Positions 1 to 64,000 of a DNA stretch of 64,000 nucleotides are shown one piece after another. This DNA is from an uncultured Gemmatimonadaceae bacterium. GTDB lineage: Bacteria > Gemmatimonadota > Gemmatimonadetes > Gemmatimonadales > Gemmatimonadaceae. The DNA is taken from positions 256,001-320,000 of the forward strand of contig CAWBOC010000010.1 of NCBI GenBank assembly GCA_963790305.1. Direction: 5' to 3'. Numbering within the stretch: position 1 is the first letter of the stretch; each line of letters opens with the position of its first letter. Made by a program: the position numbers and the translations under genes. Below the pieces are notes generated by a model. That model saw only the letters and a list, made by a program, of their open reading frames with translations. It did no database searches and was not told the DNA's origin.

Positions 1-757
1 TCGCCGATCCGCCGGCGTGCACCGCGAATGCGGCGCCTTGCGGATCGCCGAGGATGGCGATCATTCCGCCCGGCACCTCCATCGGTGGCTGCTTGACGTA
101 GGCGCCCGCCTTCGTCGCGGTGTCCACCGCTTTCTTCACGTCCTTCACGTTGACGTAGGCCAACCAGAATGGCGACATACCCGCCATCTCCGGCGGCCGC
201 GTGAAGATCCCGCCGTACATCGTTCCCTTCATGCCGTACATGAGGTACGGATTCCCGCCGCCCATGTCCATCTCGCCCGTCTTCTCCCACCCAAAGAGCT
301 GGCGGTAGAAGTCGAACGCCCGCTTGTAGTCGGTGGTCATGAGCTCATGCCACGAGAAGCGGCCTAACGTGGGCGTGCCGTCCCACGCTCGTGAGGCGCT
401 GTTGGACTTGTACAGACCGAACGTCGCCCCCTGCGGGTCACGGACGACCGCGAAGCGTCCGGTGCCCGGGATGTCGGCCGGAGGAACCACGACCGTGCCG
501 CCGAGGGACGTCACCTTCCGGGCGGTGTCATCGACGTTGCCCGCTTCGATGTACGGCATCCAGTTCGGCGGAATGCCTTGCTGGCGCTGCTCGGGACCGA
601 GCTTGAAGATGCCGGCGAACGGAACGCCGCCCGTCGTCCACATCGTGTAGTCCTTGTCGAACTGCTGCGTCCCCCACCCGGTGATGGGGGGATAAAACTT
701 GCGCGCCGCGTCGACGTCTGGCGTCGTGAGCTCGTACCACACGAATTGGCCGTGCAT
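1..757 (-). CDS. VOC/glyoxalase family protein (two-domain), 3' end runs off the window
   Basis: Not in ORF track. Manual translation from ATG at 757 gives MHGQFVWYELTTPDVDAARKFY..., a second FSWHELMTTD repeat and DPQGAAF-type motifs. Confidence 0.85.
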   Translation of the reverse strand, partial: MHGQFVWYELTTPDVDAARKFYPPITGWGTQQFDKDYTMWTTGGVPFAGIFKLGPEQRQQGIPPNWMPYIEAGNVDDTARKVTSLGGTVVVPPADIPGTGRFAVVRDPQGATFGLYKSNSASRAWDGTPTLGRFSWHELMTTDYKRAFDFYRQLFGWEKTGEMDMGGGNPYLMYGMKGTMYGGIFTRPPEMAGMSPFWLAYVNVKDVKKAVDTATKAGAYVKQPPMEVPGGMIAILGDPQGAAFAVHAGGSA

Positions 758-801
758 GGGAGTGGAGAGTGGGAGTGGAGAGTGGGGAGTGGGGAGTGGG
801 G
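758..801. repeat. Tandem heptamer array (GGGAGTG/GAGAGTG)
   Basis: About 6 units directly visible. Confidence 0.85.
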
Positions 802-809
802 AGGACCCG

Positions 810-948
810 AGGCGCTGGAAGAGACCAACAGCGCTGGAAAAGCGCTAGGGGCGCTGAAGAAACGTGCGCTGGGAAAGCGCTGGAGAAGCGCTGGACCAGC
901 GCTAAACCCCCAGCGCTATTCCAGCGCCTTCAGCGCCTGTCCAGCGCC
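810..948. repeat. Inverted array of AGCGCT(G/A)-core repeats, overlapping the kinase 3' end
   Basis: GCGCTGG units followed by CCAGCGC units. Confidence 0.75.
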
Positions 949-2503
949 CTTGTTTCTTTTCGTCCCACCACCGCTTCGCGTCCACCTGCGTCCACGGCTC
1001 GATCGCGATCGCGCTCAGCGCGCGCGACACCTCCCCCGCGGTGGCCGGTCGGTCTTCGCGCTTCTTCGCCAGACAGGACAACACCACGCGTTCGAGCGCC
1101 GGCGGAATGATCACGTTTGCCCGCTGAGAGGGCGGGATCGGTTCGCTCTGCAGGTGTTTCACGATCACCTGGAGGCTCGTCTCGCCCTCGAATACCAGGC
1201 AACCGGTGAGCAGGTAGTAGGCGACGCAGCCGAGTGCGTAGATGTCGGCGCGTCCGTCGACGGCCTCGGCCATCGCGAGCTCCGGGGCCATGTACGCGGG
1301 TGTGCCCGGCGTGAGGCCCGCGGCGGTCGCCAACGAGTGCTCGTCGACTTTGCCTGTGACCGGCTTCACGAGGCCGAAGTCGAGCACCTTCACGAAGTCG
1401 TACCGCAGGCCGAGCCGCCCAATGTGGATGTTGGCTGGCTTGATGTCGCGATGAACCATCCCGGCCACGTGCGCTTCCTCGAGCGATTCGCACACCTGGC
1501 AAAGGATGTGGACCACTCGCCGCGCTGGCACTGGCCCATGGTCGCGGACGAGTGTCTCGAGGTCAGTCCCCTCGAGCAGCTCCATCACGAAGTACATCGT
1601 CTGGTCCTCCGTCACTCCGAAGTCGTACAGCTCGACCGTGTGCGGAGAGCGCAGGCTCGCCGCGGTTTCGGCCTCACGCCGGAACCGCTTCACCGCCACC
1701 TCGGCTCCTTCGCTATCCGCGCCACCGAGGGAATCCGGACGGATGAGCTTGATGGCGGCGGGGCGAGCGAGCATGCGGTGGGTGGCCTTGTAGACCTCGC
1801 CCATCCCACCGCGGCCGAGCAGCTCGCCAAGGTGGTAGCTGCCCATCTCGCGCGCCTTGCTCACGTGCTGACCGAGGCGGGTGACGACATGCGCGATGAC
1901 CACCGCAACGCCGACGAGCAGGTAGTCGGGGTGGTGCATGAGAAGCGCGTCCAGAGGCGAGTCGAAGTCCCAAACGCCCCGCGCCCGCGCGATCACCATC
2001 CCGAGCGGCTGCATCGACGCGACGATGAGCCCGAGGACGAGCATCTTCCTCGGCGGAGTGGGCACGATCGCGGCGAACATTAGAACGACCGCGCCCGCCC
2101 AGCTGATCATTGGCTCGAGTGGCTCGCCTGTGGGAGGGAACCAATGGGTGACCAAGCCCAGATCGAGGGAAGTGACTAGGAACCACCACATGCCGAGGTT
2201 GAGGACGCGCTCGGGGTCCCGGTCCGGACGCCGCGTGTAGAGGAACAACGCCAAGGATATGATGGCGGCTGTCGCGGCAATGACATCGTTACCGCTGAGC
2301 CGCGTCCAGACCTTGGCCTCTGGATGCAGGGCGCCCCAGGCAAGTCTTCCAAAGACAGTACCGGTGACCCACAGAACGGCAGCGATGAGCGCCATGATGC
2401 CGAGGCGCCGCGACGCATCGCGCAGCAGATCCTCAGGGAGCCGGCGCTGAGAATCCTGCGAGACGGAGGGCGGGGGAAGCTTGAGATCGCGCGCCGGAGT
2501 CAC
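902..2503 (-). CDS. Membrane-anchored Ser/Thr protein kinase
   Basis: N-terminal TM helices; GRGGMGEVY, HRDIKPAN, DFG, GTPAYMAPE. Confidence 0.93.
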   Translation of the reverse strand: MTPARDLKLPPPSVSQDSQRRLPEDLLRDASRRLGIMALIAAVLWVTGTVFGRLAWGALHPEAKVWTRLSGNDVIAATAAIISLALFLYTRRPDRDPERVLNLGMWWFLVTSLDLGLVTHWFPPTGEPLEPMISWAGAVVLMFAAIVPTPPRKMLVLGLIVASMQPLGMVIARARGVWDFDSPLDALLMHHPDYLLVGVAVVIAHVVTRLGQHVSKAREMGSYHLGELLGRGGMGEVYKATHRMLARPAAIKLIRPDSLGGADSEGAEVAVKRFRREAETAASLRSPHTVELYDFGVTEDQTMYFVMELLEGTDLETLVRDHGPVPARRVVHILCQVCESLEEAHVAGMVHRDIKPANIHIGRLGLRYDFVKVLDFGLVKPVTGKVDEHSLATAAGLTPGTPAYMAPELAMAEAVDGRADIYALGCVAYYLLTGCLVFEGETSLQVIVKHLQSEPIPPSQRANVIIPPALERVVLSCLAKKREDRPATAGEVSRALSAIAIEPWTQVDAKRWWDEKKQGRWTGAEGAGIALGV

Positions 2504-2594
2504 ACCCGGAAGATGCGTCGGTCACCGGCCCGGCCGCCATTCCCGGCTCGAGCGACTGGCAGCGATCCGGGCCGAGGGCGACATTCAAGCTCCT

Positions 2595-4549
2595 GTGAAG
2601 ATTGAACGCCCGCGCTCATCGCGCCAACGCTACCGCGGCTTCGTCGAGGACTACAAGCAGGGCCGGCTCGACGAGGCCATTGAAGCGGGCCAGGAGGGGA
2701 AGCCTCCGGAGGCCGCTGCAAAACCCGCCGAAGAGGCGTCGCTTCCCTGGTGGCGCCAGCTTCGCCGCGGCAAGCGACGCGAGTACCTCGGCGAATACCT
2801 CCGCTGGCTGAAACCCCACCGCGGCGCGGTGGCGGTCGTCTTCGTTCTCGCCCTCGTCCGCGCGGGCCTCGAGAATGATCGAGCCGCTCTTCATGCGCTA
2901 CATCATCGACCGGGTGCTGCTCAACTCGGCGCTCGACGTCGTGTCGCGCTTGAGCCGGCTCAACCTCGCCGGTGCGGCGTTCCTGACGGTCATCATCGTC
3001 TCGACGCTCGTCAACGTCCTCAAGGACTACCGGCAGCGTCTCCTGAACGTGAAGGTGATGCTCTCGCTGCGGCAGGCCCTGTTCGACCGTCTGCTGCACC
3101 TGCCGCTGCCGAAGCTGTGGGACATGAAGACGGGCGGGATTCTCTCGCGCCTAACAGGCGATATCGACACGACGACGGGGCTGCTCCAGAATGGCCGTCA
3201 TCTCGCCGAGCATCTCACTCGTCAGGTTGATGATCGCGATGGGGATCCTGCTGTCCCTCAACTGGCGGCTTGCGCTCACGGCACTGGCGATCATCCCCGG
3301 GGTAATGCTGATGAGTTTCATCTTCGCTCGGCGCGTGCGGCCCATTTATCGCTCTGTTCGCAAGGATGTCGAGGTCATCGACGGGCACGTCGGGGAGACG
3401 TTCTCGGGCATTCGCGTCGTTCGCGCCTTTCGTGGCGAGGTGCGGGAGCTGCTCGACTACATTCGGGGGCGGCACACGGTGCTCCGAAAGGAGCTGTTCG
3501 CGCATCGCCGCGAGCTGGTGCTCTGGTCGTCGTGGGGTCTGCTCATGAGCGCGGTGAACGTGGTGATCGTCTGGTACGGCGGGTACCTCGCGATCGGGGG
3601 GCGCGCATCGATCGGCGACATCATGGCCTTCCAGTGGTACACGTTCCTGCTGCTCGGCCCGGTGTGGAACATCGTCAACTCGTTCTCCGAGCTTCAGCGC
3701 TCGCTGGCGGCAATGGAGCGGGTGTTCGAGGTGCTCGGCATGGAGGGCGACAAGCCCGATCGTCCCGATGCGCGGCCGGCGCCGCGGGTGGTGCACGAGA
3801 TACGCTTCGAGAAGGTGGAATTCGAGTACCGTACCGGTCAGCCCGTCGTTCGCGACTTCAACGTGACCGTGCCCGGTGGCTCGGTGGTGGCGCTCGTGGG
3901 CAGAAGCGGAGCAGGGAAAACCACGGTGACAGATCTGGTGGCGCGGTTCCATGATCCGACGCAGGGACGGATTCTCGTCAATGGGTCCGACATCCGCGAA
4001 TACCGGCTGCGGACGTACCGCGATCTGCTTGCGCTCGTGCAGCAGGACGTCTTTCTGTTCGACGGCTCGGTGCGCGACAACATCGCCTATGCCCGGCACA
4101 ACGCCACGGATGCAGACGTCGAGGACGCAGCTCGCCGCGCCAACGCGCACGAGTTCATCGTCAAGCTGCCGGACCTGTATGGGACGTTCATCGGGGAACG
4201 CGGCGTCAAGCTATCCGGGGGACAGCAGCAGCGGCTCGCGATCGCACGCGCGATTCTCGCAAATCCGCAGATCCTCATCCTCGACGAGGCCACGAGCAAC
4301 CTCGACACGGAGAGTGAGCAGCTCATTCAGGCCTCAATGGCGTCGCTGCTCGCGGGGCGCACGACGTTCGTGATCGCCCATCGACTATCGACCGTACGGC
4401 GCGCCGATCTCATCCTCTTGATGGAGGATGGGCGTGTGATCGAGCGTGGAACGCACGACGAGCTCATGCGTGCCCGCGGCGAGTACTCCCGCATGGTCCT
4501 TCGGCAGGCCGAATACTCGGCTGAGAACGCCGGCGAGCTGCTGCACTGA
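2595..4549 (+). pseudogene. ABC exporter (fused permease + ATPase) with two +1 frameshifts (real pseudogene or sequencing error)
   Basis: Three ORF pieces join if one A is removed at about 2874 and about 3190; GRSGAGKT, LSGGQQQ, ILILDEATSNLD. Confidence 0.85.
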
Positions 4550-4560
4550 GTCAATCGACG

Positions 4561-6642
4561 TTGACGCCTCCCATCGAGGGCACGGAGCCGTCCGCAACCG
4601 CCGCCCGCAGCACGCGCGTCGTGTACGCCGCGGAACTGTTGGCGCTGGCCGCGCTGTACGTCGTCGTCGCGCGCATCGGTCTGGCGATCGAAGCGGTGGC
4701 CGGGTTCGCCACGCTGGTGTGGCCGCCCAGCGGCATTGCACTCGCCGCCCTGCTGCTCCGGGGACACCGGCTGTGGCCCGGAGTTCTCGTCGGCGCGTTC
4801 GTCGCCAACACGCTGACCGGTGCGCCATTGCTCGTGGCGCTGGGTATCGCGACCGGCAATACACTGGAAGCTGTGCTGGGAGCGTATGCGCTTCGGCGCA
4901 TTCCAGGATTTCGTACCTCGCTCGATCGCGTACGCGACGTGCTCGCGCTGATCGTCTTCGCGGCCGCGCTGAGCACAGTGGTGAGTGCCACGATTGGCGT
5001 TGCAAGCCTTTATCTCGGCGGAATCGTGTCGCCCGCCGATCTGGGGCGCGCGTGGCGGGCGTGGTGGGTTGGCGACCTGATCGGCGACCTGCTCGTGGCA
5101 CCGGCGATTCTCGTCTGGGCAGGCGTCTCCGGGCGCCCGTCGTCGCGTCGATGGACCGAAGCCGCCGCGCTGGTCATAACGGTCATCGGCACCGGGTTCC
5201 TGGTTTTCGGAACCGGACCTAACGCGTTCGACCAGGCATATCTGATCTTCCCCGCGCTCGTCTGGGCGGCGTTGCGCTTTGGCCAGCGCGGAGCGGCCTC
5301 GGCGGCCATCGCGGTATCCGTGATTGCGGTGTGGGGCACCGCGACGGGCCACGGGCCGTTCGTTCAGCCGCTGTTGTACGAGAGCCTGTTCGGGCTGCAA
5401 ACCTTCATGGGTGTTACCGCGGCCACCTTTCTCGTGCTCGGCGCTTCGATCGCGGAACGCCGGAGCGCCATCCGGGAGGCGAGCGCGGCGATCGCCGAAC
5501 AGCATCGTCTCCACGCTGAGCGCGATGTCGCCCACCAGCGCCTGATCACGGTGCTACAGCAGTCCCCCGTCCCCATTGGGATCGCCGAGGCACCGACCGG
5601 CCGCTTCATCTTCCTGAACGAGGAAGCGGAGCGCGTCATCGGCTATCGTCCGGAGGTGATTCAAGCTGCCAACCCGCTTGGGCCTGGCTTGAAGGGTGTG
5701 CATCCGGATGGGCGCGAGCTCGCGCCTCACGAGTGGCCGCTCGCGCGCGCGCTGCATCACGGGGAAACGATCCGCAACGTCATCATCCGCCTCCTCAAGG
5801 ATGACGGGACCGCCGTCGACGTCGCGTGCAACGCAGCCCCCGTCCGGGATGGAAGCGGCCGGATCATCGCCGGGGTCCTGATCTTCTGGGACGTCACCGC
5901 CGAGCGTCGTGCCGAGGAGGAGCGGCGACGGGCCCACGAGGCGGTAGCGGCGGCAAACCGGGCCAAGGCGGAATTCTTTGGGGTGATGAGCCACGAGCTT
6001 CGTACACCGCTCAACGCGATCGGCGGATACGTCGAGGTAATGGCGCTCGGCATCCAGGGTCCTCTGACCGACCAGCAACGCGACTCGCTCGAGCGCATTC
6101 AGCGCAACCAGCACCATCTGCTCTCGGTCATCGAGGATGTGCTGACCTTCGCGAAGCTCGAGGCTGATCGTCTTCCGCTCCAGCTGACGACGGTAAGTGT
6201 CGGTGCGGCGCTCGACGAGCTCGATGCCCTTCTGGGTCCGGCAATGCATCGAAAGGACCTCACCCTGACCTGTGCGCCATGCGACTCGGCGGTATCGGTG
6301 CTCGCCGACCCGGAGCGGCTACGTCAGATTCTATTGAACGTCGTCGGCAACGCGATCAAGTTCACTCCGCCGGGGGGCCGTGTCATCGTGAACGCGGTGC
6401 GCGAGCGAGACTTGGTGCGCATCTCGGTGACCGACACGGGCATCGGCATTCCGGAGGATCAGCTCCCGCGCATCTTCGAGCCCTTCTTCCAGGTGGAGCA
6501 AGGGCCCACGCGACGGTATCCCGGAGTTGGACTGGGCCTGTCGATCGCCCACGATCTCGCCCGCGCCATGCGAGGAGACCTGCAGGTCACGAGCCGGGTG
6601 GACGAGGGAACCGCCGTCTCCATTACCCTGCCAGCCGCCTGA
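4561..6642 (+). CDS. MASE1-PAS sensor histidine kinase
   Basis: WPPSG/WWVGD MASE1-type membrane domain, PAS/PAC, SHELRTPLNAI H-box, NAIKFT, DTGIGI, GLGL. Confidence 0.92.
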   Translation: MTPPIEGTEPSATAARSTRVVYAAELLALAALYVVVARIGLAIEAVAGFATLVWPPSGIALAALLLRGHRLWPGVLVGAFVANTLTGAPLLVALGIATGNTLEAVLGAYALRRIPGFRTSLDRVRDVLALIVFAAALSTVVSATIGVASLYLGGIVSPADLGRAWRAWWVGDLIGDLLVAPAILVWAGVSGRPSSRRWTEAAALVITVIGTGFLVFGTGPNAFDQAYLIFPALVWAALRFGQRGAASAAIAVSVIAVWGTATGHGPFVQPLLYESLFGLQTFMGVTAATFLVLGASIAERRSAIREASAAIAEQHRLHAERDVAHQRLITVLQQSPVPIGIAEAPTGRFIFLNEEAERVIGYRPEVIQAANPLGPGLKGVHPDGRELAPHEWPLARALHHGETIRNVIIRLLKDDGTAVDVACNAAPVRDGSGRIIAGVLIFWDVTAERRAEEERRRAHEAVAAANRAKAEFFGVMSHELRTPLNAIGGYVEVMALGIQGPLTDQQRDSLERIQRNQHHLLSVIEDVLTFAKLEADRLPLQLTTVSVGAALDELDALLGPAMHRKDLTLTCAPCDSAVSVLADPERLRQILLNVVGNAIKFTPPGGRVIVNAVRERDLVRISVTDTGIGIPEDQLPRIFEPFFQVEQGPTRRYPGVGLGLSIAHDLARAMRGDLQVTSRVDEGTAVSITLPAA

Positions 6643-6662
6643 CGACCCTTCGAGGCAACTTC

Positions 6663-7655
6663 GTGAACGCTCGACTTTCACTCCTGCTTCTCAGCGTAGT
6701 ATCCCTTTCGGCGTGCGCCGGTGCCGGTGGCGGGATCGTCGCGGACGAAACGCTGCCCAGCGCGCTTCGCGCGGGATCGCACGAGGTCACGCTCAACGGT
6801 GCTCGCCAGTTCTACCGCGTCGGTGGGGCGGCCCGTCATGGAGCGCCCCCAGTCGTCTTTCTGCATGGCGGTCCGGGGCAGGGCAGTCAGCACTTCGACG
6901 CACTCGCCGGACCCTATCTGGAGCCGCAGCTCCGCATGGTGTACTACGATCAGCGGGGCAGCGGCAAGTCCGAGCGGCCCGCGAGCGGCGACTACGCCAT
7001 TGCGACACTGGTGGAAGACGTCGAGGCCCTGCGGCGCACGTTAGGCGTTCCCAAGGTTGCGCTGGTCGGGCATTCGTTCGGCGGGCTGCTCGCGCTGGAG
7101 TATGCCGCACGGTATCCGGAGAACGTCTCGCACCTCGTGTTCGTGAGCGGGCTGTGGGATACCGACCTGCAGTGTCGCCTCCGCGCCCAGCGGCTCGCGC
7201 AGGCGCGGCCGCAGGCGTACGCACGGGTTGCCGGCGATACGATCCAGTCGGACGGAACGCGACGCAGCCCGTGCGATGTGGAGTTCCAGGCGCTGCGAGG
7301 CGCGGAGCGCGAGGCGTACAACACCGAGATGATGTTTCCCAACCCGGCCGTCAGCGCGCGCATCGACAGCGTCAATGCGGCGCACGGTGTCCGCAACACG
7401 GGAGAGATGGGGCGTGCACTTTTCTCGAGCGGGCTGTTGACCTACCGATTCACCGCCTTCGACCGCCTGACGATGCCTGTTCTGGTGGTCGCGGGTCGGC
7501 ATGACGGCGCCGCGCAGCCCGCGGGATTGCGGGAGCTCGCGCGCCGGTTGCCGAATGCACGGTTCGTCGAGTACGAGCGAAGCGGCCACTTCGTGTATCT
7601 GGACGAGCCGGAGCGGTTCGCTCGCGACCTCGCGGATTTCGTTGTACCGCGGTGA
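6663..7655 (+). CDS. Alpha/beta hydrolase (proline iminopeptidase-like), probable lipoprotein
   Basis: LHGGPG, DQRGSG, GHSFGG nucleophile elbow, SGH; LSAC lipobox after GTG at 6663. Confidence 0.88.
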   Translation: MNARLSLLLLSVVSLSACAGAGGGIVADETLPSALRAGSHEVTLNGARQFYRVGGAARHGAPPVVFLHGGPGQGSQHFDALAGPYLEPQLRMVYYDQRGSGKSERPASGDYAIATLVEDVEALRRTLGVPKVALVGHSFGGLLALEYAARYPENVSHLVFVSGLWDTDLQCRLRAQRLAQARPQAYARVAGDTIQSDGTRRSPCDVEFQALRGAEREAYNTEMMFPNPAVSARIDSVNAAHGVRNTGEMGRALFSSGLLTYRFTAFDRLTMPVLVVAGRHDGAAQPAGLRELARRLPNARFVEYERSGHFVYLDEPERFARDLADFVVPR

Positions 7656-8164
7656 GCGCCCGAGATGTACCGGCGATGGCTGCCCTCCGCATCTGCCTGA
7701 CGAAGCGCCCCGACGGCGGCGCCATTCTCCGGTGCGTTCGCGAGGACGGCTCCGTGACCTGGCAGCACCAGCAGGGTCGAAGCGCCGGGTTCTTTCCGTT
7801 GCACGACCTGACGCACTTCGCGATCGAGCGTGAGCTCGGGCTACGCCAAGCCTTCTATGGCTTGATCGCAGCCGGCTGGGCCATCGAGGAGACGACGGGG
7901 AAAAGCCCGCGCGGGCCGCTCCCTCCTGAGGCGTATGCGGTCGAGCGGATGGTTGGCCTCTTCGATCTCGAGCGAGCAGGCAGCGCGTTCTGGTCGGCGG
8001 CCGAGATCAACGCGCACTGCTATGAGCCCGCCGTCCCGGTGGGACAACGGCTGCCGCGCCCGATCACCGACGACGACCTCGCCCGAATTCGATCACGGGT
8101 GAGCGACCTACTGGCGCAATGGGCCGCCCTCCCGACCGGACATACTTTGGAAGTCTGGTTTTAG
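7652..8164 (+). CDS. Hypothetical protein with HDxxHxxxE motif
   Basis: GTGA overlap with the upstream stop; protein-like composition. Confidence 0.7.
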   Translation: MSARDVPAMAALRICLTKRPDGGAILRCVREDGSVTWQHQQGRSAGFFPLHDLTHFAIERELGLRQAFYGLIAAGWAIEETTGKSPRGPLPPEAYAVERMVGLFDLERAGSAFWSAAEINAHCYEPAVPVGQRLPRPITDDDLARIRSRVSDLLAQWAALPTGHTLEVWF

Positions 8165-8246
8165 AGCTGTATGCCGCGATAATGAAGCTGTTGCTGCGGG
8201 CGCGCGCCGCTGCTAGCGTCTCTATGTCTCATACAGGCTCGACCAT

Positions 8247-10178
8247 ATGATTCTCCGACTCCTGCTTTTGGCCTCCGCTCTGATGCTTACCGTGCCGCCC
8301 GCCGAAGCGCAGCAGCAGCCTACGCCTCAGCCATCATCACCCCGGCCGCGCCGAACCGCGAAGCCACCGCTTCACGGGCGCCATTGGATGGCCATCACCG
8401 GCAAGCCGCTGGCGGCGACCGCGGGCGCGATGATGTTCCAGAACGGCGGCAACGCGGTGGATGCCGCGTGCGCGATGCTCGCCTCGGTCACGACGATGTG
8501 GGATGTGCTCTCCTGGGGCGGGGAAACGCAGGCGCTGATCTATCACCCCACCCTGAGGAAGGTGATCGGAATCAACGCGCTTGGAGTGGCGCCCACGGGT
8601 GCGACGCCGGCGTACTACAAATCGAAAGGACATCGGTATCCGCCCGAGTTTGGACCGCTCGCCGCGATCACGCCGGGAACGCCGGGAGGTCTGCTCGTTA
8701 TGCTCGCCGAGTACGGGACGATGTCGCTCGAAGAGGTGTTGGCGCCGGCGATTCAAATGGCCGACGGCTACCCGATCGAGGCGGAGACGGCGAATTCGAT
8801 CGAGCGCAACAAGGCGCGCATCAAGGAGTGGAAGTACTCTCGCGCCGTCATGCTTCCACATCTGGGGCAGGCGCGTGAGGCGCCGGAACCTGGAGAGATC
8901 TTCGTGCAGCGCGATCTCGCCGCCACGCTGCGAAAGCTGGTCGACGCCGAGAAACAGGCGCTCGCCCAGGGGAAGAGTCGGAAGGACGCCATCATGGCGG
9001 CGTACGATCGCTTCTACAGAGGAGATATCGCGCAGGAGTTCGTGCGCGGCGTGCAGGAGGAGGGCGGGCTCATCACGATGCAGGATTTGGCGAACTGGAA
9101 GGTTCGCATCGAGGAGCCGGTCAAGACGACCTACAAGGGGATCGACGTCTACAAGCTCCCGTTCTGGCAGCAGGGTCCGGCGCTCCTCCAGGCGCTCAAC
9201 ATCCTGGAGAATGCGGACCTGAAGTCCCTGGGCTACAACTCGCCGCGCTACATCCACGCGATCTATCAGGCGATGAGCCTCGCCTTCGCCGATCGAGATT
9301 TCTACTACGGCGATCCGTATTTCCCGCCGGAGGAGCCGACGCGCGGCCTGCTGTCGAAGGAATACGCGAAGGCTCGTTATGCGCAGATCAACTGGGAGCG
9401 AAACGACCCGACGGTGAAGCCGGGCGATCCCTACCCGTATCAAGGTGGCACCAACCCGTTCCGGCAGCTGCTCGCGCAGTGGAAGGTGGAGGCTCCGGAG
9501 GACAGCACGCGTCGGAGCGGGCAGCAGGATCAGGTCGCTCCGTCCCCGCAGCCTGACGACGATGGAGAAGACGAGCGGTTCGAGTCCGCGTTCTACCGGG
9601 GTACGACGTCGATCGAGACGGCGGATACGACCGGGTGGGTCGTGTCGATCACGCCGAGTGGTGGCTGGGTACCCGCGGTGATCGCCGGTCGCACGGGTGT
9701 CGGGCTGAGTCAGCGCGCGCAAAGCTTCGTCACCGACGCCGCTGACGGTCCCTTCAACGTGATGGAGCCGGGCAAGCGCCCGCGCGTCACGTTGACGCCG
9801 ACGCTCGCCCTGCGCGACGGGACGCCGTTCCTCGCGTTCGCGGTCCAGGGAGGAGACTCACAGGATCAGAATCTTCTCCAGTTCTTCCTGAACGTGGTCG
9901 AGTTTGGCATGACAGTGCAGCAGGCGGTCGAAGCGCCTAACGTCAACAGCTCGCAGATGCGGTCGAGCTTCGGCGCGCACGAGACACGCCCCGGGCATCT
10001 GCTGGTGGCGTCCTCGACTCCGGACAGCGTTCGTGCCGCCCTCAAGCGGATGGGCTACACGCTGGAGTTTTCCGAGCGCACCTCAGGGCCGATCAACGCG
10101 ATCTACTTCGACCGAAAGCATCGCACGATGTGGGGCGGGTCGAGTAATCACGGGGAGGACTACGGAATAGCCTGGTAG
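8247..10178 (+). CDS. ggt: Gamma-glutamyltransferase family protein
   Basis: Signal peptide, GGNAVDAA, FYRGDIA, AFADRD, GTTS nucleophile, PGKRP, GGDSQ. Confidence 0.92.
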   Translation: MILRLLLLASALMLTVPPAEAQQQPTPQPSSPRPRRTAKPPLHGRHWMAITGKPLAATAGAMMFQNGGNAVDAACAMLASVTTMWDVLSWGGETQALIYHPTLRKVIGINALGVAPTGATPAYYKSKGHRYPPEFGPLAAITPGTPGGLLVMLAEYGTMSLEEVLAPAIQMADGYPIEAETANSIERNKARIKEWKYSRAVMLPHLGQAREAPEPGEIFVQRDLAATLRKLVDAEKQALAQGKSRKDAIMAAYDRFYRGDIAQEFVRGVQEEGGLITMQDLANWKVRIEEPVKTTYKGIDVYKLPFWQQGPALLQALNILENADLKSLGYNSPRYIHAIYQAMSLAFADRDFYYGDPYFPPEEPTRGLLSKEYAKARYAQINWERNDPTVKPGDPYPYQGGTNPFRQLLAQWKVEAPEDSTRRSGQQDQVAPSPQPDDDGEDERFESAFYRGTTSIETADTTGWVVSITPSGGWVPAVIAGRTGVGLSQRAQSFVTDAADGPFNVMEPGKRPRVTLTPTLALRDGTPFLAFAVQGGDSQDQNLLQFFLNVVEFGMTVQQAVEAPNVNSSQMRSSFGAHETRPGHLLVASSTPDSVRAALKRMGYTLEFSERTSGPINAIYFDRKHRTMWGGSSNHGEDYGIAW

Positions 10179-10999
10179 TCCGAGGTCGGCGAGGATGTCG
10201 ATGTGGTCGAGGTGATCGAGGTGACTTCACGTCGATCACCTCGACGACCTGGACGACCTCGATCACCTGTCGCCCCAACCAACCGCCACGGAAAGAAGTA
10301 CACCGCATACACGACCGCATAGACGAAAAACCCGTCCACGCGCGCGAAGTGTGCAAACGCGAAGAAGAAGATCAGCCCGTGCATGCGGAGGACGTTTCGG
10401 TAGGGGGCCATCATCATGGCTCCCTTCCTTGCGTTGGACGCTTTGCGCGCCGCGATAGCCGCAGGGGTCACCGACAAGTCGTCTTTGGACCACAGCGGTG
10501 ACTGTCTCGCGAAGCCCGCTCGCTCGGCAAGAAATGCGGCGGGGAGGAAGTGCCAGTATCGCTGCGCGACATCAACGTAAGTCGCCATCCCCGCCGACCC
10601 CACTCGGCCAGCATCGCCGCCATCGAGCGGGAAGAAGGTGTAGAGGAACTGCGAGTGGACGTAGTGAAAGCCGCCGAAGTGGACGGTGAAGAACGCGAGC
10701 ATGAAGAGGCCGCCGACGATGAGCACCGATGCGCCGACCGCGGTGGCGACCTTATGGTCGGCGAGGACCTGGCGCGTGAACGCGCTGTCTCGTGAAGCGC
10801 CGCGCGCGATGTCGATTGCGGGCCGTACGATCGTCCACACGATCATCGCGTAGCCGACGACAAAGCTCGAGAGCCAAAGACTCCAGACGAGATCGGTCGT
10901 CGTCCACCCGGCGATCCACGCGACGCCGAGTCCCAGAACGAATGCGAGGGCATCCGGCCAGGCGGAGAGCCAGCTTGGGCGTGTGTCCTCTGTTGTCAT
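10160..10999 (-). CDS. Membrane protein (DUF6498-like); C-terminus reads through a repeat
   Basis: Hydrophobic ORF with FFTVHFGGFHYVH and PYRNVLRMH motifs; start taken at ATG 10999. Confidence 0.75.
   Translation of the reverse strand: MTTEDTRPSWLSAWPDALAFVLGLGVAWIAGWTTTDLVWSLWLSSFVVGYAMIVWTIVRPAIDIARGASRDSAFTRQVLADHKVATAVGASVLIVGGLFMLAFFTVHFGGFHYVHSQFLYTFFPLDGGDAGRVGSAGMATYVDVAQRYWHFLPAAFLAERAGFARQSPLWSKDDLSVTPAAIAARKASNARKGAMMMAPYRNVLRMHGLIFFFAFAHFARVDGFFVYAVVYAVYFFPWRLVGATGDRGRPGRRGDRREVTSITSTTSTSSPTSDYQAIP
10181..10268. repeat. Inverted nonamer array (GTCGAGGTN family)
   Basis: CGAGGT units then ACCTCG units. Confidence 0.85.
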
Positions 11000-11233
11000 G
11001 GGCGGTGAGGCGGGATATCTGTGTGAGGCGGGTATCGATTCGACTGGCCGGGTTGGGAGGAGGTAACTGTTCGTGCGCGACGAGCCCTTTAAGGGCGTTA
11101 GCAACTGGCACATCTCCAGCACGCGGTCGAGTGGCTCCAGCGTCAGCTCCAGGCGGACCCAGGTCGACGCGAGCATCGATATTGGCTTGGCAGCGCGCTG
11201 TACGATCTCGCCCGGTGGCGCGAGGCAGACGCG

Positions 11234-11509
11234 GTGTTTAACGCCCTTTACCGGGACTTTCCCGATCGCGCCCAGTATCGGGGCCTTGCCGCCCTCACTC
11301 GGGCCCGGCGGGGAGACCCTCGTGGCGCCGCGCGGTTGTTAGGCGACCCGCCGCGCCACGCGCGTGGGGAGCACACGACCTTCCAGGCCCGGCTCGCGGC
11401 GATCGCCGGTGATACAGTTGCCGCGCGGACACTGTACCAGCGGGCGCGCGGCGAGATCGCGCCGGGCTTTGCGTGGCTGCACGCGTCGGGGTTCCGGGAC
11501 TTGAGATAG
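11234..11509 (+). pseudogene. Possible orphan C-terminal helical/TPR-like gene remnant
   Basis: Protein-like 91-aa frame with no convincing start or RBS. Confidence 0.35.
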
Positions 11510-11542
11510 TCCAGGCTCACGCGCAACGAGCTTGAAGAGCGG

Positions 11543-11673
11543 TAGCACAGAGACACACAGAGACATCACACGGAGACACAGAGGAACTTTAGCGGCGGAG
11601 GCTTTTCCCAAAAGCCTTGCAGTTGCAGTCCTTCGTGTGTCTCTGTGCGATGTCTCTGTGTGTCTCTGTGCTA
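11543..11673. repeat. Palindromic element with CACAGAGA repeats
   Basis: 25-bp perfect IR TAGCACAGAGACACACAGAGACATC; inner hairpin AGGCTTTT-CCC-AAAAGCCT. Confidence 0.9.
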
Positions 11674-11702
11674 TTGCTCTTCCGGCTCGTTGCGCGATAG
11701 AA

Positions 11703-12170
11703 TCAACGGCCCCCGACCATCGAGGCCGGCGCCCGCACCGCCACAACGTGCGCCCGCGCGCATTCCATGCCGTCGGCACTCAAGCTGACCTCGACCACAA
11801 CCTTGCGTTCCCCCACGTCTGCCGGCTTCGCGCGCAGCAGGAGCTCCGGGCCCAGCGGAGTGGGGCGTAGAAAGTCCACGCGCAGTGACGCGGTCACGAA
11901 GCGCGGTGTCGGGTCGTGGCCGGGTCGCAAGCCGGCGGCGACGAGCGATGCACCGGCAGCCGTTGCCATCGCGTGGCAATCGGCGAGCGACGCGATCAGC
12001 CCTCCGTACACGAATCCCGGCAAGGCCATGTGGTACGGCGCCGGGATGAATCGCGCGAGCGCCTCCCCGTCTCTCCACTCGCTCTTGACGTGCAGGCCGT
12101 TCGTGTTGAGTCGGCCGCATCCATAGCAATGGGAGAAGTCGTCGGGGTAGAGATCCTGAAGCATGCTCAT
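11703..12170 (-). CDS. PaaI/hotdog-fold thioesterase
   Basis: CYGCG..N..GL, YGGLIASLADC, TASLRVDFLRPTP. Confidence 0.9.
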   Translation of the reverse strand: MSMLQDLYPDDFSHCYGCGRLNTNGLHVKSEWRDGEALARFIPAPYHMALPGFVYGGLIASLADCHAMATAAGASLVAAGLRPGHDPTPRFVTASLRVDFLRPTPLGPELLLRAKPADVGERKVVVEVSLSADGMECARAHVVAVRAPASMVGGR

Positions 12171-12182
12171 GTCAGAATCACC

Positions 12183-13811
12183 TCACGGCGCTCTGACGAG
12201 CTCGAGCACGTGGATCTCCAGGGGAGCAATCGACGCGAGCGGACGATAGGCCTGCATCCGCCCATTATTCCCCACGCGCAGCGACTGGCCGGCAGGACCG
12301 CCTAACAGGCTGACCAGCCTGTAGCGTCCCGCCGGCACGGCGCTCTCGGGTGACGCCACCGACATGCCGACGAGTGGCGTCGTACCGAGATTGGCGATGA
12401 CGAGCACGACTTTGTCGCCGGCGCGACGCAGGTACGCGGCGGCGGCGTCACTCGTTGCCGTGAGGGGAACGAGCTCTCCGCCCCCTAACGCATCGTGCGC
12501 GCCGCGGAGGTGAATGAGCCGTCGGTGGAGGTTGAGCAGCGACGTGGGATCGCCATCCAGCGTTTCGACGTTCGCCGTCATCGAGTCCGGCATGAGCGGC
12601 TCCCACGGTGCGCCGCTGGTGAAGCCGGCCGCGGGTCCGCGACTCCAGTGCATTGGCGTGCGCAGCCGCGGATCGGGCTTGTCGCCCGTCATGCCTATTT
12701 CCTCCCCGTAGTACACGAACGGGAGCCCCGGCAGTGTCAGCAGCAGCGCGACCGCCAGCTTGTTGCGAGCGACGTCGCCCTTGAGCTCCGTCAGCGTGCG
12801 CGTCTGGTCGTGATTCCTGAGGAAGGGCGACCATCGCTCGGCAGGGACTGCGCGCTGCAATCTCACATAGGGCTCGAAAAGCTTCTTCGCCGAGCCGGTG
12901 CGGACCGCCTCGAGCAGCGCATCGGAGGCCGCGAAGGCGAAATGCGAATCGAGCTGATCCGGATAATAGGGAAGCATGGAGCCCACGCTGTCCCAGACCT
13001 CGCCCACCGTGTAGGCGTTAGGCGCGACACGGCGGATGTGCGCCGCGTACTCGCGAAGGAGTGCGTGTGTGCCTGGCGTCCCCGCGAGCCGGTTCCCCTC
13101 CTCCACGAGATACGGGATCGCATCGAGACGGAAGCCGTCGACGCCCATCTCCTGGAGCCAGAACGTCGCCACCTTCTTCGCCTCCTCGCGCGCGGCGGGA
13201 TGCTCGTAGTTCAGGTCCGGCATCCCGTGCCAGAAGATCCCATAGTAGTACTCATCGCGTACGGGCGACTTGTGCCACACCTCCTGTCCCCACGGTCCTT
13301 TGATGTCAGGCTTCGTCGCCGACCAGCGGAACCAGTTTCGATACGGCGAGGCGGGATTGAGCTGCGCGTCCTTGAAGTATGGATGCTCGTTCGAGGCATG
13401 GTTGAGCACCATGTCCACGAGGACACGGATGCCACGACGATGCGCCTCGGTGACCAGGCGCTTGAAGTCCTCGTTGGTTCCGAACTCGGGATTGACGCGG
13501 TAGTAGTTCTTGACGTCGTAGCCGTGGTAGCTCGGCGAGGCGGCTACGGGCATGAGCCAGATACATCGCGCGCCAAGGTCGCGACGCATATCGGGCGTGC
13601 CGTCGTTGATGTAGTCGAGCTTCTCGATCAGCCCGTTGATGTCGCCGATCCCGTCGCCGTCGCTGTCGTAGAACGATCGGACGAAGATCTCGTAGCAGAC
13701 CGCGCCGCGCTTCCAGTCGGCTGAGCGCGCTGCCGTGGCGGCCTGTGCGGCGCAGGGGATGATCCCGGCAGCAAGCGTGAGACACCAGGCAATGAAGGCA
13801 ATTCGCTCCAT
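12183..13811 (-). CDS. GH13 alpha-amylase/alpha-glucosidase family, secreted
   Basis: DSDGDGIGD, YHGYD, DMVLNH, GFRLDA, VGEVW, NHD; AGGGAG before ATG 13811. Confidence 0.93.
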   Translation of the reverse strand: MERIAFIAWCLTLAAGIIPCAAQAATAARSADWKRGAVCYEIFVRSFYDSDGDGIGDINGLIEKLDYINDGTPDMRRDLGARCIWLMPVAASPSYHGYDVKNYYRVNPEFGTNEDFKRLVTEAHRRGIRVLVDMVLNHASNEHPYFKDAQLNPASPYRNWFRWSATKPDIKGPWGQEVWHKSPVRDEYYYGIFWHGMPDLNYEHPAAREEAKKVATFWLQEMGVDGFRLDAIPYLVEEGNRLAGTPGTHALLREYAAHIRRVAPNAYTVGEVWDSVGSMLPYYPDQLDSHFAFAASDALLEAVRTGSAKKLFEPYVRLQRAVPAERWSPFLRNHDQTRTLTELKGDVARNKLAVALLLTLPGLPFVYYGEEIGMTGDKPDPRLRTPMHWSRGPAAGFTSGAPWEPLMPDSMTANVETLDGDPTSLLNLHRRLIHLRGAHDALGGGELVPLTATSDAAAAYLRRAGDKVVLVIANLGTTPLVGMSVASPESAVPAGRYRLVSLLGGPAGQSLRVGNNGRMQAYRPLASIAPLEIHVLELVRAP

Positions 13812-13819
13812 GAGCTCCC

Positions 13820-14902
13820 TCACAGGTACGATCGACCGTCTGCACCGAACAGATGCACACGCTCGGCGCGTATGAGTACTCGGATTTCTTCGCCAGCTTC
13901 CGGGACTGAATCGTTCGAGACGGCAGCCATGAGACGGTGCGGGCCGGCGTCGAAGTGAACATGCGTGGTACCGCCCAAACGTTCCACCAGCACGACACGC
14001 CCCGCCAGCGCGCTCCCTGCGACTCCGCCCGAATCAATCACCAGATCTTCCGGCCGCACGCCGAGCGTAGTGGGCTCCGCCCCGGCCGGTGGCGCAGCGC
14101 GGGTCTGTGCCAGCCTGATCCGTGCGCCATCGGCAAGGAAGACGAGCTCGTTGCCGTCGCGCCGCACGTGGCCTTCAACGAAGTTCATGCGGGGCGTTCC
14201 AATGAAGCCGGCGACGAAGCGATTGGCGGGCGCGCGGTAAATATCGATCGGCCGCCCGATCTGCTGGATGTGGCCATCCGCCAGCACGACGATCCGGTCT
14301 CCGAGCGTCATCGCTTCGACCTGATCGTGCGTGACGTAGACGGTCGTCGTATTCAGCCGCCGCTGCAGCCCGCCGATCTCGATCCGCATTTGCGCGCGAA
14401 GTCCGGCGTCGAGGTTCGACAGTGGCTCGTCGAACAGAAACACCTTGGGCTCGCGCACCATGGCACGCCCCATCGCTACGCGCTGTCGCTGTCCGCCGGA
14501 GAGCTGCTTGGGCTTCCGATCGAGCAGCGGCTCGAGTCCCAGAATTCCTCCGGCCCACGCAATGCGGCGATCGATCTCTGGTCGCGCAACTTTCTTGAGC
14601 CGCAGGCCAAGCGAGAGATTCTCCCGAACCGTCATGTGGGGATACAGCCCGTAGTCCTGAAACACCATCGCCACATCGCGGTCGCGCGGCGGCAGCGCGG
14701 TGACGTCGCGCCCGTCGATGCGAATGGTCCCGGTCGACACGGTCTCGAGCCCCGCCAGCATACGAAGGATCGTGGATTTTCCTGACCCCGACCCGCCGAC
14801 GAGGACCAGCAGCTCGCCATCGGCCACGTCGAGGGTGAAATCCTCGACGACGGTGGTTTCCCCGAATCGCTTCGTGACGTGCTCGAAAGAGACTGACGGC
14901 AT
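13820..14902 (-). CDS. Sugar ABC transporter ATP-binding protein (MalK/UgpC-like)
   Basis: GGSGSGKS, LSGGQRQR, DEPLSNLD, VTHDQVEA, TOBE-like tail. Confidence 0.95.
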   Translation of the reverse strand: MPSVSFEHVTKRFGETTVVEDFTLDVADGELLVLVGGSGSGKSTILRMLAGLETVSTGTIRIDGRDVTALPPRDRDVAMVFQDYGLYPHMTVRENLSLGLRLKKVARPEIDRRIAWAGGILGLEPLLDRKPKQLSGGQRQRVAMGRAMVREPKVFLFDEPLSNLDAGLRAQMRIEIGGLQRRLNTTTVYVTHDQVEAMTLGDRIVVLADGHIQQIGRPIDIYRAPANRFVAGFIGTPRMNFVEGHVRRDGNELVFLADGARIRLAQTRAAPPAGAEPTTLGVRPEDLVIDSGGVAGSALAGRVVLVERLGGTTHVHFDAGPHRLMAAVSNDSVPEAGEEIRVLIRAERVHLFGADGRSYL

Positions 14903-14935
14903 CTCGTGGGGGGTTCTGTGATCTCGTATGGCCTG

Positions 14936-15198
14936 AACTGCGAACTGCGCTCCAGGCATCCAGGTTCAAAGTTGCGACGCGGATTACGCGGATTTAGCGG
15001 ATCAGGCGGATCGCTCCCCGCGCCAAGAGCTCTCCACGCGCAAGAGCAAAAGCCATTGTTGTCAAACAAAAACTGTTTGCTGCCGTCGAGGAGAGTTGCA
15101 TGCGCGCAACGTCATCAGCGTTATCCGCTAGATCCGCGTGATCCGCGTCCCAACTTTGAACCTGGATGCCCGGAGCTCGCATCTCGCAGTTCGCAGTT
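14936..15198. mobile_element. MITE-like palindromic element (core 14955-15170) nested in a GAACTGC heptamer IR
   Basis: Terminal IR GGCATCCAGGTTCAAAG also found at 32895-33093; internal CGCGGAT nonamers. Confidence 0.7.
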
Positions 15199-16012
15199 AG
15201 CCTTTAGTCCCTGACCCCGCCATGCTTTCGATGAAATAGCGTTGCAGGAAAGCGTACGCGATCACGACGGGCACGACCAGAACCATTGCCGAGGCGAGCG
15301 ATACCCCAAGCGATCCGGCTCCCCCGCCGAGCGCGAATACCGTGAGCAGTTGTGGCAACGTCATGAGCTGCTGCTCCCGTACCACGAGAAGAGGCCAGAG
15401 TACTTCGTTCCACGAGCCCATGAAGGTGAATATCGCGACGATCGCGAGCACCGGCTTGGCGAGCGGCCAGAACACCGTGAACAGGATCCGCATCTCCCCC
15501 ATGCCGTCCATGCGTGCCGAGTCGATGAGCGACTGCGGAATCTGAAGAAAGAACTGCCGCAGCATGAGCACCGCCGTCGCGTTGAACAAGTAGGGGACGA
15601 TGAGCGCCGCGTACGTGTCTATCCAGCCGACTTTCACGATCAGCGTATACAGAGGTATGAGGGTCAGCTGCCCGGGGATGAGCAGTACCGCGATCGTGAC
15701 GGCGTTGAGCAGCGGCGCCCCTCGAAAGCGCAACCGCGCCATCGCGTAGGCGGTGATCGAGCCGAGGAGGAGGACCGCCACCGTGATGGTCGTGGCGACG
15801 AATGCGCTGTTGAGGAGCGCCCGACCGAACGGCGCGCGCGCCCACATGGTGCGGTAGTTGTCGAGCGTGATCCGATCAGGGATCAGCTCGAGCGTGCCGA
15901 CCTCGAACGGTGGCTTGAGCGTGCTCGACACCATCCAGAGGAACGGATAGATGAAGGTGAGGGCGGCGAGCGTGAGCGCCGCGTAGAGGCCCACTCGGCC
16001 GAGTGCTTTCAC
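15197..16012 (-). CDS. Carbohydrate ABC permease (MalG-like)
   Basis: Multiple TM; IPQSLIDSARMDG EAA loop; WNE.LWP. Confidence 0.93.
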   Translation of the reverse strand: MKALGRVGLYAALTLAALTFIYPFLWMVSSTLKPPFEVGTLELIPDRITLDNYRTMWARAPFGRALLNSAFVATTITVAVLLLGSITAYAMARLRFRGAPLLNAVTIAVLLIPGQLTLIPLYTLIVKVGWIDTYAALIVPYLFNATAVLMLRQFFLQIPQSLIDSARMDGMGEMRILFTVFWPLAKPVLAIVAIFTFMGSWNEVLWPLLVVREQQLMTLPQLLTVFALGGGAGSLGVSLASAMVLVVPVVIAYAFLQRYFIESMAGSGTKG

Positions 16013-16872
16013 AGCGCCTCCGCCTTGCCGATCAGGCGGCGCTGGGCGAAAACGACCATGCCGATGATCACCGCCAGCGCGACGCCGATCGTGGCCGCAT
16101 ATCCCATCTTCTGATAGGAGAAGGCGTTCGTGTAGAGATAGAGGACGATGGAATACGTGCGTCGCAGCGGGCCGCCGCCGGTCATCACGTAGGGCTCAAT
16201 GAAGAGCTGGAAGCCGTTGATGGTCGAGAGCGTGACGACGAGAATCGTCTGCGGAAGGAGCAGCGGAAGCGTGACGTGCCGGAATCGTTGCCAGGCAGTG
16301 GCGCCTTCGAGCTCGATCGCCTCCAGGCAGCTTCTCGGGATGTACTGCAAGCCCGCGAGGTAGATGATCACGTAAAAGCCCACATTCTTCCACGTCACCA
16401 TCGCGGCGATCGCGGGCATCGCCGTGAGCGGATTGGTGAGCCACGCCACGGGCGCGAGTCCAACCTTCACGAGCAATCGGTTGATCAGCCCGACGTCGGT
16501 GGCGTAGAGCGCGCTCCAGAGAATGGCGACAACGGCGCCGGAGATCACGACCGGCAGGAAGAAGGCGGCGCGCCAGAATGCGCGAAGGGCGAGCGGTCGA
16601 TTGAGCGCAAGGGCGAGCGCCAGCGCGGTCATGATCTGCAGCGGCAGGTGGATGCTCAGAAACACAAAGGTGTTCCCTACGGCGCGCCAGAAGCGCCCGT
16701 CATTCGCGAGCAACCGAATGTTGTCGGCGCCCGCGAAGGCGGGGTCGGTCACGAGGTCCCACCGCATGAACACGAGCACCAGCGCGAACGCGATCGGATA
16801 CGCCGCGAAGGCGAGGAGAAAGGCGACGTAGGGCGCCGACAGGAGCCACCCGGAGCGCTCTTCAGCGCGCAT
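16009..16872 (-). CDS. Carbohydrate ABC permease (MalF-like)
   Basis: YLAGLQYIP..LEAIELEGA..WQRFRHVTLP. Confidence 0.93.
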   Translation of the reverse strand: MRAEERSGWLLSAPYVAFLLAFAAYPIAFALVLVFMRWDLVTDPAFAGADNIRLLANDGRFWRAVGNTFVFLSIHLPLQIMTALALALALNRPLALRAFWRAAFFLPVVISGAVVAILWSALYATDVGLINRLLVKVGLAPVAWLTNPLTAMPAIAAMVTWKNVGFYVIIYLAGLQYIPRSCLEAIELEGATAWQRFRHVTLPLLLPQTILVVTLSTINGFQLFIEPYVMTGGGPLRRTYSIVLYLYTNAFSYQKMGYAATIGVALAVIIGMVVFAQRRLIGKAEAL

Positions 16873-19459
16873 CGAGAAGCCGTTGGGCTTCGGTGGCGGC
16901 CCTCGTTAGGGCCTCCCGGACGGGTCGCGTGCCGTACACCGCAGCCTCTTCGTATGCTTCCGACAGGAGGTCGAAGATCTCGACGATGTCGGGATCGAGG
17001 TCGAGATCGCGCGTGCGGCCAACGTACGTGGCGTAGGTGACGAGCGTGGGCCAGCGTGCGAGCGCGGCAGCAAAACGGGGGTCCCCGGCGAGTCCGGCGC
17101 GGTATGGCAGCTGACTCGCGTGCTCGATCAGCAGACGGTCAGCGGCAGGAGAGGTGAGGTATGCAACGAACCGCGCGGCGGCATCCGGATGTCTGGTCGT
17201 AGAGAAGATCGCGATGCTGCGGAGATCGGCGAAGGCGAAGCGATCGTTGGGACTCGTTCCGTCCGCGGCAGGAACTGGGGCGACGTCGTACCGCAGTCCG
17301 GGAACCTTGAGCTCGTTCAGCTCCCGCACGAACCACGGACCGATGATCTTCATCGCGACCGTGCCATCGACGAACGGGTCTCGGCCTAACGAAAAATTCG
17401 CGCGAGGCAGGCTTCCCTCATCGAACCCGCTGCGCAGGACCTCGAGAGCGGCGACCGCCGCGGCGTTGTCGAACGTCACCTTCCCATCGGCGACCAGCGT
17501 TCGGCCGCCGGAGCTGGCGAGGTACAATGGGTAGAAATCGTAGAAGCGCTCGAACCAGGTCGTCTTGAGGCCGGCCCAGAACGGCCACCGATCGATGCGG
17601 CCGTCGCCATCGGTATCGCGAGCAAGACGGCGGAAGGCATGGAGGAGCTCGCTGTGCGTACGCGGGGGCTCGAGCCCGGCTGCCGCCAGGAGATCCACGT
17701 TGTACATCAGCATCTCGGGATTCGTCTTCCACGGAAACGCATAGATCCCGCCGTCGGGCAGGCGGAGCGACGCGAGCATCGCCGCGTTCGTGCGCTCGCG
17801 CAGCCGAGCCGCCGTCGCGACGCGATCGTCGAGGCGAACGACGCTTCCGGCCCGGACCAGTCGTGCCAGCAACGCCGATGAGACGTTCGAGCTGATGTCG
17901 GGCGTTGCCTTGGCCACGATCGCGGCGAGCAGGACCTCCTCCGACGAACGCCCGGCGGGAAGGGGCTGCACCCGTACCTGAACCGAGGGATTCTCCGCGT
18001 TCCACTGCGAAGCGAGCCGCGTGGCGAGCCACGTTTCGGAGGGGTTCGCCGCCGGCCAATAGGTCAGCGTAACGGGCGCAGCGGTCGCCCGCGATTCGAC
18101 GATCTCGATGCCTTGTGCCTGACGACTGAGCGTCAGGGGTGCCTCATCCGGTCCCTTGAACTCGCGGCGATCGGAAAGGCTGGTCAGCGATGCCGCAGGG
18201 CCATCGGTCGTGCGATACCCCAGGTATTCCATCGCCTCGGGGCTGGCACTGACGCGTTGCAGGGCGAGCAATGCCTCGATCGTGGACTCGGCGCCGGAGT
18301 TCCGATTCACCTGCTCGGCTGAAGGCCCGTCGATGCCATCGAACGTGCGACCAGTCATCTGGTCGTACATGCTCACGTGGGCCGGGTTCGCGCCGAGGAA
18401 CCATGACGCGGTCAGACCGGCGAAGACCGCATACCGACGATCGCCGGTGGCCTCGGCCAGGTCCAGGTACCCCTCGACCACCGGCCCAATCCCATACGCG
18501 ATCTGGGGGAATGACCGCACGGCACCGTTAGGCGCCACCTCCCAGGGGACTTGGCCTGCGAGCAGGAATCGTCCCCAGAGCCCATCCGCCTCCTGCCGCG
18601 CCGCCGCCAGAAGATCGGGCCGGTTTAGCGCGATGGACGTGCGCGCCAGCGCCGCCGTAGATCGGGATCCCCACGCGTGCCACGTTGCGGTTGGCTGATC
18701 CGTCCGCGCACCCCATGGCGGGGTAGTCGAGCTCCCGCGAGACAGCGGTACGAGCAGCGCCGCCATTCGGGCGGCCAGCGAGGCCAGCCGTGGCGTCGGC
18801 TCGGCCTCGTGCAGGGCGAGGATGCCGAGCAGCGCCTCCGATGTCGCGGTGGCCGATCCACCAATGAGGCGTCCACCGTCGACCTCGCGGGCCATTCGCG
18901 CGATGGCCCGATCGAGAACCGCACGGGCGCCGCTCACGGACTCCAGATCCTCAGTTCCGAGCACGCGCACCGCTTCGCCGAGCGCCCAGATGCTGCGTGC
19001 GGCCCAGTACGACATGCTCTTTCGGCTACTCGGAGCCGTGCGGTTGAGCCGGCCCCGTGCATCGATGAAGTTGATGAACTCGCCATCGCCTTGCTCCATC
19101 GCCGCGACGAAGGAGAGCAGCCCGAGCGCCTCCTCTCGCGCGCGTTGATCGCCTGTCATCTCGAAGGCGCGCAGGTACACGACCGCGGCACGGGCGGCGT
19201 CGTCCAGGCTGGCGATGCCCTCCGAGCCATCGCGTTCGGGAGAAGGCGTCGGCCGATAGTCGGGCGCTTCGGCGTACAGCGCCACGACGCGGACGGGGCG
19301 ACCATTCACTACCGCGTCGAGGCCGAGACGTCGCAGATGATCGAGCGACAGGGCGAGCGGCGGCGTAGCGGCGGGCGGCGGTCCGGACCGGGAATCCCCC
19401 GCGCACGCCGCGATGGGCGCGGCGAGGACGAGTATCCTCATCGTGCGATGGACGTTCAC
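16862..19459 (-). CDS. Lipoprotein: putative (alpha/alpha)6 glycosidase-like domain fused to a sugar ABC solute-binding domain
   Basis: IAAC lipobox; EGIASLDDAARA and NRNSGAES motifs; C-terminal ~400 aa SBP-like (DGGIYAFPW, YNVDLL..AG, F.DG.VAM..IGPW). Confidence 0.8.
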   Translation of the reverse strand: MNVHRTMRILVLAAPIAACAGDSRSGPPPAATPPLALSLDHLRRLGLDAVVNGRPVRVVALYAEAPDYRPTPSPERDGSEGIASLDDAARAAVVYLRAFEMTGDQRAREEALGLLSFVAAMEQGDGEFINFIDARGRLNRTAPSSRKSMSYWAARSIWALGEAVRVLGTEDLESVSGARAVLDRAIARMAREVDGGRLIGGSATATSEALLGILALHEAEPTPRLASLAARMAALLVPLSRGSSTTPPWGARTDQPTATWHAWGSRSTAALARTSIALNRPDLLAAARQEADGLWGRFLLAGQVPWEVAPNGAVRSFPQIAYGIGPVVEGYLDLAEATGDRRYAVFAGLTASWFLGANPAHVSMYDQMTGRTFDGIDGPSAEQVNRNSGAESTIEALLALQRVSASPEAMEYLGYRTTDGPAASLTSLSDRREFKGPDEAPLTLSRQAQGIEIVESRATAAPVTLTYWPAANPSETWLATRLASQWNAENPSVQVRVQPLPAGRSSEEVLLAAIVAKATPDISSNVSSALLARLVRAGSVVRLDDRVATAARLRERTNAAMLASLRLPDGGIYAFPWKTNPEMLMYNVDLLAAAGLEPPRTHSELLHAFRRLARDTDGDGRIDRWPFWAGLKTTWFERFYDFYPLYLASSGGRTLVADGKVTFDNAAAVAALEVLRSGFDEGSLPRANFSLGRDPFVDGTVAMKIIGPWFVRELNELKVPGLRYDVAPVPAADGTSPNDRFAFADLRSIAIFSTTRHPDAAARFVAYLTSPAADRLLIEHASQLPYRAGLAGDPRFAAALARWPTLVTYATYVGRTRDLDLDPDIVEIFDLLSEAYEEAAVYGTRPVREALTRAATEAQRLLDAR

Positions 19460-20442
19460 AGAGGCACTCCGCCGCCCTGCTCTCGGATTGCGATGTCGAG
19501 GGACGCCACCAGCTCTCGCTTGCCGACGCGCGCGCCCGCCACCGCTACGTCGGCGGCGCCGTAATACACGATCAGATCATCGCCGCGCGCGACGAGACCC
19601 TCGGGGAAGACGACCCGCACCCCGGTTTTGAAGTTTGCCGGATCGACCTGCGGGATGGGCCGAAGCTCGATCTCGTAAGGCGCCTTCGGCGTCAGCGCCG
19701 GCTCATCGGAGACATACAGAACGTGCTCCGGCTTGGCGACGTCGAGCACGCACCAACCCATCGAGTAGACATTGCCTTCCGCGATGCTGGTGGCGCCGTG
19801 AAAGGGCAGGAGCCACCCGACCGACGTGCGAATCGGGGGCGCGCCCGCGCCCACTCGGGAGCTGCGCCAGGTTCCAGGCTGCGGGCCTATCAATGGTACG
19901 CCACTCTCTGGCCACGGCTCCTCGAGCGAGGATACCCGTGCGCAGACGATACGCGGCATGGGTCGGTGCAGAATCACGTACTGACCATCGACCTTTTCGG
20001 GAAGAATCACACAGTTCTTGTTCTCGCCGGCAATGCGCGGGCCATGACGGCGATAGCGCTCGGGCGCCAACAGGTCGTCGGTCGTGATCAGGCAGACCCG
20101 CGGCCCCTCTGGCGAATATCCAGTGTAGGTGATGGCGTAGCGTCCTTCACCTTCGAGGTAGGTGATCCGCGCGTCCTCGACGCCCCATTCCTCGTAGGGC
20201 GCCTGACGGGCGATGGCGGGGCGATCCCAGATCTCGTCGATGCGTTGGCCGTCCGACGACAGGGCGAGACCAAGACAGGAACGCTTCGTCTCCGCCTCGA
20301 ACACCCTAACGAGCAGCACGACGCGGTCTGTCGCCCGGTCGACGGCTACGCCTGGATTGAACGCGCCGCTTGCGCGAGCGAACGGAATGTGAGACGGATG
20401 AATGAGTGGGTTGCCGGGGAGCCGCTCGAGAGCTGCAATCAT
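19456..20442 (-). CDS. GH130 family glycoside phosphorylase/hydrolase
   Basis: NPLI, AFNPG, GVEDARIT, NKNCVILPEK..G.Y..LHRP, VVFP.G, YYGAAD; ATGA coupling. Confidence 0.9.
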   Translation of the reverse strand: MIAALERLPGNPLIHPSHIPFARASGAFNPGVAVDRATDRVVLLVRVFEAETKRSCLGLALSSDGQRIDEIWDRPAIARQAPYEEWGVEDARITYLEGEGRYAITYTGYSPEGPRVCLITTDDLLAPERYRRHGPRIAGENKNCVILPEKVDGQYVILHRPMPRIVCARVSSLEEPWPESGVPLIGPQPGTWRSSRVGAGAPPIRTSVGWLLPFHGATSIAEGNVYSMGWCVLDVAKPEHVLYVSDEPALTPKAPYEIELRPIPQVDPANFKTGVRVVFPEGLVARGDDLIVYYGAADVAVAGARVGKRELVASLDIAIREQGGGVPL

Positions 20443-21614
20443 GCCGGACTCCGGGACAGCCAGCACGCATAGAGTCGGGCGAAGTGCTGTGCCGGTGCGT
20501 GATAGTATTCGTCGGCACTCACGTCGAGCACGGTGGGGACCGGCCATCGATCGGCCATCCCCGCGTCCCGGCGCTCCCTGAACCTTCGAAACACGTCGAC
20601 TGCCGGTTTCTCACTCCCGTCCGCGCGCACGAGCCCGAACGTCCGCTCGCGTACGGCGGTGGCGAACGGCGGCCGATCGAACAGTGCTGCATCATAGTCT
20701 CCGTAACACCAGGCGTACGCTCCGGCCGCTCCGGTTCGCAGCAGCCGATCCAGGACAGCCTCGTAGTACGCGGCTCCCTCTTCTTCCGACGCGAGATACT
20801 GAGCCCGCGGCCGCCCCAGGAAGTCGTCGGTAATCGTGCGAGCCGCCGCCCCTGGAGGTGCAGTGCAGAGACCAAACTCCTGCATGAGGGTCGGCCGCCC
20901 CCGTCCCGAGAGACCTGTGGTGAGCGCGCAGGAGAAGGGAACGAGGTCCGGATCCAGAAATGATCGCGCGACGTCGGAGTAGAGGGGGTACGCATGCATT
21001 ACATCCTCGTCGCAGACGTCACCGAGATCGTCGACGCGCATGTTGTTCTGCGTGGTGAGCGACGGAAGGTGCGCGCCGATCTGAATCGGCGTACCCGGTG
21101 CCAGGCGCCTGATCGCGCTCGTGAGCCGCGATGCCCACTGAGCTCCCGCCTGCCGCGTGGGCGGACGCTGGGCATCGTCGATTTCGTTCGCGAGGTCGAA
21201 GGCGCGAATCGCGTCGTCCCCTGCGAGCGCCCGCACGCACGTCTCGACGAGGAGCACCTGGGAGTCGAGGACGCCCTCGTCCGCGTATAGGCTCCGCGTC
21301 TCCCCGCGTGCATCGAGCATCCATGCCGGCCACCAGATGCGCCCGCTCATGTTCAGGACGATGAGCGTCGGTACGATCGCGAGTCCGGCGTCTCTCGCGG
21401 ACCGGCTCACCGCGACCAGACGCTCCACCATCGGCATCGAGACGGTGCGTGGCCCTGGGAGAAAATCCTCCGTCAGGACAAACACTCGAACCACGTCGAA
21501 GCCCATGCTCGCGATGTGGGCCATGTCGTCGCGTACCTCGCCCAGATCGAGCTCGCGCCACATGTACATCGCGCGTCGGCGTGGCCAGTAGTTCACTCCG
21601 AGCTCGAAGGTCAC
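20439..21614 (-). CDS. Clan GH-A glycoside hydrolase (GH5-like, possibly beta-mannanase/mannosidase)
   Basis: GVNYWP, ANE acid/base, HAYP, QEFG nucleophile, AWCY. Confidence 0.82.
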   Translation of the reverse strand: MTFELGVNYWPRRRAMYMWRELDLGEVRDDMAHIASMGFDVVRVFVLTEDFLPGPRTVSMPMVERLVAVSRSARDAGLAIVPTLIVLNMSGRIWWPAWMLDARGETRSLYADEGVLDSQVLLVETCVRALAGDDAIRAFDLANEIDDAQRPPTRQAGAQWASRLTSAIRRLAPGTPIQIGAHLPSLTTQNNMRVDDLGDVCDEDVMHAYPLYSDVARSFLDPDLVPFSCALTTGLSGRGRPTLMQEFGLCTAPPGAAARTITDDFLGRPRAQYLASEEEGAAYYEAVLDRLLRTGAAGAYAWCYGDYDAALFDRPPFATAVRERTFGLVRADGSEKPAVDVFRRFRERRDAGMADRWPVPTVLDVSADEYYHAPAQHFARLYACWLSRSPA

Positions 21615-22675
21615 GGATGGGACAACTCTGCCATGATCTCGCCGAGCGACAGGTCGGCGGCGGCCGTGACCCCATCCGCGGCCCCATAGTAGATGCGTAC
21701 CAGATCTCCCTCTGCGAGAAGCCCGCAGGTGAAGACGACGCCGCCGAAGAAGCCTTCGCGTTCGTAGGGTGCCTCCGGGGTGAGGATGGGTTCGCGCGAC
21801 CGCCCGATCACCTGCGCTGGATCGTCCGCGTCGAGGAGCAGGGCACCGAGGGAGTACGTCATCGGCGATCTCGTGACGCCGTGGTAAATGGCGATCCAGC
21901 CGTCTCGATCGGCCGTCCTTACGCGAATCGGGACCGCGCCCCCCCCGATCTTGGCGTCATCCCAGCGGCCGTCGCGCGCCGATGCGACGAGTCGGTGCTC
22001 GCCCCAGGAGAGGAGGTCAGACGACGACGCCAGCCACATTGCCGGCCGGCCGATCCCTTCCGGCATGGGCCGGTGCAGCGCGATGTAGCGGCCGTCGATG
22101 CGATCGGGAAAGATCGTGACGTCGCGATTGTTAGGCGGAAAGATGATCCCGTGACGCTCGAACGTTACGAAATCGGTCGTGGACGCAAGTGCCGTCGCGA
22201 TGCCATGTGGCGACACGGCGGAATAGTTGATCCAGTACGTCCCATCGAGCAGGGTGATGCGGGGATCCTCGATCCCAAAGGACTCGTAGGGTGTGGCGGG
22301 AAACAGCGCGGGCACGGGATCCACCTCGAAGCGGATGCCGTCCGTCGAACGTGCCAGGCGCAGGTGCGAGATCGACGTGAGCCACGTGCACCCATCGACC
22401 GTTACCGTCCGAGGATCGCTCGCATCGACAGTCTTCTCGTCGCGACGCCACCGCTTGATCTCGAGACGGTCGGTCTCGGAATCGTACACAGGTGCCGTGA
22501 CCTCATGCGTCGACGCACCGCGCACGGCCTCGGCCACCCGCAGCAGCAGGAGGACATGGCCCCCGTGCCGTGTGACTGCCGGGTTGAAGACACCTACAAC
22601 GTCCAGATCCGGCCGCGAGGGTGAGACCATCGCGGGAGTCAGTATCGGATTCTGGGTCGCTCGGTGAGCGCGCAT
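21611..22675 (-). CDS. GH130 family glycoside phosphorylase
   Basis: NPIL, VFNPA, LTSISHLRLARS.DG, GIEDPRIT, FP..I.G.Y..LHRP, YHG, VVFTCG, YYGAAD. Confidence 0.93.
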   Translation of the reverse strand: MRAHRATQNPILTPAMVSPSRPDLDVVGVFNPAVTRHGGHVLLLLRVAEAVRGASTHEVTAPVYDSETDRLEIKRWRRDEKTVDASDPRTVTVDGCTWLTSISHLRLARSTDGIRFEVDPVPALFPATPYESFGIEDPRITLLDGTYWINYSAVSPHGIATALASTTDFVTFERHGIIFPPNNRDVTIFPDRIDGRYIALHRPMPEGIGRPAMWLASSSDLLSWGEHRLVASARDGRWDDAKIGGGAVPIRVRTADRDGWIAIYHGVTRSPMTYSLGALLLDADDPAQVIGRSREPILTPEAPYEREGFFGGVVFTCGLLAEGDLVRIYYGAADGVTAAADLSLGEIMAELSHP

Positions 22676-22802
22676 GGCACAAGGTGCTCACCGCCCTCCA
22701 CCTTGTGAAGGACCGGTGGGTTGTCCGATTGCGCACGCGAGGTATTTTCGAGCGGCTACGTTCCCACCGTGTAACCTCACACAGGCACAACGTGATTTCC
22801 TG

Positions 22803-24131
22803 ATGAGCAGCGCACTGCCGCGACGTTTTGGCGTCTGGGCTGCGCTGGCGATGATCATCGCCGAGGTCATGGGGGTCGGCATCTTCCTCACGCCAGCGTC
22901 AATGTCGCGCACCTTCGGCTCGACATCGTGGGTGCTCGCCGTGTGGGGGCTGGTGGGACTTCTGTCAGCCGCCGGTGCGCTGTGCTACGCGGAATTGGGC
23001 AGCCGTTTTCCCGAGGCGGGGGGCGGCTACGTCTACCTGCGTGAGGCCTTCGGGGAGCGGTGCGCGTTTGTCTACGGCTGGATGTCGCTCCTCGTCATGG
23101 ATCCGGGTCTTACCGCGGCGCTCGGCGTTGGACTCGCATCGTATCTGCTCGTCCTGCTTGGCGGATCGCCATCATCCGTGCCGGTGGTGGCGATTGCCTG
23201 CATCGTGGTGCTGGCGACCATATCGACGCTCGGGATCGAGAGCAGCGCACGTGTCCTGCGATGGACCGCGATCGCGAAGCTCGCGACGATCGGTCTGCTC
23301 ATCGTCGTCGTGCTCGTGCGTGGGAATTCGGCTGACCCTACCGTGGTGGCCGTCGATCGCGGAGTCCCAGCATTCCCGGCATTGGCCGGCGCGCTCATGG
23401 GTGCGTTCTTCGCGTTCGGGGGGTGGTGGGACCTTGGCAAGATGAGCGAAGAGATCGTCGAGCCGCGGCGAACACTCCCCGTCGCGCTCGTGGGAGGCGT
23501 GGTCATCGTGACGCTGGTGTACGCGGGCCTGAGCGTCGCGTTCACGCATGCGATGCAGGGCCGGCCGGTGCCCAGCGACGAGGCCTTCGTCGCATCGTTA
23601 GGCTCGGCGCTCTTTGGGGATGGGGCGGGGCAGGTGTTGGCCGGGGCGGTCGTGGTGGCCGTGGCCGGGAGCCTGGCGGCGGTGCTGCTCGGCGCGCCGC
23701 GCGTCTACCTTGCCATGGCGCGGAGCGGCGTCTTCCCCGCGTCGCTGGTTCGCTTTGATCTTCGACGACAATCGGCCCCACGTGCGACGCTCATCCAGGT
23801 CGTGCTGGCATGCCTGCTCGTGATGCTCGGCTCCTTCGACCAGATCCTGGGCTATTTCATCCCGGCGGCGGTGTTCTTTCTCGGACTCTCCGCCGCGGCG
23901 ATCCTGTTCCTCCCGAGACCAGCGGAGAGCCCGGGGATTTTCCGCGCGCCCTGGCACCCGCTGCCGATCATCGTGTTTCTCGTGCTCGTCGTGATCATGG
24001 TGGTGCTGTTCGCGGTGGGGCGGCCGGTCCAGACGGCGATCGGGGCCGCCGTCGTGACGCTCGGGATTCCGATATCGTTCCTCGTCGTCAAAACGCGCGG
24101 GCGGGCGAACGCCGTGTCGGCGCCTGAGTGA
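22803..24131 (+). CDS. APC family amino acid permease
   Basis: G.GIF..P, YAELGSRFPEAGGGYVYL, FAFGGW, many TM. Confidence 0.9.
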   Translation: MSSALPRRFGVWAALAMIIAEVMGVGIFLTPASMSRTFGSTSWVLAVWGLVGLLSAAGALCYAELGSRFPEAGGGYVYLREAFGERCAFVYGWMSLLVMDPGLTAALGVGLASYLLVLLGGSPSSVPVVAIACIVVLATISTLGIESSARVLRWTAIAKLATIGLLIVVVLVRGNSADPTVVAVDRGVPAFPALAGALMGAFFAFGGWWDLGKMSEEIVEPRRTLPVALVGGVVIVTLVYAGLSVAFTHAMQGRPVPSDEAFVASLGSALFGDGAGQVLAGAVVVAVAGSLAAVLLGAPRVYLAMARSGVFPASLVRFDLRRQSAPRATLIQVVLACLLVMLGSFDQILGYFIPAAVFFLGLSAAAILFLPRPAESPGIFRAPWHPLPIIVFLVLVVIMVVLFAVGRPVQTAIGAAVVTLGIPISFLVVKTRGRANAVSAPE

Positions 24132-24204
24132 GGACCATGCTCCTATCGCAAACGCTTTCAAAAGCACAGTGCGGGATGAGCCACAAGCCAAGGGGGAATA
24201 ACGG

Positions 24205-24774
24205 ATGACCTGGATCAAGACTGTCGAATTCGACGACACGGACCCCGCGCTGCGCCGCGCGATCGAGATGCAGCGCGCGCTCTATCCGGTGGAGTACGCG
24301 ACGCCGGTGCATCCGGTGGCGGGAGGGCAGACGTCGGGGATCGTCGCATCGCACAGTCTCATCCCCGATGCGCTCTATCACGCGTTTGCGACATTCGGTG
24401 TGCTAATGTCACCCGAGTTGCCGCTCACGCGCCGTCAGCACGAGATGATCACGACCATGGTCTCGGAGACGAACCGCTGTAAGTATTGAATCGACTCGCA
24501 CGCAGAGTTTCTGCGTCGGGTCACGCTCGATGAGGCATTCGTCGAGGCACTGCGTCAGGACTACAGGACCGCGCCGATCTCGGAGGCGGAGCGGGTGATG
24601 CTCGACTACGTCGTGCAGCTGACGAAGGACGCCACGCGCATTACGCCCGAGTATCACGAGCGGCTCCGTGGCGTGGGCTTCGATGATCGTGGAATCCTTC
24701 AGATCACGCTGATCGCGTCGTGGTTTAACTACATCAATCGCGTCGCGGACGCGCTGGGAGTGGGAAGGCAGTAG
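24205..24774 (+). CDS. AhpD/CMD-family peroxidase-related selenoprotein candidate (Sec95, CxxU)
   Basis: NRCKY-TGA-IDSH; frame stays open to TAG at 24772 with [17 protein letters not shown]-like hairpin follows the TGA. Confidence 0.88.
24493..24522 (+). promoter_or_regulatory. Bacterial SECIS-like hairpin
   Basis: GACTCG-c-ACGCAGA-[GTT]-TCTGCGT-CGGGTC; apical GU loop 17 nt after the UGA. Confidence 0.75.
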
Positions 24775-24927
24775 GGGTCAGGAGTCAGGGGTCAGGGATC
24801 AGGGGTCAGGGATCAGGGGTGGAAAGGGGCCGCCGCGCTTCGCGCGTGCGGCCCTCATCAGATGGGCGCGGCAGCTTCGCTGCCGCGCCTTACCACCCCT
24901 GATCCCTGACTCCTGACTCCTGACCCC
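24774..24927. repeat. Inverted GG(G/A)GTCA heptamer arrays enclosing a three-hairpin core
   Basis: Direct reading; homologous to 48214-48357. Confidence 0.9.
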
Positions 24928-24967
24928 TTCTTCACAAAGGCCGAGGCGGCCCCCAACTTCGTCCCGC

Positions 24968-26383
24968 ATGGAGAAGCCACGCCTCAGCTTCTGGCAGATG
25001 TTCAACATGAGCTTCGGATTCCTCGGCATTCAGTTCGGCTGGGGGCTGCAGCTCGCCAACATGTCGGCGGTGTACGAGCGGCTCGGCGCCCGGCCGGACG
25101 AGGTCCCGCTGCTCTGGCTCGCGGCGCCGGTCACCGGGCTGCTCGTGCAGCCCATCGTCGGCGCCCTCAGCGATCGCACGTGGGGGGCGCTCGGGCGCCG
25201 CCGCCCGTATTTCCTCACCGGGGCAATCCTCGCCTCCATCGCGCTCTTCATCATGCCGACGTCCACGACCCTGTGGATGGCGGCTTCGCTGCTCTGGATC
25301 CTCGACGCCTCCATCAACATCTCGATGGAGCCGTTCCGCGCCTTCGTCGCCGACAAGCTCAACACGAGTCAGCGGACCGCGGGCTTCGTCATGCAGTCGT
25401 TCTTCATCGGCGTCGGCGCGAGCCTCGCGAATGCGCTCCCGCTCGTGCTCAGCCGCCTCGGCGTCGAAGGGAATACCGCGAGCGGAATTCCCCTTTCCGT
25501 GAAGTACTCGTTCCAGGTCGGGGCGGCGGTATTCCTGTTCGCCGTCCTCTGGACGGTATTCACGACGACCGAGTTTCCGCCGGAAGACCCCGCGGCGTTC
25601 GATCGCGCGCGCCGCGACCGTCGTGGGCTCGGCAACCTCGTGCGCGAGATCGCGGAGTCCATTCGCGGGATGCCGCCTACCATGCGTCAGCTTGCCGTCG
25701 TCCAGTTTTTCACCTGGATGGGGCTCTTCTGCATGTGGCTCTTCTTCGTGCCGGCGACGGCGCGCCACGTGTTCGGCGCTACCGACACGCAGTCGGCCGT
25801 CTACACGCAGGGGATGGAGTGGGGCGGGGCCGTGTTCGCGTTCTACTCGATTACCTGCTTCATCGTCGCGCTCGCGCTTCCGAAGCTCGCCGCGCTCACC
25901 AGCCGCAAGACCGTCCATGCGTTCGCGCTCGTGTGCGGCGCGGTGGGCCTGCTCTCCGTCTACGTCATTCACGATCGGTATCTCCTCATCCTCAGCATGG
26001 TCGGCGTCGGGATCGCGTGGGCATCCATCCTCTCCATGCCGTACGCCATCCTGTCTACGGCGCTGCCGGCGAGCCGCATGGGCGTGTACATGGGCGTGTT
26101 CAACTTCTTCATCGTCATTCCCGAGATCATTGCCGCGTTAGGCTTCGGCCCCTTGATCCGCACCGTGTTCGGGGAGAACAATGCGCAGGCGCCGCTCTAC
26201 ATCGTCATGCTGGGCGGCGTGTTTCTGTTGACGGCGGCGGCGTGCGTGTCGTTCGTGCGGGACGTGGGCGAACGGAACGTGCCGGAGGGCGACGTCATCA
26301 GAGCCGACGCGCAGGAGCATCTGCTCGCGCAGCCTGGAGTTCAGCCCGTGCCGAGTAGCGGGCTCGTCGACGAGTCTCGATGA
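24968..26383 (+). CDS. MFS sugar transporter (maltose/sucrose GPH-like)
   Basis: [45 protein letters not shown]. Confidence 0.92.
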
Positions 26384-29300
26384 TCGCTCGCCTCCTCGCG
26401 CAGGTCGTCGCGCTGACGCTCATTGTCGCCGCGGCACTTCCAGCACAGTCGACCGGGTCGCTCGCCGGTCACGTTCGCGACGACGACGGAGCTCCCGTTT
26501 CCGGTGCCGTCGTCACCGCGACCCGCTCCGACGGATCCATCGTCCGGCGTGACGTCTCCGGCATCGACGGGCGCTATCGCCTCGGTCTGCTGCCGCCCGG
26601 GGATTACACGTTGGTCGGCCGCCGCCTCGGCTTCCGCCCGTCCTCGCAGGAGGGCATCGCCATCGCATCGGGCGCGTCGGTCGAAGTCGACATCGTGATG
26701 CGCGACGCACCCACCGCGCTCGAGACGGTGGTCGTCGGCGCGGCGCCGAACGCCATCGATCAGGAGGACACGCGGTTCGGCACGCGCATCGACGAGGCGG
26801 AGCTGTCAGCGTTGCCACTCGGCTACGACTTCACCTCGATCATCGCGTTCACGCCCGGCGCGCGCCCCGATCAGGTGTGGGGCGGCGCGACCGAGCAGGC
26901 GAATAGCTACGTCGTCGATGGCGTGGCGCTCAATCACCCTGGCGTCGGCGGCGCGCTCATCCCGCTCAACCCGAGCTGGCTCGAGGAGCTCGAAGTCACC
27001 GGCCTCGCCGCGGGCGCCGAGTACGGCAACTTCCAGGGTGGGCTCATTCGGGCGGTGACGAAGTCGGGGTCCAATACGCGAACGGGGCTCCTTCGCGTCA
27101 ACGGCGAGACGGACCGTCTCAACAGCACCAACATTGGCTCCACGGAAATCAGTGCCGAGCTGGCGGGACGTCGCGAGGTGGAGGGCGAGCTTCGCGGGCC
27201 GCTCGTTCGCGATCGGCTCTTCTATTATCTCGCCGGCCAGCTGGTGCAGCGCGAGCTTCGCGTGCTCGATCATTTGGGAAACACGAGCGTGGCGGGACGT
27301 TTTCTTCCAACGCTCGGGACTCACGACGAGCGCAAGCTCTTCGGCAAGCTCACGTGGCAAGCCAGCCCCCGCGACGTCGTCGACGCATCGCTTGGCCTCG
27401 TCGATCTGGAGGCCGAGCAGTATGCGCAGACGGGCTTCGAGACGTCCGAGGCGGGCACGCGGCTGAGCGCGCCGACGCTGTTCGGCCTGCTCTCATGGCG
27501 GCGCTCGTGGGGAGCGCGGGCCCTTCTCGATATTCGAGTGGCGCGTCTCGATGGCGATGAGCGTCGCGACCCGTACGGCGGCACCACCGTGGCCGGAATG
27601 CGAACGTGGGAGATCGGCGGAGATCGGTCGTATCACAACGCGACGTTTCGCGACCGGTTCGCGCCGCTGACGACCGCCATCTCGGCGGACGCGAACATTT
27701 TCTCGTCGGGCGGCGGTACCGTCCGGCACTACTGGAAGGCCGGCATCGAGCTCTCGAAGTCGCGATATGTGCACCAGCATGTGCGCAACGGCGGCATGAC
27801 CTGGCGACCGGCCGCGCCCGACCGACCGACGTTCAATGCAGCGCTGCCGGCGACCTGGCCGGAGAGCCGCATCATTCCGGTGAGCACAGGTGGTGAGGTG
27901 CGGCTCGACGCCGACATCGAGAATGGCGCCATCTATCTCCAGGATCGCCTGGAGCTCGGGCGACGGGTGAGTCTGTTGTTAGGCGCGCGGCATGGGTGGT
28001 GGTACGGGGCGCTCCGGCCCCAGGGCGAGCGACAGGATCGGCTCGAGGCCGTTCGCGACTTCGCGACCGAGCCGCGCGTCGGCGCGATCGTCGATCTGAC
28101 GGGCAACGGACGCTTCGTGGCCAAGGTGCATTGGGGGCGCTACCACCAGCACCTCTTCGCACAGTTTTTCGACCGCGTCGAAGGCGGTGGCGTCTTCACC
28201 AACGATCAGTTCTGGTATTACACCGGCGCGACGCCGAGTAATCCGCGCGCGACATTCACCGAGGCGCAGCGCGACTCTCTCGTCGACGCCGGACAGCTCA
28301 CGCTGATGGACGAAATCCGGCTCAACGAGGAAGGCGCCGTCTTCAACTACCGTCAGCCGTACATCGATCAGGTCGTCGTCGGGCTGGAACGTTCCATCGG
28401 GTCGCGATGGAAGGCGGAAGCGGTGTACGTCGGCCGTCGCAATCGGCGGCTCGTCGCGCTGGTGGACCGGAACCTCGAGTCGAACTACACCGCATTCACC
28501 GATCTGCGCGTCACCAATCGCTTCGGCGGCGTGATTCGCGATCACAATGGGCAGCCGCTGGTACTCCCCGTCGTGTATCTCCCGAACGACGCGCTGGTCC
28601 GTCGAATCCTGGAGACGGTCCGGCCCGGTGCGCCGGCGCTGCCGAACTATCGGTTTGCCGACATTCCCGCGCTGACGTGGAACCCGGTGTACCAGATCAC
28701 GACCGCTCCGGGGGCGCAGCGGGTGTTCGATCAGGGCCAGCTCATCGTCTCCGGGCGGTTCCCCCTCTGGTCGGTGACCGGCTCGCTGGCGCTGACGCGG
28801 CTCGAGGGCAACCTGTTCAGCGTCACTGGGTATGACGATCCCGCCGGTCATGGGGCGGGCCCCTTCGTCCGCCCTAACGAGTCCATTCTCGGATTCGGCC
28901 GGCTCGGAAACTCCGCCGAGATCGAGGCCAAGCTGCGCGTGACCGGAGCGCTCCCATTCGGCTTCCGCGGCGGCGCTTTTGTCACCGCCATGCGGGGCGA
29001 CGCGTTTGCCCCAACGTTCACGCTCAACGGACTGTTGTTCAACTTCGACCTCAATGACTCGACGGCGATCCGCGCCGACACGTCGCGCATCGACTACACG
29101 GTGTTCCGTCCAGTCTCGGGGCAGCGCGTGTTTCTGGAAGAGCGGGGCAGTCGCACCTATCCGGATCGCGTGACACTCGATCTCCACCTGGAGCGAGGCT
29201 TCCACCTGGGCCGCGCCGAGTGGGTGCTCTCGCTCGATGGCTTCAACGTGCTCGGCAACAGCGCGATCACCGAGGCCAACATCGCGATCGATTCACAGAG

Positions 29301-29388
29301 CGACCCCAACGCGACGGGTAGCTTCGCGTCGGCACGGGCGAGAGTGGCGCCGAGGACGATTAGGATCGGGAGCGCGGTGAGATTCTAG
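26380..29388 (+). CDS. TonB-dependent receptor (Oar-like, N-terminal carboxypeptidase-regulatory-like domain)
   Basis: Signal peptide, G.V.D..GAPV.GA.V, AEYGNFQGG..VTKSGSN, C-terminal F. Confidence 0.88.
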   Translation: MIARLLAQVVALTLIVAAALPAQSTGSLAGHVRDDDGAPVSGAVVTATRSDGSIVRRDVSGIDGRYRLGLLPPGDYTLVGRRLGFRPSSQEGIAIASGASVEVDIVMRDAPTALETVVVGAAPNAIDQEDTRFGTRIDEAELSALPLGYDFTSIIAFTPGARPDQVWGGATEQANSYVVDGVALNHPGVGGALIPLNPSWLEELEVTGLAAGAEYGNFQGGLIRAVTKSGSNTRTGLLRVNGETDRLNSTNIGSTEISAELAGRREVEGELRGPLVRDRLFYYLAGQLVQRELRVLDHLGNTSVAGRFLPTLGTHDERKLFGKLTWQASPRDVVDASLGLVDLEAEQYAQTGFETSEAGTRLSAPTLFGLLSWRRSWGARALLDIRVARLDGDERRDPYGGTTVAGMRTWEIGGDRSYHNATFRDRFAPLTTAISADANIFSSGGGTVRHYWKAGIELSKSRYVHQHVRNGGMTWRPAAPDRPTFNAALPATWPESRIIPVSTGGEVRLDADIENGAIYLQDRLELGRRVSLLLGARHGWWYGALRPQGERQDRLEAVRDFATEPRVGAIVDLTGNGRFVAKVHWGRYHQHLFAQFFDRVEGGGVFTNDQFWYYTGATPSNPRATFTEAQRDSLVDAGQLTLMDEIRLNEEGAVFNYRQPYIDQVVVGLERSIGSRWKAEAVYVGRRNRRLVALVDRNLESNYTAFTDLRVTNRFGGVIRDHNGQPLVLPVVYLPNDALVRRILETVRPGAPALPNYRFADIPALTWNPVYQITTAPGAQRVFDQGQLIVSGRFPLWSVTGSLALTRLEGNLFSVTGYDDPAGHGAGPFVRPNESILGFGRLGNSAEIEAKLRVTGALPFGFRGGAFVTAMRGDAFAPTFTLNGLLFNFDLNDSTAIRADTSRIDYTVFRPVSGQRVFLEERGSRTYPDRVTLDLHLERGFHLGRAEWVLSLDGFNVLGNSAITEANIAIDSQSDPNATGSFASARARVAPRTIRIGSAVRF

Positions 29389-29475
29389 GTTGTCGAGGTC
29401 GTCGAGGTCGTCGAGGTGATCAAGGTGAAGTCCCCTCGATCACCTCGACCACCTCGACAGCCTCGCCCACCTCTA
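29386..29475. repeat. Inverted nonamer array (GTCGAGGTN) between convergent genes
   Basis: Bounded by the two TAG stop codons. Confidence 0.85.
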
Positions 29476-30345
29476 GACTCTACAGATTCTCACCGCCTCC
29501 TCGAGCGAGGCTCGGGGATCCCGCGTCGGGATGAACTCCTGCGCGACGTAGCCGGTGAAGCCGGTGGCCGCGATCGCGCGCATGATCGCCGGGTAATTCA
29601 GCTCCTGGGACGCGTCGATCTCGTGGCGTCCGGGGACGCCGGCGGTGTGATAGTGCCCGATGTACTGGTGGTTGTCCCGGATCGTGCGGATCACGTCGCC
29701 TTCCATGATCTGCATGTGGTAGATGTCGTAGAGCAGCTTGAACCGTTCCGACCCGAGCCGCTTCACGAGCGCGACGCCCCATGGCGTGCGATCACACTGG
29801 TAGTCGGGGTGGTCCACCTTCGAGTTGAGCAGCTCCATGCAGATCGTCACCCCATGTCGCTCCGCGGCAGGGAGGAGCGCCTCGAGCCCGCGCGCGCAGG
29901 TCGCGAGCCCTTCGTCGTCATCCTGACCATCGCGGTTTCCGGAGAAGCAGATGAGATTCGGAATCCGCGACGCGGCCGCGAGCGGAATCGCGCGCTCATA
30001 GGCCGGCACGAGCCACGCGTGATGCTCCACGCGATTGAATCCGCGAGTCAGCCGCGTGCGTGGCTCGGGCACGGGCGCGTATCCCATCGCGCAGCTCAGC
30101 CCGTGGCTGCGGGCGATCGGCCACTCGTCACGCTCGAGCAGCTCGACGGAGTCCATTTTCAGCTCGCGCGCCATGCGCGCCAGCTCGTCGACGGAGAGCT
30201 TTCCATAGGGCCACCGACAAACGGAATGCTTGAACGCCGCCGCTCGCGCGCCCGGGTCAGGAACGTCGGCGCGCACGGATCTCGCGCCCACGACGGCGGC
30301 GGCGCCAGCGCCAACTCCCGTTGCGAGGAACCGCCGCCGGTTCAT
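29473..30345 (-). CDS. Hydroxypyruvate isomerase / xylose-isomerase-like TIM barrel with Tat signal
   Basis: NRRRFL; ELLN, LLYDIYHMQIMEGD, HYHTAGVPGRHE, QEF. Confidence 0.9.
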   Translation of the reverse strand: MNRRRFLATGVGAGAAAVVGARSVRADVPDPGARAAAFKHSVCRWPYGKLSVDELARMARELKMDSVELLERDEWPIARSHGLSCAMGYAPVPEPRTRLTRGFNRVEHHAWLVPAYERAIPLAAASRIPNLICFSGNRDGQDDDEGLATCARGLEALLPAAERHGVTICMELLNSKVDHPDYQCDRTPWGVALVKRLGSERFKLLYDIYHMQIMEGDVIRTIRDNHQYIGHYHTAGVPGRHEIDASQELNYPAIMRAIAATGFTGYVAQEFIPTRDPRASLEEAVRICRV

Positions 30346-30355
30346 GATGGCCGGA

Positions 30356-32077
30356 TCACAGGTTACGCCGCTGCAGCTCGCGCACGGCGTGGTCGGCCGC
30401 GCGCGCGGTGAGCGCCATGTACGTGATCGACGGATTCTGGCAGGCCGAGCTCGTCATGCAGGCCCCATCGGTCACGTAGACGTTGGGCGCGTCGTGCACC
30501 TGGTTGTTGGCGTTGAGGGCGGAGGTCTTGGGGTCGCGCCCCATCCGCGCCGTCCCCATCTCGTGAATGCCGAGCCCGGGCTCGGCGCCGAGGCTGCCCG
30601 GCTGGTTCGCGTCCCAACTATTCACGTTTCGAACCCCCGCCGCTTCCAGCATCTCTCCCGCCTGATCCTTCATGTCCTGGCGCATCGCGATCTCGTTCGG
30701 CGTCCACTCGCAGCTGATCCGCAGGAGCGGGATCCCCCACTTGTCGGTCTGCTGGGGATCGAGCCAGACACGGTTTTCCTTGACCGGGAGTGCCTCGCCG
30801 AACGCCAGCATTCCTACGCCCCACGGCCCGGGCTCGTGCAGCTTCTTCTTCAGCTCGACGCCAATTCCCTCCTCGCCGATGCCACGTCCCCACCCGGCGC
30901 GACCCGCTCCGCCCTGATAGCCGTAGCCGCGAGAGAATTTCAGGCGATCCGACCTCGGACCGGCGAGGTTGCGGAAGCGCGGGATGTAGAAGCCATTGGG
31001 ACGATTGCCTTCGTAATACCGGTCGAGCAGTCCCGGCACTTCACCGCGTGCACCCACCATGAAGTGGTGGTCCATGAGATTCTGGCCCACGACCCCGCTC
31101 GAATTGCCGAGTCCGTTCGGAAACCTCGGCGACTTCGAATTGAGCAGCAATCGGGTCGTGCCGAGCGTCGAGGCGCAGAGGAAGATCACCTTCGCGAACA
31201 CCTCGTGCGTCTCACCGGTACTCGTATCGACGAAGCGCACGCCGGTCGCACGGTCCTGCGTCTCGTCGTAGATGACGCTGTGCGCGAGACTGTTCGCGCG
31301 AAGCGTGAGCTTCCCGGTCTTGCGCGCGGCAGGCAGCGTCGAGGACTGGCTCGAGAAGTAGGAGCCGGTGGAGCAACCGCGGTAGCAGGGCCCGCAGTAG
31401 TGGCAGGGCTGCCGGTCGCCGATGGCCTCGGTGAGCACGGCGCACCGACCGATCGTGACGTGGCGACCGGGAAACGCGCGCTCGATCCCCGCCTTCACGA
31501 ACTTCTCGCCGGCGTTGAGCTCCATCGGCTTCTGAAACTCGCCGTCCGGAAGGTAGGGGAGACCGAGCTTCTCCCCAGTGATCCCGGCGAAGCGCTCGAC
31601 GTAGCTGTACCACGGCTCGATGTCGCGGTAGCGAATCGGCCAGTCGACCCCGTAGCCGTCCTTCAGGTTCGCCTCGAAGTCGAGATCGCTCCAGCGATAG
31701 GTTTGGCGTCCCCAGATCAGCGAGCGTCCGCCGACCTGGTTCCCCTGAATCCAGGTGAAGGGCTTCTCCTCGATGTATGGGTGCTCGCTGTCCTTCTGGA
31801 AGAAATGCACGGCCGCTTCGACGAATTGGCCAGTTCGGGCCTGTATCTGGTAGTCCTTGGCGAGGGGGCTCTCCGGGGTGATCCGGCGCTGGCGCATCGG
31901 GAACTCGAAGTCCCGCTTGTGCTCGGTGATGTAGCCCTTCTGATGCTCGACGTCGCGCCCCCGCTCGAGCACGAGCGTGCGGAGCCCTTTCTCGCACAGC
32001 TCCTTGGCGGCCCAGCCGCCACTGATTCCGGAGCCGACGACGATCGCGTCGTATTCTTCGCGCTGCTGAAGAAGCAT
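30356..32077 (-). CDS. GMC family oxidoreductase flavoprotein
   Basis: VVGSGISGG, VGGRS..WG, C..CGPC..GC, HEMGTARMG, QNPSITYMAL. Confidence 0.93.
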   Translation of the reverse strand: MLLQQREEYDAIVVGSGISGGWAAKELCEKGLRTLVLERGRDVEHQKGYITEHKRDFEFPMRQRRITPESPLAKDYQIQARTGQFVEAAVHFFQKDSEHPYIEEKPFTWIQGNQVGGRSLIWGRQTYRWSDLDFEANLKDGYGVDWPIRYRDIEPWYSYVERFAGITGEKLGLPYLPDGEFQKPMELNAGEKFVKAGIERAFPGRHVTIGRCAVLTEAIGDRQPCHYCGPCYRGCSTGSYFSSQSSTLPAARKTGKLTLRANSLAHSVIYDETQDRATGVRFVDTSTGETHEVFAKVIFLCASTLGTTRLLLNSKSPRFPNGLGNSSGVVGQNLMDHHFMVGARGEVPGLLDRYYEGNRPNGFYIPRFRNLAGPRSDRLKFSRGYGYQGGAGRAGWGRGIGEEGIGVELKKKLHEPGPWGVGMLAFGEALPVKENRVWLDPQQTDKWGIPLLRISCEWTPNEIAMRQDMKDQAGEMLEAAGVRNVNSWDANQPGSLGAEPGLGIHEMGTARMGRDPKTSALNANNQVHDAPNVYVTDGACMTSSACQNPSITYMALTARAADHAVRELQRRNL

Positions 32078-32082
32078 GGTCG

Positions 32083-32844
32083 TTAGGCCCAGGTCGGCAT
32101 GCCGGCGGTATACGGGATGTCGCGGTAGGGTTTCATCGGGTTGATGCGGAGCTCCTGCGTCTGCCCCACTTCGGACGTGTAGTATCCGACCACGGTGAGC
32201 TCTTTCATCATGCGGAAAAAGCTTTCCCGTCCAACATCGGCCGCATCGGGCTGCGGCGAGGCCGCCTCGGCGGGCGTCGCCCCCACTCCCTGCCCGACCT
32301 GGACGTCCGACTCCTGCGAGCGAGGCGAAGGCGCGGTACCCTCCGGAGGCTTTGCCGCGAGGGTCTGCTCGCGGAAGGCGAGCCGATCCATCTCGCCGAC
32401 CATGTCGGCCTGCTGCGCCGTCGTGAGCTCGCCGAATCCTTTCTGGTGCGTGCGGCGCGCGCGCGCTTCCAGCCTCGTCAGTCCGGCGAGGAAGCGCTCC
32501 TTGTCCTTCGCCGCGAAGTGGTCGGAGAGGAGGGTGTCCACGAACTGGTCCACCTGCGCCGAGCGCGCGCCAGGCGTCTCCGTCTCTGGGATGATCGCGT
32601 CGGCGATGGCGACCACCATGGCGCGCTGCTCGACTGTGAGCGTGCGAGGGGTCCATTGCGGCTTTGCCGCGGTTCGTCGGTCGCCGCACCCCGCAAGCAC
32701 GGCAGCGATCGTTGGCGCCGACAGGGTCCCGCCGAGGAGGATGGCGGCGCGGCGCAGCGCCTCGCGGCGAGTGATTTCGGTGGAGATGCGAGTCCTCCTG
32801 GTGGGGCCGGGATCCAACGTGCGGGACGTCTCAGTTGGTGTCAA
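32083..32844 (-). CDS. Gluconate 2-dehydrogenase subunit 3 family (Tat partner of the GMC enzyme)
   Basis: TRREAL, IIPETETPGA, FFRMMKELTVVGYYTSE; exact start uncertain. Confidence 0.88.
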   Translation of the reverse strand: MTPTETSRTLDPGPTRRTRISTEITRREALRRAAILLGGTLSAPTIAAVLAGCGDRRTAAKPQWTPRTLTVEQRAMVVAIADAIIPETETPGARSAQVDQFVDTLLSDHFAAKDKERFLAGLTRLEARARRTHQKGFGELTTAQQADMVGEMDRLAFREQTLAAKPPEGTAPSPRSQESDVQVGQGVGATPAEAASPQPDAADVGRESFFRMMKELTVVGYYTSEVGQTQELRINPMKPYRDIPYTAGMPTWA

Positions 32845-32894
32845 GCTGATTAGGCAACAGCTGAATGCGTCGGGGTCAGGGGATATCGCTACCG

Positions 32895-33093
32895 GGCATC
32901 CAGGTTCAAAGGGGGGGACGCGGATTTTCGCGGATGCAACGGATGCCGCGGATCATTCCAGGCGCGGAGAACTCCCCTCACGCAGGAAAAAACACTGCTG
33001 TTTGCTCCGGAAGGGGAGGGATCACTGTGCACGGAGCAATCCGCCGGATCCGTTGCCCGCAGAATCCGCGTCCCCCCTTTGAACCTGGATGCC
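32895..33093. mobile_element. Second MITE-like element with GGCATCCAGGTTCAAAG terminal IR
   Basis: Same 17-bp termini as 14955-15170. Confidence 0.7.
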
Positions 33094-33238
33094 GGCCGAG
33101 CCGCCAGCTCAGAGGTCAAGTTGCGGTTTCCGCACGCTGAGATCTGATGTTTGACCCTGACGTCTCAGCCTTTCCCCAAAACCGAAGACATGCCGTCTTA
33201 TTGCCCCCGGGAAAGTTCGCTATTTTGGGTAAGACAGT

Positions 33239-33330
33239 GAGGAACGAGGAACGAGGAACGAGGAATTCGATGGATTGAGTCCCCGCCTTCAGTTCGATCG
33301 AATTTCCTCATTCCTCCGTTCCTTGTTCCT
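33239..33330. repeat. Inverted GAGGAAC heptamer array
   Basis: 4 units then degenerate TTCCTC units. Confidence 0.8.
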
Positions 33331-33335
33331 GGTCA

Positions 33336-34310
33336 ATGTCTCTCTCCGCAATCGCCCAAGAGCTCGTCCCGCTCCACGACATCCGCGATGCCGCTGCCCG
33401 GCTCCGCGGTGTCGCGATCCGCACCCCGCTCCTTCTCGCGGAGGAGATCGAGCGTGATACGCGGGTGTGGCTCAAGCCGGAGATGCTCCAGCGAACCGGG
33501 GCGTTCAAGTTCCGCGGAGCCTACACCTTCCTTTCCCGGCTCTCCGCGGAAGCACGCGCCCGAGGCGTGGTTGCCCCGTCCTCCGGCAATCATGCGCAGG
33601 CGGTAGCCGCCGCGGCGCAGATCTTCGGCGTGAAGGCGACCGTCGTCATGCCCACCACCGTTACGCCGGCCAAGCGTGCTGGGGCCGAGCGGCTCGGCGC
33701 CGCGGTCGTGCTCGCCGGGACCACCACCAAGGACCGGATGGATCGGGCGGTGGAGCTCGTCGCGGAGCAAGGGCTGACGATGGTCCCGCCGTATGATGAT
33801 CCGGTGATCATCGCCGGGCAGGGAACCGTCGGCCTCGAGATCGCCGAAGATCTCCCGCGAGTGAAGACAGTGATCGTCCCGGTCGGCGGCGGCGGTTTGA
33901 GTGCCGGGGTCGCGACAGCGATCAAGCTGCTCGTTCCATCGGTGCGCGTCATTGGCGTCGAGCCCGCCGGCGCGCCGAAGTTGACGCGCGCCCGCGCGGC
34001 GGCGCGTCCCGTGCTGCTCGAGCATGCCAGCTCTCTCGCCGATGGACTCCTCGCCGTGCAAATCGGATCGCTCAACTTCGCCCACCATCAGGCGTATCTC
34101 GACGACGTCGTGACGGTGAGCGATGACGCGCTCGTCGACGCCATGCGCTGGCTGCTCGATCGCATGAAGCTCGTTGCGGAGCCGAGTGGCGCGATCACGC
34201 TCGCGGCGCTCCAGACCGGTGCGGTGCGCGCGAGTGGTGACACGGTGTGCGTGCTGAGCGGGGGCAACATCGAGTGGACGGGATTGCGTGACCTCCTTAG
34301 CCCCCGCTAA
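33336..34310 (+). CDS. PLP-dependent threonine/serine dehydratase or racemase family
   Basis: E.LQRTGAFKFRGA, SSGNHAQ, PVGGGGL, EPSGA, SGGN. Confidence 0.92.
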   Translation: MSLSAIAQELVPLHDIRDAAARLRGVAIRTPLLLAEEIERDTRVWLKPEMLQRTGAFKFRGAYTFLSRLSAEARARGVVAPSSGNHAQAVAAAAQIFGVKATVVMPTTVTPAKRAGAERLGAAVVLAGTTTKDRMDRAVELVAEQGLTMVPPYDDPVIIAGQGTVGLEIAEDLPRVKTVIVPVGGGGLSAGVATAIKLLVPSVRVIGVEPAGAPKLTRARAAARPVLLEHASSLADGLLAVQIGSLNFAHHQAYLDDVVTVSDDALVDAMRWLLDRMKLVAEPSGAITLAALQTGAVRASGDTVCVLSGGNIEWTGLRDLLSPR

Positions 34311-35778
34311 GCCGCGAATCCTCGTCGTCGACGATGACGAGGCACTGCTCAAGACCGTCTCCTGGATTCTCAAGGAGCACGGGTACGACGTCATCGCGGT
34401 GCCCGGGTCGCGCCTGCTCCTCGAGCAGCTGGAGACCTCGGTGCCCGATCTGCTCCTCCTGGACATCATGATGCCGGACCTCGATGGCTTCGAGGTGCTG
34501 GAGCGCATCCGGGGAGACGACCGATGGCGCGATCTTCCCGTCCTCATGATCTCCGCCATGCCTCCCGAGGAGGCCGCGGTGCGCACCCTCGGGCTCGGTG
34601 CTTCCGACTTCGTGCCGAAGCCGTTCCGCGTCCGTGAGCTGCTCGCACGCATTCAGGCGCAGCTTCGCGTGAGTGACACGTTGTCGCGCGCCCGTCAGGA
34701 GCTTCGGCTCACCGAGGTCCAGCTTCAACGCGCTCGCGACGAAGCGGAAAGCCGGCGTCAGCTCGTCGACATCCTGCACGAAGTCACCGGGGACCTCTCG
34801 CCGGACGAGATCTATCACATTCTCGTTCGACGCGTCGCGCGCGCGCTGAATCTGTCCCACTGCTCGCTCGTGTTCGCGCGTCCGGGCGATCTGACGGGCA
34901 CGGTCGCTACCGCGTACGAGAATCCGCAGCTGCGCGACTTCGAGATTCGCCTCGACCGCTATCCCGAGATCCGCACGGCACTCGACCGTGGCGAGCCCGT
35001 CCTCATCGAGGACGTGCTCACGAGCCCGCTCTACGAGGACGTCCGGCGCGATTGGGACCGAAGCGGGACCGTCGTGTCGATTCGATCCGTGATCGCGCTT
35101 CCCTTCCGGGTCGATCGGCAGCTCGCGGGCGTGTTCTTCCTGCGCACGACGCGTCACGAGACTCCGTTGCGACGGGACGACGTCGAGTTCGCCGACGCGG
35201 TCATCAAGGCGGCGGTCGCCGCGATCGAGAAGGCTCGCGTGATCGAGCGGACGAAGGCCGACAAGGCGCGGCTCGAGATGCTCGCGATCACCGACCCACT
35301 CACGCTTACGCTGAACCGGCGTGCGCTCGTCGATCGGCTCGACGAGGAGATGGAGCGTGCGCGCCGCTACGGCCTCGTTCTCACCTTGCTCATGGTCGAT
35401 CTCGACCACTTCAAGCGGGTGAACGACACGCACGGTCACCTCGTCGGGGACGACGTTCTCCGCGACGTCTCCATGATCATCCAGCGCGAGGTGCGCACCG
35501 TCGACATCGTGGCGCGTTACGGGGGCGAGGAGTTCGTCGTTGTCCTACCGGAGACCGCCGAGGAAGGGGCGGTCGCATTCGCTGAGCGCGTTCGTCAGCG
35601 TATCTCGGAGCACCGGATTGCCGGGGAAGACGGCGAGGAGGCATTGAGCCTGACGGTGAGCATCGGCGTGGCGACGTTCCCATCCTCGAGCATCGAGACG
35701 ACGGAGGATCTCATCTCGCACGCGGACGACGCGCTCTATCGCGCGAAGGCCGAGGGGCGGAACAAGGTGCGCGCGTGA
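34288..35778 (+). CDS. REC-GAF-GGDEF diguanylate cyclase
   Basis: VVDDD, LLDIMMP, DPLT..LNRR, DLDHFKRVND..GH, RTVD I-site, GGEEF. Confidence 0.93.
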   Translation: MTSLAPAKPRILVVDDDEALLKTVSWILKEHGYDVIAVPGSRLLLEQLETSVPDLLLLDIMMPDLDGFEVLERIRGDDRWRDLPVLMISAMPPEEAAVRTLGLGASDFVPKPFRVRELLARIQAQLRVSDTLSRARQELRLTEVQLQRARDEAESRRQLVDILHEVTGDLSPDEIYHILVRRVARALNLSHCSLVFARPGDLTGTVATAYENPQLRDFEIRLDRYPEIRTALDRGEPVLIEDVLTSPLYEDVRRDWDRSGTVVSIRSVIALPFRVDRQLAGVFFLRTTRHETPLRRDDVEFADAVIKAAVAAIEKARVIERTKADKARLEMLAITDPLTLTLNRRALVDRLDEEMERARRYGLVLTLLMVDLDHFKRVNDTHGHLVGDDVLRDVSMIIQREVRTVDIVARYGGEEFVVVLPETAEEGAVAFAERVRQRISEHRIAGEDGEEALSLTVSIGVATFPSSSIETTEDLISHADDALYRAKAEGRNKVRA

Positions 35779-36872
35779 GCATGCGCTGCCCGCGCTGCGG
35801 GACCGTGTACGCCGGCGACGCGCAATTCTGCAAGCGCGATGGCCTGAAGCTCGTGAAGGAGCCGACGACGCCCCCCAACCGGAGTGCGGAGTGGCCGCAG
35901 TATGGTCCTCCATCGAGCGGCGCGCGTGCGGTGCCGACCACGCCGCAGCCCGGTTCCGGACCGCCGTCGCAGGCATCGATGGCGGGGCGCGTGCTCGACG
36001 AGCGCTATCGCATCGAGCGGAAGGTCGGCGAAGGTGGGATGTCGTTCGTCTATCTGGCCCAGGACCTCGAGACGAACGAGCGCGTCGCCATCAAGATTCT
36101 GTCGCCGGCGTTGTCGGCCGATCGCAACTCGCTCGCGCGACTGAAGCGGGAGGCCTCGCTTGCGGGGCGGCTCGCACATCCGAACGTCTGTCACATCATC
36201 CGGTTGGGTGAGACCGACACCGGCATGGTCTACGTGGTCATGCCGTTCGTCGAGGGCGAGCTGCTCTGCGACCGCACGCACCGCCTCGGGCACATTCCGC
36301 TCGCGGAGGTCGTGCCCTTCGTGCGCGACATCGCTGCCGGTCTTCAGGTGGCGCACCAGCTCCGCATCATCCATCGCGATCTCAAGCCCGAGAACGTGAT
36401 GCTGTGCCGCGAGCCGGGCGGCGCCGAGCGTGCGGTGGTCATGGACTTTGGGCTGGCGAAGGATCGCCGCGCGGGTCCGGAGGCCGAGAAGCTCACCGCG
36501 ACCGGGATCGTGTTAGGCACGCCGGAGTTCATGAGCCCCGAGCAGCTGCGCGGGAAGCCGCTCGATCCGCGCACCGACGTCTATTCGCTGGCGCTGATGA
36601 CCTTCGAGATGCTCACCGGCAAGCTCCCGTTCGAGGGCCGGTCGCAGCAGGAGCTGATGCTGGCGCGTCTCCGGAGCGATCCCATCCCGCTGCGAAGGAT
36701 GCGTCCGGATCTCAACTATCCTGCTGACGTCGAGCGCGTGCTGCTGAAGGGGATGGCGAAGGACATGAACGACCGCTTCGCGACGGCGCCCGACTTCGCC
36801 GAGGCGTTCGCGCGAGCTGCCTCCGGCGACGATACCGAGCTCGGGTTTCTGGACCGGCTTTTAGGGAGGTAG
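35775..36872 (+). CDS. Ser/Thr protein kinase with N-terminal zinc-ribbon-like motif
   Basis: CPRC...FCKRDG; GEGGM, HRDLKPEN, DFG, GTPEFMSPE. Confidence 0.92.
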   Translation: MSMRCPRCGTVYAGDAQFCKRDGLKLVKEPTTPPNRSAEWPQYGPPSSGARAVPTTPQPGSGPPSQASMAGRVLDERYRIERKVGEGGMSFVYLAQDLETNERVAIKILSPALSADRNSLARLKREASLAGRLAHPNVCHIIRLGETDTGMVYVVMPFVEGELLCDRTHRLGHIPLAEVVPFVRDIAAGLQVAHQLRIIHRDLKPENVMLCREPGGAERAVVMDFGLAKDRRAGPEAEKLTATGIVLGTPEFMSPEQLRGKPLDPRTDVYSLALMTFEMLTGKLPFEGRSQQELMLARLRSDPIPLRRMRPDLNYPADVERVLLKGMAKDMNDRFATAPDFAEAFARAASGDDTELGFLDRLLGR

Positions 36873-36967
36873 TCGAGGTCGTCGAGGATGTCGAGGTGAT
36901 CGAGGGAACTACAACCTCGACGACCTCACCTCGATCACCTCGACAACCTCGACATCCTCGACAACCT
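36870..36967. repeat. Inverted nonamer array (GTCGAGGTN)
   Basis: Starts at the TAG stop of the kinase. Confidence 0.85.
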
Positions 36968-37050
36968 GTTTTCGGGAGGGTGATCCGAGTCACTGCGTGT
37001 CTGGGTCCACTTCATGCGAATGGGCCCGGTATCCATGGGAGGATACTGCG

Positions 37051-37917
37051 ATGCGGTGGACACGTGGCGGACGGAGCAGGAACATCGAGGACCTGCGCGG
37101 CTCGCGCGGGGTTGGCGGCGGCGGGTTCGGTATCGGGAAAGGGATGGGCCTCGGCGGGACGATCATCGTTCTGATCCTCGGCCTTCTCTTTGGCGGTGAC
37201 ATCTTCAGTGGTGGTGGGGGCGGCGGGGGCGGCATTCCCACGACCGCGACCGAGCAAGGCTCCGTTGAGGAGACGCCGGAAGAACGGGAGCTGGTCGAGT
37301 TCGTCTCGTTCGTCCTCGACGACGCGCAGCGCGTGTGGACCGAGATCTTGCCCAAATACGGCGGGCAGTATCGCGAGGCCAAGCTGGTGCTGTTCCGGGA
37401 TTACGTGCAGTCGGCGTGCGGCACCGGTCAGTCGGCCATGGGCCCGTTCTACTGCCCAGTCGATGAGAAGGTGTACATCGACCTTGGCTTCTACGACGCC
37501 CTTCACGAGCGGTTCGGCGCGCCCGGCGATTTCGCGCAGGCGTACGTCATCGCGCACGAGCTCGGCCACCACGTGCAGAACGTGACCGGCACCGCCGCGG
37601 AAGTGCGCCAGATGCAGTCGGCTCGCCCGAACCAGGCGAATGCCCTGTCGGTACGACTCGAGCTTCAGGCTGACTGCTATGCCGGCATTTGGGGCAATTC
37701 GACGAGCCAGCGGCAGATCCTCGAACGGGGCGACGTCGAGGAAGGCTTGAACGCAGCGGCGGCGATCGGCGATGATCGAATCCAGTCGCAGTCGCGCGGG
37801 GGCGCCAGCCCCGAGTCCTTCACCCACGGGACGTCCGAGCAGCGCGCACGGTGGTTCAGGCGCGGGCTGGAGAGTGGGGACCCGAGGACGTGCAATACTT
37901 TCGAGGGTGCGATCTAG
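37051..37917 (+). CDS. Neutral zinc metallopeptidase (YpfJ-like)
   Basis: GPFYCP.D, AHELGHHVQ, ELQADC.AG, FTHG; GGAGG RBS. Confidence 0.92.
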   Translation: MRWTRGGRSRNIEDLRGSRGVGGGGFGIGKGMGLGGTIIVLILGLLFGGDIFSGGGGGGGGIPTTATEQGSVEETPEERELVEFVSFVLDDAQRVWTEILPKYGGQYREAKLVLFRDYVQSACGTGQSAMGPFYCPVDEKVYIDLGFYDALHERFGAPGDFAQAYVIAHELGHHVQNVTGTAAEVRQMQSARPNQANALSVRLELQADCYAGIWGNSTSQRQILERGDVEEGLNAAAAIGDDRIQSQSRGGASPESFTHGTSEQRARWFRRGLESGDPRTCNTFEGAI

Positions 37918-37921
37918 AGGC

Positions 37922-38047
37922 GCGAATGCGGAATACGGAATGCGGAAGGTGGTAAGACCGTGAAAACGAGAGGGCTCCGGCGAATCGCTCGGAGCCCTCT
38001 GCGTCTTACGGTCTTACCACCTTCCGCATTCCGTATTCCGCATTCGC
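37922..38047. repeat. Inverted GCGGAAT heptamer element, possible bidirectional terminator
   Basis: 40-bp perfect IR plus inner AGAGGGCTCCG hairpin between convergent genes. Confidence 0.9.
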
Positions 38048-38049
38048 TG

Positions 38050-40113
38050 TCAAGGAATCGGCTCCCGCCGCGGCTCCAGCTTCGCCGACCACAGACCGCT
38101 GTTGAAGTCGGTGAAGAGAATGTGCCCCTTCCACGGCATCGCGTTCATGACGAACGACGCGTTCGCCGTGTAGCCCTGCGGATCGAACGGCTTGTACACC
38201 GCGATCTCGCGCCGCTGCTCGGCGAGGTTTCCGACCAGCTCCCCCGACACGTCCACGATGCGGAGACCGCCATCATAGTACGCCTGGTACATGACATCGT
38301 CTTCCACGATGATGTCGTGCGAGCCGAATTCTTCCTGGTGGTACTTGGCGATGTTCTTGGGATTCGTCGGATCGGTGAAGTCGATGATGTGCGTGTAGCC
38401 GGCCGACGTCTGCGGCACGCCGCCCTTCTGGTTGATGTTCTGCAGGTAGCTCGTTCCCTCCCACACCCTGCCTTCGCGCGACATGATCTCGTCGCCGAGG
38501 AAGAGATAGACCTTGCCGGTCGCCTTCTGGACGTACGGGAAGATCTCGTGCGTTGCACCGCTCGTCGTCGGATAGGTCGCGATGAGCTTGGGCTTCTCGA
38601 TCGTCCCGCCCCACTTGCCGTTGCCGACGTCGACCGCGACCACCCCCGTCCCCCACTCCGACGAGTACGCGATGCCGTTGTTCACCCACACATCGTGCAC
38701 GCGCGAATTCGGATGGTCGTACTCGCTCTTGTACGTTGGCTTGTAGATGTCCTTCATGTCGATGATGACGTACTTGTCACCGTTCGACAGCGCAAACAGG
38801 TAATCGTTGGTGGCGAACATGTTGTGCACGCCGCCGGTGAGCTCCTGATCGAACGTCGCCGCGACCTTGGGGTGGGCGGGATTCGCGAGATCGAGGATGA
38901 CGACACCATTCACCCGGTTCGACGCGCCTTCGCGTGACAGCGCGCCGTAGCGCCCGTCGGGCGAAACGGTCACGTCGTTGATGACGCGTGCGTCGACCTT
39001 GATCGAATCGGTCTTCACGATCGCGCCGAGGTTGCTGATGTCGAAGATGTAGGCCCACCCGTCGCCGCCCCACGTTCCGACGAGCGCGTAGTCGCGACCA
39101 TCCTTGCCGGTCCACGGCCACAGGTCGGATGTGTGCACGTGGCTGATGCTCCCGCGGCCGGTTACGGAGATGCGCTTCCGCACATCGCGTGGGCTGACAC
39201 CAATCACCTTGCGCGCCGAGGTCGGTCCCGCGGTCGCGAGGAGCGTGTAGCGGCCAGGGACCTCGGCCGCGAACAGGCCGCGATCGATCACGCCCGTCGC
39301 GCCGGGCGCGGCGATCGTGTCGTCAGGCACGTAGGTGTAGCTCCACGTGATCGGCACGTCGGCTACCGCGGTGCCACCAGCGCGCTTGGCCGTCGCTTTG
39401 AGGTGCACGACGTCGCCGGTGCGTACCGAATTCTCGTCAATGTCGATCGTCAGGCTCACCACGGGATTCGCGACCACCGTGTGTCGGACGGACGACGACG
39501 CTCCTTCCGCCTCGGCGGTGATGGTGACGGCGCCGGGCCGGCGAGCGGTGACATTCCCGAAACGATCGACCGTCGCGACCGCCTCGTTCGAGCTGCGCCA
39601 CGTGAGCGTCACGTTCTTACGCTCGCTCTGGTCGGCGTGAACGGCGCGCGCGCGATGGGCCAGCGTGACGCCCGCGTAGAGACGGCCAGGCTCGGGGAGA
39701 ATCTCCACCTGCGTGATCGGTGGCCACTGGATCGTGACCGGGATCGTGAGGCGCGCGGGATTCGTTCCGCCAACGGCCGTCACTACGACCTCGTACTTCC
39801 CGGCCTGCGTCCCCGTGAGCTGCCCGTTCGCGAAGCGAAGCACGCCTCGCGGTCCGCTCGATCGAAGCGGTGGATTCTCGATGACGTTGCCCGCCGAGTC
39901 GTACGCCGTGAGCTTGAAGGCGACCGGCTGGCCCGCGATCAGCGTGGGGCTGGCGGGCTCGGCGACGATCCGTACTACCCGCGGCGTGGGCGCCTGAGCT
40001 GGCGCCGCCTGTGTTGGCGCGGCGGGCTGCTGAGCCTGGGCAAGGGGCGCCGACAGCGCCACGAGGCCAAACGCCGCGGTGCTGACGAATCGCGGAATGC
40101 GCGTTACGTTCAT
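38050..40113 (-). CDS. Secreted Ig-like (Big_2) + LVIVD-repeat protein
   Basis: Signal peptide; TWRSSNEAVATVD..G.VTA; repeated ILDLANP / IVDVS / IIDFTDP motifs. Confidence 0.8.
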   Translation of the reverse strand: MNVTRIPRFVSTAAFGLVALSAPLAQAQQPAAPTQAAPAQAPTPRVVRIVAEPASPTLIAGQPVAFKLTAYDSAGNVIENPPLRSSGPRGVLRFANGQLTGTQAGKYEVVVTAVGGTNPARLTIPVTIQWPPITQVEILPEPGRLYAGVTLAHRARAVHADQSERKNVTLTWRSSNEAVATVDRFGNVTARRPGAVTITAEAEGASSSVRHTVVANPVVSLTIDIDENSVRTGDVVHLKATAKRAGGTAVADVPITWSYTYVPDDTIAAPGATGVIDRGLFAAEVPGRYTLLATAGPTSARKVIGVSPRDVRKRISVTGRGSISHVHTSDLWPWTGKDGRDYALVGTWGGDGWAYIFDISNLGAIVKTDSIKVDARVINDVTVSPDGRYGALSREGASNRVNGVVILDLANPAHPKVAATFDQELTGGVHNMFATNDYLFALSNGDKYVIIDMKDIYKPTYKSEYDHPNSRVHDVWVNNGIAYSSEWGTGVVAVDVGNGKWGGTIEKPKLIATYPTTSGATHEIFPYVQKATGKVYLFLGDEIMSREGRVWEGTSYLQNINQKGGVPQTSAGYTHIIDFTDPTNPKNIAKYHQEEFGSHDIIVEDDVMYQAYYDGGLRIVDVSGELVGNLAEQRREIAVYKPFDPQGYTANASFVMNAMPWKGHILFTDFNSGLWSAKLEPRREPIP

Positions 40114-40264
40114 GGAGCTATACTCCCTCTCGCAGGGCGACCGGTCTCCGGCCGCGTCACGTGTCCTCTAGCGCGCACGATTGCGCGACATCGATGTCGA
40201 GCGCTTCACCGCGCGGCGGTGAATGCGAAGCTGCCTACCCTACATGTTTTCGAGTCAGGATTTC

Positions 40265-41461
40265 ATGATGGTTCTGCTATCGACCCACCGCAAGGCGATT
40301 GTCCACACCCTGTCTGTATGGCTTTTGATGGGTGCCCTCGCGTGCGCCTCACCGCCTGCAGCGCGTGTCGAATCCGCGGCCCCGGCCCCGAGCGGGACGA
40401 CGGGGGCTGCGACCGCGAACTACTGGGTCTACGTGGGCGCGGAATCGGCCGACCTCATCCACCTCGTGCGCTTCGGGCCGGATGGCGCGGTCGTCGAAAA
40501 GACATTCCCCGTGGGGGAATCGGCCTCCGAGCTCGAAGGGCCGCATGGCCTGCAGGTCTCGCGGGACGGGAAGTTTCTCCACCTGACGACGGGACATGGC
40601 TCGCCGGACGGCAAATACTGGCGCTACGTCACCGGCCCCGACACACTCGCCGGTCCCGGAATCTTCCTGGGGTTCTTCCCCGCTTCGATCGATCTCACGC
40701 CGGACGGACTGTACGCCTTCATCGTGAACTTCAATCTGCACGGCGAGATGGTCCCGTCATCGGTATCCGTCGTCTACACGCCGACGCACACTGAGGTCGC
40801 CCGCACGGAAACGTGTACGATGCCGCACGGCAGCCGCGTCGACCCCACTGGGCTGCACCAGTATTCGACCTGCATGATGGATGACCAGCTCGTGGAAGTG
40901 GACACGCGGACCTTCGCGGTGTCACGACGGTACGGCCTGGCCAAGGGGAAGGAAGGACCCATCGCGCACGATGCCGCCACCGCGCACGCGGGTCATGGCG
41001 CCATGACGCCGGCGAGCTGCTCGCCCACGTGGGCGCAACCGTCCGCCGATGGCGCGAAGGTGTACGTGGCCTGCAACAAGGCGGACGAGATCGTCGAGAT
41101 CGACGCCGGCCGGTGGGAGATCACGCGGAGATTTCCGACGGGACGCGGTCCGTACAACCTCGCCGTCACGCCCGACGGCCGACTGCTGATCGCGACACTC
41201 AAGCAGGGAGCGGGAGTGCAGATCTTCGATCTTGCCAGCGGGCAGAGCACCCTCAACACCAAGAGCTCGACCAATGTCACGCACGGGATCGCGGTCTCGC
41301 CGGACTCTCGTTATGCGTTCGTGAGCAACGAGGCCGTCGGCGCCGCGCCGGGCAAGGTGGACGTGTACGATCTGCGCTCGCTCACTCGCGTCGCCGACGT
41401 TCCGGTCGGCCAGCAGGCCGGCGGCATCGCCTTCTGGAAGATGGAGCCCGCCGCGCGCTGA
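40265..41461 (+). CDS. YncE/YVTN-like beta-propeller protein
   Basis: Repeated PHG...SPDG motifs; signal-like N-terminus; start approximate. Confidence 0.82.
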   Translation: MMVLLSTHRKAIVHTLSVWLLMGALACASPPAARVESAAPAPSGTTGAATANYWVYVGAESADLIHLVRFGPDGAVVEKTFPVGESASELEGPHGLQVSRDGKFLHLTTGHGSPDGKYWRYVTGPDTLAGPGIFLGFFPASIDLTPDGLYAFIVNFNLHGEMVPSSVSVVYTPTHTEVARTETCTMPHGSRVDPTGLHQYSTCMMDDQLVEVDTRTFAVSRRYGLAKGKEGPIAHDAATAHAGHGAMTPASCSPTWAQPSADGAKVYVACNKADEIVEIDAGRWEITRRFPTGRGPYNLAVTPDGRLLIATLKQGAGVQIFDLASGQSTLNTKSSTNVTHGIAVSPDSRYAFVSNEAVGAAPGKVDVYDLRSLTRVADVPVGQQAGGIAFWKMEPAAR

Positions 41462-42627
41462 TGAAGCGTTACCCGGCGTTCGATCCTCCCGAGTACGTCG
41501 CCTGGAAGCGCGACGATCGCGATGTCGAGGATTTCCGGCAGCGCGTGCGTGCCGACCCCGAGCGGGCGGCGATCATCGATCGCCTCACGAAGGACCAGCG
41601 GCTCGATCTCTACCGCGGTCTCGTGCGCACGCGTCTCACCGACATCGCGCTCAAGCGCTGGGTGCGCCAGGGCGTGATCTCGAAGGCCTGGCTGGGCACC
41701 GGTGAGGAGGCGACGACGGTGGGGCCGGTGGCGGCTCTACGGCGAATGCGGAATGCGGAAGGCGGATCAGAGGCATTGAACAGCATGCCGCAATCGCATT
41801 CCGCATTCCGCATTCCGCATTCGGACGTCGTTTCCCCGATGATAAGAAACTCGGGCGCTTGCTCGGAGATGGGCATGCCGGTCGCCGACATCTTTCGCGC
41901 GTACATGGGCACTGCCGACGGGCCAACCCGAGGACGAGACGGGCACTATGGGTCCTTCGCGCACGGCATCATCGCGCCCATCAGCCACGTTGGCGACATG
42001 GTGCCGATCGTCACCGGCATTGCACTCTCGTTCGTGGTCCGCGGCACCGGGCAGGTCGCGATGACGTGGATCGGGGACGGCAGCACCAAGGCAGGGGTGG
42101 CTCACGAAGGCCTCAACTTTGCCGCCGTTCGCCGCGCGCCGGCGATCTTCATCGTCCAGAACAATCAAGTCGCGCTCGGCACTCGCCTCGAGCAGCATCA
42201 CCTGCCGGCGACGACGTCGCGCTTCGCGGATTGGCCGCGCGCGTACGGGATGTGGGGTGGGGAGTTCGACGGCAATAACGTACTCGACGCGTACGCGATC
42301 GCGGCGCTCGCCGTCGAACGCTGCCGCCGTGGGGAGGGGCCGGCGCTCCTGGTCGCGGAGACGTTTCGCATGGGTGGCCACGCCACGCACGACGAGGCTG
42401 AGGCGCGCGAGACGTTCGACGCCGAGCTGTTCGCGAAGTGGGGACGTCGCGATCCCGTGGCGCTGTACGAGGAGTACCTCGTGGACGAGGGCGTCTCGCG
42501 CGCGACGCTCGGCGACATCGAAGCGGAGGTTGAAGCCGAAGTCGAGCGCGCTCAAGAGGAGGCCCTCGAGAGTCGGAAGGAGCGGATGCCGGTCGCGGAG
42601 AGTGCGGTGGAGGGAGTGTATGCCTGA
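41461..42627 (+). CDS. TPP-dependent 2-oxoacid dehydrogenase E1 alpha subunit with an in-frame repeat insertion
   Basis: GEEA, GDG...NN TPP motif, DGNN, RMGGHATHD. Confidence 0.9.
   Translation: MKRYPAFDPPEYVAWKRDDRDVEDFRQRVRADPERAAIIDRLTKDQRLDLYRGLVRTRLTDIALKRWVRQGVISKAWLGTGEEATTVGPVAALRRMRNAEGGSEALNSMPQSHSAFRIPHSDVVSPMIRNSGACSEMGMPVADIFRAYMGTADGPTRGRDGHYGSFAHGIIAPISHVGDMVPIVTGIALSFVVRGTGQVAMTWIGDGSTKAGVAHEGLNFAAVRRAPAIFIVQNNQVALGTRLEQHHLPATTSRFADWPRAYGMWGGEFDGNNVLDAYAIAALAVERCRRGEGPALLVAETFRMGGHATHDEAEARETFDAELFAKWGRRDPVALYEEYLVDEGVSRATLGDIEAEVEAEVERAQEEALESRKERMPVAESAVEGVYA
41743..41823. repeat. GCGGAAT inverted element inside the E1 alpha CDS (81 bp = 27 codons)
   Basis: CGAATGCGGAATGCGGAA ... 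TTCCGCATTCCGCATTCG. Confidence 0.9.
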
Positions 42628-43879
42628 CTGCAGGGCGCTAGGGGCGCTAGGGGCGCTAAGGGCGCTGGCGCTCATGGGGGCTCTCGTCGCGTGCGGCGAT
42701 CGCGACGCGGCTCGCACCGACGGCGATACCACCGCGGCCGATACGGTCGGCACGACGTCCAATGTCGCGAGCGGCGCCGTCGTCGCGCTGCAGCTCGCTT
42801 CATATCCCGACACCGCGACTGCGGTCGCGAAACGTGACTCGCTCGATCGGGCAGGGTGGGACGCGTACGTCCGGGTCGCGGACGTCAACGGACGCACGTG
42901 GTACCGCGTGCTCGCGCTGCCATCGTCGGATGCCGCGCTGGCCGAGGCCGCGGCGCATTCGATTCGAGCGGCGCGCGGCAGAGATGCGGTGGTGGTCGTC
43001 CGCGACAGCGGCGCCCCCGTCGAGCCACGCGTGGCGACGCTCGTTCGCGTGAACACCCAGACGCAGGGCATGTTCGCGGTCGCGCGATGGGCGCTGTCTC
43101 AGGATCGCAACGCGATCATCGTGATGGACGACCCGGCGGCCGTCGAGGCCGAGCCCGTACCTAACGGGTTCTTCGTCGGCTCGGAGCGGCCCCTTCGCTA
43201 CGTGCGTCGTGACAGCGTCTGGGATGCCGCGCCGTCACCCGATTGGCGGCGCGTCGCGTTTGGCCGCGCGCACTTTCTCCGAGGCAATCGCGAGGATACC
43301 CTGCCGACCGCCCAGTGGGAGGCGTTTGCCAACCGGATCGGCATGCCGATCGAGGACGTTGTGGCCGGCCGCTTTCACGCCAGCGGGATGGGCGTCGCCT
43401 TTGGCTTTGCCCGGCCCGGTATCGTGGAGCTGGAGACCGGGGCCGACCGGATTTTTCCTGTCGGGTCGGGCTGGCGGGTTCGCTGGACCCGCGATGGCTC
43501 GCGGCTGATCGCCGGCCGCGCCCCAAACTCGGCGCAGGACTTCGCCCAGGCTACGGAGTGGGTGGCGCTCGACCCGCGAACGGGCGCGCCGAGCGGGGAG
43601 GTCCCCCGGGCTCATGAGCTCGCCGACGTGGCCTGGGTGGAAGGGCCGACCATAGATATCTCAGTGCAGCTCGATACGAGCCGCAAGGCCATTCCCATCG
43701 AGGATGGCGGCGTCGAGAGCCGGGGTGGCTGGATCAAGGCGCGTGGGCGCCTGATTGGTCCCGGAATGGTGCTCGCGGCCACGCGAAGCGGCCGATTCAT
43801 CGCGGCGCTCGTCCCCAACCCTGCCGCCAAAGAGTACGAGGCCAAGGAATACCTCGCCGTCTACGTGACGGCGCGCTGA
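42620..43879 (+). CDS. SPOR-domain lipoprotein with C-terminal propeller-like region
   Basis: LVAC lipobox; LQLASY...L...GWDAYV...WYRV; SPDW / WTRDG motifs. Confidence 0.72.
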   Translation: MPDCRALGALGALRALALMGALVACGDRDAARTDGDTTAADTVGTTSNVASGAVVALQLASYPDTATAVAKRDSLDRAGWDAYVRVADVNGRTWYRVLALPSSDAALAEAAAHSIRAARGRDAVVVVRDSGAPVEPRVATLVRVNTQTQGMFAVARWALSQDRNAIIVMDDPAAVEAEPVPNGFFVGSERPLRYVRRDSVWDAAPSPDWRRVAFGRAHFLRGNREDTLPTAQWEAFANRIGMPIEDVVAGRFHASGMGVAFGFARPGIVELETGADRIFPVGSGWRVRWTRDGSRLIAGRAPNSAQDFAQATEWVALDPRTGAPSGEVPRAHELADVAWVEGPTIDISVQLDTSRKAIPIEDGGVESRGGWIKARGRLIGPGMVLAATRSGRFIAALVPNPAAKEYEAKEYLAVYVTAR

Positions 43880-43898
43880 GCGGAGGCGTCTTGCTAAC

Positions 43899-44841
43899 GT
43901 GCGCCGTAGACTCCTCTTAGCCATTCCGCTTCTCGCCGCCGCACCCCTCCAGGCCCAGGGTGTGCTCTCGCGCGCGGATAATTTGCTGCGGGTCGGACGC
44001 ATGTTCGCGGCGGAGACGCTGTACTACTACGCCGTGCGACGCGCACCGCGTGATCCGGAGGCACGCCTTGCCCTCGGTCGCTATCTCGCGGCGCGCGGCG
44101 CCCTTCGCATCGGTGCCGTCCTGATGGAAGAGGCGCGCTACTTCGGCGCCGATCCGAAGAAGGTCGCCGTCTATCTCGCCCCTGTGTACACGCAGCTCGG
44201 TGACTTTCGAGCGCTCGCGGGGCTGCCTAACACTCCGCTTCACAACGCCGAGCGCTCGCGGGCGGAGTGGCTGCGCGCGCATCCGCCCGCTCTGGATGGA
44301 CCCGATTCCGTTTCGATTCACTGGACGCCGTCCGATACCGGCGTGCTCGGAACGGTCGTGCTGCGCATCGGTCAGGCGACCGTGCGCGCGACGCTCGATC
44401 CGCGCGCACATGGCCTCGTGCTCGACACGGCGTGGATGCGGAGCAACGAGACCAAGGTCTTCGCATCCAAGTTCGACAACGACGTGCGCAACGCCGCGGG
44501 GGTGACGCTGGCTGTCTCGCTCGGCGACCTCACCGTGCGCCACGTGCTCACGAGCTTCGCGCCACAGCTCGTCCCCGACCGACGCCGTCATCGGATTGGA
44601 CGTCCTCATGCCACTTGCCCCAACGGTCGATGCCGCCGCTCGGCGCATCGTCCTCCGCAAGGGCGGCCGAGTCGAGCGCGACCTGGCGGGCGAGCGCGTG
44701 CAAACGCTGCTCTTCGGATCGGGGCTCTGGCTGGTGTGGGAACAGTCGATGATCCCGCTCGGCGGCGAGGAGGCGCGACGTCTACTGGCGGGCGGTGCGT
44801 GGACGCTGGATTGGCGAAGAGGGCAGCTGGTGGCGCACTAA
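43899..44841 (+). pseudogene. TPR + degenerate retropepsin-like protein, frameshift in a C run at 44573-44576
   Basis: Removing one C joins the ORF to DAVIGLDVL...; TPR-like P..ARLALG. Confidence 0.6.
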
Positions 44842-44907
44842 GAGGTGCTCGAGGTGCTCGAGGGAAACTGCAGTCCCCTGGAGCACCTCGAGCACGTTGA
44901 GCACCTC
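44842..44907. repeat. Inverted GAGGTGCTC nonamer array between convergent genes
   Basis: Direct reading. Confidence 0.85.
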
Positions 44908-44909
44908 GA

Positions 44910-45374
44910 CTACCTTCCGGCTCTTCGCACCTCGACCATCAGACAGCGGTCCTGCACCACGTCAATCCCCGCGCGTGCGAGACGCTCGGCCACTTCGTCA
45001 TTACGAATTCCCGACTGCATCCACACCGCCTTGGGTTTTTTCGCGAGGATGTCGTCGAGGTGCGGGGGGACGTCCTGCGACCGGCGGAACACGTTCACCA
45101 GGTCGACGTCACCGGGAATGTCCGCGACACGCCGATACACCCGCTCGCCCAGGATCGTGGTGGCCTCCGGATAGTACACGGGTACGGGGATGATCTCGTA
45201 CCCCGCGCTCTGCACGGACTCGGGCACGTAGTACGCCGGCTGGAAGGACTGCGCCTCGGTCTTGATCCCGATGACCGCGATGCGCTTGATGCGATGCAGG
45301 AGATCGCGAATCTGCTCGCTGGACTCGAGCAGGTGACTGCGCCAGTTGGCCGCGTCCGCGGGCGTCGAGGTCAT
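44910..45374 (-). CDS. CoA-binding protein (YccU-like)
   Basis: IAVIG, GYEIIPV, VDLVNVFRRS, VWMQSGI, DRC. Confidence 0.92.
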   Translation of the reverse strand: MTSTPADAANWRSHLLESSEQIRDLLHRIKRIAVIGIKTEAQSFQPAYYVPESVQSAGYEIIPVPVYYPEATTILGERVYRRVADIPGDVDLVNVFRRSQDVPPHLDDILAKKPKAVWMQSGIRNDEVAERLARAGIDVVQDRCLMVEVRRAGR

Positions 45375-45381
45375 GCTCCAG

Positions 45382-46896
45382 CTATCCGCGAGGTTCGTGC
45401 TCACGAGAGCCAGCTCGGGTGGCCGGCTCAATGGCCGGGAGCAGAATCCGGAAGGTCGTCCCTCGGTGCGGCACGCTTTCCACGTCGATCTGGCCGCCGG
45501 CCTGTCGAATGATCCCGAACACAGTCGCCAGACCCAGTCCTGTACCTTGACCCGGTGGCTTGGTGGTGAAAAAAGGCTCGAACACGTGCGCCAACGTATC
45601 GGGGGTCATCCCGGAGCCAGTATCGCCGACCGCGATCACCGCGAACCGGCCCGATTGCACGTCCGCCAGTGCCGCGGCGTGCTGATCCAGCTGGCTCGTC
45701 TCGACATGAATGGTGATGACCCCCGTACCAGCGATCGCGTCGTTGGCGTTCACAATCAGATTGATCATCACGCGCTCGAGCTGTTCCGCGTCGACGATCA
45801 CCTCGATGGCTTCGGGGCCCGGGTCGAGGACGAGTGTAACCCCTGGTCGCAGCAGTCGCTCCAGCATGGGGCGAAGCTCGATGAGAAACGAAGCGACTCG
45901 GAGGCGACGAGGGGCTTGAGGCGATCGCCGGGAGAAGAGGAGGAGCTGTCTCGCGAGTGACGCCGCGCGATCGGTGGCGCGCTTGATCTGCTGGAGGTCA
46001 GCCATTGGCGGCTCGTCAGGTCCTAGCTGGTACATGAGAAGGTCCGCGTACGAGCGCACGATGGTCAGGAGGTTGTTGAAGTCGTGGGCGACGCCGCTCG
46101 CGAACCGCGCGACCGCCTCCATCTTTTCCAGGCGCGCGATGCGTTGAGCCAGACGCTGACGATCCGTCACGTCGCGAAAGCTCCACACGCGTCCCACGGT
46201 GCGACCGCCAATGCGCTGCGGCTGCGAATACCGCTCGAAGGTCCGGCCGTCCTTGAACTCCAGCACGTCGAAGCTCTTCGCATCACGCTGCGCATAGAGC
46301 TCCTGCACCTTGGACAGAAACTGCGCTGGATCGCGGAGCTGGTCGAGCACGTAGGCGATCGCGGCCCGATCGTCGCCGCTCTCGAGCACCGTGGCCGGAA
46401 TGCGCCACAACTCGGTGAATCTGCGATTGTGGCTGACAATGCGTCCTTCCGTGTCCACGACGAGCAAGCCATCCGCCGTGGATTCGAGCGTCGCCTGCTG
46501 AAGCGATATGGTTTGCTCGAGCTCCTTGCGCGCACGTTTCTGTTCCGTGACGTCGCGCACGAACGTCAGCAGTGCAGGCATCCCCTCGAAAACCACGGCC
46601 ACCGTCGACACTTGTCCGTCGATCTTGATGCCGTCGAGGCGCACGAGCTCGACATCCATGAGTGGCTGGGCAACCCCCTGCTCGCTCGCCTCGCGCAGGC
46701 GCGAGCGGACGCGCTCATGAAAGTCCGCTGTGGCGAACTGGAGCACCGGTTGTCCAACGAGCTCGGCAAGTGCACGCGCGCCGATCAAGCGGAGGCCGGC
46801 CGCATTGCTGAAAACGAACCGGCCGTCGCGGTGAACGAAGATCGCGTCAGGCGCGAGCTCCACCAGGGTGCGGTATCGCTCTTCGTGCTCGTCCAT
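45382..46896 (-). CDS. PAS-PAS sensor histidine kinase
   Basis: Two PAS domains; AHDFNNLL, NANDA, DTGSGM, FFTTK..G.GTGLGL. Confidence 0.92.
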   Translation of the reverse strand: MDEHEERYRTLVELAPDAIFVHRDGRFVFSNAAGLRLIGARALAELVGQPVLQFATADFHERVRSRLREASEQGVAQPLMDVELVRLDGIKIDGQVSTVAVVFEGMPALLTFVRDVTEQKRARKELEQTISLQQATLESTADGLLVVDTEGRIVSHNRRFTELWRIPATVLESGDDRAAIAYVLDQLRDPAQFLSKVQELYAQRDAKSFDVLEFKDGRTFERYSQPQRIGGRTVGRVWSFRDVTDRQRLAQRIARLEKMEAVARFASGVAHDFNNLLTIVRSYADLLMYQLGPDEPPMADLQQIKRATDRAASLARQLLLFSRRSPQAPRRLRVASFLIELRPMLERLLRPGVTLVLDPGPEAIEVIVDAEQLERVMINLIVNANDAIAGTGVITIHVETSQLDQHAAALADVQSGRFAVIAVGDTGSGMTPDTLAHVFEPFFTTKPPGQGTGLGLATVFGIIRQAGGQIDVESVPHRGTTFRILLPAIEPATRAGSREHEPRG

Positions 46897-47070
46897 GGCG
46901 CGCGTGAGGAGTACCCTTCGGCCATTATGCGCGCCCTGGGTGTACGCGCAAGGCCCAGCTGTCAAATGAGTGATCGTGCGTGAAAGATCGTGCATGCTGA
47001 CGTCACGCACGATGGCGGGTTAGCTTTCGAACTCTCGTTCCATTTTGTATCGCTTTGGAGATTTTGGCAC

Positions 47071-48216
47071 ATGCACATGCTCGTTCTCGGCGCGGGGCTT
47101 CAAGGCTCCGCGTGCGCTTATGATCTGCTTCAAAATCCCGAGGTCACGGAGGTCCGGCTCGCCGACATCCGCATCGAGCATCTCGCCGATTTCCTGGCTC
47201 CGTACTCGGGAAGCCGGCTGATTCCCACCCATCTGGATGTGCGCGATCACGAAGCCGTCCGCGCGCTCATGCGAGAGAGCGACGCCGCCATGAGCGCCAT
47301 CCCCTACTACTTCAATCTCGATCTCGCCCGCCTGGCTGCTGAAACGGGCACGCACTTCTGCGATCTCGGCGGCAATACGGAGATCGTCTTTCAGCAGAAG
47401 CGACTCGAGGCGAGGGCGCGGGAAAGCGGGTGCACGATCGTCCCCGATTGCGGTGTGGCGCCGGGGATGGTGAACGTCCTCGCGCAGTATGGCATCGAGA
47501 AGCTCGACAAGGTGAAGTCGGTGAAGATCTACGTCGGGGGCCTCCCACAGCATCCCGAGCCCCCGCTCAACTATCAGATCGTGTATTCCCTCGAGGGCGT
47601 GCTCGACTACTACACGACGCTGTCATGGGTGGTACGCGACGGAAAACGCACCCAGGTGAAGGCACTGTCCGAGCGCGAGAAGGTGTCGTTTGCGCAGCCA
47701 GTCGGTGAGCTGGAGGCGTTTCACACCGCGGGCGGCCTCTCGACGATGGCGTTCCGGTACGAGGGAAAGATTCCCACGATGGAGTACAAGACGCTGCGCT
47801 ATCCGGGTCACGCGCACATCATGGAGGCGATTCGCGATCTCGGTCTGCTCGACCTGGCGCCGGTCGACGTGAAGGGAGTGAAGGTCGTGCCGCGCGACCT
47901 GTTCGTGAACGTGGTCGGTCCGCGTCTCACCAAGCCGACCGGTCGCGACCTGGTCGCCCTCCGCGTGATCGTGGAAGGGACGAAGGACGGCAAGGCCAAG
48001 CGCGTCGGGTGGGAGCTGCTCGATTTCTACGATGAGGCCCGCGGCATCAGCGCGATGATGCGCACGACGGGATTCTCACTCTCGATTACCGGCCAGATGC
48101 AGGTGCGCGGCGAGATCACGCCGCCCGGTGTGTGGACGCCTGACGAGTGCGTGCCCGCCGCCCGGTATGTTGCGGAGCTGGAGCGGCGAGGAGTGCATGT
48201 GCGTGAGGTGAGTTAG
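47071..48216 (+). CDS. Saccharopine dehydrogenase / lysine 6-dehydrogenase family
   Basis: VLGAGLQG, DLGG, CGVAPG, YVGGLP, YKTLRYPGH. Confidence 0.88.
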   Translation: MHMLVLGAGLQGSACAYDLLQNPEVTEVRLADIRIEHLADFLAPYSGSRLIPTHLDVRDHEAVRALMRESDAAMSAIPYYFNLDLARLAAETGTHFCDLGGNTEIVFQQKRLEARARESGCTIVPDCGVAPGMVNVLAQYGIEKLDKVKSVKIYVGGLPQHPEPPLNYQIVYSLEGVLDYYTTLSWVVRDGKRTQVKALSEREKVSFAQPVGELEAFHTAGGLSTMAFRYEGKIPTMEYKTLRYPGHAHIMEAIRDLGLLDLAPVDVKGVKVVPRDLFVNVVGPRLTKPTGRDLVALRVIVEGTKDGKAKRVGWELLDFYDEARGISAMMRTTGFSLSITGQMQVRGEITPPGVWTPDECVPAARYVAELERRGVHVREVS

Positions 48217-48357
48217 GGGTCAGGGGTCAGGAGTCAGGGGTCAGGGGTGGAAAGGCGGCGCGGCTTCGCCGCTGCCGCCTCATTCTGATGAGCAAACGGC
48301 AGCGCTGTTGCGCTGCCGTTTGCCTTTCCACCCCTGACCCCTGACTCCTGACCCCTA
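48214..48357. repeat. Inverted GG(G/A)GTCA arrays with a three-hairpin core; ends coincide with both flanking stop codons
   Basis: Begins TAG, ends CTA; homologous to 24774-24927. Confidence 0.9.
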
Positions 48358-49986
48358 GTCTCTTACCCACGACGCGAGCGTCGCGCCCATGGCGTCGATC
48401 GTCTCCTTCGCCTTGTTCAGATCGCCGCCGTTGTAGATGAAGGCGAATCCGAGCACCTCGCCGCTCTCCGCGGTCACGTAGCCGCCGAGCGAGATCACGG
48501 TATTGGTGGTCCCGGTCTTCGCGTGCAGGTTGCCCTGCGCGGGCGTGAGACGCATCCGGTGTCGCAGCAGCTCCGACTCACCTGCTACCGGCAGCGAGGT
48601 GTGGAAGACGTCCGACCATGGGGCGCGGTGCGAGTAGTCGAGCAGCTGAATCAGCGCACGCGGAGTGACGCGATCGAGGACTGACAGGCCGCTGCCGTCC
48701 GCCGCGTATACCGATCCGGGCGCGGCGCCCACCTTCTGCGTCATGAAGCGCTGAAGGAGACTATTGCCGCTTTCCACCGTCCCCGGGCCTCCGTTCGACG
48801 AGCGCGCTGCATTGCGGAAGATCAGCTCGGCGTAATGGTTCACGCTCTCGCGATTCATCACCGAGAGGAGCCGCGCGAGCGGCGGCGATGGGAGCGAGGC
48901 GACCACGGCGGCCGTGTCCGACGTTTCCCCGAGACGCGTCTGGCCGGCGATCGTAATGCCCTGCGTTTCGAGCGCGCGACGGAAGGCGCCAGCCGTGAAC
49001 CTCGCGGGATCCTCCACGACGATCTGGTACCGGCGCGTTCCCGCGCGGGCACCGATCCAGCCGCGCACCTCGATGGTCCCGTCGTCCAGCGTGCGAACGA
49101 TCACGCGCGCGGCGCGGCTGCCCGCGACGGTGCGCACCTTGTTGGCGAGCGGGAGCTCGGTCGCAGGATCGAGAACGACTTGCGCCGGCTGCTTGGAGCT
49201 CGCGCCAGGCTGCACGACGATCCAGAGCAGGTTCTCGTTGAGCGAGAGCGCCGAGACGCGGGCGGCGTACCCCGCATGCAGGTAGCGGCGCTGCCATCCA
49301 TCTGGGATGCGACGCTGATCGAAGGCGCTTGCGTCGGCGATGAGATCGCCCGACACCCGCTTGATGCCCTTCGACGCCACCAGTTGCGCGAGGAGCTCGA
49401 CTGGCGCCGCCGGACCACCCTGAAGGAATCGGCTGGAGAGCGCGGGATCTCCGTCCCCCCGCATGACGAGATTGCCCTCGAGCGTCCCGTCCGGGGTCAC
49501 GACGCCATCGCGAAGCACGTCCGTGCTGAACTGGTGGTCGGGCCCGAACTGCTCGAGCGCCAGCGCCGCCGTGAACAGCTTCATGTTGGACGCCGGCGAC
49601 AGCAGCAGGTCGGGGTTCACCGAGTACAGCGTGTCTCCGCGCGTGAGCGACACGACCATCACGCCCCAGCGGCCGTTGCGAACGCGGGCCCCCAGCATGG
49701 TCCCGAGGTCCGAGGAGAGGGCAAGCGCGCCCTTGGGCGTCGTGTGGCGAAGTGGCGGAGTCGCGGGCCGCCGCACACGTCGGACACGCCGGCGCGACCG
49801 CTGACGCCCTCGCTGCTGCGGCGGGTCGACGGACCGCACGGCCGGCGGGGACGCCGGCGCAGCGGGAGCCGCGACGCCGTCGCCTTCCTGAGCAGGAAGC
49901 GCGATCGCCGTGCTCTCGAGCGCAATAACGAGCAGCACCCAGCGGGAAGCCAGGATGCGATGACGTGCAGATCGAAGCAGGCTCAT
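48355..49986 (-). CDS. dacB: D-alanyl-D-alanine carboxypeptidase/endopeptidase (PBP4, S13)
   Basis: PASNMK (SxxK), SVN, DGSGLS, KTG; start uncertain (49986-50055). Confidence 0.92.
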   Translation of the reverse strand: MSLLRSARHRILASRWVLLVIALESTAIALPAQEGDGVAAPAAPASPPAVRSVDPPQQRGRQRSRRRVRRVRRPATPPLRHTTPKGALALSSDLGTMLGARVRNGRWGVMVVSLTRGDTLYSVNPDLLLSPASNMKLFTAALALEQFGPDHQFSTDVLRDGVVTPDGTLEGNLVMRGDGDPALSSRFLQGGPAAPVELLAQLVASKGIKRVSGDLIADASAFDQRRIPDGWQRRYLHAGYAARVSALSLNENLLWIVVQPGASSKQPAQVVLDPATELPLANKVRTVAGSRAARVIVRTLDDGTIEVRGWIGARAGTRRYQIVVEDPARFTAGAFRRALETQGITIAGQTRLGETSDTAAVVASLPSPPLARLLSVMNRESVNHYAELIFRNAARSSNGGPGTVESGNSLLQRFMTQKVGAAPGSVYAADGSGLSVLDRVTPRALIQLLDYSHRAPWSDVFHTSLPVAGESELLRHRMRLTPAQGNLHAKTGTTNTVISLGGYVTAESGEVLGFAFIYNGGDLNKAKETIDAMGATLASWVRD

Positions 49987-50130
49987 GAGGCTACCAAAGG
50001 CAACTCGCATTCCACGCCGGCCGTTAAGAGCCAACGCTTTGCGAATCAATGACATGAGGGAGGTGGCGGGGCGGCGCGGTGCCCCTTGAGATGTAACGAG
50101 TGAGGCGGGTTCACGTCACCCAAAAGCGAC

Positions 50131-50222
50131 GGATGCGGAAAACGGAATGCGGACCTTTTTGTTCGGAGTCTCTTCGTACGAACGCTTTTACCACAATTCC
50201 GAATTCCGCGTTCCGTATTCGC
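50131..50222. repeat. Degenerate inverted GCGGAAT heptamer element
   Basis: Direct reading. Confidence 0.7.
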
Positions 50223-50228
50223 GGGCGC

Positions 50229-51443
50229 TCAGACCTTCAGAAAGACTCTCTTCCGGTAGAGTACCGCCAGGATCCCAAACCACAGCAGGACGAAACACAC
50301 CGCATACAGCAACGACGCGTTCATCGGCGCCAGCCAGCTCGCGAACGTCGAGTCGTAGGTCGCGCGCTGAAGCGAGACGCTCTGGCCGTCGCGCTCGACC
50401 TTGATGATCGAGCCCATGAGCCGCGCCATCATCCCGGACCCGACGAACGCGAGAATCGGGTTCATGCCGAAGACCACGAACGGCTTCGTCCATCCGGTGA
50501 TTCGCTGGACATCAATGAGCCAAATGCACGTGGCGATCGTGACACACGCCATCCCGGCCGTGAAGAGCACGTACGAGCTGGTCCACAGATTCTTGTTGAT
50601 CGGGAACCACCAGCTCCAGATCAGGCCTGCAACCATCCCGATCGCGCCGATCGCGAACAGCGCGGCGAGGCGCTCCATCAATGGTCTCGGCGACGCAATC
50701 CATCGCCCGGCGAAGACGCCGAGCATCGCGGTGCCGATGGCCGGCAGGGTGGAAAGAATTCCCTCGGGGTCCCACGTCTTCGAGACGCGCCAGAGGTGGG
50801 TGCCGAGCAGCGTGCGATCGAGCCAGGCGGCGATCGAGCCATCCGGTGTGGCGAGCGCGACAGCTCCGAGTGCACCAGTTCCGGGAACGGGGATCAGCGT
50901 CATCACCGCCCAGTACCCCAGCAGCAGCGTCGCCACGATCACCACCTGGGTTCGCGTGCTCGTGCGGAGCGTGAGCAGTCCGGCGGCGATGTATGCGACG
51001 CCGATGCGCTGGAGCACTCCAGGGAAGCGCATCGTCGCCGGGTCGAATCCGTATTGCGGGATGAAGGGGAATCCGGACAGGAGCAGACCGAGCAGAATGA
51101 TGATCCCGCCTCGGCGCAGCACCTGCCTGACGAGCATCCCCTCGTCGTCACCGCGCGTGCGACGGGCGGCCAGCGAGAGGTGCGTGGTGATGCCGACAAT
51201 GAAGAGAAAGAACGGGAAGATGAGATCGGTTGGCGTCCACCCGTGCCACGCCGCGTGCCGCAGCGGTGGGTAGATCGCGCCCCACGTCCCGGGATTGTTG
51301 ACGAGCAGCATTCCCGCGATCGTGAGACCACGAAAGACGTCGAGGGCGACCAGGCGCTCGCGTTGCGCGGGCGGAGTCGTCACCGATGCGTCGTACGCCG
51401 CCGGGGCGGTCGCGCCCGTACGCGGCGGCGCCTCCGACCTCAC
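50229..51443 (-). CDS. Heparan-alpha-glucosaminide N-acetyltransferase-like (NagX-like) membrane protein
   Basis: [43 protein letters not shown]. Confidence 0.9.
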
Positions 51444-51943
51444 GACTGCCGCTCCTCCTCGGCGCGGGCGACGTTCCAGCGGGCGGTGTCGCAGACGAAC
51501 TGCACGGCGCGGTGCGCGACCGTGCCCTTGGGCGATCCGCTCAGAAAGTAGCCGCCGAGCCTAACGATGGCGCGGTCGTCGCCGGCGCGGGCGACGCCAC
51601 GGTAGGTGACGAGCAAGGTCGGCATGTCTCCGTAGTCCTCGGCGATAGAATCCAGACGCGCCAGAACGCGCCGCCGCAACGTCGTGTCGGCGGGGAAGAC
51701 GTACGTCGGACCGTAGTTCTGCAGACGCGCTTCCGCTCGACTCGGCAGGGCGGAATCGGTGCCCGACGCGATGAGGAATCGCCGGGGCTTGGGTGCGACG
51801 CTCTTGACGTACACATCGACCGCCGGCGCCACGAGCGCCGTGGTCGGGTCGGCACAGGGTCCGAGGAACCGTGCGTTATCGCGCGGCTCCTGTTTGCAGG
51901 CGGTGAGGAGGAGGGCGAGAGCGAGAAGCCGAGGAGTCGTCAT
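51440..51943 (-). CDS. Hypothetical lipoprotein
   Basis: LTAC lipobox; GTGA coupling to the next gene. Confidence 0.7.
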   Translation of the reverse strand: MTTPRLLALALLLTACKQEPRDNARFLGPCADPTTALVAPAVDVYVKSVAPKPRRFLIASGTDSALPSRAEARLQNYGPTYVFPADTTLRRRVLARLDSIAEDYGDMPTLLVTYRGVARAGDDRAIVRLGGYFLSGSPKGTVAHRAVQFVCDTARWNVARAEEERQS

Positions 51944-52007
51944 GCCGGTGATTGTCGCATGAGGGGTGGGGTTTGTCGAGGCGTGTCTCGAGCACCTTTG
52001 AATGAGC

Positions 52008-52832
52008 CTACCTTGCCTCCTCGACCTTCGCCCACCGGAAGAACATCACCGTCGCCACGCCGATCAGGATGAAGGTGCCCGGGATCCACATGATCAGACC
52101 GCCCACCAGCTGATCTTCGTGCGGCGAGAGCGCCACGATACGTGGCGCGGCCTCGTAGGCGGGATACAGCACTTCATCGGCGTATGTGATCATGAGCCCG
52201 ATCACGTTCATCGGAATCATCAGCAGCAGCACGTACAGCAACCGCATCGCGTGCGAGAGTCGCGGCAGCTCGGGGAGTGGGCTCAGCAGTGGCCACCACA
52301 CCAGCGTTGCCGTCACGAGAAAGAACAGGTGCTGCACGATGTGCACGCCGTGGTGGGCCATCGCCAGGTTGTAGAGCGGCGGAAGGTGCCACGCCAGCAT
52401 GGTGACGTTGAACAGCGCGTAGGCGAGAGCGGGGCGGGTGAGCGCGCGTGCGACGCGCGCGATCGTCGGGGATCGAAGCGCGGGGCGAAGCATCCAGCCC
52501 GGCGTTCCGACGATGAGCAGCGGAACCACGATCATGGTGAGCAGAAGGTGCTGCACCATGTGCGCGGAGAAGAGATAGCTGTCGCTCAGGTCGTGAAGCG
52601 GTCCGTTGAGCGAGAGGAAGAGGAGGGCGAGGCCGGCGAAGAAAGACGAAGGCGCTAAAGGCGCTAGAGGCGCTAAAGGCGCCAGAGGGTCTTCGCCTTT
52701 AGCGCCTCTAGCGCTTCTAGCGCTTCTAGCGCCTCTGACGTAGAGCAGCCCCAGCGCGCCAATCCCGACCACCGTGCTCCAGTGGATGCTGAATCGCGCG
52801 AGATCGAGCGGCGCGTCGGGGTGCAGCAGCAA
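52008..52832 (-). CDS. ctaG: caa3-type cytochrome c oxidase assembly factor
   Basis: YLFSAHMVQHLLL, WHLP, DQLVGGLIMWIPG; operon context. Confidence 0.88.
   Translation of the reverse strand: MLLHPDAPLDLARFSIHWSTVVGIGALGLLYVRGARSARSARGAKGEDPLAPLAPLAPLAPSSFFAGLALLFLSLNGPLHDLSDSYLFSAHMVQHLLLTMIVVPLLIVGTPGWMLRPALRSPTIARVARALTRPALAYALFNVTMLAWHLPPLYNLAMAHHGVHIVQHLFFLVTATLVWWPLLSPLPELPRLSHAMRLLYVLLLMIPMNVIGLMITYADEVLYPAYEAAPRIVALSPHEDQLVGGLIMWIPGTFILIGVATVMFFRWAKVEEAR
52650..52734. repeat. Inverted GGCGCTA(A/G)A nonamer array inside ctaG
   Basis: Translated as GARSARSARGAK...LAPLAPLAPLAP. Confidence 0.88.
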
Positions 52833-52844
52833 CGGGACCCGGCG

Positions 52845-53201
52845 CTAGGCGCGGACGGCGATCTGTCCGAACAGGAAGAGCAGCGCGACGATGACGGTCA
52901 GGGCGATCAACAACGGGAAAACGAACAGCGCCTGGAAGAGCTTGGCGTCGTACTTCAGGTGCATGTAGAAGGCGACGACGATGGCGAACTTCGCCGCCGA
53001 CAGCACGAGCAGCACTGGCACGAACGCCCGTGAGGCGACGAAGCTGGGGATGTAATAGATCCAGACCTCGACGACGGTGACGACGAAGAGGATCAACGCC
53101 ACCCACTTGTACGTCTTCCACGTCGGATGCTTGTGCTCTTCGGCGTGGGCATTGCCGTGCGTGTCGTACGTCGTCTGCGAGTGCGGATGATCGGCAGCCA
53201 T
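52845..53201 (-). CDS. Cytochrome c oxidase subunit IV family
   Basis: 3 TM; AKF..V..FYMHLKYD. Confidence 0.88.
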   Translation of the reverse strand: MAADHPHSQTTYDTHGNAHAEEHKHPTWKTYKWVALILFVVTVVEVWIYYIPSFVASRAFVPVLLVLSAAKFAIVVAFYMHLKYDAKLFQALFVFPLLIALTVIVALLFLFGQIAVRA

Positions 53202-53204
53202 GGG

Positions 53205-53837
53205 TTACTGGATGAGGTAGATGAGCGTGAAGATCGCGATCCAGACGACGTCCACGAAGTGCCAGTAGAGCGCGCACAGATCGACGTTGATCGCATCCGC
53301 CGGCCTGAGGCCGCGCCTGAGATCGATGAAGAGCAGCGTGATCAGCCAGATGACGCCGGCGGTCACGTGCGCCCCGTGGAAGCCGGTGAGGATGAAGAAC
53401 GACGACCCGAAGAGGTTCGTTCGAGGGGTGAGCCCTTCGTGCACGAACGATGTGAACTCGAACGCCTGGAATCCGAGGAAAGTCGCGCCCGCCAGCGCAG
53501 TGGCGGCGAGCCAGATCTTCGAGTATTTGCGGTCTCCGCGAACTACCGACGCATGCGCGAGCACCATGAACAGCGACGACATGAGCAACACGAACGTCGA
53601 CGCCGAGGTGACCGGAATGTCGAGGATGGGGGGTAGCGTCTGACCCGTGGCGGGATTGGTCCACGCCTCGTGCGGAAACGGCCCGACGACCGACCGGCCC
53701 TTGTAGATCAGGTAGGTCGAGATGAGCGAGCCGAAGAACAGACACTCGGACCCGATGAACGCCCAGATGGCGATCTTCCGGTGATCGAGGCCGGTGGTCG
53801 TGTAGTGGTGGCCGTGCTCGTGGGGAATGGCAGTCAT
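53205..53837 (-). CDS. ctaE: Cytochrome c oxidase subunit III
   Basis: W.FIGSE, TGFHGAHV, YWHFVDVVW. Confidence 0.94.
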   Translation of the reverse strand: MTAIPHEHGHHYTTTGLDHRKIAIWAFIGSECLFFGSLISTYLIYKGRSVVGPFPHEAWTNPATGQTLPPILDIPVTSASTFVLLMSSLFMVLAHASVVRGDRKYSKIWLAATALAGATFLGFQAFEFTSFVHEGLTPRTNLFGSSFFILTGFHGAHVTAGVIWLITLLFIDLRRGLRPADAINVDLCALYWHFVDVVWIAIFTLIYLIQ

Positions 53838-53840
53838 TTT

Positions 53841-53938
53841 CTAAAGGGCGCTAGAGGCGCTAGAGGCGCTAGAGGCGCTAAAGGGAGGGGGCATTCAGCG
53901 CCCAGCGCCTTTAGCGCCTCTAGCGCTTTTAGCGCTAG
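53841..53938. repeat. Inverted GGCGCTAGA nonamer array between ctaD and ctaE
   Basis: Direct reading; includes the ctaD stop. Confidence 0.88.
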
Positions 53939-55905
53939 TGATGTTCCGGCTCCAACGGACTCAACAACCACGCGTACAGCGAGACGACGAAGAACGCCAC
54001 GCCGCCCAACAGAATCGGGAGCCACAGCGACTGATAGTTCGCGTTGTTTTTCAGGATGAGGCCAATGAACATCACCGTTAGGCCGATCGAGGCCAGCAAC
54101 GGCTTGATCGTCGGCGTGGGCATCGCGATGCCGAGCTCGTTGGCGGAGGGATGCGCCGCCTCGCTCGCCATGTACGTGTCCGAGGGTCCCTTGAACGACG
54201 CATGGGTCTCCTTGCCGCCCACGCTGACGTCGGTGCGCTTCTCGCCCTCGGGCGTGTGCGGCACGTCGGCCGTGAGCTCAGGGGACTTGGCGTCCCACAG
54301 CGGGTAGCGGGAGGTGATCGTCGGAATCACCGCGTAGTTGTATTCGGGCGGCGGCGAAGGAATCGACCACTCCACCGTTGCGGCGCCCCATGGATCGCGG
54401 CCCGCGATCGCTCCCGAGCGGCGACTCTTCACGAAGTTCCAGACAAACACCAGCGTGGCGATCGTCAGCACGTAGGCGCCCCACGTCGCCACGAGGTTCT
54501 CGAGATCCCATCCCTGATTGGCCTGATACTGATAGATGCGGCGCGGCATCCCGTTCAGGCCGGCGAAGTGCATCGGGAAGAACGTCAGATTCATGCCGAT
54601 GAACGTCAGCCAGAAGTGGATTTTCCCGAGCCGCTCATCCATCACGCGACCGGTGATCTTCGGGTAGAAGAAATACGTCCCGGCGAAGATGCCCATCATC
54701 GATCCACCGAACAGCACGTAGTGGAAGTGCGCGACGATGAAGTACGTGTCCGTCTGCTGCAGATCGGCCGGTGGCGACGAGTGCATGATGCCGGAGATGC
54801 CGCCGATCGTGAACAGGGCGATCAGCCCGATCGCGAACAGCATCGACGTCGTGAATCGCAACGACCCGCCGTGCATGGTCGCGAGCCAGTTGAAGATCTT
54901 CACACCGGTCGGGATCGCGATGAGCATCGTCGTCACGCCGAACACCGAGTCGGCGATCGGCCCCATGCCGACGGCGAACATGTGATGTGCCCACACGCCG
55001 AACCCGAGGAAGCCGATGAGGATGCCGGAGTACACCATCACCGGATATCCGAACAGCGGCTTGCGCGAGAAGACCGGCAAGACCTCGGACACCAGCCCAA
55101 ACGCGGGCAGGATCAGGATGTAGACCTCGGGGTGCCCGAACAGCCAGAAGAGGTGCTGCCAGAGCAGGGGATCGGCGCCGGCGGTGATCGTGTAGAAGTT
55201 GGTCCCGAAGAAGCGGTCGAGCATGAGGAACGTGACCGCGACCGTGATGATCGGGAACGCGAGGATGAGCAGGAACTGCGTGACGAACGACATCCAGGTG
55301 AAGATCGGCATGCGCATGAAGTGCATGCCGGGCGCCCGGAGGTTGATGATCGTGGTGACGAAGTTGAAGCCCGCCGCCAGCGACGACAGCCCGAGGATCT
55401 GCAGGCCGATGAGCCAGAAATCGATGTTCAGACCGGGAGAGAACTGCCGCGTCGTCAGCGGCGCGTATCCGAACCATCCGCCGTCGGGCGCCGCGCCAAA
55501 GAGCCATCCGGCATTCATGAACAGCGCGCCTAACAGGAACACCCAGTAGCTGAACGCGTTGAGGCGCGGGAACGCGACGTCGCGCGCGCCGATCTGCAGC
55601 GGAATGAGATAGTTGAAGAACGCGGCGCCCATCGGCATGATCACGAGGAAGATCATGGTGGTGCCGTGCATCGTGAACAGCTGATTGTACGTCTCCGCCG
55701 ACACGAGTGTCCCGTTCGGCCCCTTCAGCTGCTGACGAATGATGAGCGCTTCGAGCCCGCCGATCAGGAAGAAGGTCAGCGCCGTGTAGAGGTAGAGCTG
55801 GCCGATCTTCTTGTGATCGACCGTGGCGAGCCAGCTCCAGAGCCCGCGCTCGTACTTGGTATGGGGAACGGCGTATCGTGGCGGTGCCGCGACGGTCGTT
55901 GCCAT
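53935..55905 (-). CDS. ctaD: Cytochrome c oxidase subunit I (A1 type)
   Basis: DHKKIG, GHPEVY, WAHHM, AHFHY, MPRR. Confidence 0.97.
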   Translation of the reverse strand: MATTVAAPPRYAVPHTKYERGLWSWLATVDHKKIGQLYLYTALTFFLIGGLEALIIRQQLKGPNGTLVSAETYNQLFTMHGTTMIFLVIMPMGAAFFNYLIPLQIGARDVAFPRLNAFSYWVFLLGALFMNAGWLFGAAPDGGWFGYAPLTTRQFSPGLNIDFWLIGLQILGLSSLAAGFNFVTTIINLRAPGMHFMRMPIFTWMSFVTQFLLILAFPIITVAVTFLMLDRFFGTNFYTITAGADPLLWQHLFWLFGHPEVYILILPAFGLVSEVLPVFSRKPLFGYPVMVYSGILIGFLGFGVWAHHMFAVGMGPIADSVFGVTTMLIAIPTGVKIFNWLATMHGGSLRFTTSMLFAIGLIALFTIGGISGIMHSSPPADLQQTDTYFIVAHFHYVLFGGSMMGIFAGTYFFYPKITGRVMDERLGKIHFWLTFIGMNLTFFPMHFAGLNGMPRRIYQYQANQGWDLENLVATWGAYVLTIATLVFVWNFVKSRRSGAIAGRDPWGAATVEWSIPSPPPEYNYAVIPTITSRYPLWDAKSPELTADVPHTPEGEKRTDVSVGGKETHASFKGPSDTYMASEAAHPSANELGIAMPTPTIKPLLASIGLTVMFIGLILKNNANYQSLWLPILLGGVAFFVVSLYAWLLSPLEPEHH

Positions 55906-55918
55906 GCAGAATCTCCGA

Positions 55919-57127
55919 TTACTTCAGTGACAGGAGGTAGGCCGCGAGGTCCGCGAGCTGCTGGTCGTCATAGCCGGCCGGCATCGTTGGGCTCTTGCCA
56001 AAGGCCGGCATGAGGCTCCCCGGCTTCATCGCGGGCGAGTTCTTGATCCACAGCGCCACGTGTCTGGCGTCGTTCGGGAACAGCCCGGAGCCGAGGGATG
56101 TGCGCGAGCCGAAGTGCGTGAGGTTGGGTCCCACGATTCCCGCCGACACGCCCTGAACGACGTGACACGCGATGCACGGCGCCGTTCGATACAGTTGAGC
56201 GCCGCGCGCGGGATCACCGGTGACGTCGCCGATCGTCAGGCTCCTCGGCACCGGATTGTACGATGCGGCGTAGAGCGGGAGCCTCTCGGCGGGGAACGTC
56301 GGCAGCGACCCGGCCGTCTGCGGCTGGGCCGGTGGTGCGGATGCCTGCGCCGCGGGAGCGCCGGTGTCGGCTGGCGCGGTCGGCGTCGGCGCAGGCATGA
56401 AGACGGGCCCGGCCTTTTGATGGTTCGTCCACGCCTCGAACTGGTCCGGCGCCACGACGAACGTCTTGAAGCGCATGTTCGCGTGCGACGTCCCGCAATA
56501 TTCGACGCAGAGGCCATTCCACACGTACGTCGACTCCGGAGTGAACCAGAGGTGGTTCGTGCGATTGGTGATCAGATCGCGCTTGCCGCCCAGCTGTGGG
56601 ACCCAGAAGGAGTGCAGCACGTCCTGCGTCTTCAGGACGAAATTCGCCGTCCGGCCCACCGGCAGATACAGCTCGTTCGCCGTGACAACCCCATACTGCG
56701 GGTAGCGGAACTCCCACCACCACTGATGTCCGATCACTTCGACCGTGAGGCTGCCCTGCGGAGCGTTGGCCTGCGTGACGAAAATCGTCTTCACGGTGGG
56801 CACGGCGATGATCGCCAGAATGACCGCCGGTGCGAGCGTCCAGGCGATTTCGAGCGTTGTGTTGCCGTGCACGTGCCTCGGCGCCGGCTGTCCTTCGCGG
56901 CGACGATAGCGAACCACGACGTAGATGAGGAACGCTTCGACGAGGATGAAGACGATCGTTCCCCAGAGCAGCAGGGTGTCCCACAGGTCGTCGATCGCCC
57001 GGCCGAACTCAGTCTTCGGCTCTAGCGTGGTGTTGGGAACGGTGGTGCTGCAGGCCGCGAGGCCTACGACGATCACGGCCGTCAGCGCGGCAATGGCAAG
57101 CCGGCGCGTGCGGTAGTGAGAGGTCAT
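55919..57127 (-). CDS. ctaC: Cytochrome c oxidase subunit II with fused cytochrome c
   Basis: HQWWWEF.Y, DVLHSFW, CVEYCGTSHANM CuA, CIACH heme c. Confidence 0.95.
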   Translation of the reverse strand: MTSHYRTRRLAIAALTAVIVVGLAACSTTVPNTTLEPKTEFGRAIDDLWDTLLLWGTIVFILVEAFLIYVVVRYRRREGQPAPRHVHGNTTLEIAWTLAPAVILAIIAVPTVKTIFVTQANAPQGSLTVEVIGHQWWWEFRYPQYGVVTANELYLPVGRTANFVLKTQDVLHSFWVPQLGGKRDLITNRTNHLWFTPESTYVWNGLCVEYCGTSHANMRFKTFVVAPDQFEAWTNHQKAGPVFMPAPTPTAPADTGAPAAQASAPPAQPQTAGSLPTFPAERLPLYAASYNPVPRSLTIGDVTGDPARGAQLYRTAPCIACHVVQGVSAGIVGPNLTHFGSRTSLGSGLFPNDARHVALWIKNSPAMKPGSLMPAFGKSPTMPAGYDDQQLADLAAYLLSLK

Positions 57128-57230
57128 CCCGATTCCTGTAGGCGTTCGTAGAGCGGGCGCGAGTGCGATGCGCTCTCGAATGAGCGCGCAGGCGGAAGGT
57201 ATGAGAGGCGTGGGGGAGAATCAACCCACG

Positions 57231-57335
57231 CAGGAGTCAGTGGTCAGGAGTCAGGAGTCAGGGAAATTCCACGTCGAGTTTCTTGCTCAATCGCTTGGAA
57301 TTTCCCTCACTCCTGATCCCGGACTCCTGACTCCT
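57231..57335. repeat. Inverted CAGGAGT heptamer element overlapping a gene 3' end
   Basis: Inner IR GGGAAATTCCA/TGGAATTTCCC. Confidence 0.85.
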
Positions 57336-57696
57336 CATCCGTCTCCACCGCGTGCTGTTCGTACACCTTGTTGGTCGCGATCTCCAGCGCCGAGCGGAGC
57401 TGTCCCACTCCTTCACGAAGGGCCGCAACCTTACGCTGCTCGTTCCCGCCGCGCGTGGCGACGAGGATCAGGCCTGACACCTGGTCGGCGAGAAACGTGT
57501 ACTGAACCTTCAACATTCCGACGAGCGGGGTGGCCGCCCGGCGGAGCTGCTGTCCGAACGGGGCCGTCGGCTGCTGAAGCTTGTGCGCCATCGCCATCTT
57601 TTCGACGATCCCGTGCAGCCGCTGCAGGTGCGTCGCGGCGTCTTCCAGGGTGTGCATCAGCTGCGTGCCAATGCCGGTGAGCTGGGTTCGGGCCAA
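57307..57696 (-). CDS. Hypothetical all-helical protein
   Basis: GGAGG RBS before TTG start; amphipathic helices. Confidence 0.75.
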   Translation of the reverse strand: MARTQLTGIGTQLMHTLEDAATHLQRLHGIVEKMAMAHKLQQPTAPFGQQLRRAATPLVGMLKVQYTFLADQVSGLILVATRGGNEQRKVAALREGVGQLRSALEIATNKVYEQHAVETDEESGVRDQE

Positions 57697-57707
57697 AGGA
57701 CCTCCAG

Positions 57708-57806
57708 CGAATGCGGAATTCGGAATACGGATTCAGGAACGCTACGCGGCTTTCCCGAGAGTGGCTTTCCGGCGTCACGGACTCCGCGTTCCGTATTCCG
57801 CGTTCG
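57708..57806. repeat. Inverted GCGGAAT heptamer element
   Basis: Direct reading. Confidence 0.85.
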
Positions 57807-57810
57807 AGCC

Positions 57811-58875
57811 CTACTTCACCTTCTCGAGCCTCTTGTTCGGCCGAAACTCACGACCGACCTTCGCCTCGGGCTTTCCTTCTACGAGGACGATGTCAGCGGT
57901 GAAGTCGAAACGGCCGGCGAAGAGCGAGGATCCCACGCCGTAGGCATCCACCGGTACCAGCTGCTCTTCGAAGAATCGGATCTTCTCGGAGGTGAAGCCG
58001 CCGGACACGACGATCTTCACATGACCGAAGCCTTCGGTGTCGAGCGCGTTCCGGACGTTCCACACCAGGTGCGGATTGACCCCCGTCGGCCGGAAGGAGC
58101 CCATCACCGGAATGATCGACTTGTCGACCAGGTTCTCCGACGTGTCGATCCGCACACCCCAGAGGCGGTCGCCGAGGCCCCGCGCGATCTCCAGGCTGGT
58201 CGCCACACAATCGTTGTCATAATCAACGAGCGTGATGATCTGCACTTCGGGATCCATGTACTCGGCGAACTTCTGCGTCGCGAGCGTCGTGTCGCCGTGG
58301 TAGGCGGCGATGAGCGCGTGCGGGACCGTACCAATGCCTGACGAGCCCCACCAGCTGGCCTGCGCGTCGGTGGACACCCCAATGGCACCGGCGATGTGCG
58401 CCGCGTACCCGTCGCCCGTCTGCACCAGCCAGTGATCGTGACGCGCGGGAAAGAACATGACCTGCTTCGGACGCGCCGCCTCGACCACCGCCCGCACGTT
58501 GGTCCCGACGCGCGTCCGGCGCGCGAGAACGCCCAGGTAGAGCGTCTCGAGATGCGCGAAAGCATCATACGGGCCTTCGATCAGCATCACCGTCTCCCAG
58601 GGCTCGATGCGGTCGCCGTCGTACAGGGCAAGCACGTCGAGGGCGCTCCAGTCGTCGGCGCACAGCTTGAGAATGGCGATCGCCTCGTCCATTCCACCGA
58701 GAAACGCCTGGGACTTGCCGAAGACCTGCATCGTCACCCTCGGCGAATGACTGTCCGCGCGCAGGATTTCTCGTGCGCGAACGAAATATTTGTCGGAGTA
58801 GTAGCCCTGCCGCATCTTGTCGACCGGCAGGTTGAACACGGCGGGGTCGAGCCGCTTGCGTCGTCGTGGGGGCAT
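57811..58875 (-). CDS. Nicotinate phosphoribosyltransferase family
   Basis: YSDKYF, GTVPHALI, LVDYDND, GVRIDT, VSGG, GVG. Confidence 0.88.
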   Translation of the reverse strand: MPPRRRKRLDPAVFNLPVDKMRQGYYSDKYFVRAREILRADSHSPRVTMQVFGKSQAFLGGMDEAIAILKLCADDWSALDVLALYDGDRIEPWETVMLIEGPYDAFAHLETLYLGVLARRTRVGTNVRAVVEAARPKQVMFFPARHDHWLVQTGDGYAAHIAGAIGVSTDAQASWWGSSGIGTVPHALIAAYHGDTTLATQKFAEYMDPEVQIITLVDYDNDCVATSLEIARGLGDRLWGVRIDTSENLVDKSIIPVMGSFRPTGVNPHLVWNVRNALDTEGFGHVKIVVSGGFTSEKIRFFEEQLVPVDAYGVGSSLFAGRFDFTADIVLVEGKPEAKVGREFRPNKRLEKVK

Positions 58876-58911
58876 GGACTTTAGAGAAAGAAATGCGCTG
58901 CGGCGCGGTAC

Positions 58912-58975
58912 CGAATGCGGAATGCGGAATGCGGTGGCCTCAATTCCATAATCCGCATTCCGCATTCCGCATTCG
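58912..58975. repeat. Inverted GCGGAAT heptamer element
   Basis: 3+3 units in perfect inversion. Confidence 0.9.
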
Positions 58976-58977
58976 AG

Positions 58978-61900
58978 TCACGGTACGCTCTGCGCCGGGG
59001 CGTCACGGAGTCGAATGATCCCTTCTCTCGCCACGCGCATCTGGTCGCGCAGCTCCGGCGCGGCCTCCTTCCAGATCCTGAGAAACTCCTCGTATGCGGC
59101 GATCGCGCGCTGCCGGTCGCCTAACTGCTCGTAGAGCTGTCCCCGCGCGAGGAAGCTGCGCGCGTACAGAGGCCACCGTGGGTCGGTGCCAAAGGCAAGC
59201 CCGAGGTCCTTCCGTTGGATCGACTCGTACACGTCAGCGGCGCGGCGTAAGTTACCGAGGCGCGCGAAGATCTCGGCCTGCGCGAATCGTGCGAAGCCAG
59301 ACCCGGCATCGCTCACGAGCCGAGCGGAATCGGGGGAGGGAAAGCGTGCCGCGATCGCGGCAGCGCGCGTGGTGTCGCCAGCGTCGAGCGCCATCAAGGC
59401 CTCGACCTCAGGCGGCACTCGCTTGGGCCCCCAGCGGCGCAGCGGCGCCACGTATGAGCTGTCATGGGTCGTCAGGTACGCCAGTAGAGCGAGGCCTCGC
59501 GCCTGTGCTTGAATGTTCGGAGCAGCTCCGGAGGTCATGCGATCGATCGCGGCAATCGAGGAGTCGAGGGTGCGACGGAGCTGCGGGGAGTCCATCCCGA
59601 GCGCGAGACGAGCCATTGCGCGCCACATAGCGGTGATCGACCGGGTCGACACATTCGCGCCAGGAAGCCTCGGCTCCACGCGAGCGACCAGATCGAGCAC
59701 GCGCTCGTGCTCCGGAAGCGCTCCGTGGAATGCGGCGACATTGGCGGCACCCATCAAGCTTGGCAGTCGACGGAAGCCTCCCGAAGCCACCAGCGAGTCT
59801 ACGCCGTAGGTGTCGAGCGCGGTGCGCAGTGTAGCTAGCGCGTCCGGCGAGCCGGCCAACATCTCGAGCGCGGCCAATGAGTACGGCATGTCTGGCGTGC
59901 GCACGTCCGGGCGCTCCATCGTCTGACGCAGCGCAAGCGCCGCGGAGTCGTAGTGGCCGGCGGCGGCATATCCATCGACGACAGCCGTGTGCGCCTGCGG
60001 CGCATCGGGGTCGAGGTAGCGCCAGTGTTTCGCCTGAACGAGCGCCAACTCCCTCGCCCGCGCGCGCGCCGCCTGCACCCGGTCGGCACCGACGGCACGC
60101 GCGGCCGAATCGTTCGGGATGAGAATCACGCTGTCGCCGACGACGACAATGGGGGATCCCGTCGTCCCGCCGATTTGGTACATCGACAGCTTGTGTGCGT
60201 ACGCGAGGTGAAAGGTCGAATCCAGCGCGAGCGTACGGTCGAAGGCGCGCAGCGCGCGCGTCCACTTGCGGCCGAGCTCCGGATCGAGCCCCTGACCTCC
60301 GGTGCCATGATGGAAATACGCGTCGGCCAACCCGTACCACGCTTCGGCATCGGTCGAGTCGCGCACGAGCAGCGACTCGTATCCGCGCTCGGCGGCGCTG
60401 AGGTAAGCCGACGCTCCCTCGACGTTCCCCTGCGTCTGTGCCGCCAGTCCCTGCGTGAGCTGCTGATAGCTCTCAATGAGCGAGCGCTCGCGTTGCGGTA
60501 GCCGTGTCGCGTGCCGTGCCGCCGCGCGCGCCAGGCGGACGTCGCTCGTGTCGCTGATCGTTCGGCGCCATCCTTGTGCGAGCGCGTTCTTGTAGTAGGC
60601 GAGCGCGAACGTGCTGTCCGCTTCCGTCGCGCGCCGGAACGCGCTATCCGCCTCCGCGAGCTGCCACCGGTTGAGCGCCTTCAGTCCATGCAGGTAGGCG
60701 CGATACGCTTCGAGTGACAATGTGGTCGTCCGCGCGAGCTCCGGCCGCATCGGCGGCGCACCGGCGAGGTCGAGAAGGTCACGCGCGACGGCGTCGAAGA
60801 GCGCGCGCGGGTCGGCAGTCACCGGTGCCCGGTGCTCCGCCGGATCGCCCACCCGCTTCCCACTCGCGACATCGTACGCGCGCGCCACGACCATCAAGGA
60901 GTCGCCGACGCGACTCACCTGTCCGAGCACGACCGTCCAGGCGCCCGCTTCACGCGCCATCTCGCGCGCGTCCTCGAGTCCGATGCGCGGCGCATTGTCG
61001 AGGTCGGCGTCGCGCAGCAGATCCAGGCTGCGCTCGTAGTCGACGACGTTGAGGTCGGTCCAGGAGGCAAGGTTGAGCGTCAGCATGTTGACGCTTCCTT
61101 CGCGGAGCCAGGCCAGCGCGGGATCGTTGCCTTGCACCTCGAATGGCGCCACGAAGATCGACTTGCGCCGATCGACGCCGGCCGGCGCTCCGCCGACGCT
61201 GCGAGCGAACCACACCCCGGCCGCGATCAGCGCCACCGCCGCGGTACCGGCCAGGATCGCCAGGCGACGCCGCGCGCGCGGCCCGCGCGCAACGGCCGCA
61301 TGGCCTTCCCTGCGCCCTTGCACTGCGTCACCGAGGGCAACCGCCATCGCTCCGGCGTCCGGCCACCGCTCGTTAGGGTCCTTGGCCACCGCCCGGTCAA
61401 TGGCATGGGCGAGTGCGGGTGGAACACCATCGGCGCGCGTGGCTACCGGCGGCGGGACCTCGGTGATCTGCTTCGCGATGACCGACACCGGGCTCGCGCC
61501 CGAGAACGTCGGCTCGCCGGCGAGCATCTCGTAGCCGATGAGCCCCAGAGAATAGATGTCGCTCCGCCCGTCGAGCTCGCGCTCGCCGGCTGCTTGTTCG
61601 GGACTCATGTACCGGGGCGAGCCGACGATGAGTCCCGTGCCGGTCATCCGGTCGTCGGTAGCCTCGAGCGCGCGGGCGACGCCGAAATCGGTGAGGTGCG
61701 CGGTGCCCGAGCGCGAATCGATGAGCACGTTCTCCGGCTTGATGTCCCGGTGAACCACGCCCTGCGCATGCGCATAGGCGAGCGCCTCGGCGAGGTCCCG
61801 CAGGACGACGGCCGCGCGCGCGGGAGACAGGCGCTTTTCACGGTCGAGCACATCGCGCAGGCTCTCCCCGTCGACGCACCGCATGATGAAGTAGAGCAGG

Positions 61901-62172
61901 CCGTTGCTCTCGCCCGCGGTGTACACGTCGACAATGTGCGGGTGTCGCAGCCGCGCGATCGTCCTCGCTTCGCGAAGGAATCGCTGGCGAAGCGCGGCGC
62001 TCGAGGCGAGCTCGGGCGCCACCACTTTGACGGCGACCTGCCGGTCCAGTCTGAGATCGCGCGCAAGAAACACCGCGCCCATCCCGCCCGTGCCAAGCGC
62101 GCGCTCCACCTCGTACTCGGGCGCGAGCGCCGCGCGCAACGTCTCGAGCAGTCCGGTGTCGCTGTCGCTCAT
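58978..62172 (-). CDS. Ser/Thr protein kinase with TM, TolB-N-like and TPR regions
   Basis: GTGGMG, HRDIKPEN, DFG, YMSPEQ; TM; TPR helices. Confidence 0.92.
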   Translation of the reverse strand: MSDSDTGLLETLRAALAPEYEVERALGTGGMGAVFLARDLRLDRQVAVKVVAPELASSAALRQRFLREARTIARLRHPHIVDVYTAGESNGLLYFIMRCVDGESLRDVLDREKRLSPARAAVVLRDLAEALAYAHAQGVVHRDIKPENVLIDSRSGTAHLTDFGVARALEATDDRMTGTGLIVGSPRYMSPEQAAGERELDGRSDIYSLGLIGYEMLAGEPTFSGASPVSVIAKQITEVPPPVATRADGVPPALAHAIDRAVAKDPNERWPDAGAMAVALGDAVQGRREGHAAVARGPRARRRLAILAGTAAVALIAAGVWFARSVGGAPAGVDRRKSIFVAPFEVQGNDPALAWLREGSVNMLTLNLASWTDLNVVDYERSLDLLRDADLDNAPRIGLEDAREMAREAGAWTVVLGQVSRVGDSLMVVARAYDVASGKRVGDPAEHRAPVTADPRALFDAVARDLLDLAGAPPMRPELARTTTLSLEAYRAYLHGLKALNRWQLAEADSAFRRATEADSTFALAYYKNALAQGWRRTISDTSDVRLARAAARHATRLPQRERSLIESYQQLTQGLAAQTQGNVEGASAYLSAAERGYESLLVRDSTDAEAWYGLADAYFHHGTGGQGLDPELGRKWTRALRAFDRTLALDSTFHLAYAHKLSMYQIGGTTGSPIVVVGDSVILIPNDSAARAVGADRVQAARARARELALVQAKHWRYLDPDAPQAHTAVVDGYAAAGHYDSAALALRQTMERPDVRTPDMPYSLAALEMLAGSPDALATLRTALDTYGVDSLVASGGFRRLPSLMGAANVAAFHGALPEHERVLDLVARVEPRLPGANVSTRSITAMWRAMARLALGMDSPQLRRTLDSSIAAIDRMTSGAAPNIQAQARGLALLAYLTTHDSSYVAPLRRWGPKRVPPEVEALMALDAGDTTRAAAIAARFPSPDSARLVSDAGSGFARFAQAEIFARLGNLRRAADVYESIQRKDLGLAFGTDPRWPLYARSFLARGQLYEQLGDRQRAIAAYEEFLRIWKEAAPELRDQMRVAREGIIRLRDAPAQSVP

Positions 62173-62181
62173 CGACGTGCG

Positions 62182-64000
62182 CTATCGAAGGGGCGCGGCG
62201 GCGGCGCCAGCCATCCGCTCCGGGTCGAGAGCGCGGTCGAGCTCGTCGCGCGTCATGAGACCGCGCTCCATCACGAGCTCGTACACGCTCCGTCCGCTGT
62301 CGAGGGCGGTGCGCGCGACCTCGGTGGCGGTCTCGTAGCCGATCGTGGGGACGAGCGCGGTCACGATCCCGATCGAGTTCTCGACGAACCAGCGCATCCG
62401 GTCCGGATTGGCGGTGATGCCGAGCACGCACCGCTCGCGAAGCACGACGCAGGCGTTGCGAAGCGACTCCATGCCGCGCAGCAGGCGGAACGCGATGATC
62501 GGCTCGAAGACGTTGAGCTGGAGCTGTCCCGCTTCCGCCGCCAGCGTCACCGTCACGTCGCCGCCGATCACATCGAAGCACACCTGATTGACGACCTCGG
62601 GGATCACCGGGTTGACCTTCCCCGGCATGATCGACGAGCCCGGCTGCATCGGTGGCAGATTGATCTCCGCGAGTCCCGCGCGCGGGCCGGACGACAGCAG
62701 CCGAAGGTCGTTGCAGATCTTCGAGAGCTTCACCGCGCTGCGCTTCACGACTCCCGAGAGCTGCACGAACACGCCGGTGTCGGCGGTCGCCTCGACGAGG
62801 TCGGGTGCCGTGATCACGGGAATGCCGCTGATTCGCTCAATGTGCGCGCGCACTGCTTCCGGATAGTGCTCGGGCGCGTTGATGCGCGTTCCGATGGCGG
62901 TCGCCCCCATGTTGATCTCGCGAATCAACGCCTGCGCTTCGCCCAATCGGTCGACGTCTTCGAGGATCGTGTGCCCGAACGCGACGAACTCCTGGCCGAG
63001 GGTCATGGGCACCGCGTCCTGCAGCTGCGTGCGGCCCATCTTGAGCATTCCGGCGAACTCGCGCCCCTTCGTCTTGAACGCGGCCGCCACCTCGGTCAAC
63101 GACTGTTGCAAGCTGGCAATGCTCGCATGAAGCGCGAGCTTCACCGCCGTCGGGTAGACGTCGTTCGTCGACTGCGAGAGGTTGACGTGATTGTTCGGGT
63201 GCACCACGTCGTAGTCGCCGCGACGGCGGCCCATGAGCTCGAGCGCGCGATTGGCGATGACCTCGTTGGCGTTCATGTTCGTCGACGTGCCGGCTCCCCC
63301 CTGAATCATGTCGACGAGAAAGTGCTCGTGATGCCGGCCCGCCCGAACCTCCTGAGCGGCGCGGACGATGACTTCGGCCAACTCCGGCGGCAGGAGACCG
63401 AGATCCTGATTGGCGAGCGCTGCTGCCTCTTTCACGATGGCGAGCGCGTTGATCAGGGTCGGGAACTCGCGCAACGCCACACCAGTGATCGGGAAGTTCT
63501 CCACCGCGCGGAGCGTCTGGATCCCATAGAGCGCGTCGTCCGGAACCTGACGGTCGCCGAGCAGGTCGTGCTCCTCGCGGGTGCGGCCACCGCCGAAGCC
63601 CATGGTGCGCCCACGTCCGACCAGCGTCGCGTCGGCCGCTCGGAGGCGCTCGGAGATCGCCCGCGCGGCCCGCGCGACGAGCGATGCGTACAGCGTGGCG
63701 CGATCCTTCAGGATCTCCTGAATGTCCGCCGCTTCGAGATACGCGAGCTCCGTCCGCTCGAGCGTGCGCGCGCTCGTGCCGTGCGGCGAGTCATCGAGCA
63801 GAATCCCTTCGCCAAGCGCTTCGCCCGCGCCGAGGCTGGCGAGTCGCTCGACTCGGTCGCCGCGGCGTTTTTCGATCGCGACGCTTCCGCTGACGATGAT
63901 GCCGAACAGGTGGCGCGGATCGCCCTCGCGGAAGATCGTTTCATCCGCTTCGAGGGTCCGCTCCCGCATGCGCCGCGAGAGATGCCAGAGGTTTTCCTGC
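62182..64000 (-). CDS. aspA: Aspartate ammonia-lyase with N-terminal cNMP-binding domain (5' partial)
   Basis: GGAGTSTNMN, SQSTND, GRTQLQDA, GSSIMPGKVNP; IFREGD...SG.V...LG.GE..GE N-terminal domain; frame open to the window edge. Confidence 0.93.
   Translation of the reverse strand, partial: QENLWHLSRRMRERTLEADETIFREGDPRHLFGIIVSGSVAIEKRRGDRVERLASLGAGEALGEGILLDDSPHGTSARTLERTELAYLEAADIQEILKDRATLYASLVARAARAISERLRAADATLVGRGRTMGFGGGRTREEHDLLGDRQVPDDALYGIQTLRAVENFPITGVALREFPTLINALAIVKEAAALANQDLGLLPPELAEVIVRAAQEVRAGRHHEHFLVDMIQGGAGTSTNMNANEVIANRALELMGRRRGDYDVVHPNNHVNLSQSTNDVYPTAVKLALHASIASLQQSLTEVAAAFKTKGREFAGMLKMGRTQLQDAVPMTLGQEFVAFGHTILEDVDRLGEAQALIREINMGATAIGTRINAPEHYPEAVRAHIERISGIPVITAPDLVEATADTGVFVQLSGVVKRSAVKLSKICNDLRLLSSGPRAGLAEINLPPMQPGSSIMPGKVNPVIPEVVNQVCFDVIGGDVTVTLAAEAGQLQLNVFEPIIAFRLLRGMESLRNACVVLRERCVLGITANPDRMRWFVENSIGIVTALVPTIGYETATEVARTALDSGRSVYELVMERGLMTRDELDRALDPERMAGAAAAPLR

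Follow-up and report, generated by a model that had tools for sequence, protein, structure and literature searches.

The window, a stretch of 64,000 nucleotides from an uncultured Gemmatimonadaceae bacterium, contains an ORF of 94 amino acids that opens with ATG at 24205 and is closed by TGA at 24487-24489. The sequence-only reading had placed this TGA where the second Cys of the AhpD motif belongs, and both the sequence and the alignment to PDB entry 2pfx agreed with this. The proposed continuation in the same frame was also confirmed, as reading past the TGA leads to a TAG at 24772-24774 and gives 189 residues. With U written for the TGA, the motif in the translation is R91-C92-K93-Y94-U95-I96-D97-S98-H99. 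The coordinates of the gene and of the features in and around it are collected in Table 1.

Table 1. Features of the AhpD-like gene and its surroundings, numbered from the first letter of the window.
Feature	Position	Strand	Remarks
Predicted AhpD-like selenoprotein gene	24205..24774	+	189 codons and TAG stop, one in-frame TGA; from translation
Putative Shine-Dalgarno-like stretch, purine-rich	24190..24196	+	8-14 nt ahead of ATG; suggested by the sequence
Glu80 codon	24442..24444	+	12 residues ahead of Cys92; Glu in 91/91 orthologs; proposed proton-relay residue
Cys92 codon TGT, first CxxU position	24478..24480	+	Cys in 91/91 orthologs, TGC and TGT both occur
UGA, predicted selenocysteine U95	24487..24489	+	TGA in 91/91 orthologs; opposite second Cys of CxxC in solved structures and Cys of homologs L036 and L042
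His99 codon CAC of CxxUxxxH	24499..24501	+	CAC in 91/91 orthologs, CAT in 0; last two bases are the start of the predicted SECIS stem
Conserved predicted SECIS core, 7-bp stem and GUU loop, 17 nt	24500..24516	+	starts 10 nt after UGA; -8.2 kcal/mol
Extended hairpin, 13 pairs, bulged C 24499	24493..24522	+	-17.9 kcal/mol; lower 6 pairs lineage-specific
Intergenic inverted repeat, arms of 7-nt units	24774..24927		directly behind the stop; dispersed-repeat copy, outside the selenoprotein gene

The neighbouring genes encode an amino-acid permease, an MFS transporter, a GH130 enzyme and an outer-membrane protein and gave no functional hint; ahpC was not found among them. A linkage to thioredoxin was considered and rejected as not general, as only 3 of 90 loci (flanks of 600-1500 nt) have a WCGPC-type gene next to the ortholog. 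The sigma-70 consensus scan of positions 24000-25100 found no promoter, and the corresponding scan for terminators turned up a single weak terminator-like site, which is on the other strand.

The translation was then compared with protein families and solved structures. It scored 104 bits against the NCBIfam profile TIGR01926 (cut-off 81.8), with residues 51-186 on profile positions 37-173 of 178, and 31.9 bits against Pfam CMD (PF02627; gathering score 23) over residues 65-117. The Pfam match names the fold superfamily and not a decarboxylase activity. The PDB relatives 2pfx, 3c1l, 2oyo, 6k40 and 2prr were aligned over about residues 54-186 with E-values from 1.4e-21 to 2.2e-14, the match to 2pfx covering residues 54-184 (E 1.4e-21). 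U95 faces the second Cys of the CxxC of 2pfx in this alignment, and does so also in the alignment to 3c1l. Neither the profile matches nor those to the sequences of solved structures end at the TGA; they run through it. Because the homology to the five structures extends over residues 54-186, the same fold is expected, and these matches settle the predicted fold as AhpD/CMD. The profile of AhpD proper (TIGR00777, M. tuberculosis type) gave 20.6 bits, far under its cut-off of 191.95, in a weak match of residues 77-133 to profile positions 115-168. Membership in AhpD proper is thus not supported, and by sequence the likeness would be limited to a common fold and redox centre. Residues E80, C92, U95 and H99, spaced by 12, 3 and 4 positions, are each invariant in the 91 orthologs described below. 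We take them to be the equivalents of the catalytic residues of M. tuberculosis AhpD; the mapping on TIGR00777 is consistent with the catalytic numbering of that enzyme.

Conservation of the TGA in relatives had been set as a check by the sequence-only reading, and it was found throughout. The 91 orthologs examined were taken from the genomes of relatives and from the best 80 of at least 589 confirmed loci of the orthologous group in a collection with one genome per species. They belong mostly to Acidobacteriota (Blastocatellia/Pyrinomonadaceae) and Gemmatimonadota, with one Planctomycetota bin, and all 91 have TGA at the identical codon. The genomes of relatives kept it in 11/11 full-length orthologs, including 8/8 congeners, and the species-wide collection in 80/80 of the best loci. 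The whole frame was retained in orthologs at 74-93% identity. A Cys form of the orthologous group was found in none of the 91 (best 80 of at least 589 included), and paralogs at 28-38% identity likewise have CxxU. Two homologs that lack the TGA (L036 and L042) have Cys in the column of U95, so that the alignment of homologs asked for at the outset did pair TGA with Cys. The homologs on which this Sec/Cys pairing is based, besides the PDB relatives, are at 29-38% identity. Downstream of the TGA, many columns of the 91 orthologs combine an invariant residue with freely varying synonymous codons, a pattern that is indicative of purifying selection at the protein level on the half behind the TGA, from its first codon on. 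In the tree of the 91 orthologs the Gemmatimonadota fall into about four groups among the Acidobacteriota, with an unresolved backbone that is compatible with a single origin, and we do not propose that the gene moved between phyla.

We next considered the hairpin behind the TGA. A SECIS-like stem of 13 bp with one bulge and a GUU apical loop had been proposed from the letters, and this stem is present; as a SECIS, only its upper seven pairs and the loop are conserved. The distance of 17 nt that had been given for it is right for the loop (GUU at 24507-24509, with 17 nt between the A of the UGA and the first loop base), and the extended stem itself begins 3 nt after the UGA. Folding of 91 nt gave z = -2.09, with 4 of 200 shuffles folding as well, and the fold alone is therefore modest evidence. 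The seven upper pairs form in 89 to 91 of the 91 orthologs and the lower six are complete in only 11. The codons +4 to +9 (His, Ala, Glu, Phe, Leu, Arg) are represented by a single codon in 91, 91, 91, 90, 91 and 89 of the 91 orthologs, respectively, whereas all other degenerate codons vary; some of the frozen codons are uncommon elsewhere in the same genes. Since the upper stem is invariant, covariation within the orthologs is not possible. Paralog subfamilies carry hairpins at this offset too, though different ones, and one compensatory pair was seen by eye between two of the subfamilies. The fixation of TGA in 91/91 orthologs together with the near-absence of synonymous variation in the hairpin codons is beyond chance, and this conservation identifies the mini-hairpin of 17 nt, rather than the 13-bp stem, as the real SECIS predicted for the gene. 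An Rfam scan of positions 24100-25000 gave no match on the hairpin and no matching family.

In E. coli, a 17-nt upper stem-loop located about 11 nt after the UGA suffices. The element predicted here resembles the SECIS of E. coli fdhF in being a hairpin within the coding sequence that follows the UGA immediately and is capped by a small loop with G and U, and its conserved core is likewise 17 nt long and starts 10 nt after the UGA. It differs in its 3-nt GUU loop and in a conserved part without a bulged U, and would be a SelB element by prediction. The hairpin also fits the bacterial SECIS criterion as worded in PMC1088965, which asks for a stem-loop directly behind the UGA and for a G in its small apical loop.

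The genes for selenocysteine (Sec) decoding were all found when sought in the genome. An intact tRNA-Sec with anticodon TCA (73.1 bits) lies just behind selD (359 bits), whose own Sec codon was seen in another frame; selB was detected with 261 bits and selA as two pieces scoring 264 and 233 bits. Among 40 relatives, 18 genomes have a TGA-type homolog and 17 of these also have selA; the one exception is a 71% complete genome that has selB and selD. The five relatives that lack selA are each 95% complete or more; a TGA-type homolog was found in none of them, and a Cys type in one. The tally of 40 includes one genome flagged as unpublished (G015), which has selA and no homolog. At least five further candidate selenoprotein genes were found, namely two TxxU peroxiredoxins, a UxxC Prx-like protein, a CxxU SelW-like protein and the alpha subunit of formate dehydrogenase. 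These came from family searches, which were used instead of a genome-wide scan for TGA-bridged redox motifs (with GC3 and hairpin filters) that had missed its positive controls, the AhpD-like gene and selD.

Taken together, we consider it highly probable (about 0.88) that the locus is one intact gene for an AhpD-like (TIGR01926/COG2128) thiol-selenol oxidoreductase of 189 residues, in which UGA codon 95 would specify selenocysteine. The decoding steps that we infer are those of the standard bacterial pathway. SelD would provide selenophosphate, and SelA would turn Ser-tRNA(Sec) into Sec-tRNA(Sec). SelB, loaded with GTP and Sec-tRNA(Sec), would bind the hairpin of 7 bp and GUU loop inside the coding sequence and hand Sec to the ribosome, competing there with release factor 2. 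Sec95 would then replace the second, nucleophilic Cys of the E...CxxC...H centre of AhpD. By analogy, it may attack an oxidised partner, which could be a peroxiredoxin sulfenate or disulfide, or a hydroperoxide directly, and then pair with Cys92 as a selenenylsulfide that a thiol donor would re-reduce. Glu80 presumably acts as the catalytic proton relay, as we assume from M. tuberculosis AhpD. The mechanism is probably like that of the latter enzyme, with which the candidate shares the spacing of Glu, Cys (+12), Cys or Sec (+3) and His (+4). The two differ in that the TIGR00777 cut-off was missed and that ahpC does not adjoin the gene here; TIGR00777 is the profile of M. tuberculosis AhpD, the lipoamide-dependent reductase of AhpC.

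That the organism has the Sec trait, as the sequence-only reading had supposed, was thus upheld as far as the presence of the Sec genes and of tRNA-Sec is concerned. In this assembly, however, three of these genes are frameshifted, with two +1 insertions in selA (contig C9, about 116533 and 116964), one +1 insertion in selB (contig C6, about 49588) and one -1 shift in selD (contig C6, about 122402). If these shifts were real, the UGA would terminate translation and the gene would be a stranded relic of a true selenoprotein family in a strain whose Sec trait was newly broken. The four 1-nt frameshifts in the three protein genes amount to 0.9 per kb (about 4.3 kb), and selA, selB and selD are each in one frame in all 7 or 8 congeners with a match. 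They were compared with the background of frameshifts relative to congeners. Our first survey, with a GC3 filter, was confounded by antisense ORFs of this GC-rich genome and was replaced by greedy longest-ORF sets and tblastn. The greedy longest-ORF survey gave 20 frameshift sites in 73.6 kb, of which 15 were +1 insertions, the type also seen in selA and selB. In four of the 20 cases the site falls among the first 100 residues of a stop-to-stop ORF, and those in adenosylhomocysteinase and methionine adenosyltransferase, being upstream of the real start, were not counted as in-gene. A more sensitive local tblastn gave 26 sites in about 84 kb, or about 0.3 per kb. The background includes one frameshift in serine hydroxymethyltransferase and one in a TonB-dependent receptor with 95% identity to its ortholog.

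The density in the Sec genes is thus about threefold over background (Poisson P about 0.05), and this apparent excess is inflated, since detection in the background is less sensitive than the hand inspection of the Sec genes. Apart from the single-base indels the Sec genes are without lesions, having no stops and no deletions and an ordinary identity of 75-92% to their orthologs. The tRNA-Sec is intact, and in six selenoprotein genes the frame around the TGA is still open, which also speaks against decay. Because the assembly is rich in indels genome-wide and the copies in congeners are intact, the frameshifts in selA, selB and selD are likely assembly errors, as judged from these comparisons. 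Public soil-metagenome contigs were searched for the selA locus; the best word share was 0.17, and none bridged the two frameshift sites. One such contig starts 3 nt after the second selA site. The contigs thus speak neither for an assembly error nor against it. Owing to the threefold excess, we keep a real decay of the Sec trait as an alternative and regard it as unlikely. There is a correspondingly small chance that the genome was caught while losing the use of selenium, Sec decoding having just been lost. With its tRNA-Sec retained and the frames of at least seven selenoprotein genes still intact, it would then show how the loss of a selenoproteome begins. The genes counted in these seven are the AhpD-like gene, SelD, three of peroxiredoxin type, the SelW-like gene and formate dehydrogenase.

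Against an intact Sec-encoding gene it could further be held that the TGA is a genuine stop, and the locus a split gene, a pseudogene or two separately translated ORFs. Gene callers treat the locus in this way, so that for this gene as well as for its relatives the 94-aa piece is all that the public protein collection has, and TGA is the commonest stop codon in the genome (752 of 1228 long ORFs). A nonsense mutation is, however, not expected at the same catalytic codon in every ortholog across two or three phyla, nor is a frozen hairpin behind it, and the downstream half is under purifying selection at the protein level from the first codon behind the TGA. Separate translation of the second half would have its next listed in-frame start at GTG 24595, 36 codons on, with loss of His99 and of conserved sequence. 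We therefore find a genuine stop very improbable. Equally hard to credit is read-through of the UGA without selenium, by a near-cognate tRNA (Trp or Cys) or a non-SECIS recoding signal. The hairpin could in principle stimulate such read-through, but its apical loop is small and contains G as in the bacterial SECIS elements described in PMC1088965, the position is that of a redox Cys in homologs, the lineage has a complete Sec gene set with tRNA-Sec(UCA), and TGA-type homologs were not found in the five relatives without selA. A genome-wide reassignment of TGA was rejected because 752 of the 1228 long ORFs stop at this codon.

The preferred reading, a UGA decoded as Sec95, has precedents. An AhpD-like selenoprotein family with CxxU (COG2128/TIGR01926) is reported by Zhang, Fomenko & Gladyshev (2005; PMC1088965), it appears as 'AhpD-like 1' in the GOS study of 2008 (PMC2398784), and a table row of a 2026 review has the entry 'AhpD-like protein, TIGR01926, CxxU' (PMC13188914). 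The claim that such proteins are known and usually mis-annotated accordingly held on both counts, the family being in print and the public collection having the stump alone. The present gene has in common with the published proteins a TIGR01926 score above the cut-off, the CxxU motif, a UGA followed by a small hairpin with G in the loop, and a single domain of about 190 aa. The published sets derive mainly from marine metagenomes, whereas the gene here is from a soil Gemmatimonadaceae bin and is likened to them by profile family and motif. On these grounds it is a predicted, so far unannotated member of the known AhpD-like selenoprotein family, and as the family has been catalogued since 2005, the find is correct but ordinary. 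The proteins of solved structure, DR1765 (PDB 6K40), 2PFX, 3C1L (Mlr4105), 2OYO and 2PRR, have the redox motif in the same place, with CxxC instead of CxxU. For DR1765, the AhpD-like protein of Deinococcus radiodurans, the review PMC8945050 reports a mutant sensitive to H2O2 and cysteines of the CxxC that matter for complementation; the other four are structural-genomics entries.

The find leaves the general knowledge of selenoproteins unchanged, and its practical value lies in annotation. Among the 12 cluster members listed, two bear the name 'hypothetical protein'. Annotation as a stump, combined with the wide spread of the group in soil Acidobacteriota and Gemmatimonadota, suggests that soil selenoproteomes are under-counted. 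The orthologs also offer what would be a clear-cut natural case of a minimal bacterial SECIS, with 17 nt frozen over 91 sequences amid drifting synonymous sites, and the hairpin could be used to test how SelB recognises a SECIS outside Proteobacteria.

The inverted repeat behind the gene gave sub-threshold Rfam matches to generic long-hairpin (microRNA) models, which were rejected as chance resemblance. Its arms occur 140 times in the genome, and a second copy in the window lies at 48216-48355.

Based on translation of the plus strand, the ORF that starts at ATG 24205 runs for 94 codons and is closed by TGA 24487-24489, and 94 further open codons follow in frame until TAG 24772-24774. The frame thus continues to 189 residues, as the sequence-only reading had proposed, and the read-through product carries the motif C92-K-Y-U95-I-D-S-H99. 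The family matches of the gene run across the TGA. NCBIfam TIGR01926 ('peroxidase-related enzyme') matched residues 51-186 with 104 bits (curated cut-off 81.8), Pfam CMD matched residues 65-117, and five solved AhpD-like structures (2pfx, 3c1l, 2oyo, 6k40 and 2prr) aligned to residues 54-186 with E-values of 1.4e-21 to 2.2e-14. Two NCBIfam models named '(seleno)protein' also matched, more weakly. The TGA had been placed at the second Cys of the AhpD CxxC motif, and U95 indeed faces that Cys in the two of five structure alignments inspected, while the two homologs without the TGA have Cys there.

Features in the window (bare coordinates) and elsewhere in the source assembly (C5-C9 and C13 are its contigs)
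Feature	Position	Strand	Basis or description
AhpD-like selenoprotein gene	24205-24774	+	189 codons read through TGA; translation
Extended hairpin	24493-24522	+	13 pairs, one bulged C, GUU loop 24507-24509, -17.9 kcal/mol; folding
Conserved SECIS core	24500-24516	+	17 nt, seven pairs and GUU loop, -8.2 kcal/mol; frozen synonymous sites, folding
Intergenic inverted repeat	24774-24927; second copy 48216-48355		Arms built of repeated 7-nt units (GGRRTCA-like), GC-rich centre of ~70 nt
Frameshifted Sec genes	selA C9:116300-117800; selB C6:48800-50800; selD C6:122150-123214		Outside the window
Five candidate selenoprotein genes	C13:83165-83536; C7:84211-84600; C6:402654-403025; C8:72513-72722; C5:291979-293454		TGA in frame where the redox residue is expected; outside the window

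The observation made from the sequence was confirmed, and the evidence supports its interpretation as a selenoprotein: this is a true but unannotated representative of a selenoprotein family that has been known since 2005. That such proteins were known from metagenomes was correctly stated. In the available text of the sources, the 'AhpD-like protein' (COG2128, CxxU) was introduced in 2005 as a new family from the Sargasso Sea with 27 sequences (PMC1088965), and 'AhpD-like 1' (COG2128, CxxU) of the GOS study comprised 299 selenoprotein sequences and 902 Cys homologs (PMC2398784). A 2026 review tabulates 'AhpD-like protein, TIGR01926, CxxU' among prokaryotic selenoproteins (PMC13188914) and the family serves to illustrate browsing in a 2026 database paper (PMC13326102); a term search of the accessible text of these two found neither Gemmatimonadota nor Acidobacteriota. 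Among the listed papers that pair 'Gemmatimonadetes' with 'selenoprotein' (10 of 11), none was on this subject at the level of titles and abstracts. The usual mis-annotation was also found here, as the public protein collection holds just the 94-aa N-terminal stump, in a 12-member cluster (nine of 94 aa, two 'hypothetical protein'), and lacks both the full-length sequence and the 59-aa C-terminal ORF. Only three things go beyond the ordinary: a 17-nt SECIS frozen in 91 orthologs across phyla, the lack of a Cys form among these, and the frameshifted Sec genes of the source assembly, most likely an artefact of assembly.

Six-frame searches (E <= 1e-10) detected homologs in 19 of 40 relatives' genomes (20 of 41 with the source genome), and in 8/8 congeners. 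In all 11 full-length orthologs from these genomes (76-93% identity) the TGA occupies one and the same codon, within N-R-C-[KR]-Y-U-I-[DE]-S-H. Paralogs (28-38% identity) had CxxU as well, and the two distant matches without the TGA had Cys at that position. In a one-genome-per-species collection at least 589 related stretches were confirmed, and TGA was found in all of the best 80 (74-92% identity) with a protein pattern permitting U or C. Sharing of the TGA by relatives, a check suggested with the sequence-only reading, therefore extends to 91/91 orthologs, none of which has the Cys form.

Judged by record title, the best 80 of the at least 589 loci came from Acidobacteriota (66, mostly Pyrinomonadaceae/Blastocatellia), Gemmatimonadota (13) and Planctomycetota (1). 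In a maximum-likelihood tree the Gemmatimonadota fell into about four groups amid the Acidobacteriota, with a weak backbone that is compatible with one origin. The interleaving of phyla hints at possible lateral exchange among soil bacteria. Identity between Gemmatimonadota and Acidobacteriota (Pyrinomonadaceae/Blastocatellia) was 74-81% at these loci (L077-L156).

For the hairpin, the 91-nt fold had a z of -2.09, with 4 of 200 shuffles equally good. With the 91 orthologs codon-aligned on the TGA, we counted for each column which synonymous codons encode the consensus residue. Codons +4 to +9 (His, Ala, Glu, Phe, Leu, Arg) were represented by one codon in 91, 91, 91, 90, 91 and 89 of 91 orthologs, respectively. 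The remaining degenerate codons from -45 to +92 had synonymous entropies of 0.47-2.2 bits each, even where the amino acid is invariant. The SECIS core, beginning 10 nt past the UGA, coincides exactly with the frozen bases, and each of its seven pairs can form in at least 89 and up to all 91 of the orthologs. Its GUU loop agrees with the description in PMC1088965 of bacterial SECIS elements as having a small, G-containing apical loop. The 13-bp stem with one bulge and GUU loop described earlier does exist in the source genome, but only its upper 17-nt core is conserved. The lower six pairs form individually in 19 to 91 of 91 orthologs and, because all six form together in just 11, the lower stem is, judged from this alignment, a feature of the lineage and not of the SECIS element. 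Covariation was absent within the 91 orthologs, since the core is invariant, and no Rfam family matched the hairpin. In E. coli fdhF, a 17-nt upper stem-loop ~11 nt past the UGA is reportedly sufficient. By the standard bacterial route, SelB and Sec-tRNA(Sec) would bind the hairpin when the ribosome arrives at the UGA. The AhpD-like paralog subfamilies had other hairpins at equal offset (6-bp stem with GGUC loop; 6-bp stem with 5-nt CGGGY loop). Up to two more AhpD-like CxxU paralogs occur in relatives (L037-L041, L045-L051), and the hairpin past their UGA, at an unchanged offset, differs from subfamily to subfamily.

The source genome (4.31 Mb, 13 contigs, 66% G+C, 94% complete) was searched for the Sec trait that had been presumed, and tRNA-Sec, selA, selB and selD were all found, the protein genes being frameshifted in the assembly. 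The tRNA-Sec (73.1 bits, anticodon TCA) lies immediately downstream of selD (359 bits); selA was matched in two pieces (264 and 233 bits) and selB with 261 bits. Genome-wide reassignment of TGA was ruled out because TGA is the commonest stop, ending 752 of 1228 long ORFs. Family searches gave five additional candidate selenoprotein genes whose motifs are as expected: two peroxiredoxins (TxxU), a Prx-like protein (UxxC) with a 7-bp, GGU-loop hairpin behind it, a SelW/Rdx-like protein (CxxU) and the alpha subunit of a formate dehydrogenase. A second TGA-type AhpD-like copy was found in this genome neither by homolog search (E <= 1e-10) nor by Pfam CMD family search. Among the 40 relatives, selA was present in 17 of 18 with a TGA-type homolog, the exception being a 71% complete genome with selB and selD. 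Of the relatives without selA (95-100% complete), 0/5 had a TGA-type homolog and one had the Cys type. This tally, which includes a genome flagged unpublished (G015), is a consistency check and no statistic, as kin are not independent.

In the source genome selA occupies three frames and selB two, and the selD N-terminus, close to which SelD has its genuine Sec codon, sits in another frame than the rest. An apparent TGA inside selD is an out-of-frame artefact at the frame junction. DNA alignment with congeners located two single-base insertions in selA, a third in selB and a shift by one base in selD; wherever a congener gave a match, its copy was in a single frame (selA 7/8, selB 8/8, selD 7/8, each selD with one TGA). 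As a background, ORFs from nine congener stretches (150 kb, no Sec gene among them) were compared with the source genome, giving 20 frame changes in 73.6 kb of aligned sequence, 15 of them +1. One of these changes falls within serine hydroxymethyltransferase and another within a TonB-dependent receptor that shares 95% protein identity with its ortholog. Four of the 20 fell among the first 100 residues of stop-to-stop ORFs and could precede start codons; those of adenosylhomocysteinase and methionine adenosyltransferase certainly do. With a more sensitive local search, the count was 26 non-Sec sites in ~84 kb (~0.3 per kb) versus 4 in ~4.3 kb of Sec genes. This threefold excess (Poisson P ~0.05), inflated by closer hand inspection of the Sec genes, is what would speak for real frameshifts and a very recent loss of the Sec trait. 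We consider such a loss improbable. The frameshifts are most likely errors of an indel-prone assembly, because the genome is frame-shifted elsewhere and the Sec genes have no lesions other than 1-nt indels, with ordinary identity to orthologs (75-92%). No public contigs bridged the selA sites.

The encoded protein has an AhpD-type redox centre, and E80, C92, U95 and H99 (spacing 12/3/4) are each invariant in 91/91 orthologs. TIGR00777 (AhpD) matched weakly, residues 77-133 falling on profile positions 115-168, consistent with the catalytic numbering of the M. tuberculosis enzyme. In that enzyme the attacking nucleophile is the second Cys, and Sec at the nucleophilic Cys position is the usual rule for selenoenzymes; Sec95 would replace this Cys. 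According to the available part of a review, a mutant of the AhpD-like DR1765 of Deinococcus radiodurans (structure 6k40) is H2O2-sensitive, and the CxxC cysteines matter in complementation (PMC8945050). Because of the redox centre and this phenotype, the product is expected, by analogy, to be a thiol/selenol oxidoreductase of peroxide defence, which may act as a peroxiredoxin reductase or itself as a weak peroxidase. The adjacent genes (amino-acid permease, MFS transporter, GH130 phosphorylase, outer-membrane protein) give no functional clue, and a WCGPC-type thioredoxin gene adjoins the ortholog at just 3 of 90 loci. In one relative of the same order (locus L031, genome G027), the ortholog is directly followed downstream by a thioredoxin that has a Cys-rich extension at its N-terminus.

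Additionally, the intergenic inverted repeat belongs to a dispersed REP- or MITE-like family, as 140 such arms are contained in the genome. One copy lies immediately behind the stop codon of the selenoprotein gene.
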